DNA from: Podarcis muralis
Lineage: Eukaryota
Reading direction: 5' to 3'
DNA length: 64,000 nt
Assembly: GCF_964188315.1 (NCBI RefSeq)
Contig: NC_135655.1
Location: 114,576,001-114,640,000, forward strand
The translations under genes were made by a program, and so were the position numbers. Positions within the stretch are counted from its first letter, which is position 1. Every line of letters starts with the position of its first letter. The notes below the pieces were generated by a model, which saw only the letters and a list, made by a program, of their open reading frames with translations, was not told the origin of the DNA and did no database searches. This document shows, piece after piece, positions 1 to 64,000 of the stretch.

Positions 1-136
1 AGGCCTAGCGGAGTCGGGCTTGGGATGGAGGGGTGGGAGAAGAGGTGATTTGGCTGTCTTGGTGACAACCCCTGCTGTAAGTTCTACTTTTATTTTTATT
101 TTTAAAATGAGACTATTTCTAGGCCAAGCCTTGAAG

Positions 137-490
137 CATACCCTCCAACATTTCTCNNNNNNNNNNNNNNNNNNNNNNNNNNNNNNNNNNNNNNNNNNNN
201 NNNNNNNNNNNNNNNNNNNNNNNNNNNNNNNNNNNNNNNNNNNNNNNNNNNNNNNNNNNNNNNNNNNNNNNNNNNNNNNNNNNNNNNNNNNNNNNNNNNN
301 NNNNNNNNNNNNNNNNNNNNNNNNNNNNNNNNGCTACTCTGGGAGGCTTCCACCATACATTATCTAAAAACATAATAAAACGTTGAACATTGAACAACTT
401 CTCTATGCAGGGCTGTCTTCAGATGTCTGCTAAAAGTACTATAGTTATTCCTCTCCTTGGCTGGGGGAGGAGGGGTGTCGCATAAGCCAT
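137..490. mobile_element. Probable lizard interspersed repeat (hAT-type MITE end plus LINE 3'-derived segment) interrupted by the gap
   Basis: CATACCCTCCAACATTTCTC runs into the gap. After the gap, GCTACTCTGGGAGGCTTCC...CAGGGCTGTCTTCAGATGTC resembles a lacertid composite repeat recalled from memory. Not database-checked. Confidence 0.35.
157..332. other. Assembly gap (176 N)
   Basis: Run of N seen directly in the sequence. Confidence 0.99.
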
Positions 491-3400
491 CATTAGATCC
501 TTAGAGCCCTGAGACATGAAAACATCATAAAGGAGGACACGTGTCTCTGGACGTGTACAGAGTTTTGACCCAACTTCCACACACACCAAGGGTAATAGGG
601 GATCAGAGCTTCCACTTCCGGGATCAAAGGGCATGGCTTTTAGGCAGTGGTGCCGCTTCCTCGCCCCCATAAACCCATTATCCACCGGCATTGGAGGAGT
701 GGGTGTCCTTCCTGCGCTCAAATCCAATGGTATTGGTAAAGTCCAGGCCCAGAAGGTCATAAACCATCAAAGGCTGGAGGGGGCAAGGGCAGGGGGAGGC
801 CCAGGCAGGCAAAGGCCGGAGATGTTGGGCAGCAAAACTAGGCGAAATCAATGGGTGTTTTGCCATTGATCTCAATGGAATGTGGATTTCCATTAGATAA
901 GCAAGTAAATAAGTAAATATAAGTAAAATAAATGAGGCTGCGGGAAGCGAGCTCAGGCCAGCAGGCCGATTTCAAACGCGGTGCCCATTTACCCTTGACG
1001 CACTGCGCGCCTGGCTGCAGATCCCGGATTAATTGATACTTAATGGAAGTCATGTCCATGAATATGCTTTCCATCATTTCACCCTTGGTGGACGTCATTA
1101 GCCAAGCCGAGCGAGGGAGAGTGGCGGGTGGATGGCAGTGAGTGAGTGAGCGAGTATGGGGAGCAGTACCGGCGAGCGCTAGCATAGCTGGCGGGGCCGG
1201 AATCCCAAATAAATGAATGTTTTCCGAAGTGGAAGGGACGCAGAGAGGGAAGAGGCTGAGGAGGAGGACAGCAACAGGGTCGCGCAGTAGCCTTTCCCCA
1301 GCTCCCTGGACAGTACAGGCCGCTGCCCGCATTTAAGCGCCTTCCTTTCCAGAGCTGGAGGGCCGAAATTTTGGCCAAGGCTGGCTCCTCTTTTCTTGGT
1401 TTTGGGTAGCCAAACGAGAAGGGCGCATGGGACTTTCCTGTTTCCCCCTGATGCTTGGGGTGGACCGAGGAGTCTGGTGAAAGGGACGGGGGTGGTTCAG
1501 TCTGTTAGATCCGAGGCAGGAATTCGAATACATACGACCTTTCTTTTCGGGGCATTTTCCCTGTAGTTATAACCAAAGCGGCTGAACAGGGGTAGCCCCG
1601 TGTGGAATGCAATCGTGTGGACAGATTCCGAGATGCAGTAGCGTTTGCCCTCATTATTTGAGGAAGGGCGAAAGGGGCGGGGCGGAGGCTATTATTATTA
1701 CTATTATTATTAACCACACACTTCTTTATCTCACAAAATAAATGCCATTCCGTTCTGGACTCACTGCAAAACTAAACTAAGAATAAATTATATGGGTGAA
1801 ATAGTGCACAGAGCCAGACAGAGAAGCGTGAGAAGACAGACGACAATCTGGTGTGAGTTCAATAAAATTATTGTGGTTACATTACATGTCTCTTTGTCAT
1901 TGTCCTTTCACGAGAAGTTGTCCTTTTCTTTTCTTTTCACAAATACTAGCATCTATCCCCCGCCCGCCACGTTTATTCACGTAACCCAGCCGCATAAAAT
2001 GTACGCTGTGTAGTTTCCATTTTGCGTTTCCCTTTTCTAATTTTATGTTGTGACCCGCCCTGTGATCTTCGGGTGAAAGGCGGTATACACATTTCATTAA
2101 TAATAATGATTAAAATGTACCGTCTTTAACTTTAATAACAAAAGACATGGGGTGGGGAAAAGAAAATTCCACAATAATTTAAGGAATCGAACATTGGAGT
2201 GTAACTTGGGAGACGCAGAGGAAGAAGAGCGTTTTGAGGAAGCTTCCCCATCCAGTTGTGTTGAGGAAAGAAGGTTGCAGTATTGCTGAATCACTGCTGT
2301 GGTGGAGCTTAGATCAACCAAACTCTGCTACTTACGCTGTGAAAATACGTTCCCGTCTATGCAATAAAACAGGCACCCTACTGATACAGATGGAATCATT
2401 TTTATCTGCAGAAATAGATCCGGGCCTTATAAGCTTTTCTCCAGCGTTGACAGTGTAGAGTTCGCTCGAGTCTAGTTACCTGGTCTCTTCAGCTGTTGCA
2501 ACTATTTCAGATTCATCAGAGCGAATGTTGAAGCGCGGAATGAAAGACCAAATCCAGCGCTTTCTTAGCGTGGTCTCTTGGGATACAGGGAGGTCCAAAT
2601 TCTCCAGTGAATTCATTTTCTCCTATTGACTTTCTATAGTCTAAAGAAACCCCCTTTCTGTTTATTAAGCATATCTGATAACACCCTTTTGAAATGTTTT
2701 GTTAAGATGCATAACCGTGTGCGCATCTTTTTAGATTCTGAAATCCTACCTAGGGGGTAGGAGGGAGGGATGTGTGCGTGTGAGGAAATCAAATACAAGT
2801 TTAATGGCAATGCAATGGAAAACCCTTTCGTGGCAGCTGAGTCTCTTTTAGAAAAAGAGAGGTCCCGTGTACGTTTCCACGTCGAAAGAGAGGCCTCCTC
2901 ATTGTTTCTCTTCTTTCCTTGTGCAGTTCTTAAACCTAATCCGAATCTATATTTCCTGGGTTTGAAAAAGGAGGGTAAGAACAGACGAGAAATATACTAG
3001 AATACCTTCCTGGATTCAGAATACTTTCTGGTGGTAGTTAGAATAACAATCAGAAAACAAGCTGCGGCCGTAAGATGTTCGATCAGCATTAATTCTTCCT
3101 TTTTTGTAAAACCTGCTTTCTTATACGCATACATATTTATAATTGAAATGAGGTGTTCTCGTCGAACTTTTTGTAGAAATTCTAATCATAAAAAGAATGA
3201 ATTGATTTCGCCTGTAGACACAAATAGCCCCCCGCGCGCGCGCTTTTATTTTACATGCCCATACTCTGCAGAAATTAAATTTGGTGTCACTGGCAAATTT
3301 ATACGGGTGGATACTTTTTCAGGTGCTGACTGCGTACATCTCGCCACTTAATTAGTTAGATCATAGCAAAGGACGGTCATGTTCGTTTATTTTTAGCTAC

Positions 3401-3500
3401 AAACACAAAATTCATTGATTAAAAGAAACAGCCTGTACATATGTTAAATCAACAAATAATCCTGGCCGAATACAGAAAATTATCAGAATATGGAGCAACA

Positions 3501-3514
3501 CCGCCCTCTAGTGG
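3501..3514 (-). promoter_or_regulatory. CTCF core motif between HOXD8 and HOXD9
   Basis: Minus strand CCACTAGAGGGCGG matches CCASYAGRKGGCRS at 14/14. Confidence 0.7.
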
Positions 3515-6089
3515 TGAGATGAAATCTTGTTCGGCAACCCGGGTTGACGCCACATGTTTATGCTTTTTCTACGATGAATGTGAAAGAAAGATATTTGCAA
3601 GGAACACTTGGTTGTTGTTTCTAATAAAATATTTCTTTTTCGCTGGCTAAAGACGATTAAAGTCATGCAAAAAAAAAAAATTTCAAAGGAGCGTGCAATT
3701 GTTACAAAGAATGAGAGATATCCTTCATATTTACAAGTGAGAAGGGGTATATGCCAAGTCCTATATCTTGAATGACGGGGAAATGTTTACAATGACTACT
3801 CAATGCTGCCTTTTGTTATCAAGAGCACAGGATTTTAATCATAGGAATTTTGCTTAACCAAAGAAACGACTTCTTTATGCCTAATGAAGTCAGATTAAGT
3901 GAAAACACGAACGAGGAAGCACGTTGCTGTTCCAGTGCAGTTTGCATAAAACCAAACCTCCCGTTTCTGTTTTGTCTGTTTCTGTTCTATGCTTCGATTT
4001 CAAGCTCAGAAACCTCCCTGCCTTGAACTTGCCTATGTCATTTTATTTCTCCCTTTCCCCATCGGAGAGCTGGTCAGTTTCGGCTTGCGCACTTACACTT
4101 GGAATCATAACAACATCCACCTTTCTGCTTTATTGTGACACTCAACATATCCAAAAAAAAGAAACGGACTCTTAAGCAAATGTTACTCGGCTTATTGGAA
4201 GCGGAGGGCTAGTGGTTTGGGAATGGCAGCGTTTCCATGTTTCCAAGCACATCCAGCTACGTAGCCGGGCTGCAATGGCATTTTGAAATAAATAAACGTG
4301 GACTTGGGTTCAAACCTTGGCAAGTTTAGATTCGGTCCCGTTCCAGCCAAGGTGGAGCTTCCCCAACGCTAAAGTCTCGCCTGTTTCAAGTTCTATGTAT
4401 TGCCCTAACCTTTACGAGTGTTGGTGCTCTTGCACTTTTTGCACACCAAGCTCTTCGTCTTTTTTGTTTGTCGTTTTCAAAAGAACCCCTGACTTTCTAA
4501 TATATGGCTACTTCCAGGTCCATTGGCAAACCCAGCCGAATTGATCTTAATCTCCTTCACTTTTCAGACTTCAGCGGCGTCCAAACTGCTGTCTCGCCCA
4601 GCCGGGGTGACATATTGAAATTTATAGTACTGATTTTAAGACCTGGTTTTGTCTGCATCGGTGTTCTATCCTAACAAACGCAAACATCAAAATAAGATGG
4701 TCTCAAAGAGAGAAAAGCGCCATCGCATATCGTAAACTCATTAGGTCCAGACGTCTAGCCTTCTCAATGGTTTTATTACGCCTCGGTTCTTCCTGTTTTA
4801 AAAAGAATGATAGGTATAGGGTTGACAATGAATGGGGAAGCAAGGCAACACCTTTTCCTAGGCCTTAATCGCTGTGGGTCTTTCTGAGGGGAAGGGGGAA
4901 GTGATAGCATCTACAGACCCCCAGGTCTCGGTGCCTGTTTCCCTTCACCTTAAATCTTCTTTCAAATGGCTTGAGAGGCCATGTTTTCCTCGAGACGCTT
5001 AATTAAAATGGTGTCTCACATCAGAACAACGCTCCTCTCCTTCTCTAAAATATCCCAGAAGCCCGCCGCCCACACCTCAATTGCATACTGTGTGTGTGTT
5101 GGTGTTTTTAAATACAATGTACATACATGATTCAGCTAAAGTTTAACACTTGGACGTTCCATTTATTTCCATTGAGGAGTTATGCATGTGCTGAAATCTC
5201 TACATCAGGGTGGCTTCAAAGTCCTTATCAGAAATTCACACACACACACACACACACACAACGCGCATATATCTGGTGATATGTGCCGATAACCCTATGA
5301 TCGAAAAGGACGTACATATTAATTCAGCTCTTGACAAATACCGACAGAGCTGATCATCATGTCTATCAAGTGTCTTTAAGGTCCATGAATTTGAATGAGC
5401 GACATGGCGTCATAATTATGAACTAACTTCAGTCTTATTTGAGGACCTCTATGTTTTCCTTACAGATTCCCACACCCCACCCCTGAAATTGCTACATGAA
5501 CCTTTCGGGTTTTTTGTGGGGGGTTTTGGTTATGTTCCGGATTTATTTTTTTAAGAAAGGCTACGAAGCTTGCGCCACGCACCGCCATCAAGTCCACCAC
5601 TCACAATTGCAACCAGGAAATATTCTCAGAAAAGAAGGTCGTAGAGGCTATGAACCCGGGGCAAACGCTCTCGACCTGTCCTAGGATGTATCTCCGCATA
5701 TTTAGATCGTGGCTTAAAGACCAGTTCTTTTGCTCGGTTGCTGGCAGAGGTGGGGGGGGGGGGAGAGATTTGGGAGCAAGTCAGGTTCAAATAGAAAAGA
5801 TATCAAGGAGGAGTGGGGAAGGGAAGGAAACAGGGCGGGCGGGGGTGATGCAGGCCTGCTCTGTACTAGCTGCTATACAGTTGACCTGCTGAAACCCTTC
5901 CTTCGTGTCCACGATTGGTATAATAATATTCAGGAGTGGAGAATGATGAACCGGTGTCGGTGGATACCTCCTGCCTCTCTAAGAACAGAGGAAGCGTCCC
6001 TTCGTCTGCAAATGGCTTCCTGCGGGTTATATGCAAGGCATCTTTATTACAGAGAACGCAGAAAGACTGGGGTTTTCTTTTTTTCCCTT

Positions 6090-6120
<31 letters not shown>

Positions 6121-6787
6121 TTGGAGGGGGCGGCGGTTTCGTTTATACTCAGGCGCTGTCTGTTTATTTCCACTTTGCAGAGAGAAGTCAAAGGCAAACC
6201 GCGGGCGCGTTTGCACGCACATTACATCTTATTCCCCAGCACACGCAAACCCCCCCATCTTCCCAGTCAATTTATTATTATTATTACTGTTATTTCACCA
6301 GCTCAGCCTTTATTATAATAACCTATGACAATTACATTATTATTATTATTTTAAAAATTAAGTCCTTAGGTAGAGTTCCAGGCCTCCGTCAATGGGGACG
6401 GGTGCTCAGAACTGTTAACCCGCGGGGCCTGTGGAAGTTAATAATGTTTCAAGTACCGCTTTTAATACAGTGCACTGGAGAGGATGAAACGGGCAGCCAG
6501 GGGGGAGATAATAAAAATATTTTATATATTTTTTTCTTTAAAAAAAACATTTCACAGCCTCGATCTGGCAAGACTTTTGCTAAGCATAACCTGCAGAAGG
6601 AAAGCGATGCACAGGGTCTGGAGTCCTCCCCTCCCCCCTCTCCGCTTTTGCTTTTTGGAAAGTCCGAGGTAAACGCACTATTGCCATCAAGGTAATCCTC
6701 GCTGTCATTCAGTATTAATCGTCTTCATCGCCGCCTTTGACTTCAGTTTGGAAAAGTGACTGTCCCCCCATCTTACAATCCCTCCAC

Positions 6788-6837
<50 letters not shown>

Positions 6838-7231
6838 GTCTAGGGTTACTTGGAAGTAGCATGTCAAACATTTAGTATTTAGTATTTAGATAAAGCCCCC
6901 CCCCCCAAAAAAAACCAACCCTAACGTGCACTCACAATATCTTAAAACCAAACTGGAGGCGCGGGGAAAGAAGCGACTTTTACCAAATACATTCTCCACA
7001 CCCAGCCCTTTCCTTTCCAAAATACCTGACATCGACCACATTACTGCTATCTAAAGAATAAACCCACCAGATCAATAGGAAGTTTTCGAGCCAGTGGACC
7101 TGGCAACATAATAATAATAATATTAATAATAATAATGACAATGACAATAATTAATATCGATACTTTTGTGTGTATCTTCATAGAAAGCCCAGCACATTTC
7201 CACAAACGCACGCACGCACACCCTCAAGGCG

Positions 7232-7473
7232 CTAGTCCCCTTTATTCCCTTTTTCCTTGTTCATCTTTTTCATTTTCATTCTTCGGTTCTGAAACCATAT
7301 TTTAACCTGTCTCTCGGTCAGGTTTAAAATCCTAGCCACTTCGTAACGGCGGTCGCGGGTGAGGTACATATTAAAGAGGAATTCCTTTTCCAGTTCCAGA
7401 GTTTGGAATTTTGTGTAAGGGCAACGCTTTTTCCTGGTGGAACGAGCGTGAATCCAGTTCGCGGCGGGGTTAT
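7232..7473 (-). CDS. HOXD9: HOXD9 exon 2 (homeodomain); missed by the ORF track
   Basis: Manual translation after acceptor ctccag: (N)[82 protein letters not shown] at 7234-7232. Phase 1 joins exon 1 to give LDPNNPAANW. Confidence 0.97.
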
Positions 7474-7898
7474 CTGGAGAAGGGAGAGCAAGAAGGGGGG
7501 GGGGGGAGAGAGAAGGTCAGGGTTCGGAGGGAGAAGAGGGGCAGGCATTGAAGTAGGGGAGAGGGTTGGGGAGGGGAGAAAGGTCGTTAAATTAATTTAA
7601 CGGAGGATGCCTGCTCTTTTCACAATTGAGGAGGAATTATCATAAAACCTTGAATGGCCCGGTCTGTTTACTGTACAAATGATGTCTTCTTGATGGCCGT
7701 AGGTGGTTATGGGGAGCCTTTTTTATGGCTGCTTGTTGCCGCTTGCGCTCGAGTAGGCGTCTAGACGTTTTTATAGGTTAGTAAAACTATCGGTTTTGCA
7801 CATTGGAGCCTTACAGGTTGGGGTAATAAATCAAAGCGGGTGCAATTTCTTTTCTTTCTCTCTCTGGCTCGGATTTTTTTTATTTTTTTAAAACTTAC

Positions 7899-8901
7899 TT
7901 GGGTCAAGTTGCTGCTGAGGCTTCTCCTCCTTCAGATCGCTGCTGGGGCTGGCATTGCGGCTGCAACCAGACGCTGGCTTGGCCGGGGTGGCGGTACTGC
8001 CGTTGCTGCTGCTGGTGGTGGTGATATTGCTGGTGGCTGCAGCTACGGCGGCCGCAACCGGGTGAGAAGAACCGTTGCTCACTGTTGCTGCTGCCGCCGC
8101 CGCCGCCTTCTCGCGGGGCTCTGCCAGGAAGGAATTGCACGTGTACTCGGGCCCATTGACCCCCGAGGGCTCCCTAGACGGCGCGCACTCAGTTCTTTTG
8201 GAAGGAGACTCGGAGCTGCAAGACGAGGAGGAAGAGGAAGAGGAGACGGTGGCAGAGGAGGAGGAAGGAGAGGGCCCCACCGGACCGGCGGCGGCGGCGG
8301 CTGCCCCGCTCTCCGGCTTGACGATCCCGTAGTGGCGCGCGCTGGAGGAGCCACCGCCGGCGCCGTTGGAGGCGATGCTGGTCGTCGCCGCTGCTGCTGC
8401 TGCAGCAGCAGCAGCAGCCGCGGCACTAGCGGCGGAGACGTTGCTGTTGCCTCCGCCGCCGTTGCCGGGGCTGCTGGGGAAAGAGGCGAAGGGCTCAATC
8501 CAGGAGCGCACGTATCTGCCTCCGCCGCCTCCGCCGCCCTCGCCCGGTCCGCCTAAGTGCGGCTGGGGCATGTAAGGGTGGTAAATGCCGGGCATGGGCG
8601 CCGGAGGCTGCGGGTGCACGGCGGGCCACGAGGCTGGGAAGACGGCTGACTTGGGCGCGAAGCTGCAGGAGGAGAAATCCGAGCCCTCGGCCACCACACC
8701 TGAGGATGGCCTGGGGGTCGCATGGTGACCTCCCTGCAGGAACCGGGCAGCCCCTCCGACGCCGCCGACGCCTCCTCCTGCTCCTCCGACGCCGCCACCG
8801 TACACTTCCTCGCTGTCGTGGCCTATGAGGGAATCGACATAGTAGTTACTGAGGGTGCCGCCGGTCGACATTTTTTGGAGGCTCCCTCCGTAGCAGGGCA
8901 T
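7899..8901 (-). CDS. HOXD9: HOXD9 exon 1 (in-frame ATG at 8901; conserved [15 protein letters not shown] start at 8871)
   Basis: Contains [47 protein letters not shown] and KRTEC, typical of HOXD9 rather than other Hox9 paralogues. Donor CCAA|GTAAGT at 7899/7898. Intron 7474-7898. Confidence 0.96.
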
Positions 8902-8999
8902 ATGATGGGGGGAAGGCAAAAAAGGTTACTCTGTTAACTGTAGATGATCGCCTGGCCCGGAGAACAATCGTAGTATTTTGCAGGCGGCCAGGCTCAGCC

Positions 9000-9052
9000 A
9001 TTGGTCCCTCCGCCCACGTGATCATATTTACCAATACTCCAAGTAAATCAAT
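9000..9052 (-). promoter_or_regulatory. HOXD9 proximal promoter module (CCAAT, CACGTG E-box, TGATTTAC PBX-HOX site)
   Basis: ATTGG 9000-9004, CACGTG 9015-9020, CCAAT 9031-9035, GTAAATCA 9043-9050, about 100-150 bp upstream of the ATG. Confidence 0.6.
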
Positions 9053-9488
9053 CCGCTAAACTGAAGGGGTTGCTGTGATTCAAGCGGAGGTGGTGGTTGG
9101 AAAAGAAGGGATACGAAAAGGAAAAAACCCAAGAAGGCAACAAGCTAAGACAACAACCTCCTCCCGCCTTAAAAAAAAAACACTAAAAAAACAAACAAAA
9201 AACCCTCATTCCCATCCTCTAAGGAAAACACTAGTCTCCAAAACGTGTAATTGTATACAGGCAGAGAGAGAGAGAAATCCTTCCACTCTCTTGCCTTAGG
9301 CTTAGCAGGACTCCAAGCGGGCGTGGCGCGCTACTAGCAGAAGCAAGTTCGGGGACTATTTGTTCGCCTCCTTTGAGAGGTTCCTGCCATTCATTCCGCT
9401 GCCATCAGCCTCAAGCACGGAAGTTCTGCGAAGGCTTGGCTTGTCCTTGTCTTTGGAAGCTGCCGAGGAAAACCCCCATTGAAATCAT

Positions 9489-9492
<4 letters not shown>

Positions 9493-9545
<53 letters not shown>
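9493..9545. repeat. (AG)n microsatellite upstream of HOXD9
   Basis: Perfect dinucleotide run. Confidence 0.95.
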
Positions 9546-9548
<3 letters not shown>

Positions 9549-11952
9549 GGAGGGGGGAGCCCAGCGAGATCCCCGCCTGTGAAAACAAACACTGCCAAAA
9601 ACTGAGAGTGTGTAACGACTCCTCATAAAACAGGGAAATGTTACAGTAAAAAAAAAAAAAAAAAAAGCGCAACAATGCAGGAGAGGGCCACTTTTCCAGA
9701 GCAGCTCTTGGTGTCGTTTCCTTTAAAAGGAAAAAAAAAAAGGAAAAACAGCAACACACGGGCAGAATTGAATGATTGAAAAGAGAGAGAGAGAGAGAAA
9801 GGAAGGAAGGAAGGAAAGAGCTGCCCATTGTGTTGTTTTAAAACAGGTGGAAGACCTCTCCGCAATGATTTTATGCCTATCAATAAAAATTTTATGAGGT
9901 GCATTTGATTATAGATTAATGTGTCCCTCTAATAAAATGGACTGATGGCACACGAGGAAAAAAAATAATCTCAATCTCTCTCTCTTTCTCTCTCTCTCTC
10001 AACACCAGTCTTTACTACAGTTTTCAAACTTTGGATTCAAACGGGGGCGTTGTCATTACTTCCAAGGTACTCCAGAGTTTGGGACCCTGAAATGCACGAA
10101 ATAATGAATGAATGAGCCCCGAAACGCCGCAGCCCCTTGGACAAGATCACATTGTAAATCGAGCCCGCTTTGCAAACATTCTGCGAGAAAGACGAACTCG
10201 AGGCACCAGTGGCTAGAACTTATCCCCACTCCCCACCTCAACACCTTCCATTCCTTAATTTTATTTCCTGGATATTTTTTCTAGTAAGCACAAACTCCTC
10301 CTCCGCCAACCCCCACCCCACCCCTGCACCATAGAAGTCAAGGAGATTCAATCTGGTTCAACCACCTTTATTATTTACTATCAGAGACCACGTATCCAGA
10401 GTAGGTTTTGAACCTGAAGCAAACGCTTCGCCGAGGATTTCAAGCCAACTGAGCCATTTGTTATCATTCCTTCTTTCCCCCCCCTCCTGCTCCTTCTTCT
10501 TCTGTTCGATTCTGAGAAAGCCTAATATGATTGACTGAGGAGAGAACGTGCAGGGCTACTTCAAATCCAAATCTTTGCTTGGAACAAAACAAAGGAAGAC
10601 ACGAAACGCATCGAGGGGAGCCGACAGGACTGCGTTACATATCTGGACGCTGGAACCAGATTTGTAGGAACCCATCTCTCTCACTGTTTGGTCTCTTTGG
10701 GTTTTATTTATTGTAACTTACTGTTTTCTTTATGTGCGATGGAACTCACGCCCACTTCCTTACCTCTCTCTTTCTCTGTGTGTCTACATACACTCAATGT
10801 TCATGCTCACATACCAGTTCAAAACAACCTAAGTATGCGGAAGCCATTGCCCTCGATTCCAGCTGAATTTACTTTCAGAGGGAAATGAGTTTGAATCATA
10901 GCCGTAAGTGCCATTTTCTCACGGCAACATCACGGAGTGTTTATTGAGAGCGAGTAAAAAGGAAAGGGAAAAAAAACACACCAAATATCTCTAGGTGTCT
11001 CAGTGAGGGAGAGACGCTTTTATACTGAAGTTATGGATATTACAAAACACAAACACAAACCCAGAGCTCTGCGTAACATCTCACAAATACCCAACGACCT
11101 GGTGTTAGCAAAGACACAGAGAGTATACCTATCATCTGTGTACACGACTATATACAAATACATACACAGGTTTTGTGCGCGCGCGTGCATACATGACATC
11201 TTTTGTACGCCCTTTGAATTTAGATACACACAGTTTACTATTGATAAATCAGTACCCCCCAAAAAGCATCCACCTATATGAGAACAACTTTATCAGATAA
11301 TTAACCAAAACACTGGGGTCGGGTTGGAGAGATGTGATGTCACTCGTTCTTTCATGAACTGTCTGGGTGTCATTAGGTTAGCAGATATTTCCAACATGTT
11401 AGAGGCAATTTCCTGATTTGGAAGTCAAGGAGGGGCATTTGTTGTTAGTTACGAGCCCATTTCTCCAGAAGCTGAGCCGGCAGTTTCTCAAGCTCCTTCC
11501 CCCCCCCCCCCTTCTTTCTTTCCTTCCTTCTTTCTTTCCTTCTTTCTTTCTTGAAGGTGAAAGCATTCCCAAGTATTTGGACTTCAGCCTGGAGTCATGT
11601 TCATTTGCAAACTCCTTTTAAGGGACTTTCTGCTTCGGATCTCCCCACCCCACCTCACCCGACCCCCACCCCGCCTTCCTAACCCCTTCCCCAAGATAAA
11701 GTGGCTGTGAGCAAGATTTCGCAGCGATGTCCGGGGAGGGCGTTGCGGAGAGTCGTGAACTTCATTATCCTGATGTGGGCTACAACGAAGGAACCACAGA
11801 AAACAAACACAGGCAAAAAGCAAAATAACCCAGGATTGTCAGGAAACCAAAACGTGTGAGCGTTTGGAGACGAAGCGGGGAAAGGCCCTGTAGACAGAGA
11901 CTAGGCAATATGGCTTCCTTTATTTTTTTTTACAACACTGCAAGCAGGAATC

Positions 11953-12012
<60 letters not shown>
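11953..12012. repeat. (TAA)20 microsatellite
   Basis: Perfect trinucleotide run. Confidence 0.95.
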
Positions 12013-12586
12013 GTGTCTAGGGTGCATGAAAAGCAAGGGAGGTGAAATGGAATAAAACAACTGCATTTATTTCGCACGCTGTATTTGTAACGATATATAC
12101 AAACTGCAGTAAGAATTTGCAATAAGAGCACATTTAGGCTGGCAATCGGGGCTCTGGGCGAAGGCTCGTTACGGCTTCCGTTTTCCTTCCTAAAAGTCAA
12201 CTTACCGTTTATGATTGAATGGGATAAAGGTGTCCACTTTCGGTCATAACATTTCACTAGCGTTTTGGCGCTCCCTTGTCAAGACTGTCTGTTCCCGGCG
12301 CCCTAGGCCATTTCCTCGCGACCCTAGCAATTGCTAAAGGTATTATTAGGACTGACTGACACAGACAAATCTACCCCCCCTTTTTTTAAAAAAAAAATAT
12401 CTACGAGCTCCCACACTAGTAGGAGGGTTTGGGTTGGGGGTGTGGGGTGATGGCGGGGTGCGCGGGAGGGAGAGTCTTTGAGCGCAAGGAGAAGCTGCGA
12501 AATGGGCGAAATGGTAGCGTTTCCTGGTTCGGTTTGGATTTGGATTTGGAAAGACCAACCAAAGGAGCCTCGTGAACTTTACAGAG

Positions 12587-12592
12587 TTTATT
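12587..12592 (-). terminator. Candidate HOXD10 poly(A) signal AATAAA
   Basis: TTTATT on plus about 860 nt downstream of the stop, followed on minus by a U-rich tract. Inference only. Confidence 0.5.
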
Positions 12593-13094
12593 GCATTATA
12601 CATGCGAATAGGACATGCACAAAGAAGAAGGCGTAGGAAAAAGAAGAAGAAGACATATTGCTTGTTATACCACTACGATTCCACGTATGCACCACAAGGG
12701 GAAGAGAGAGAAAAAAATGTCTACAGTTGAGGAAGAATGAAGGATTCCATTGCACGCACGAAGGACAAGTTTGACGCACACGGGAGAAAGGGGAGTGTTA
12801 CATCTTAAAATGTGCTTTTAAAAATTCCTTTTCCTCTCACTCTCGCTCTCGCACTCTCACTCGCTTTGCCTCCCCCCCCCCACCTCTCAAGGAAGAAAAA
12901 ATGCTTATTTTTCTTTCTTTTAAATAATTATTAAAAGTATTGTCATCTACTCAAAATGGCATGGCCCGTGTAACAGCCGCCCCCCCCATAAATACCACGT
13001 GGTGAGTTAAAAAAAAACATGGAAAAAGTCACATTATCTGGATGTCCAACAGCTCCAATAAGTTAAGACCAAATGATCATATTGAATCAGTGTT

Positions 13095-13101
13095 TACCCT
13101 G
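13095..13101 (-). promoter_or_regulatory. miR-10 seed site (7mer-A1, CAGGGUA) in HOXD10 3' UTR
   Basis: Minus strand UCAUCGUAAUGCAGGGUAA. miR-10 seed ACCCUG pairs with CAGGGU. HOXD10 is an established miR-10b target. Confidence 0.65.
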
Positions 13102-13155
13102 CATTACGATGAGAAAAATAATAATAAATTACACGTGCTAGGCTATATATATGTA

Positions 13156-13193
<38 letters not shown>

Positions 13194-13449
13194 CATATAT
13201 ATACTCGTCGTAGGAACACACATAAACACTTGCAGCACTAAAAAGAATGACAAAAGGTCACATTCTATCAGAAATTAAAAAAATGGAAAATGAAGGGGGT
13301 CTACTTTTGTCCCCCCCTCTCTGTCTCTGTTCCCCCCAAAGTCTTTCCTACATATATATATTTATTATATATATATATATATTTATATATACCAACTGGT
13401 GGTAACTGAGCCCAGGTCTCAATCCTTTCAAGCCCCCAGTTGAACCGGT

Positions 13450-13727
13450 TTATGAGAAGGTCAGATTGGCGGTCAGTTCTCGGATCCGGTTCTCTCTGCT
13501 CATCTTCTTGAGCTTCATTCTGCGGTTTTGAAACCATATCTTGACCTGCCTGTCAGTGAGGTTTACGCTCTTACTGATCTCTAGGCGGCGCTCTCGAGTG
13601 AGATACATATTGAACAAGAACTCTTTCTCTAATTCCAGTGTTTGATGTTTAGTATAGGGACACCTCTTCTTTCTGCCACTCTTTGCAGTTAACCAATTGC
13701 TGGTTGGAGTATCGGACTTGATTTCCT
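13450..13727 (-). CDS. HOXD10: HOXD10 exon 2 (homeodomain)
   Basis: ttgctag|AG GAA ATC gives [37 protein letters not shown]...[13 protein letters not shown] at 13452-13450. Confidence 0.98.
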
Positions 13728-15312
13728 CTAGCAACATCAAAGGAGAAGGAAAGAAGGAAGGAAGGGGAAATAAGAAAGAAAAAGAAAAAAGAAACACCTC
13801 AGTCTGTTATAGAGTACCCTTGGCCATGAACCTACTACATCCATTGTGTCTGGCAGATATGGTGGCTTGTGGGTATTAAACATTGCTAACGGAGGTGTGT
13901 ACATTGGGGCAGGGCGGGTTTGTTTTTTTTAAATATAAGGATAATGATACAAAAAATGGTGTCCACATTCGAGTTAAACAATGCCAGCAGCAACACTATT
14001 TTCCACTCTCTGGGTTATTTCTGCAGCTTTCCCAAACATTATCTCTATGCATTCTCCCTGCTAATCCACATATTTCAAAATAGCCTGTGGCACTGGGAGC
14101 AATATGAATACTGTCATCTTCCCAGTGGTTCGCATTTCAGTGGATGTGAACTGTGCAAACCAACCCTCGCCTTATAAAGCCACTTGTTTGGGAAATGGCT
14201 CAGTTAAAAACAGTACTATCCCCAATCATGTTGAAAGAGATTCATCTGCATCACTCATGAAATTAAGCAAACGCCCAAGGCGGGGGGTGGGGGGGAGGGA
14301 AGTGGCCTTTTTAGTCCCCAACTAACACCAATATGAAGGGGTGCGAATACCTAAAAATCAACTGTATTTATCGTTTTCACTTTTAATTCCCAATCTCCTA
14401 TTAGATGCAAATGCCAGACCTGGGCTTAATAAACATGGTCTGTGTTGTTCTGCACTTACTACGAGTAACAAATGCACAGTAGAGATTGACAAGTTAATTT
14501 TTACTAAAGGCATGGTTTCTGAGGGGCCCCCGCCCCGCTCTTCCACCATATTCTCCACTCTCCAAACGAAGCCCCTGCGGTCCTCCCCCATCTTGAAATA
14601 AACAATGCAGTTCCTTCCATTATTTCATAACAGCCTTCAAAGCCTAGTGAAATTAGGAGACCCAAACTTGTCTTATCTATAGTACCTTATCCCAAATTTA
14701 GACTTCCTTCGAAGAAAGGGCCTTGCCTTATTCTCCTCATACTTTATATGGGCTCTGCGGCACCTCCCTGTTTTATTTTATCTCGTCAAAAGAAAAAACA
14801 ACAACCCCACAACTTTTTATTACCATGCTTAGCAATCGACTGTGCTCTTCACAGAGAAGAACCACAGGAAATATTTGATCCCAATTTGACCGGGGGGGGG
14901 GGGAGAGTAACAGTGGGTGTAATTTAAGAACCTCTAATCTGAAGGAGCTGCTGGAGCAGTTATAATGCAGCAGCCTTGGCAAGAGAGAAACGAAAACACC
15001 CTTTTCCTGGCTGAATCTCTGGGATTCAAAAGACATAAAACGATGGGTGTCACCAACATCGTGGCCAGGTCCTAAGGTATCCATGCCCTTCTATTTCCTT
15101 TTTGTTTTTCCAATTGCAAAAACAGCACATACCCAGCACCTGCAGCAGCAGAAAGAGGTGACGGGGGGGGGACCCTGTCTGCTGAGCAGTTATGGCTGAG
15201 CTTAAAGCATTAAATGCTCCTGTGGTTTACGAGACTGGCGTGCCCAAGTTAGTCTGCCACCACGTTCGGGTATCTGCCCCCCACAGCCGCCAACTTCTGC
15301 GATCATACCGAC

Positions 15313-16108
15313 CTTTGCTTTCTTTCTCTTGGGTTTCTGGGCTGGAAACGGAGGCTTCAGCTAGGCAGCTCCTGTCGTCTTGCAGCGTGGACTTAGACTC
15401 GGGACTTTCCACTTGAGAGACTTTGGCAGAGTTGTCTGAATGGTGGCTGCTGGTGCTGCTGGTGGTGTTGGCGGCGGCGGCGGCGCTGCCGCTGTTGGGG
15501 TTTTCATTCATTTTCTTCTCCATCGGAAGTTGCGAAGCTATCTGCGGTTTGGAAGCGCCGCGAGGGTTTAACTGCAACATGACAGTTGAACTCGTTTCGG
15601 GGCTGTTATGGTACTCTTGGGTTTTCCCAGTGGCGTAGGTCTGGCTCAGTCTGAAATATCCTGGGACGGGGACCTCGGGGTTTTCAATGGAGCACGAGTC
15701 AGAGACCAGCCTCTGGTATGAAGGGACGTCGGACGAAGACACCAGCTTGGAGCGCTTATCAGAATACATGCAGCAATTGGTTTCTTCCTTAATATTTGTC
15801 GTGAAGGAGCAGGTGGGGACCTGCTGAGTAACAGGTTGCTCTATTCGGCAGGACCTGTTCGGATCAGTCCAGTTGTCTACTTGAGGTATATAAGGGTGTA
15901 CATTCATACCCATATTTTGATGGTTGACTTCTCTCTTGGCCAGAGACGGTAGAAGTCCACAGGTTTGCATCCCATAAGTCCCAATGTCTGTGCTAGGTGG
16001 CATGTACATACTGGCGCTGTTGGAATAGAAACTATCGCTCCTGCAGGCACTGATCAAGGAATCGACTAGGAAAGTGTTGGCGGCAGGAGAGCTGTTGGGA
16101 AAGGACAT
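15313..16108 (-). CDS. HOXD10: HOXD10 exon 1
   Basis: [29 protein letters not shown]...[13 protein letters not shown]...QEKESK. Donor AAAG|GTCGGT at 15313/15312, 796 nt, phase 1. Intron 13728-15312. Confidence 0.97.
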
Positions 16109-16208
16109 TTTGGGGAGGAATTTGAAGAAGAGAGATTGTGTCCTTTGTAGGCTGACATCTCTACGAAAACATTCCCTGTGTAATTGTGGATGCCTCTGCA
16201 CAACCACA

Positions 16209-16271
16209 TGACAGCTAAGCCAATGAGATTTGAAAATGGCCTTCAGCCGCTACCTCCCCGCCGGTCACGTG
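16209..16271 (-). promoter_or_regulatory. HOXD10 proximal promoter motifs (TGACAG TALE site, CCAAT, CACGTG)
   Basis: TGACAG 16209-16214, CCAAT 16220-16224, GTCACGTG ending at 16271. Confidence 0.5.
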
Positions 16272-19200
16272 CTCCGCGGGACACTCCGGGCTGCGGCGCA
16301 AAGGTGGTCAACAGCGACATCTAGAACGTCGAGGAGAAAGTGCGCGCGCTCCTCCAAGCCAGGGAGCTCCAGCGGCGGCAGCAATATTAGTAGCAACCTT
16401 TTTCCCTGCTTTTTTTTTTTTTTTTTTTTTTGGTCCTTTTGCAAAGGCAGCCCTGGCGCACTGCGCTGATTTAAAACAAGGAAATGCGTTGAACTGATCT
16501 GACCCCCCTATACCCCCCCCATCTCGCAACTCTTCCGTTGTTGCTGCTTGGTTGTTGTTGTTGTTTGTTTTGTGTTTTTTGTGTGTTTTTTAACACCACA
16601 AAGGAGTTACTGTCCGAATTCAGGCTGATCCTGATCAATATATATATACATATATATGAGACAGGTACTTCAGGAAAATCCCTGGCTGGCTTAAACAGAG
16701 GCAAGGGGGGTGGGAGATGGACGCAGAGGCGCGCGCAGACACACAGAGAGATGGAGGGAGTGGGAAGGGGAGACGCATGCAATCCTACAAGGCGAAATAT
16801 GTGGGTCTTCTTCTCATTCTCCCCACCTGTGAATAGTAATGGTGATGATAATATTGATAAAAGTGGTTTCCCCCATCTCCAGTCCTCATGGTTGCCCAAC
16901 ATCTCCTTCAAGTTACATGAATTGGCGGCAACTGACGTCCTCAGAAGAGACGTCCCTAAGTCTCAGCCCTGGACAACACATCCTTCTCTTCTCCACTACT
17001 TCCTCCTTTCACTTCATAATCAAACACTTTCTAAAACAAAAGCCACAACATATAATAAGGTCCCAAAAAAGTTGTGTGTGTGTTGTTTGTTTTTTGAGGG
17101 TGGACAGCTGACTATGTCTGAAGTGTAGGCGATCTCCCAACGTGTCATAATTTGGGGAAGATACAAAGGGGTGGTGGTAGCGGTGCAAATAATGTTACCT
17201 TTTATGGATTTTGTAAAAGCATTGGTTCCTGACAAGTGCAAGGTACAAAAGGTTGTGGAATTTATTAATACAGATTAAGAAGAATCAGAGCGATCAATAA
17301 AATTCTCATCTACATTCTTGAGCCACTTGGTAATTTTCTTGCTTCTGAAGCTTTTTCAAGAGTTATACCCTCTGTTGCCACACACGGGAAGATATTTTAT
17401 TAACAAATCAATCGAGACTTTGTAAAGGATAAGATTAATAGTTAAGATTTAGCATAATGGTGTTCGTGTTATGAATTATTGAAAATTATACTATTGATTT
17501 TTCCTCTTCGCTGCTAACCAAGAAGGTCAATTTTTGTTTTAATACAAATCGTCAAATATTAAAAGCTAGAAAAAAAAAATGGTCATAAGTTTGGTTTTAT
17601 AGCTCCAGCAGATTCCTAAAATAAAATAATTAATAAATAAGATGAGGGTCCTTTCTCATAGTACATATGTGAAGAAATTCTCTTTGCCCACGAAAATGGC
17701 ACCAGAGAAAAGGTAAAGTTTTCGTAGACGATGTTGCTGAACTTCACACAAAAAAACCCCCCACATATGCACTCACAACGCGGTAGCCCGCATCCCACAA
17801 CGGAATCTGCTGGCTTCTTACATTATTTCATTACCCAACTTCATATCTATTAAAAAGGGCGATAATAAACACCTGAGTCCACCCCTCCCTAGTTCTTGAC
17901 CACAGGAATCGTGGGCAACTCTGCCTATGGAGAAATTTGGACGCTTCTTTCAAAATAGATTTCCCCATTTCGATGTTCATCCTTTCTTTTCCTTATATTT
18001 ATACCCGCATCACTCCCTTTTCTTGAAACACAAGGGGACACATATCCTTGAAATTAAGGACTGTTCTCCCCCCCCCTCTCACCTTCGGGACTTTAAAAAC
18101 ATTCATATTTTCCCTCTCCTCCCCGCTTGTTTGGCAGTGTGTTTTTACTCCAAAGGTGTCCCTTTATTCATAAAATGTCACACGCCGCACGCCACACAGG
18201 AACTATCTACTTGAGGTTAAATGTTGCCTTGAGTCCATCTATTTATTCCAGGCCTTGAGCTCATCCCTATCAGCAAACCTTCCTTCTCTCCTTTGAAATA
18301 AGAACCTCGGGGAAACCAAAACAGACCCTTTGAAATGGCACCCACGGCCTCTCCAATGACTGCAAGAAGCTTAATTTTCCGTCCTGGTTTTTTCACCCTT
18401 ATGTCTTTGGCACTTTGGGGGGGGGGGTTGCTTCACTTTCCCCCCTCTTCTTCTTCTTCTTCTTCCTCCCCTATCCATTTGCCGAAAACAACCCCCTCAC
18501 CCCAGTTTGAAATCTCGCTGTGGCAATGAGACAGACCCTTTTTGAAAAAGCTTATCGCAGCTGTTCAAATACAACATCATTGTCAGGTTAAGAGCCGGTG
18601 GGTTTTACGGCTCCAGCCGCCTCTCTTCTCTCCCTCTGTCTCGCTCTCTCTCTCTCTATGGCTTCTGTGTTTGTCGGAGAATCTCCAGCTTACCTTCATA
18701 AAATAAGCTACATTCCACCATCACCACCCCAGATAAACATTTTCTCTCTTTCTTCATGGTCCCCTTTAAATTGCGGGTCCATAAGCCATGCCCTTGTCCT
18801 GGATAGGGGCTTAGAAATAAGGGACACAGCACCGCAAGGAAGTGGTGGTGGTCCCAGTGTAGGAGAGAGGATTTTTGTTTTCCCCCACACACACCTCCTC
18901 CTTTTCTCCAATTTGAGATCATTATCAGAGCCATTGCTAAGATTTTGTCTGAGCTGGGGAACAAACAAAAGTGGAGGTCACGATGCTCCCTCTTTGGGGG
19001 CCGGCTTTTTATGTGCTTTCCAGCAATTTCCCTTCCTCCCCCCCCCCTTCCCTCTCCCCTCAAAACAAGACGCCAGACAACCCACCGAGTTTAAAGCAAC
19101 CCAATACTATTTTCTGGTCTGCATTTTAAGACTTGACTGTGAAATCTAATCAGTTTTTTAAAAAATAATAATAACAATTCCCCTTCAAACGGCCTTCCGT

Positions 19201-19425
19201 AATTCTTATTTACACTTTAAGAAGTGCCCTAGAAATCTCCCAATGGCCACATCCTCTTTATTTTATTTTAGTTTGGCTATATGTTGCCCAGTTGTAACAT
19301 TAAAGCAAGCCAGACTTTCCCCCCTGTTTTCCATCTCAGGGGTGTGTGTTGTTTAATGAACTGACTCCGAGTCTTCCCTTTAGAGTTAGGACATTTCGCT
19401 AGATTTGAGGCGCAAGATACTAATG

Positions 19426-19439
19426 CCGCCATCTAATGA
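19426..19439 (-). promoter_or_regulatory. Candidate CTCF motif between HOXD10 and HOXD11
   Basis: Minus strand TCATTAGATGGCGG, 12/14 to CCASYAGRKGGCRS. Confidence 0.5.
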
Positions 19440-21027
19440 CCTCCAATTATTTTGTTAGATAAACCATGTGTACCGTTAAGGCTCTCCAGTTCTGAAGCAA
19501 TCCATTGATCATCACCAATTACTACTTTTAATAAAAAAAGAGTAAGGGTGGGGACAGAATTTGAGCAGCCTTGGGCAAATATATTAAAGTGTGTGGGGTG
19601 GGGTGGGGAATGGCACTGAAAACCGAAAACCTTAAAATTTGTGTGACACATCTAAAGGTTGAATAAACATCTCATTGGGAAATGGGTTACTCAGACCTTG
19701 TGTGTTTAACGCCACTTCAGTTTTAAATCATATTAAGATGGAATTGTAGTAATTAACATTAATAAATAAATCAATATTGTGCCATAAATGAGATATACAA
19801 TCTACATTAATGCAAAGGTTTTCCTCTTTTACTGTCCCATATTTTTTCTTCAAAACCCCCCGAAAAAGCTCCATTTATAACTCGATTACTATTTGCAGTA
19901 AAATATATGTTGACATCCCCCTTTTCTGTCTTAATAAATAATAGAAAATAAAACCCGAGAGGAAAAGTCGATACTTTAAACTTTAATTTTAATCCTTCAG
20001 ATTTATTCGACATTTTGTGGCTGGCCGTTCGATGCCCTTTTTGGGCTTTGTTTTGGAATGTATGTAGGGACGTATTCAAAGATATTCCTCCTACCTTTTC
20101 CTCTTCTAACTGCAATTTGTTTTATTCTCTTCTCATTATTAAAGGGATGGGGGAGGGGAAGGAGCCGATCCAAAAGTGGGGGGCAGATATTTTGCAGCTG
20201 TGGACTCTGAACTGGACTGACAAATATTGTTCAAAAGATTGGCATTCAGACGGGCTCCCTGGAAGCCTATCTAAATGTTCCCTTCCTCCTTTCATCTAAG
20301 TATTATTTAATCTGGAGGCGTTTACACATTGATTCAGTTTATTTCATTCCACACCACTGCAGAGCAGAGGCGCTGAAAGGTATTCCTTTTAATTAAGAAA
20401 GGAAATTAGTGCCATACAATATCGTGGCTTTTCGTCCCATCATAACACAGCAATTAAATGATTCTGCTTTCTGAGCCTCACGTTGTTATGCGGAGCAGAG
20501 ACAACGTCCCAAATATTTGGATTAAAAAGACGAGGGAGATGTGTGATGAGACCATCGCTCTTGGTAATGCGCAGAACATAATTAACTAATATTAACCATA
20601 CTACATGAGATATGAGGGAAAAGTCAACACCACGCCCTCCCTTATTTTTGCTCTGCAGATATTATATGCATCTCTATAGCTATATAGGTATCTAGGTCTA
20701 TAGATATCTATAGATGTACCAACTGATACACGTCATAAACGAATCTCCCCTGAAGAGGATTCACGTTTTGTCCATTGTTTATCATAAGCCTTTTGTACAC
20801 AAAAGCACGAGTTCAATTTCAGACGCTCGCAGCCTTTACTAGAAGGGTCTGACCAGGTTAATGTCTTTACAGCATACATCCTCTACTCTCTCAATTAATT
20901 AGAAGCTCCGGAGAGACTTAGTACTGTATACAATAGCATTGGCCGTAGTCTTGAGTTACAGTTATTTAAAACATGGAAGTATCAATGCGGCATAAGCTTT
21001 AGCAGATTTGGCAACCTTGGATGGAGG

Positions 21028-21065
<38 letters not shown>

Positions 21066-23476
21066 TAGACAGAGAGACTTTTGTATTTTAAATTGCCAAC
21101 GTTTTCTGCGCCATCTTAACACTCTCAGATCAAAAAGGCTTTGGGAAATTGCTGAAAATCATAACCAAAATGAACTCCCATCCCCACACCTCCCCAGGTC
21201 CATCACACGTGCGTGAAGGTTCCACAAAGAACAAAGGCGAGATTTTAAATATCCAACTAATTTAATGAGCAGAGTATATATAATACGCATATAGCCCCAA
21301 CCACAATGTTACATTTTTTTAATTTTCAAAACAAGGTCTTAATATAAATGGGAGGGGAGGGGAGGGGTGAGGGAGAATTCTAACCGTGTAGTTTAGTCTT
21401 CATGCGGTGTCTGACAAGGCGTGCGTTAATTTAACAGTCGGGCGAAAGCCCCACACCAAACATTAACCTTTTCTACATTATTCTTTCCCAACATAGATTC
21501 ATCTTACACCATCCCGTTTATTATGGATCTTAAATGGCAAATACCAATTTCATTTGTGTTTCAACATAATGGTGTGGGTTTTTTTAAAAAAAAAAACATT
21601 TCATTTTATTTCAGAACACTTCCGTTTATTTCAGGCGGAAAGGCTATTCTAGGTAACTGGCGTAACAATGAACTCCTTTTTATAAAAAAAAATTATTTTA
21701 AAAATCCACTGGAAAACAATGCGCCCAACATTCATTTGGTAGGGATGACTTTGAATGTGTCTAGTTTATTGGATTACACAATGCCAAATTTCGAATCCAT
21801 ATTATGCAGAAGGAGAAAGGCGGAGGAAACCAACTCTGATCTTTGGTGTTTTTACCTAAAAGTGCGTTTTCGGAGACAACTAAGATCTCCCAAATCAGAT
21901 GTCCTTTTTGTGGAAGGGGTTCCGTTTTTGTTTTAAACATTTTAGGGGTCCTTGGAATACATAATTCTCTTTCCGTTTGTATCCTTTCTGTGGAGAATGA
22001 AAATTAGTTTCACAATATCGGGTCAAGGTGACGAAATGATATCCACCAGACGCAAAATGCCCGACTCTTCTCTGGTAAATAAAGCTATCTCTAGAGAAAA
22101 GGCACCCCCCCAAAAAAAGATGAATACTCAGCAGCCCATTTTCTCACTGATTAAAAGTACACATTCTTTTTAACATTGAACTATCTGCCTGCGTTGGTCT
22201 TCTCATGAAAAAATCTCGACCTAAATATAAACTGCCTTTGATCACATTGGTATTTTTGGGGCGCTATGATTGCGCTGAAAGAGAAACAATTAGAATTTCG
22301 TTCTGTTGAGGAAATCCAGGAGATAAACTACCCCGTCCTAAAAAATTACTAGTTTTAAAAAAATTCTTATGCATCATATTGTAAAAGATTATGACCCAAA
22401 ATATTTTTTTTTTAATGAAATACGTCTTGTTCGTGTCATGGTCATGAGTTACTTGTTTAATAAATCCTGTTTATGCTCTATTTTCTCATTTCCCAAGCCC
22501 TGAAAACTTATAGTTGCTTATATATTAGATATTTTATTAGTAGCAGGGTGATTGGGGACGGGGGGGTTGGAAGTACACTTGAACATCAGGACAATTAGAC
22601 ATTCTGGAATATTAGCGCGCCCTCTTGTGGAATTTAGCAGTCCGGCATGCAGGGAATTTTCTATTTGAAAAAAACGCTGCATGCTTTCTTCTTGCATTTC
22701 TGAGACATTATTCTGTTGGGTTTTTTCTTCGGAAAAAAAGCTTTTATATTTCTATTCCTATATATGAAAGCTTTTTTCGAAGAAAAAACCCAACGGAGTT
22801 GTCTTAGGACAACTGTTGTTGGTGAATTTGAATTGATTCGCCGTTTTGGTACATTCCTGACTGAAGAGTAAATGATAAGGAAAGTCACCCCCTTTTTAAT
22901 AAAACAGTTTAAGGCATCAGGAAAGCACACAATATTTTCCTATAACGTTAAGAGGATATTATTTTTTCAGGCGCCTTGAGACTATAAGTTGAATTATTTG
23001 GACGTCCTATGGGCTCCAAATCACAAGTCGGTTCTTTTTCGGATAATCTGCGTCACATTGAATTCCATGAACGAATTCTCATTTATTTTAGTGGCACTGA
23101 TTTGCAACTGTTGCTTTTGACTTTATTTATCTATTGGGATGTTTTTTTTTAAAAAAAAAAAATTGTATTGACCTGATTTCTGTATGTATATCACTACCAA
23201 ACAGTAAAAGAAAAATTTGAGAAGAAATGGTGGATTATGCCTTGCGGGGCGGGAGGGCGGCTAGGGACAGAATTCTAAATATGGTTTCAGGAGGAATTAG
23301 AAGAGGTTTCACAGCAAATAAGCTGTTAGTCTGGAGAAACTGCAATGGAGTTAGTCTGGAGAATTCTGCAAATGCCCCTGGTCAGAACTGATGAAATGAA
23401 CTATTTCCTGGTGGAAGTCGAAGCGCTCCAAAGACCTACGTGGTGGATTCGCGGGTGTGGATAGCTATGCAGTAAG

Positions 23477-23522
<46 letters not shown>

Positions 23523-23669
23523 TAGGTGGGTGGGTGGGTGGGTGTGCGAGAGAGAGAAAAGCCAGAGAGCGGGGGGAGGAAGTAAGAAATGGGGGGAAGA
23601 GGCACACAGAGAGAGTGGGTGGTGGTTGAAAATAAGAGAGGAACCTTTAAGGCTCCTAATTATTCAGAA

Positions 23670-23713
23670 AGGTTAAAGGTGATGACCTTGACATTTTGGA
23701 AGTTCAAAGGCAG
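23670..23713. promoter_or_regulatory. Nuclear-receptor half-site cluster 3' of HOXD11 (region IX-like)
   Basis: AGGTTA-A-AGGTGA (DR1), AGGTGA-TGACCT (IR0), TGACCT-TGACAT and AGTTCA-A-AGGCAG within 44 bp. Confidence 0.55.
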
Positions 23714-23927
23714 ACACTTACTGTTTTCCTTGCTTAAGAGTTTCAAGTTTTAATTTTTGGCCATGCCCACCTGAAGCCTCGACGCTTAACGTTTGTTTTA
23801 TATGTTTCGCTCTCGTTTTATCCGTCCAGTTTGGCCTTTAATTGATGCAAAATGGACCCACCGCTTCTCCCTCCCCCGCCCTGCTCTCCTTCTTTTTTTA
23901 AGCCAAATTCTTTTCTCACTCGTCTCC

Positions 23928-23933
23928 TTTATT
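23928..23933 (-). terminator. Candidate HOXD11 poly(A) signal
   Basis: First TTTATT I found on plus downstream of the HOXD11 stop (about 1.67 kb). Confidence 0.35.
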
Positions 23934-25595
23934 GCTCGTTGCGGAAATCTCTTTTTCTGCCACCAGAAGGTGTACAATATAACCCAATTAAGCTGTTTAG
24001 ACCCTGAGCTTTTATGGTGTTGTCTAGACAGTTCAAGGTTTTGTAAACAGCCTAGCTAGGTCGCGCAATATAAAAGTAGAGGCGAGGACCTCCACCAAAC
24101 CCTTCTCGGAAAAATAGTAATAATTGTAATAATAATAATGATAATGAAGAATGGGCAGCTTGGTGGCTAATTAGATTATTTCTCCCGTTCCTTTGTGTGT
24201 GTGTGTGAATATAGGGTGGAAGTTCAGGAGGCACCTTTTAAAAGATTTGTCCTCCTTTTTCCAGTACCAGTCACCCATCCTTAATTAAGTTCAAGTTTTG
24301 GAGTGGGAAGTTTCGTTTCGACTGGAACTCTAAGTCGCTATGCTAGTTCGCTTCGCTCCCCAAAGTTCATTAGAACTTTGCACTACAGTGGATCTGTTAT
24401 CCACTATAAGTCGGATCAGGATGTGCTTTACAATATAGCGCATTTTTAAAATACAGGATATGTTCCAGACAGAGTTTTAAAAGCAACACCTTTTAACTCC
24501 CACTTATTCAAATGGCATAGATTTACATACATATTTTTCCCCCAGGCTGACATGTTGAGTTTCCCCCTTAAAATAACAAAACCTGGGTAAGCCCGCCGGG
24601 GACGTTGCTCCTGTTTTTTGGGGTTTTTTTTAAAAATATTCTCATTATAGCGGGGAAAGAGAGAACGAACAGGTTTTTTTCTCTTTGAAATGTAGGGGCA
24701 GGAGGGGAGCACATAACGGTGGGTCGGACCACACTCTCAGCTATTAGTCGATTTCACTTGACACCAGCAGGGACCCGACTATGGACCTTCAGAGATGGCA
24801 CTGCTCATAACGCACGCGGAAAAGGCAACTTCAACCTTACTAGGAACCATTTGTTCACATGAGCAAGACAGTGTCCCGTGCTGCTTCTTTTTAAAAACAA
24901 CCCCCCCCCCCCAAAAAAAGGCAATGGAAGCCAGATATCTCTCTCTACACTGGCGTGCGTAAAGGTAGCTACCGAATGCACAGGACCACCTCTTCGACAA
25001 CGACAACGAAAGGAGGAAGTTGAGAGGAGTCACTCTCTCCTATCTCAGACCCAACAGAAAGCGGGCCCAACACGGCTGTTTCATAACGCGCTTCTTTCTT
25101 AACTACCATCTACATTCGAGGTCTAGTAGCGGCCTCCGCCAGGAACTAAGGAGAAGTGGGTGGGGAGGGAATTAAAGCAACACGGTGGGTAGTTTCACCA
25201 AAGAAAAAGAGAGAGGATGGAAAGGGAGTGGAAATCCAGACAAAACGACAACCCCCAAACCCAAAACTCCAACGACACACAACAAGGTTAGAATGGACTA
25301 TTGGATTTACCCTCTCGGTTTCTGGTCCCCCTTTAGAGGATTCCTCTCCGCCAAGCGCCCCAAGACCTCTCGTGGACACAAGGGCTGTTTGGAAGAACCA
25401 GATCTGCTGAGCATGGGTGAAATAAAAACAATAAAAATAACAATAAAGGGAACTTGTCCGCAGGGTGGATGTCGTGTAAACCTCTTGATTATTATTTTTT
25501 TTGAATATTATTATTATTTTTTTGCACTCAGGTGGCAGGTTGGACCAGGGAGGGAGGTCTTCTTCGCCTCTCCTTCTCCTCCCCGCTTAGTCCTC

Positions 25596-25831
25596 TCAAA
25601 ACAAGGGGTTCCCCGTGAAATACTGCAGTCGATCTCTGTTCAGTTTCTTTTCTTTCATCCGTCGATTTTGGAACCATATTTTGACTTGTCGATCCGTGAG
25701 GTTCAGCATCCTAGACAGCTGGAGTCTTTTCTCTTTGTTTATGTACACGTTGAAGAAAAACTCCCGTTCCAGTTCTCTTATCTGGTATTTCGTGTAAGGA
25801 CATCTTTTTTTCCGGGATCGCTGGGGAAGTG
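25596..25831 (-). CDS. HOXD11: HOXD11 exon 2 (homeodomain)
   Basis: tgtccag|CA CTT CCC CAG gives (A)[77 protein letters not shown]. The FTGNPLF end is diagnostic of HOXD11. Confidence 0.98.
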
Positions 25832-26137
25832 CTGGACATTCAGGAAAGGAAGAAAAAAAAACACAACCCAATAATGATGATGATAATAATAATAATGAGG
25901 GAAGCGGGGTGGGAGACAGAAGGGGGAAATTAGGAACGAAGAAATTAAGAAGCTGGCATATGTTGTCCCACTCAGAACACTTTCAAGCAGAGCTACACTT
26001 CCTAAGGACTTACTGTAACTATTCCCTTACTCCCTGGGAAACCGACCACTGAAACATCCAGGGAGTTTTCTGCCTCACGCTAGTCAACTTTGTCAAAGTG
26101 GTTTTTGGAAGGTGTGGGTGGAAGAAGAAAAGATGGA

Positions 26138-26188
<51 letters not shown>
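26138..26188. repeat. (AAT)17 microsatellite in HOXD11 intron
   Basis: Perfect trinucleotide run. Confidence 0.95.
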
Positions 26189-38605: not shown

Positions 38606-39740
38606 TACACACACGCACACACTTGCATATTTGTTCTTTGCATAAGTAATATACAAACCTTGCCTTGATGAACTTTGTCTAAGTACAGTACCTCAATCTA
38701 TATACAAAGGTGAGGACGTGCTGCTTCGGCGAGGAAATTGTTTTGTTATTTTATACGCGCATATCCTGCACATATTTTGCCTCCTGTCTATTGTGAGATA
38801 GCAGGAAGTGGAATGAGCCGCAGTCCCTCACATGAGGATTTGAACTTGACATACCGCGTGACTCTAAGGTATTTCTGTAAACATAAATGTGCGGCGCAAT
38901 CTTTACTCAGAAGTAAGGCTTCCCGAGGTTTGCTCCTAGGTAAGCATGCGTTGGGTCACAGGCGCAATGCAATTTCAGCAGTTCTGAATTCTGAATTAAC
39001 AGTTCCCATTACTGATATATTATGTACAATATTAATACGTTCTACCTGTATACTGAATGCACGGAGAAGTGTCCTATTTATCTGTGAAATCGTATGAACA
39101 CATTAGGGTGGGGGGGGGAGATCTGTTTATTTTGATGAAACTTTATCCCTTTATACCTAGTGGAGATTGCTTGTCAGTATAAGTTCCCCCCCATTTTAAA
39201 ATTACAACTTTTGGCGTCTTTCTGCCAGGATTTCCATTAAAAGCGAGTTCTTGTTCTTTCTCACACGCCATTATTTACAATAAACTGCATATATATGATA
39301 TAATGTATAAATTATATAATGTATATAATGTATAAAATGGATATACATTTTTTTAAAAAATCACAATTCCTGGAAAAAAATGTTGTGCTGAAAGGGAAGG
39401 GAGCTCAATTTTTCCTGTGCTCTCATGGAACCTTACCTAACTCGCTTCCAAACCTTCTGCGTGGTAAGGGGTCTCTGGAAGTTTCTCCCATCGATTTCCT
39501 TGGGACTGACTTTGGCTTACCGATAAAGTAACTCCCCGCAAAGGAGCGGGCCTGCTAAGGAAGGTCTTCCGCGAAGATCGAGGCCTGCTTGCTTTGAAAT
39601 CAACGCTTCGCTTCGCAGAAAGGAAAAGGAGGAACCTGCTGTTGGTTCGGTAGAGCAGAGGGCGCGGATATGCGTAATAGCGGCTACGGCGAGCCTTTTA
39701 AGTAATGACCGCCTAATGGACAGTGCTAATTTGCATGGCA

Positions 39741-39798
<58 letters not shown>

Positions 39799-42700
39799 GA
39801 CCTTGGTTAGAAGTAGAGAAGCTGGAAGGGGCCTTCCAACCTATCTTCCTTTGGGATGCAGCAGCAACAACAACAAATGACTGGGGGACTTCCGCGTTTG
39901 GGGCTGAATCTCGACCTCACTCACCCCGAAGCAGATCCCCTTTGTTGGCTATTTGGACCGTACCGTCAATGGACCAGAAAGGAAGGACACTATTCCTCAG
40001 ATAGTGCCTTACTCACTAGCCATTTGAGGCAGGTATATTTTTACTTAAGAAAACTTTGTGACCGGCTCTATAACGGAGACCCGACGTTGTTTGGAGAGAC
40101 GCCTTTTTTAAAAAATCGTCCCCAAGTCGTCCGCAGCAGCCATTTGTCACCAGACCGGTCTCATTTAAACGCGGCGCGTTTAAAAACGGAATGCGAGGGT
40201 TACCCTTAAGAAGTGTCAGAAATAGATTCGCAAGGAATACCGGGCTGGCTTTGTCCCCTGTCCGCGGAGACCCTGATTCTGCGCTGCTGGAATCGACCGA
40301 GCCGTCGAGGACGCAGACGCTCTCCAGCTTCGTGGCTGTGGCCGGTGGCCTGCGAATGATGGCCCCTTCCTGACCGAGGGACCTGGAGTCCAGGAGGGCC
40401 CTGTCTAGAGGCTGGCTGAACACTTGGGGGAAATAATTCAAATCTGGGACAATTCGAACTTTTCGCATCAAAATAGTGTAAGACCGGTTACAGACAGCAA
40501 TTCGGCCTCCAAGATGCATTTCTGAACTGCGTAAGGATCTCACCCTGCGATATTCTGAATTTCAAACTTTTAGCGCATTCAGCTTCTATCCAATCTTTTG
40601 GAAAGCAAGAGAGAGCATTGGTTCCTCCTCGTCCTGTTGTTGTTCGCTTGCTTGTCTGATTGTTTTAATTTTTTATTTAAAAAAAAAACCCCTGGAAGAT
40701 TTAATTCCTTATGTTGTATTATCTTATTGGTCCAAGTTCTCTTGGATTTTCCCTTGGAGATCACAGGCGCGGCTCTTTCCTCTCTGCTTTGATGGCGAGG
40801 CACCGCCAGCCTAAGAGCACCCCCGCCAGAGAGCAGCAAAACAAAACAAAATCCCTCGGCTTTGAAATAAATCTTTAAATCATTATTCCCCACATGATGC
40901 TGCAGACCACACCAGACCACACAGGCACCGCCGGAGGATATTGCTCACCACTCACATTTAATTTTTATTGTTTGACTTATGTCTACCAATTGAGTTTCTC
41001 TTATTAACTTGGGGGTTTTGGCTTTCTCCAGCAGGTCTCATCCAACGGGGAACAGAGCTCAGAAGTTTCTGGCAAAAAACTTACTCTAAAAGACAACTTG
41101 TTACTGTTCTGCTACTTAAGAACATGTGCGTTTGTTTGTGTGTGTCTCTCTCTCTGTGTGTGTATTTTAGTTCCTCTCTCTCTATTGCTAGGTAGATAGA
41201 GCAACAGATAACCCTCTGGTGCAAAGAGGGGGTGCAATCAATCACAGAAATTTATTTTAAACGGCAGAACAGATATAACATATAATATAACGCTCTCAGT
41301 TTTTCATATAGATGTACACAAATGACGGCACATTTAAAACTATGGCTATGCAGCCCGGCTCTTTCAGTATGTTCTTGAAAATAAATCCCACTTTATTCGT
41401 TTTTTAAAATGTTTTGTTTATGCGTTATTGCAACTTGTATATACATAATACAATATCCATCCTTTATCCCTTATCCTCGGACTTCCCACTCTATCTCTCC
41501 CTAGCATTCTAGGTAAACCTTTGTCGGCTGCATATTGTATTATTCCACCCATTTCCGTCACAAATCTTCCTTTATTTAGTATTATCTGCTGCTCATATGT
41601 TCATTCCTACTTGTAGGTTAAGTTGACTATTGTGCCCTCTAAGATATTCTCCAAAACGCTTCCACTCATCTCTTATCCGTGACTAAATCCCACTTTATTC
41701 CATCGGAACTTACGGCAAAGCCATTACTGCCTTGCGCTTCTGCCTCCTTCACATCGGAGAAGCCTGGAGCGGAGAGGGCTCGCTGTCCAAGACAGGATGA
41801 GTCCCTGAAACCCGTCGAAGATATTGCCACAATAGCAAGTGGTCCGTGTTGCTTAGCTATGAAACTTCAGGAATTGATAGTGCAAGCCTATATGTGTTTT
41901 CTCAGTAGCAACCCCTCACGGTTTTCAAGAAGTGTGTAGGGTTACAGCCTTAATGGACAGCAATTCTTCCACCCCTCCTTACGCTTATAGAAATGGGAAA
42001 TTTCCACCTATGCCTTAAATACACAGGTACAAAAAGGCGTACTCACCCCTGCCTTACATACTCTATCAACATCCTATCCCATCCTCTATCCTTGCTCAAA
42101 ACAAAGGAGGCCAAATCGATGGAACGGCGCAGTTCCTCGCAGGTCTACTGAGAAGTGATACCCGTTGAGTTCCATAGTAGGGGCGCAAAGGGGTGCAGCC
42201 TCAATTCTTCTATCTAAACTTCATGTCTATGTGTGTTATATTTTGATACCGAACTGACCAAATTTTGCTTCCTTTGACTCCCATGAATAACCGCGGGAGG
42301 TACTCGTGGGAAACCTAGGGCGATGGTCGGAAGGCACGCGAGAGGCACTCAGTTTGCTGGGTAGGTCTGGTCTATGCCCGGCTGGGAGACCTCCTGGCAA
42401 CCTCACGTCTTCCAGTTTGGGCTCACGGCGGAAGGACGGTGGGCTACAGAATGGCATGGAAATTAGCCAATGGACTGAGTGATAAAATGGGAGAGCCGAG
42501 AAAGTCCTTAGCAGTGCTGAAGTCTCGAATAAGTGTGCGTAAGGCTGTCACCACCAAGCCTTTCCCATTGAAATCAATTAGGGAGTTTGACTTTGGGTGC
42601 GTCGTGTCGGTGGCCTCTAGACTGGAAATGCCGATGAGAAAATACTGATGAACTCGTAATTAAAACAAGTTAATTACACTCTCGAGAAATGGCGAAGCAA

Positions 42701-44228
42701 GAGAGACTATTACCATACACTCACAGTGCAATGTTGAACGTATTCAGAGGTAGTCATGGTTCAGTCCCAAGAGATACGTGTGTTTATTAGATAGATAGAG
42801 CCACTCTATCAGAAGGGAAACAGAAAGGGCTGGGTGTTAAGATGCGGTGAAATGATGTCACTATTAAGAGCTCCCATAGCATTACCCTCAAAATGTGGAT
42901 CATTCTAGCATAAAGGATAATGAAAATAGAAATAATAAAACCTTATACTTGAATATATACCGGTACAGCAGTGAGGATGCAGCTAAAAGATAAGTATCAA
43001 ACCAAATTATATACCTTGCAGCAAGTCTATTTGTGTTGGAAGTCTAGATGCAACTCAGATTTGCAGAAGACAAGTTTGTTTTTATTCACAGGACATTTAT
43101 TTATGCAGTGATCAATTGCACCACGTGCAAAACAAGCACCCTTACTCTGTCGCTGAGACTGCCTGCTTGCAGCCTCCTCATAATCTGAGGTCCTAAACTG
43201 TAGGTTACTTAACTTGCGCATAAATCCAGCTCTGGGACTACAAATAGTATATAAACTGACTCAACGTGTAAGCTGAAAATTAATTCTGGTTCTGCATTAC
43301 GAAGATTTCTGTATAACTGGCAAGCTTACACAGTCCGGCAGAAGTTCTTACATCAAAAACATGCCGCCTTATCTGGTCCATAATCTGACCCTGATCACGT
43401 TTACCAGGAAATAAATCACATTGATTTGAATGTTACTTACTTCCAAGATGTAGTGCATGCGCAAAAAGGGACAGAATAACAGATCCAGAGCAACTTGCAG
43501 GATGTCTGACTCAAATTGTTTAACAACAGCAAAAACTAAAATGTTTGCACCCACCCACCCAATAATAGGCTGCTGAGAAAGAACGCTTGGGCGGTGCTCA
43601 GAGTTGGTTCATCTGTGAAATGTGGGGCTTAAACTCGGTTCTGAAATGCACCACAAAATTATGAGCAAAACACATGCCCAGAGGCACTCCATTCCATATT
43701 CCTCCAGTCTAACTCTTGGACCTTGGAGTTTTTTTGGGGGGGGCACACAAAATAAATCCCACAAATGCGGCCCCCTTTATTGAACAGAAATCACAGCCAC
43801 ACAATGTGACCCTCTACATTGTTTTATGATAAATAAATCCCACTGACTTTTAGAGGACCTTATGTCCCAGGATGTAAATGTTAGGCTGGAGATAGTAAGG
43901 TTGCAATCCTAACCCCATTTATCTGGGAGTAACTGCTATTGACTTCTAAGTAGACATGGATAGGATTCAGCAGGGCTTACTTCCTGTAAACAGTAAACCT
44001 GTAAACTTGACAATCCTAAAGGTATGGTCTCAGAATCAGTGGAAAATAACAGCCATTTCCAGTGTAGTAGGACAATGCAGTCCTACTCCTGTCTCCTCAG
44101 AAATAAGTCCCATGGAAAGGATGTATAAGATTGCAGTCTTCCTTCCACTTTGCTTTTTTAGTTTCCGAGTTCAGTGAACTAGCAATCAAACTGAACCAAA
44201 GGAGGTTCTTTATTCCCCCCCCCTTTTT

Positions 44229-44268
<40 letters not shown>

Positions 44269-44310
44269 ATGGAAGAGGAAAGGACAGAGGGTGAAGAAAG
44301 AGCTGTTGTT

Positions 44311-44446
44311 CAGGCATGGCCAAACTTGGCCCTCCAGATGTTCTGGGACTACAACTCCCATCATCCCTAGCTAACAGGACCAGTGGTCAGGGATGATGGG
44401 AACTGTAGTCCCAAAACATCTGGAGGGCCATGTTTGGCCATGCCTG
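44311..44446. mobile_element. Palindromic hAT-type MITE (136 bp)
   Basis: 15-bp perfect TIR CAGGCATGGCCAAAC, extending to 58-bp arms with 4 mismatches around a 20-bp spacer. Degenerate 8-bp TSD CTGTTGTT/CTGTAGTC. Confidence 0.85.
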
Positions 44447-44824
44447 CTGTAGTCCTTTGGACCCCTTTCCCTCTGGGAAACTCAACAAACCTGCTACACC
44501 TGGAACTAAGTGTGGAGAGTACAGATGAATGGGACACATCTATGGGCAGATTGAGGGAGCCCCATCAACTCTGGGGCTGCCCATAAATACCAAGTAAGTT
44601 AGTAGAGTGAGGTCTGCAGTCTCCAGGAACTTTTCTCATGAGAGCTAAGAGTTTGTTTGGACCCTGGGTGAGAACCTGGGAGCTGAGAGGGAGGAGATGT
44701 GTCAGAAGGAAAATGAATTGATATTCATGTGCATGTATTAGTATTATTAAGGTAATGTTTTTATATGTAGCTGTGCATTTTTGTAATATTTTGTTGCCTG
44801 TTGTCTGTTGTTGCTTCCGTTTTT

Positions 44825-44880
44825 TTGTACACCGCTTAGATGCATTTTTAATATATTTAGCAGTATAGAAATTAAATAAT
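44825..44880 (+). mobile_element. Possible LINE 3' tail relic
   Basis: TTGTACACCGCTTAGA...AGCAGTATAGAAATTAAATAA resembles squamate LINE ends. Pattern recall only. Confidence 0.3.
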
Positions 44881-45564
44881 CAAAGCCAAATAAAAACTCC
44901 CCCCCCCCAGTGCACATACCAATGAACTACCCAGTCCGCTGCCAGAAAGAAAAGTGACTCACTCTTCAAACTATTTTTATAGGTCTGAAAAAGCACAACC
45001 CTTAAGGAATCAGTAAACTCTTAGCTAACCAATTCAGACATGATATGTGAAGGAAATATAGGCTGATCCAAGGACTTGGGTGAAATAACACTATTAGTGA
45101 AATGTTAACTATAGTTGTAAGTAAACCATAAAACCTACTCCCGCAGATTGCAAAATTAGGCTGACACTCTCGGGAAAAACAGCATGCAGCAGAGTAAAGC
45201 TATTTTATTTCCTAACCTGGTTAGGATCATGGCCCGGCCATATTCCTGACCATATTCGGAAGTAATTCTCAATGAATCAAATAGGCCAATTACAGAGCCT
45301 CAGTTGTCTAAGCTGAGGCTTCAGAATGAAGAGTCTCATAATTGGGCCGTTTGGAGTGTTTGTTTTAATATTACAGTTTAAAATGTGTTGGCTATCCAGG
45401 AAGCCAAGCGCGAACATTCCACAGGAATCCATCTTTCCCCTTTTCCCGCTTTCATTTTACGGGCATATCCTTTCAATTACGACATGAAAGTTGTGTTCAT
45501 ACATTGCTTGGAGTGTTGCGAATGGAGTTTCTCCTCGGCTCCCCAGGGCTATGCCGCAATTCGT

Positions 45565-45578
45565 CCAGCAGATGGCAG
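45565..45578 (+). promoter_or_regulatory. CTCF core motif between HOXD12 and HOXD13
   Basis: CCAGCAGATGGCAG, 14/14 to CCASYAGRKGGCRS. Confidence 0.7.
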
Positions 45579-47288
45579 TGTTGTTCTACACATTGAACGG
45601 TCTCGCTTAGCCGCTGCAGGAAACCAGCGGCCAACCCCACGCAGCCGCAATGGCGGTCTTTGTGTAATTTGCCCTACAAAATATGGTCCACAATTCCCGA
45701 TTACAAGCAAACGACCGTGCATTTTCGGACGGCCGCCTCCGCTTAGGCGCTAGCTGCCCACACACTTAACACAAAAGACGTTACTCCAGATAGTTAAGAC
45801 TTCAGCCAATTTTTAAAGAACTGAAAACGAGGTCAAGAGCTGCTAGATCTGGCGGCCCTGGATAATGCCGAATTGCACTTGAGCGCTGCAATCCACGCTT
45901 AAACTCGCGAGTAGACCTATTCAAGTCAAAGGAATTTCTCTGGAGTAAAGCACGCTGTGTGTCTCTTTGCAGCAGAAGCACAATGTTCGGAGAGAGGCCT
46001 TAATTTTGTACAGTACTTTACTAGCTTTCGTGTGGGGGTGGGGAATAGAGATTATATATATATGATTTAACCCGTTAGCGTCCCCCGCCTCCAGCTCTCT
46101 CCCGCCAGCCTTTCTAATTAAATTTGGCATTTGGTACACTTTCGGTTCCTTTATGAGCAAAGAGGGTGCGGGTAGCTCTTTCGACGCTGTTGATTCAGCA
46201 GCCAGTTCAAAGTTCATTCCCCAGGGTTCCCTCCGCGTTTGCGCAGCACAAGGCAGCGCTGCCCACATTTGCTCTGGACTGAGTCGTCCCGGGGCTTCCT
46301 GCGCGGTGTTTCTGAGACGAGGGCAACCTTATACATGCCCACTCAGAAGCGAGCCTCGCCGAATTGAATGGCACTCATTAATTCCTGCAGCCTAAAGTGA
46401 ATTTAGGACCCCAGCTACGGCTTGCATTTACAGTAGCGCATGGCACGAGTAGAGAGCGAATCACTTTAGCACCCCCAAAAGTTGTTTGAAAGTCAGTTTG
46501 ACCATTGACCTCAATGGAGCTTCTTCCCACAGAATTGCAACTCAATTCTGGATGTTAAAGAAGTGAGTTAGCGCAGTACGGAAACAGGTCTGGATTTATT
46601 TATGCTTTCAGTGACAATAAGGCGGCAGAGTTAACACTAACTTTTGCATAAGAGGGGATTTCAAACCTCAGCACGCCGAGCAGTGATTTCATTTGCGTAT
46701 GAGTATTGTGTGTGTGTGTGTGCATGAGTGAAAATGTTACGAAAATTTGTTTTGTACACCCTCCAAAGGAGGAGATACCAGAAATTTAAAAAAACAACAC
46801 TATATACTATATACACTACGAATACCTAACCCTTCCCAGACTAACCTCCACCAACTGCTGCTACATAACATGGACGGTATCCAGTCAACGTAAGAACGTC
46901 CGGATCATATGCTACGGAGAGTAGATTCAAGAAGCATGACAGAGTTGGACACGTCTTAAGGACAACAGTGGAGGAGTTGCCGGGTTACAATTTAAGGTGC
47001 ATCGGCCTAATATAATTTTCTATTGCAACTTTTGTTAGGTATGTTCGTATACAATGTAATATAGCACAACACATATTTATTCCATCAGTATAATCTTTTG
47101 CAGCAACTTATTTCAGGAGTATGTTTACCTGTCTGCATTAACATTAAAAAAAAAAAATTTGTTCATGCCTTGGAAAACTTTTGATCTGCTCTAGTTGAGT
47201 GTGCTATTATTTTGTGTGGGATTTAAATCGAGAGAGGGGGCAGAATCTAGGGAGGAAAGGAAAAGATGACCATAGAAATATGCTCTTC

Positions 47289-47343
47289 CTTCTCTTCTCT
47301 TCTCTTCTCTTCTCTTCTCTTCTCTTCTCTTCTCTTCTCTTCT
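47289..47343. repeat. (CTTCT)n pentanucleotide microsatellite
   Basis: Seen directly. Confidence 0.9.
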
Positions 47344-48501
47344 TCTTTTCTTCTTCTTTTTTTTAAAAGGAGGAGCTATTTGCGTCCAGCGCCAAACCCC
47401 AGATCCCAAGGAAAGGCGTCCAAAACGGGGCACGGGGAAGGAAGTGGGGCAGCGCACACGTTGAAGATTTCCAAAGACCCAAGTCTTTGTAGTGAACTGA
47501 AATACACGGACACGGCCCTTAAAATATAATACTTGCAATTCAAGTGTTCCACATATGTGCTCGGAGTCATCAGCATAAACCGAAGGATAAGACATATTAC
47601 ACTGGCATGGCTTTAGATACTTAAAAGCAGAACAAAACCCCAACATCACACCCGCTCACTGTTTGAAAACAGACCCTTTTCTTTTCTTTTTCTTTTTAGG
47701 CCCTTTCTGACAAACACGCACACACACGTCGTTTTCTTTCCCTCTGGGCATCGAAAATAAATAAATCCGTTTATTCGGGGTAGTGTAGGAGGAACATGTC
47801 TAACAGTTTGTGAGATCAAGCCTTTTAACCAAGTAAAAACGAAAGTTAGCCGTAGAGCAAGAGTTTGAGAGCAGGATGGGAAACGATTTTGAAACGCAAG
47901 GGCCAAAGTTCAATACTTCCTTTTCCCCGCCCCGCCCACTGGATTCAATGATCCTTTATCATTAAATGAGTTCAGGGGCTTCTCCCCAAAGGGCTGTGTA
48001 GCTTTAAGTCCCTTGAAGTCCATTCGAGAAACAGATCACTCTCTCCCTGCCCCTGGCGCTTTCCTCAACGACGCTATCAGCCCGTGAGTTAAAGAGCTGC
48101 ATGTATCCCAAAGCGAAGCACAAGGTCTCAGTTTAAGTATGGGGGCAGCAGGAAGGAGTGCGGGTCGCAGGGCTTTCGTTTCCTACTCGAACCTAAAGAA
48201 AGGAGAGCGACAACAGGGAGTCGGATTCAGATTCACTCCACAGCAAACTTTTCGCCTCTAACCAGGCGGGCGCCAAACGAGTTTCCCTCTTTGAGGTTTT
48301 GCGCAAATGTGCTAAGACGCAACAACGCACTTGGAGAAAGAGATACTTCGCCATTGTACCTCCTCCGCCGCGCCTGGAATTTTTGCTCGATTATGTGCAC
48401 TCTCTTGTTGCAACCGGGAGAGGAAATCAAACACCAAACTCTTGGGACTGCCTTAACGTACTAGGACTCTTTAAAAAAAAACCATAACCTATTTTTTGTC
48501 A

Positions 48502-48507
48502 TTTATT
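48502..48507 (-). terminator. Candidate HOXD13 poly(A) signal
   Basis: First TTTATT I found on plus about 1.5 kb downstream of the HOXD13 stop. Confidence 0.45.
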
Positions 48508-50008
48508 GCTTCTTTCACTAACACCCGTTTCATGTACTGTAGTTAACAGAAGCTACCACCGAGCTCCCACTCCTCTGAGCAGAAGCCTGTCCGTTCCCAG
48601 GAAGGGTTAAAAGCGAATGCTTTTTTGTGATTGTGGAGGAGGAGACAAAACAGAAGAGTTAACAGAACGTCCCGATATTTATATAAAAATACGCATCGAT
48701 TTATACACACCTTTATACAAACTAAACATATTAGGCACAGTCGGTTTAAAAACCCCGGAACTCCAGGCCACTGTACTAAGTTGAGAATTCGGCCCAGCGC
48801 GTGAGGTGCCCTAGCTCTTAGTACGACAATAATAGAAAAGAGCTTACGTGTTAAGCCTCGCTTGCAGACTGCGTGCGAGTGCAACAGCGAGCAACCCAAC
48901 ATCACTTCCACTTCACACGCACGCGCGCGCACGCACCCCCCAAAAAATTGCAGGCAGGATCCGGCCAAAATTTAAAGCACTTAAAAAACCACGTTTGGTT
49001 CCAATAACCCAGCATACATGGTAGCAAACCGACACAAGACTTAGCGGAACTAACTTTACCGTGCGCAAAGTAGGTTTCCTTTCGGTCGGATCCTGCCTTT
49101 CACTACTGTAGGAAATCTGACTCCATTGACTGTACATAAAGCAACCGATTATTTCCCCCCGACTGCCCGCAGCAAACGTGTGGGAGGTGGGCCACCTAAT
49201 CACAATGCATTTTGGGGTTTGTTTGTTTCAAAAAGATTATTTATAAACCTAACAACCGCCCCATTCTAAACAGGTGGACTTGGGACGAATTTCGAACTCG
49301 TTTCTCCATACTCCCCTAAATGGACTTTGCTTAAGCCTGGAACGGCAGGTCTTCAAAACTGGGACCCCTGGGCCCTGACTCCGGTTTAAGCTCAATGGGG
49401 ATCGGTTTCGGAGAAGACGGAAGGAAAAATGCAGTCCTCTTTTTCAAAAAGTAATTTCACATTAAGGTCAGAGGTCAGTGGCGACCCTCGACTTCATTTA
49501 CCTTGGCGTTGACGTCATCATCACAACTCCCTTGCACATAATCATTGTCTTCTGGTCCATTATGAAAATTCGGGAGATTGATGATAAGGATAAACTATAT
49601 ATATAGATAGATTATATATATCTATCTATAATCACATCAGCTGCTTTTAGCACTTGGCATATTCTTAAGGCTAGTTTAGCGGTTTTTCAGGAAGGCCTCG
49701 TGGGAGGGGGAAGGGAACAGAACCTACCAAAATACAATGAAGGAGAATGACTTTTTTAGGGGGGAGGGAGAGAGGAAATCTAACACTTGCAAGTAAATCC
49801 GAAAAAGAAATTGCGAACCTTTTTCCTATAAGTACTTCAACAAGGTTCCTCCCTCCCCCCCCCCCCCCGGGAAAATATTAAATATATTTCAAGTCTTTCC
49901 AAAAGTCTTTTTGAGCCGATAGTGGATGGTTTGCAATTAATATATATTTATATATATATTTATAGATAGAGATAGACCCCCCCCAAAAAAAACCGATTTG
50001 GGCCCGGA

Positions 50009-50308
<300 letters not shown>

Positions 50309-51006
50309 TTATTTATTTTTTTACCATTACAGTACTACTTATGCCTTAACTTAACGGCCGACAACTCTCTTTGGAGACAATGCAACGCAAGAGCTGGTTT
50401 GCAGCTATTTGGGTGGAGATTTCTTATTTTGTTTACTCTAAGTCCTCAAGTGCATATGGTTCAAAAGGGAAAGGCACAATTGCGCTCACAAGCAAGCAAG
50501 CAAGCGCGTACGCACACAGGATCCTAAGTTGCAACTTCGAAATATCTTCCTTGCTTGATTTGCATGTGGCTGGCGATGGGTGACACGGGATACTCCGCGC
50601 CCCCCGCGGCTTGAGGGCTCTGGGGCAAGTTTGCAGCAGCCAGCAATAGTAAAACGATCACGGCCAGCCTCGGAGAGGCCCGTCTTCATTAAGGCCAGAA
50701 GTCCCGTCCCCCCCCCCTCCCTCAAATCCTCAACTCATTTCCTCTCCGGCTTTCAGTCCCTCCGATTACTTTCCAGCGGATCTGATTTTATTTTAAAGCT
50801 GAAGGCTGCAAGAAGCCCGCGAGGGACTTTCTGAGAGAGTAACGTAAAAGGTGAGGGGCGGCTTTACATCCGAGAAAATATGCCTCGGATCAGGCTGCAG
50901 GGCTGAGATCCTCACCCAGTCTGCTCAGAAATAAATGGCGAGAAATAAATAGTGGAATTCGTTCCGATGCCTTTTCTGGAAGTTAAAACACACACACACA
51001 CAGACA

Positions 51007-51044
<38 letters not shown>

Positions 51045-51739
51045 AATGCAAGCCAAGGGGAATTTCCTGGATTTGGGTTTTAGGTCTGGGGTGTTTGGGG
51101 GAAGGAAATGCTTTCACCCCCCGACATATTGCCGTGAGGCTTTTGTACGGACAGTGTCTACATAATGACAATGATTGCACTAATAGTACAATCCTACCCA
51201 GAAGTAAATCGCATTGAGCTCAATGGGTCTGCTATTCTCCCTGGAAAGTGGGTAGGAGAACTGCAGACCAAGTCCCATAGATTTCAGAGGACCCTAGGGT
51301 CGAACAGGCTTACTGGGAAGATAATGCCCACTGAGTTCAACAGAACTCTCTGCAACCTAAGACTAAGTTACTGGGCAGGAAGTTCTTTTGAAAGTCAAGG
51401 CGATTACAGGCTAGGCGTGCCGGAGACCTCTGCAGCCCAGGAGCAAAGACGTGAGAACATGGAGAGCTCAGACGCTTAAGGCAGCCGCTCCACGGCTTTC
51501 TGTGGGGCTTCCTTGAGGGTCTCTGGGAGCTGCAAAAGAGAGCAGGCCGTTCTCTGGCTGCTGGTAGGTCTAGCGTGTAGCTAACCAGCTGGAGGAACTT
51601 TCCCCTCCTCTTCTCCTTCCCCTCCCCTCCCTGTGGTTTTAGGTGGGCAGCTACTTCTCCCAGATGTCAGCTTCCTGTCCGGTTGACCTTCTCCTCCTAC
51701 TCCTGCTGCTGCTGCGATCACCACCTGGCCGTGCCGTAC

Positions 51740-52472
51740 CTGGGAAGGAGGACTTCCAAAAGTGGGAGCCCTGGGCCTGGTCTTTGGCGCAGTACACCTG
51801 GCCGTTCCACCCGTTGGCCAAAGTCCACGACTGGTAGCCCTCCATGGAGATGTACGTCTCGTGCCTGGGCTCGCCGCCCGCCGCTGAGCCGAAGGTGGAG
51901 ACCACGTCCAGGTAGCCGGCGGGCACGTGCTGGTAAGGGCCGGCGGCGGCGGCGGCAGCGGCGTAGCCCTGGTAGAAAGAGACCTCCTTGGCTCGCGAGG
52001 AGACGTCGCTGCCCGACGGGACGCTGGTGCTGGCCAGGCCGGCCACGTCCATGTACTTCTCCACGGGGAAGGCGGCGTGCGGGGAGGCTTTGAGCGCGGC
52101 GTTCTGCTGCAGGCAACTGTAGTAGCCGTTGCCGAAGGGGTGGTAGCCCGGGTGGTAGCCGAGCGCGGCGGCCGCGGCTGCCGCGGCCGTGGCCGTCGGG
52201 GGCCCACCGCTGGAGCAGTCCTTGGAAGGGGCCGCCTCGGACGACGACGACGACGAGCGCGCCCCGGCCGACGAGCCCGAGCGCTCGTAGGGGAAGCCCG
52301 AGGAGGCGGCGGGACCCGCGGCTCGACCCGACGGCGGCGGCGCCGCTCCGAAGACAGGCGGCGAAAGGAAATTGCGGCACTGGCCCCGGCCGCTGCTGCT
52401 CCCGCCGCTCCCGCCGCCGCCGGCGTCTGCCCGCAGCGCCTCCATCTCCCAGCCGCTGCCTGCGCGGCTCAT
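51740..52472 (-). CDS. HOXD13: HOXD13 exon 1
   Basis: [16 protein letters not shown]...FGNGYYSC...FPVEKYMDV...[11 protein letters not shown]...[44 protein letters not shown]. Donor CCAG|GTACGG at 51740/51739, 733 nt, phase 1. Intron 50260-51739. Confidence 0.96.
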
Positions 52473-52606
52473 GCTGCCTGCGCCCAAGAGCCTCGCTGAA
52501 GGCGGGCGCGCCGCCGATGCTGCTGCTGCTGCTCCTTCTCCTCTTCCTGGCCTCCCTCCTCCTCGCCTCGGCCCAGCGGCGGCGGCGGAGGCCCCCAGCA
52601 GCTCAT
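52469..52606 (-). other. Upstream ORF (45 aa) in HOXD13 5' leader; its TGA overlaps the main ATG
   Basis: gcgcgccATGa at 52606, open frame [10 protein letters not shown]...WAQAA, TGA 52471-52469 within ATGA. Lies downstream of the TATA box at 52700-52695. Confidence 0.6.
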
Positions 52607-52694
52607 GGCGCGCCAAGCCACCGTAGCCGGGGCGACTGGTGCCTGGGACGGAGCGCTGGACGGGGCGGCCTCGCTCGCCCCCGGCTCGGGATGG

Positions 52695-52792
52695 TTTATA
52701 AAAACTAAGGCCACGCTGGGAGGGGGGACGCGGCGCCTGGCTTCGCAGGGAGGGCCAGCAGGGAGCCCCCATTGGCTCCTCACGCCCACGTG
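52695..52792 (-). promoter_or_regulatory. HOXD13 core promoter (E-box, CCAAT, TATA)
   Basis: CACGTG 52787-52792, ATTGG 52771-52775, TATAAA on minus 52700-52695. Confidence 0.65.
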
Positions 52793-52824
52793 ATGGTAAC
52801 CCGGCCACCGGGAAACTGAGCCTG

Positions 52825-52826
<2 letters not shown>

Positions 52827-52895
<69 letters not shown>
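52827..52895. repeat. (AG)34 tract adjoining the HOXD13 promoter
   Basis: Perfect run starting 35 bp from the E-box. Confidence 0.95.
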
Positions 52896-52898
<3 letters not shown>

Positions 52899-54606
52899 CA
52901 CCCCTCCCTCCCTCCCACCTCCTCTCTTCTCCCTCTCTAAACTTTGTTTCCCTAGGTAGCTGCGGTTCTCAGATAAGGGGTTTTGTTCTATTTTTGGGAG
53001 GCGGGGGTGGAGAAGAGGAGGATTAATAGGAGGGGGCAGTGAAAGAGGGGCTTGAATAAGACTGAAATATTCATAAATGCCGACCACCCTCCCCCTTCGT
53101 CCTTCTCTCTGACAACCTCGGGCGAGGGGGGCGGGGGCTGACATCAATTTCGAACCAGTTCACAAGGAGAAATTCCAGTTTGGGATCCTGTTTACAGAAT
53201 ATCAGAACGCACACGCGCGCAGATTTCGGCCCTGGATAGGACCTCTGTAGAATTATCTATTCATAGATAAAGGAGGAGACTGAGGCGGGACATATATACC
53301 CTATCTACGCTGCCTTTAAATGTTATGTGGACATAGTTCTCAGCTCCAGGTCGCCAAGGCCAGGCGGTAATTTGAGGGGGGAAATGTTCTCAATAACAGT
53401 TCACCTGTCCTAGTTCGGGTTTCCTCTGATGCCTCGACCCAAACTGTACTCTTCAATGGGGTTTTAATGGTAGAGGTGCTTACCAGAGTTTTCTGAAGCG
53501 TAACTTGTCCGAAATGCACCGGTGGCGCCACGATTTGAAGCTGAACACCGATCCTAACCCAGTTTGCACCTAAGTAAGTCGCACTGGTTTCATTAATTCC
53601 CCGTCCCCCAATTTGTTTCACTAAGTACTTTCGAGCTGCAGCCTAACTTATCTGTTAAGAGCACGAGAACGTGTATAGGCGTGAGAGGACATTATGCATT
53701 AATTCGTATAACATTATACATGTATTTTGTATGATAGACATATCTCTGCACAGCAACACTGTATTGCACAGGCACAAACAGCAGCAGGTCTACCTCTCGG
53801 CCCGCTGTATCCCTGCATCAGCAACCAAATCTGAGATTCACTTTCTTGGGCTTTGGATTTGAATCACTGGGCTCTAAGGAACCGGTGAGTTTGCTTAGTT
53901 TCCAGATGGGTTCAGCCCTGGGTCTCTTGGAGCTAAAAGCTTTTGGGTGTCACAAGTCTCTTCGTCGGGCTTCTTTAGTGCAGCTTTCAAGAGGGTGAAG
54001 ATTAGGGAGACTCTTCCTGCTGCTGAGCAGAAGCTGGAGCTCAGAAAAGTTAAAACGCGAGTGTGCGCACCGGTTTCATACAGTGAAAACAGTGCCAGAG
54101 CTCTCTATTTATTTATGCGGTTTAAGGGCGAGGTAGGGCTCTGTTGACGCCTTCCTTACACCTCGATTCTCAGAAAGTTACCTGGGAGCAAGCCCCGTTG
54201 AACTCAGTATCAGCTTCTACGCAGTCGACCTACGTGGCTGCAAATCTCCCCGTGACTTTCCTCCAGAGACAAAATTCGTAGGATCGAGCCGCTGTGCTTC
54301 AGCTGTGATCATAGGCATGGTTGCCCGCGAGTAAATCCCGGTAAATGTAACCTTAGCAGCCTTACTTCGTCCCCTTGGCTTTCCGGAGTTGCCGGGGGAT
54401 CTTCCTAAAGCCCGCTCTTTAAGCTGCAGTTCCCACGAGCATCGCGCAGATATGCGGGTCTGGGGTGTTAGATGCGCACAGAATCGAATAAACCCCCTCG
54501 CTTATTTTACCCTCCCTGGTCGATGGACTTTCTGGTTGTAGGAACTTATCAGCAGGCTATAGAATAGGAAAGAAGGAAGGTAGGAAGGTAGGAAGAATGA
54601 GAGAGA

Positions 54607-54671
<65 letters not shown>

Positions 54672-54673
54672 AA
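54607..54673. repeat. (GAAA)n microsatellite
   Basis: Seen directly. Confidence 0.95.
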
Positions 54674-57391
54674 TCCCTGGAATATAGCAAAATGCTTTTA
54701 AAAGACACTCAAGTCTTAAAACATGTCTTAAAAGTGCTTAAACCATTGTAAGGAAAAGGGGGGTGACTCCTTTCCCCCTGAATGGAAAGAGATATTTATA
54801 TCCAAGCAGAAAGGCTAAAATAGGACTGCGAAAAGACTCGGGCAAAGGGTGTGGGTGGACAGGCGCTTGGTCCGGCTTCGGATCCGAAAAGAATTCGCGA
54901 CGAGGGAAAGAGGCCGCCTTGCGCAACAGGAGAAGAAAGAAACCTGCAGCCGCGGCTTCTGAGAATCACTCGGCAAATGGAAGCAGCAACCGGCCGGGCG
55001 GGTCACGAGAGGTCTATTCGCCATGGTTTGCAGCCCTCCTAATAACTCTTGGCAGTTTCCGAGGCAAGAGCGAGGAATGACAAAGCCGTGCCAGTAACGA
55101 CAGCAGCAACCGGCTGGGAGCAAACACAAGTTCACGTTCATTAAGTCTCGATCGCTTAACTTCACTGACTGCCGATCCTCCTAATCAACGGAGCGCGCCA
55201 GTAAGTGAAACTGACAAAGGTCACGAAGTTCACTCCTGTCTAAACCCGATTTCTGTTTGTTTCCAGGACGTGTAAAGGAGTCGGTAATTAGGAAGTGGTT
55301 ACTAAGGGCACGACGTTAAAAAAAATATTTTTTAAAAATCTACTCGGCTGAACTCCACCCCCCCCTTTTCTTTCTTAATTGCATACAGTTAAGGAAACAT
55401 TTATATTCCGAAATAATAGAAATATCGGAACAGAATAAGGTTGCCACCAAATTCAAGCTGCAGCCTTTCTACGGCTTGTCTGGATGCACGCGGTTAGGAT
55501 AAAGGTGTTTATGTAACCCAGTTGCAATCCTGCTCAACATTTGAGTCAGAAGTAGGATAAATACATTCCGGACACGATGCAGCCAGAGGTAGGCCTTTGA
55601 AAAGGATTCAGCCGGCTTACTGGGGGCAGTATTTACTAGGACTTAAATATTTCCCATTGTGTTCAATGGTGCTTCCTCCTAGGGGCATAAGGACTGCAGT
55701 CTTCCTTGGAGAGGGTTACTTTCCTCCAATGGGATCATTAGGCTTCCCAGAGCGTTAAATTGTGTCTGGATCGTGTCTTATCATTTTGCTATACGTTCTT
55801 CATTGTTTTTCATTGCAGGAGAGATCGTCGCTGCCAGCGGTCGTGGTTGGGGGAGTCTTTCCCCGCACCCACACTTTTGGGGGGGACCATCTATTCCACA
55901 AGCCCCGAACACGGCTTGACCTCATCCATTCCAGCGAGGTGATAAGGTAGTTTTATGAGCTGTGGGGAGAACTGAGGGTCTGACCACGCGGGTGTGGGAG
56001 ACCGCGAATGGGAATCAAAACAATGAGGTCAACCAGGCAAAGGTACTTTGTAAGGTAGGTAGGAAAAGCACCCTGCCGCCATTCTCATTTGAGCAAAACC
56101 TGTTGCTCCGACTGGGGCTGAGGCTCATTCCAGAGGAGTCAACAGCCGCTGCAATGATCCACAGGTTACTGCTGCAGAATGACAGGCCGGGTCGTGTTGA
56201 CCTATGGCTCTGCGCGCGCAAGGAATGGGGATGGCTGGCTGAGATTACGAGGAGGCGGCAATGCTCGGAAAACAACTTGTCTAACAAGACTGGCATATTT
56301 GAAGAGGCACCAGGGCATACTGGCGGAGCTTTATTCCGTTTGCAACACCCCCTTTCGGGAATCCCTTTCCGTCCCCTCCCTCTCCCCCTTGGCATTAAGT
56401 CAACGTGTGTGCAGCTGACATCATATCTGCCTTACATTTTCCATTTGCAAATGGCGCAGGCATCAGAAGGAACGATTTTGTTGGGGACGCAGTGAAAAGA
56501 ACGAGGGGCTTCCTAGGAAAGGAGAAAAACACACACACACACCCGCGAAGAAGCTGTGATTTGTGCTTCGAGGAGAAATTACCTCATTTTCCCTCCCTAA
56601 TATCTGCAGCGACCTAATCCAATCGCTATGCAGAGCCATTTCCTAATTAAAGGCTGTTTTAAGTCTTTCGGCGACCCACCCCGACCACATCCCTCGGCTT
56701 TTATCTCCTAAGCACAAGTTCCCAATGGCTCCATTTAAATTGACCCGTTTCCAAGTGAGTGGACCCGGAAGCGCAGCCTCTTGCTGGGACACGCAACAAA
56801 AACCCGAGCCAGATAACCTCGTGCGCCAGAGAGGATCGAATGTCCTCCCCGCTGCCAATTCATCTTCTTTATGAAAAGTCTTGACCTTAATTTCGATCAC
56901 CCGCGTCTTAAAATGCATTGCGCATAAGTTAGTTTAGGAATTGTGTCAATGGGACTTTTAAAATATATTTATTACTTCGGTGCAAGTGGTTATCATCACC
57001 AGCGCAGGAAGGTCATTCCGTTTATTCAGCAAATCTGATTCAGGGATTCCACCCTGACCAAATTTTGTGTCCTACTTGCGCAAAACGGCTGAGTCCGCCC
57101 CCCCAACTCCTGTATGAGAAAGGATGGGTTGCCCTCAGTAATGTAGTAAGCAAGGAAAAGGAAGGGGGGTGGAGGGGGAAGAACTATTGGAAATATATGG
57201 TTGCTTTACCCCACTCATGTGTTTGTTTGTTTGTTTGTTTGCTTGCTTGCTTGCTTGTTTATTGATTTGTTTGTTTATTTGTTTGCTTATTTGCAATCCA
57301 GTGCAGAATTCTCCCTCTGAAGTGGTTAGGATTTTCACTACCTCTATTTCCATAAACTTCCAGTCCGCTGAGGTGTAACTGAATTGTACTA

Positions 57392-57608
57392 CAGTGGTTC
57401 CTCGGGTTACAGACGCTTCGGGTTACAAACTCCGCTAACCAGGAAGTGGTTGCTCCAGGTTAAGAACTTTGCCCCAGGATAAGAACGGAAATCGCGCGAT
57501 AGCGGCAGCAAGAGGCCCCATTAGCGAAAGCGCGCCTCAGGTTAAGAACAGTTTCAGGTTTAGAACGGACCTCTGGAACGAATAAAGTTCTTAACCCGAG
57601 CCACCACA
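57392..57608. mobile_element. Second Tc1/mariner-type MITE copy, inverted relative to the 36195 copy
   Basis: TA|CAGTGGTTCCTCGGGTTAC left TIR, degenerate right TIR then TA. Internal GAGGCCCCATTAGC...CAGGTTAAGAACAGTTTCAGG...GAACGGACCTC is the reverse complement of the first copy. Confidence 0.85.
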
Positions 57609-58966
57609 TACATATTACAATGTTTGAATTATGACTTACAGCGCGATCCTATACATCCCTGCTAAGAAGAAGGCTGCTGTGACTTCAGTAAGGTTCGTGC
57701 CCAAGCAAGTGGCTGTAGGCTGACATCAGCAATCCTGATTTTTAAAGAAAGGAATAAATCGCTGTTTAAAAAAGGAAAAAGGCAGGCGCGTCCACACCGA
57801 CCGTTTCTAGGTGTACCACCAGATTACGCGTGCATGGCAAAACTGACGGTGTAAAACGGTGCAAGGCGCATTGGTGTCAAGACCCGCTGGTTTTTAATGG
57901 GAAAGTCTCTCAAGTGTTTTGATCTCTCTCAGCTGAATTCAAGAACTGAATTCATAACTTAAGAATGGTTTCCAAAATTAAAGCCGCCTAACTTCACAAA
58001 TCCCGTTTTACTTGTTGGGGTTGTGCCATATCAACAGTGGATCAACCCTGGTTACTGTCCAGCCAAAAGGCCGCTTCATTTCGAGGGGAGAAGTCAGCGC
58101 CCTCTTCAGCCTCTCTTAGAAACGGCTTTGGGTGGACCGTGTCCTGATTGCGACCTCAAACTGAAGTTCGCCTGCAAATCATGAAGTTAGCAGTTAAGGT
58201 AGGTAACTCAGACTGAACTGGGTGAAGTGACGTAAAGCGGCAGAGATTGGCAATACCCCTGTTCCATGCATGCTCACTTCATAAGTTTGTCCGACTGAGT
58301 ACCATGGGGCTTGTTCCCAAGTGCACCCACGTGTACGCATTCACCTGGGAACTTTGGGCAACATTCCATACATCTGATGAAGCGGACTCTGGTCCAGAAT
58401 GCTGGTGCCATTTAACGAGGCAGCATTATTCTGAATATCAGTAGAAGAGTCAGAGAGGAGAGCGCTTCGCATAGGTATCTGGTGGTCACTGTGAGAACGC
58501 AGGATGCCGGGCCTGATCCTGCAGGGCTCTTCTTTAACGTTTTAGTTCTTAAAGGGTTTGTGTGTGCGTGTGTGTGTATAGGATCTCAGCTTTCTACCCC
58601 GCCATACAGTTATTCCCACCTCAGTATAATTCAGCTAAAATGTTTGTTGATTAAGACCGGTTTCCATCTGTAAGCATTGCAAGATATATTAGAACCCTCT
58701 TTAGCACGTACCCGAAGCGCATTAGACCCCTCGCTGATGTGCAGTTCCCAGTTCAGTTCGAGCCCCGTCCTACAGAAGTCAACACGAAAACCTCCCATGG
58801 ATATGGATCTGAATGTTTGCGGATCGCACGCAAACCAAGGATAATGCATGCTATTGCAGAACGCATTAATAGAGAAGCGTAATCGTGCAGCCCCATATAC
58901 GTCTACTTAGAAGTAAACTTAACTGAGTTCAGCGGGGCTTTCTCACAGGTGACTGTGTATCGGATT

Positions 58967-59133
58967 CATAGGAGCCAACTCCCAAGGGCCAAATAAAATA
59001 TTTAAGAGGGGCCAGGGCCCCCCCAAAGTTGATCGGCATTGGCATTCAAATGGGGTGTGCGATCGATTATGTGGGGCGGGGCTTACCTGTGTGTGTCCCC
59101 CCCCCCAATGTTTTATTCAAGTTGGCACCCCTG
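58967..59133. mobile_element. hAT-type MITE (167 bp) with perfect 8-bp TSD
   Basis: ATCGGATT at 58959-58966 and 59134-59141. Imperfect TIR CATAGGAGCCAACT / AGTTGGCACCCCTG (11/14). Confidence 0.88.
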
Positions 59134-59354
59134 ATCGGATTGCAGTTTTAAGTTTCCGCAGAAGTCCTGTAAACTCCTCGGCATCAGTTCTTCAACACAC
59201 GCTCTGCGTCTCTCTTTCTCTGTGTCTGTGTACATGCACGCCCGCACAAATACATATCTACGGCTTATTTCCTTAAACGGAGGTGGAAGACTCTTATTTG
59301 AAGTTGGACCTTCTTCCAACCATTCCATTAGAAGCCGGAAGTACCCAAACCTGA

Positions 59355-59368
59355 CCACTAGATGGCCC
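59355..59368 (+). promoter_or_regulatory. CTCF core motif between HOXD13 and the EVX2 side
   Basis: CCACTAGATGGCCC, 13/14 to the consensus. Confidence 0.65.
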
Positions 59369-59533
59369 TACAAGTTCTCCTGTAAGGGTTCGGAATGTTG
59401 GTGGACGCCGGTTTGTGCTCGACTGTCCTGCTAGCAGGAAACGTGAAGCCTCAAAGTTTACCTCGGTTTCTGCAAGAGGAAGTGGGCTGGGGAGAGAGAT
59501 GCTAGAAATTCTTCTCTATCCTTTTACAGATAG

Positions 59534-59749
59534 GTAGCCGTGTTGGTCTGCCATAGTCAAAACAAAAAAAATTCCTTCCAGTAGCACCTTAAAGACCAAC
59601 TAAGTTAGTTCTTGGTATGAGCTTTCGTGTGCATGCACACTTCTTCACATACGAGTATCTGAAGAAGTGTGCATGCACACGAAAGCTCATACCAAGAACT
59701 AACTTAGTTGGTCTTTAAGGTGCTACTGGAAGGAATTTTTTTTTGTTTT
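59534..59749. mobile_element. Penelope-like retroelement pseudo-LTR in inverted (palindromic) arrangement
   Basis: 84-bp perfect inverted arms at 59564-59647 and 59660-59743 around a 12-bp spacer. Contains the CTGAAGAAG...CGAAAGCT motif typical of reptile Penelope-like element ends. Confidence 0.75.
59655..59692 (+). ncRNA. Minimal type-I hammerhead ribozyme motif (Penelope type)
   Basis: GUAU-CUGAAGA-A-GUGUG(CAUG)CACAC-GAAA-GC-UC-AUAC. Stem I is GUAU/AUAC, stem II is 5 bp, stem III is the palindrome AGCU, with predicted cleavage after C59688. Confidence 0.6.
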
Positions 59750-60210
59750 TTCTCTATCCTTTGTCTTCCAATAAGTCAACCAAACCTCAACCTCTCCTCC
59801 AGGCATTGCAGGATAGATAATCGCGTGTGCGTCGACAACTAACGCTTGCCTCTAATTAGATGAGAGAAAAGGTCAGGGAATCAACTGGATTACCTTGGCC
59901 TTCCACTTGGTCTTTGCTTTTGCATTATTATTGCGTGTGTTTTTTGTGTGTGGTTTTTTTGGTATTGTACTATCAGAGTGTTGAAGGAAGCAAATTTCAG
60001 AAATTTCATGGTGGCTTTCCTAGGCAGGGCAGAATTCTCCACCAGATGCACGAAGTGGACAGAGAAATAAGAGGGGGGTGTATATGTGTGTGTATGGAGA
60101 AAGCCAGGGGAGGAGTGCCAGACAGGCCGAGTGGCTGGAGAGGCGGTGGGAGAGGTTTGCGTGTGGTCCTTGTCCCAGATGCGAATGATATTTATTCTAC
60201 TTATTCTACT

Positions 60211-60450
60211 GTGGTGTAGTGGTTAAGAGCGGTAGTCACGTAATCTGGGAAACCGGGTTCGCGTCTCTGCTCCTCCACATGCAGCTGCTGGGTGACCTTG
60301 GGCTAGTCACACTTCTCTGAAGTCTCTCAGCCTCACTCAATTCACAGAGTGTTTGTTGTGGGGAAGGAAGGGAAAGGAGAATGTTAGCCACTTTGAGGCT
60401 CCTTCGGGTAGAGATATAGCGGGATATCAAATCCAAACTCTTCTTCTTCT
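60211..60450 (+). mobile_element. tRNA-derived squamate SINE (Squam3-like)
   Basis: Box A GTGGTGTAGTGG, box-B-like CCGGGTTCG, body GCTGGGTGACCTTGGGCTAGTCAC...CTCTCAGCCTCAC, (CTT)n tail, possible TTCTACT duplication at the flanks. Confidence 0.8.
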
Positions 60451-62327
60451 ACTACTGGTTTCTGGATTCCCTATATTTATCATATTTTTAATATATCTCA
60501 TCTACTTCTCTCACTCATACACACGCACACAGATGCATATGCAAACATAAATAAATATGATACTTCTGGGCGTGTGTTTTATATGTTTGTTTATTTATTT
60601 AAACAAGTGGGCTGCTCCGGTGTTCCCTATATACCAGCGTCCTTCGTAACTGTTGCACAGCAGTCTTTGCGCCTATACTTTGTGAGCGTGCCGTGGTTGG
60701 CGCGAGTGTCTGCGCCTACACATCCCCACGGGCGCTCCTGTACGCGCAGCCCCTGGCGCATAAATTGAGAATTGAAGATGCAGCAGCAGTCCCGGTGGTG
60801 AAACAAAGCAGAAACATAATCTGAACGCTATCGGGACCCTGGAAGGGTGAATGTTAAAAATCCTACGAGCGAAGAGCGCCCTATAATACCACGGAGAAGG
60901 CGCGGGTTTCTCCTCTTGGGGGGGGGGGGGCAGCACCTGACCTATCGCCCTCCTCCCGAGGTTGAGAGAAACCCAAGCGAGCTTGACCCCCTGTTTGACC
61001 CGTCCTGTTCTTGCTGACACTCGCGGTGAAACCAAGTTCATCCCAGACGGTCTGGCATTGGAGGGTCTAGACAGATGTAAACATAGCCAGGACTTCCAAG
61101 ACAGGCTTCTGTGTGGAGACTCCGCTGCGGGGACGCCCCTGTTTATTACCTGCTCCAGAAGCAACGCTATGCAGTTCACCTCAAAGGACCCGCAGTAAAG
61201 ACGGGAAACAAATATTTACTCAGCCTCCCTTCCTATGAACACTTCGACTCTTTAAAAGCTGCCGGGGCTTTCGGTCCCACTTGAAACCTGCGCTCCATTT
61301 CAATTAAGTCGGATGAGACCCCCTCAATTAAAAGTTAACAAACAAGGGTCGCTTATTCTTTGATGTCTCAGGGCTCAGTTTTTGAGAGGGGGTTATTTTA
61401 AAGCTTGGCTTCAGGCCGTAGCAGCTACATAAAACTTATAAGGACAACTGAGTCAACACTGTGCAAGCAAAACCAGCCCTGCACATTTGTCTGCTAACAT
61501 TCCCCATTTCTAAAATGTCTTTAAAAACACACACACACACACAAGAGCAACAACTTTAAACCCCCAGAAATAGTTTCCTAAACGAAGAATAGTTCTAAAG
61601 AGCCTTCGAGCCCATTAATCGAGTTGTCTAGGAATATAAAACATCAAATAACGACTTTATTAGTATTATTTTGCTTTCTTTCTGGAGAGTAATGACCAGC
61701 TGCCATTGGCTGCGGTCGGCGTCGTTACGCAATATCTACTTAGCGGATGATTATTAAACTGCCTTTTACGGCGCGCACTAAACTTTCCCCTCTCACGAGA
61801 AGAGAGCCAAACTTTGAAAGAGGTCTCACATAAACTCGAGGACTGCTATTCTTTAAAAGGTGCAAAATATAAAATAACACTAATAAAGGGGAGTTGGGGA
61901 GTCCAGACGACTGCAGCCCTCCTTCGGCTGAAGGGTCTCAGTTCGAAACGCGCGCTCGGCACCGCAGCTCTTTTCCTCGAAGGAGAAGGGGCCAGGAGAC
62001 GGGGGGGGGGGCTTCGTGATTCTAGGAGACGGTGCTGAAGATGTCGGTTTTCTGAAGATTTTAGGCTGGCGAAGGAAAGGGGGTGCAGGAGAAGATGCAA
62101 AATAATTATATCGCGCGTGTTAACGCCGCTGAGAAAACGGATGGGGGCGCCAAACGACAGCAATAAAGCCGCCCGCAGATTTCCGCTTCCCATTTTATAA
62201 CTGGTTGGTTACTCACTCCCACGCGGTGGCTAAAGCTTCCTCGGAAATCGATATGCATGTCTTCTCCAACCCAGAGCCAAACGGTGTTTCTTGTCTGTTT
62301 AGAGAGGACAGCATCGCTCTTATAGTA

Positions 62328-62361
<34 letters not shown>

Positions 62362-63083
62362 GGTTTAGGGTTTCTTTTGCTGGCGATCCTCTGATATGCA
62401 AAACTCGGAGGCCTGGTCTACAGTCAAGAGCGTTCACGCGGAAATCTGGCGGATTCCAAGTTCTGTGGAATTTTTATAGGATCCCAGCAAAAGAGAGAGA
62501 GGAACGGAGGGAGGGAGGGAGGGAGGGAGAGTTGTGTGGACTCAGAAAAACAACAACTCGGAAATGGTTTCTGCTCCAGTTTAAAACGGGAGAGTGACTG
62601 CCAGAGAGCAGAAGGCTGCTGTCGTCGTAGTTTAGTCACCGGGTGGGCTCTGGGACGCTTGTCAGGATAGGGGCATTTGGTCAATCAGACAGGAAGAGGT
62701 TAATTCCTAACCGCACCGTTGTCCGCTTCTACTTCCTTGTGTGTTTTTGAGAAAGGGAGGGGTTTGTAATAGTAGCAATAGAGGATCGCACAGAAATGCC
62801 ATTTTTGCACCTTGAATGTTTCTCAGTAATAAGAGATCCTGTTCTCAAATGCCTCCACGGACAAGCGCATGCTCTGTTTCCAATTTGTTTGCCATTTTCA
62901 CGCTTTCCTGTTGTAATACGCACCCAGGCTTCTACAGCGAAATTCGCACTTCGGGAAACCACCGAAGGCTCGCCTTAATTGGTTGGGTGGGGTTTAATGA
63001 ACAACAGACCCCCTTAGAGAGCCTCAACCGATCTCGAACAGTTGACCTGGGAAGGAGGGGAAACCCAACAAGAGCAACGAAGA

Positions 63084-63210
63084 TAGCTCCGTCAGTAACT
63101 GAGCAAGAGACTCTTAATTTTAGGGTCGTGGGTTCGAGCCCCATATTGGGCACTGCAGGGAGTTGGACTAGATGACCCTGGTGGCCCCCTTGCAACTCTA
63201 CAGTTCTATG
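63084..63210 (+). mobile_element. tRNA-Lys(CTT)-derived SINE with CR1-derived tail
   Basis: GAGACTCTTAATTTTAGGGTCGTGGGTTCGAGCCCCATATTGGGC closely resembles tRNA-Lys-CTT (D arm degraded) and is fused to GCAGGGAGTTGGACTAGATGACCCT...TTCTATG. Confidence 0.8.
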
Positions 63211-63387
63211 GTTAAGAGTCTTGACTAACACACTGGTTGTGGCGGAAGTTTTCATGGCTTAGAGTCCTCTGGCTTCTCGAGTCCAGGAAAGCTTATGACG
63301 TAATAAACGCTAAGGCGCCGCTGGGCTCTTGGAATGCCTGCGCAGCACATATTTAAAGAACACGCCCCTCCCCAAAAATAATAATCA

Positions 63388-63453
63388 TGGGAACTGTAGT
63401 TTGCCCACCACAGAGCTGACATTCCTAGCACCCTTAGCAAACTACAGTTCCCA
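63388..63453. repeat. 17-bp perfect inverted repeat, probable MITE relic
   Basis: TGGGAACTGTAGTTTGC at 63388-63404 and GCAAACTACAGTTCCCA at 63437-63453. Confidence 0.65.
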
Positions 63454-64000
63454 GGATTCTTTGTGAGATGGGAGGAATGTGCTTTAAATATGTGTTTTAA
63501 AGGTACGGTGCTGCTTTTGCAACAACAGCCTTAACACACAGCTGGGGGTTTGGATTTTTTAAAATCTGACTATTATGTGTAGGATCAATTTAATGTTAAT
63601 ATTCCATGAAGTCTTTAAGAGGACCTTGGACCAAACTACTCTCTCTTTTTCTCACACACAAACACTTCTGAGTCACTTTAGGGGAAATTATTACGTAGGA
63701 TCCAGGTGTTCTTCAGAAATCCGTGGCAACACCACCCTAAGCACACTGAGAGTGGATCTTATCAGGGGGCGCGCAAGTGAGAGCACCAATGCCCTTTACT
63801 TGCCCTCTGGCTAGAGAGCCCTGGACTTTATCCAGGGTACACCCAACATCTGGGAGAAATGGGTCAACATCATGCACATTAAAAGCACGTCTAAGTCAGA
63901 AATTAAACACATTTTAATGGCGGACCTGCTTAGCTCTGCACTGTTGGAATCAACGGGATTTGAAATCGCTTCAGAGCGCAAGCTTCTGCGCATCTACTCG

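Follow-up and report, generated by a model that had tools for sequence, protein, structure and literature searches.

Thirteen Hox mRNAs, those of Hoxd10 and Hoxd11 ('mammals to tetrapods') among them, carry conserved inhibitory upstream open reading frames (uORFs) according to Ivanov et al. (2022, PMC8892498), and the TIE uORFs of Hoxa3 and Hoxa11 are inhibitory as well (Alghoul et al. 2021, PMC8172242). The former study screened all 39 mouse Hox leaders with start sites from E11.5 somites and neural tube; it looked for an AUG-initiated uORF that lies within the CAGE-defined leader, occurs in 90% or more of placental mammals (with conservation further afield also scored) and begins in suboptimal context, took ribosome footprints and derepression on removal of the upstream AUG as further criteria, and in its abstract describes upstream AUGs (uAUGs) in poor context. 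Hoxd13 is not among the uORF genes listed in the main text of the paper, an absence that may reflect the somite-based start sites, the poor-context criterion or a real absence of such a uORF from the mouse.

Comparable arrangements exist outside the Hox genes. The C/EBP alpha and beta mRNAs (PMC5986274, PMC11109482) hold a small out-of-frame uORF that stops a few nucleotides before the first main AUG and is followed by further in-frame AUGs; its translation decides which AUG is used, and the resulting isoforms differ by whole domains. In caliciviruses and influenza B (PMC10275272) stop and start codons share nucleotides out of frame, as AUGA or UAAUG, in a coupling that follows long ORFs and needs a TURBS with UGGGA pairing to 18S rRNA. 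Gould et al. (2014, PMC3923131) described human cellular mRNAs with overlapping ORFs, some of them dependent on termination-reinitiation; these cases are second ORFs placed after main ORFs, one of which needs an Asp-rich C-terminal peptide, and HOX genes go unmentioned. Our full-text literature searches found no paper describing a uORF in HOXD13.

The locus described here lies in a window of 64,000 nucleotides from Podarcis muralis, by which we mean the whole stretch of DNA that was analysed. It contains the posterior part of this lacertid lizard's HoxD cluster, with everything on the minus strand and the homeoboxes of HOXD12, D11, D10 and D9 further down from HOXD13. The features of HOXD13 on which the argument draws are the following:

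50009..50259 (ends approximate), minus strand: HOXD13 exon 2 coding sequence, with the homeodomain
51740..52472, minus strand: coding part of HOXD13 exon 1, with 99% identity to Podarcis raffonei Hox-D13
52443..52445, minus strand: in-frame downstream AUG (Met10, gggagAUGg, optimal context)
52469..52472, minus strand: AUGA stop-start overlap, its TGA invariant in 12/12 sequences of alignment A1
52469..52606, minus strand: uORF of 45 codons plus UGA, with homologous uORFs in 11 other tetrapod loci
52601..52610, minus strand: uAUG block CGCCATGAGC, the longest stretch conserved in squamate leaders from the TATA block down to the main AUG
52606-52604, minus strand: uAUG, 94 nt below TATA, context cgcgccAUGa
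52668..52684, minus strand: probable transcription start zone, from the contig ends of runs X7 (52668) and X2 (52684)
52688..52725, minus strand: core promoter block CCCCTCCCAxCxTGGCCTTxGTTTTTATAAACCATCCC, from alignment A1 and the squamate alignment
52700-52695, minus strand: TATAAA, inside the core promoter block
52770..52775, minus strand: CCAAT box with an overlapping ATG (52772-52770), upstream of TATA

In the window the uAUG has G at -3 and A at +4, and the frame that it opens encodes a peptide ending in ...WAQAA and closes on a UGA at 52471-52469, which overlaps the main AUG of HOXD13 at 52472-52470. The preliminary description had placed an AUG some 90 nt below the TATA box, opening a frame of 45 residues whose UGA lies on the HOXD13 AUG, and these elements are all seen in the sequence, in the context that it gave. 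Taken in one genome alone, this layout is unremarkable: among 5000 dinucleotide-preserving shuffles of the 198-nt leader, which is 76% GC and has all three reading frames open, 12.7% held a uATG that was present solely in this frame and stayed open as far as the AUGA. At such a chance level (0.13) the window by itself proves nothing. Other elements upstream of the HOXD13 start include an E-box and a (GA)35 microsatellite (window 52826-52896), which precedes the TATA box by about 125 nt; a comparison with Rfam gave no family match on the leader, only sub-threshold noise from miRNA models at the (GA)n stretch.

We compared the window with 11 further HOXD13 loci, from six lizards (Podarcis raffonei, Rhineura, Tiliqua, Varanus, Sceloporus and Paroedura), the boid snake Candoia, the stork Ciconia, the platypus, the dolphin Sagmatias and the frog Engystomops. 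The 12 loci therefore comprise eight squamate sequences, the window included, and one placental, one monotreme, one bird and one frog, with turtles, crocodilians, marsupials, salamanders, fish, human and primates outside the sample; the dolphin represents the placentals because the protein searches offered no full-length cluster of mouse or human type and the chinchilla and bat protein models have broken N-termini. A homologous uAUG is present in 12/12 loci, in the +1 frame throughout and with a purine at -3 in every case, and it lies downstream of the conserved TATA box wherever that box was mapped. In each of the ten amniote loci whose TATA box was mapped it is the leader's only ATG, and likewise in the platypus, for which a nominal leader of 150 nt was scored as no TATA was found; the frog leader has a second ATG, which shares its frame with the uAUG.

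The offsets from the uAUG to the AUGA (134, 125, 113, 101, 143, 134, 77, 107, 53, 56, 47 and 41 nt) are all 2 mod 3. As a control, the distances from the TATA box to the uAUG (94, 94, 100, 65, 104, 126, 87, 80, 53, 149 and 53 nt) take every residue mod 3, over a spacer that is as indel-prone as the one downstream. The frame test put forward in the preliminary description, that the spacer should stay at 2 mod 3 across tetrapods, thus holds in 12/12 loci, and its more general statement that uAUG, frame and stop-on-start layout were kept despite a change of the spacer can be extended to lengths of 41-143 nt across the tetrapods sampled. The uORFs themselves run from 9 to 48 codons, with 26-48 in squamates and 9-19 in the frog, stork, platypus and dolphin.

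The immediate context of the uAUG falls into three types: G at -3 and A at +4 in squamates (cgccATGAGC.CC..GGGCC), A at -3 and C at +4 in stork and frog (ca(t/c)(c/t)ATGCCC), and G at both positions in the dolphin (cgcgccATGGGGTCGTGCACGGGGCC) and platypus (ggggccATGG). In the dolphin, cgcgccAUGg at -47 opens a uORF (MGSCTGPGPGPGQAGP) that terminates in AUGA; in the platypus the uAUG stands at -56 and its 19 codons also terminate in AUGA. Both agree with the layout that the preliminary description gave for the human HOXD13 leader, an AUG 53 nt upstream in a frame likewise ending in AUGA, and the dolphin comes close to it. Alignment A1 shows hardly any change in the core promoter block (CCCCTCCCAACxTGGxCTTxGTTTTTATAAAC) between frog and dolphin; in the platypus, neither TATA nor the core promoter block was found within 500 nt upstream, and the 450 nt upstream of the uAUG (L009:2500-2940) are a tandem array of a purine-rich unit of about 20 nt (GGGGAAGAAGGGACCGGAGA-like).

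We regard it as very probable that the conserved uORF configuration is under selection. What has been kept is the uAUG, its -3 purine and its frame, in a leader of which the rest has diverged beyond alignment. The constancy of the frame has to be read with two caveats in mind: GAG, CAG and CGG triplet repeats make up much of the variable spacer, and since such repeats gain and lose threes even in the absence of selection, they inflate the frame argument, and the same constancy is expected if uAUGs in the other two frames are merely harmful. Neither slippage nor such harm would explain the survival of the ATG in every lineage; we infer selection from its retention, rather than from a computed test, since a neutral triplet should be lost repeatedly over more than 300 million years.

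The harm done by other frames is also what would fix the frame of the uAUG if it were a tolerated relic with no positive role, surviving only in the frame that stops before the coding sequence and perhaps once the start of an ancestral Hox13 N-terminus (the MTAS... of HOXA13, HOXC13 and shark HOXD13) that a frameshift has cut off. Purifying selection against frames 0 and 1 alone would give the constant frame, and the start codon of shark HOXD13 (P0069) lies 28 codons ahead of the conserved MEGL motif, a position similar to that of the uAUG, which precedes MEGL by 77 nt in the stork and 65 nt in the frog. We nevertheless hold such a relic to be highly unlikely, as a neutral ATG in a diverged leader should have vanished in some of about 10 independent lineages over that span, and as the uORF peptides (MS.xGPP, MPGRGP, MPLSGL) are unlike MTAS. 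On the tetrapod loci compared, the MTAS N-terminus was dropped as a candidate, its positions being roughly compatible and its sequence without similarity.

Selection could, in principle, act on the nucleic acid instead of on translation. The uAUG block is the best-conserved block of the leader, its CGCCATG(A/G) in squamates and mammals holds the YY1 core GCCAT, and the uORF bears no codon-position signature, with 27, 33 and 36 Fitch steps by codon position over 25 ungapped codons of 8 squamates. All of this would suit a DNA or RNA element, for instance a YY1-like GCCAT or a promoter-proximal factor site, in which the ATG is incidental and the uORF not functionally translated. Such an element is nonetheless very improbable in our estimation: stork (catcATGc) and frog (cactATGc) retain the ATG alone and not GCCAT, the distance to TATA varies over 53-149 nt and thus speaks against a positioned core-promoter element, and a DNA site would leave the 2 mod 3 spacer downstream unexplained. 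The YY1-like site in particular was rejected, its GCCAT core being absent from stork and frog.

The same step counts, with no third-position excess among the 8 squamates, give no codon-level constraint on the uORF peptide, and across the uORF peptides only an M-x-x-x-G-P core recurs. A uORF with a conserved peptide, of the kind that stalls ribosomes through the nascent chain, was rejected on both grounds, the absence of a third-position excess and the retention of the G-P core only. Individuals of the window species carry four amino-acid-changing variants in the uORF and no uORF indel. The peptide is thus not what is selected, and it would be the act of translation and the frame that matter.

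The position of the stop deserves separate consideration. In the lizards, the dolphin and the platypus the uORF is closed by the UGA within AUGA. Of the stork's two in-frame main AUGs (MCKAMSK), the first is overlapped by the uORF over 13 nt, and the second, Met5, provides the AUGA at which the uORF stops; in the frog (MCKALSK) a uORF of 9 codons has its stop on the first AUG, as UGAUG; and in Candoia, where the overlapped AUG is now CUG, a uORF of 36 codons has been kept and stops at the same UGA. All told, the stop touches a main-frame AUG, as AUGA or UGAUG, in 11 of the 12 loci.

This recurrence invites the idea, a stronger form of the one in the preliminary description, that the AUGA overlap is itself selected and that coupled termination-reinitiation on the shared nucleotides, of the kind known from viral AUGA or UAAUG junctions, is the main source of HOXD13. 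The AT-rich frog leader would permit stops anywhere, yet its stop sits on an AUG, and a post-termination 40S subunit is able to restart on nearby AUGs (review PMC10275272). We consider this account unlikely, however, for reasons that concern both of its parts. The UGA owes its presence to the second codon of HOXD13, a serine (AGC) kept for the protein, and the overlap can therefore not be attributed to selection for coupling; Candoia (CTGA) keeps its uORF with no overlapped AUG. The claim of selection on the overlap itself is hence inseparable from the coding of Met-Ser(AGC).

The mechanistic part is weakened as well. As in the viruses, stop and restart codons overlap out of frame, but viral coupling depends on a long preceding ORF and on a TURBS, and the HOXD13 leader has neither: no UGGGA or TURBS-like motif and no structured element lie upstream, TGGGA occurs in no uORF of the 12 loci barring the platypus repeat, and the leader folds less stably than its shuffles (z = +2.7). 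A uORF of 45 codons with a spacer of zero is, moreover, unfavourable for ordinary reinitiation. The feature that has been kept is a uORF stopping at or beside a main-frame AUG, with no single fixed junction.

A second AUG is more constant than the overlapped one. In 12/12 loci gggagAUGg, an optimal context, follows the AUGA site or the uORF stop by 24-27 nt; protein models of snakes and salamanders, and some of birds and turtles, are annotated as beginning at this downstream AUG, and in the window, as Met10, it is a possible site of reinitiation or alternative initiation. The HOXD13 protein of Candoia starts at this next AUG, 24 nt downstream, the sole start left to it.

Two observations on the main start may be recorded here. 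In Candoia aspera (L007:2962-3003) the ancestral HOXD13 start has been lost through ATGAGC -> CTGAAC, and every snake model in the protein list begins MEALRG, so the loss of the start codon is probably snake-wide. In birds, turtles, frogs and caecilians a further in-frame start (MCKAMSK or MCKALSK) precedes the squamate and mammalian Met by 12 nt (L008:3001-3015, L011:3001-3015, protein models P0028, P0036-P0042 and P0054), and it is probable that HOXD13 of the ancestral tetrapod could begin at two or three alternative sites within a span of 36 nt.

One contig from each of three small runs, in two studies, extends unbroken from the coding sequence through both AUGs; the three end at 52668, 52684 and 52770. 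Those of X7 and X2 end 16-32 nt after the first T of TATAAA, whereas the X1 contig (depth 15) reaches 52770, past the TATA box. The label of these runs ('RNA?') is a guess as to library type; their depth of 15-82 from only 88-125 million letters excludes plain genome sequencing and favours mRNA as the source of the contigs that span the uAUG. The raw RNA run X16, of unstated tissue, gave zero reads on the stretch of the window. Past 52668 the X7 contig continues for 28 letters that do not match the genome (plus-strand consensus TAAAGTTATAGAGTTTATAAGGGCTAAG); since there is no AG acceptor at 52668, an upstream exon is a less likely source of them than a chimeric or adapter-like end. Within the Gly/Ser-rich N-terminal coding sequence of HOXD13, runs X2 and X7 show in-frame 3-nt insertions (CGG, CCG) at 52331 and 52410, from which it follows that triplet slippage is active in exon 1 in some individuals.

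These contig ends also bear on whether the leader might be coding, with HOXD13 starting at the in-frame ATG at 52772 and carrying about 100 extra N-terminal residues, as in the public 424-aa model of P. raffonei. In the window, P. raffonei and Rhineura, frame 0 has indeed no stop between 52772 and the MSRAGS start, which explains the 424-aa model, and that model uses the equivalent of the 52772 start. Yet this ATG sits in a CCAAT box upstream of TATA, the high-depth contigs end downstream of it, the corresponding ATG of Tiliqua, Varanus and Sceloporus is in another frame, and frame 0 holds stops in Paroedura and Candoia. An N-terminal extension from the CCAATG was rejected, as its frame relative to HOXD13 (0, 0, 0, 1, 1 and 2 across species) is not conserved and the comparison contradicts it; we assign this alternative a negligible probability. 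The start of the 424-aa P. raffonei Hox-D13 is probably an annotation artefact, placed in the CCAAT box, and the first ~97 residues of that model (L001:3001-3291) correspond to translated leader and promoter; the public model is thereby corrected.

On balance, and with moderate confidence, we favour the reading that HOXD13 carries a conserved, AUG-initiated inhibitory uORF, kept since at least the common ancestor of frogs and amniotes, that lowers or buffers its output. Under this reading most 43S complexes scanning from the cap would reach the uAUG first (-3 purine everywhere, +4 G in mammals), translate the 9-48 codons of the uORF and finish on the HOXD13 start or next to it, so that translation of the uORF would lower and buffer the amount of protein. 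HOXD13 would then be made by the fraction of ribosomes that leak past the uAUG, while post-termination 40S subunits may restart on the overlapped AUG or on the invariant AUG 24-27 nt downstream. We infer uORF translation, its inhibitory effect and the ribosome's route to the main AUG from sequence comparison. Leaky scanning and reinitiation at the conserved downstream AUG are equally possible routes. Set against reinitiation of the short-uORF type (GCN4, ATF4, C/EBP), HOXD13 offers a reachable downstream AUG, and the uORFs of frog, stork, platypus and dolphin are within some 30 codons; the length of the squamate uORFs counts against efficient reinitiation. Termination-reinitiation may still be regarded as plausible. 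With an exon junction about 730 nt downstream, the uORF might, in addition, make the mRNA a target of nonsense-mediated decay.

Set beside the systems described at the outset, the HOXD13 uORF resembles the conserved Hox uORFs in being short and AUG-initiated, in lying in a short Hox leader and in having been kept over vertebrate classes, and it would likewise be expected to dampen translation of the main ORF and to sensitise it to start-codon stringency. Presence in a placental and a monotreme is given by dolphin and platypus, one species each. With regard to suboptimal context, taken as the lack of a -3 purine and/or of a +4 G, squamates, stork and frog fit, whereas dolphin and platypus do not. 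HOXD13 departs from the poor-context uAUGs of PMC8892498 in its universal -3 purine and optimal mammalian context, and also in that its uORF stops on the main start codon. The HOXD13 uORF extends a principle known for 13 other Hox genes; particular to it, as its sequence reads, are the strong context in mammals and the stop on a main-frame AUG.

Within the window the HOXD10 leader (start codon 16108; window 16158-16209, minus strand) has uATGs at -101, -64 and -50, and the frames of two of them extend 40 nt past the HOXD10 start; they fit the conserved Hoxd10 uORF reported in PMC8892498.

The likeness to C/EBP lies in a small out-of-frame uORF ending beside the first main AUG with more in-frame AUGs behind it, and the choice of AUG in HOXD13 could hinge on the uORF in the same way; the HOXD13 starts are, however, only 8-12 residues apart. 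With the human mRNAs of PMC3923131 HOXD13 would share overlapping ORFs and, perhaps, a dependence on termination-reinitiation. A bolder proposal, which we put forward as decidedly speculative and quite unlikely, is that the uORF acts across tetrapods as a translational gate, controlling how much HOXD13 is made and also whether Met1 or the invariant Met 8-9 codons downstream is used, that termination on the start codon is the decisive step, and that the uAUG may be a fossil start codon of a longer ancestral Hox13 N-terminus.

The dosage of HOXD13 shapes the digits, the distal gut and the genital region, and synpolydactyly and brachydactyly result from small changes in how much of it there is or how active it is. 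A leader element kept from frog to mammal would add a translational layer to a gene so far studied almost solely at the level of enhancers and chromatin, and the uAUG, its frame and its stop would be a matter of few nucleotides at which non-coding variants could alter protein dose. Should the gate be real, snakes devoid of the overlapped AUG and lacertids with a poly-proline uORF of 45 codons would be instances of HOXD13 dosage evolution linked to limbs and digits, and leader variants could be unscreened alleles in human limb malformation.
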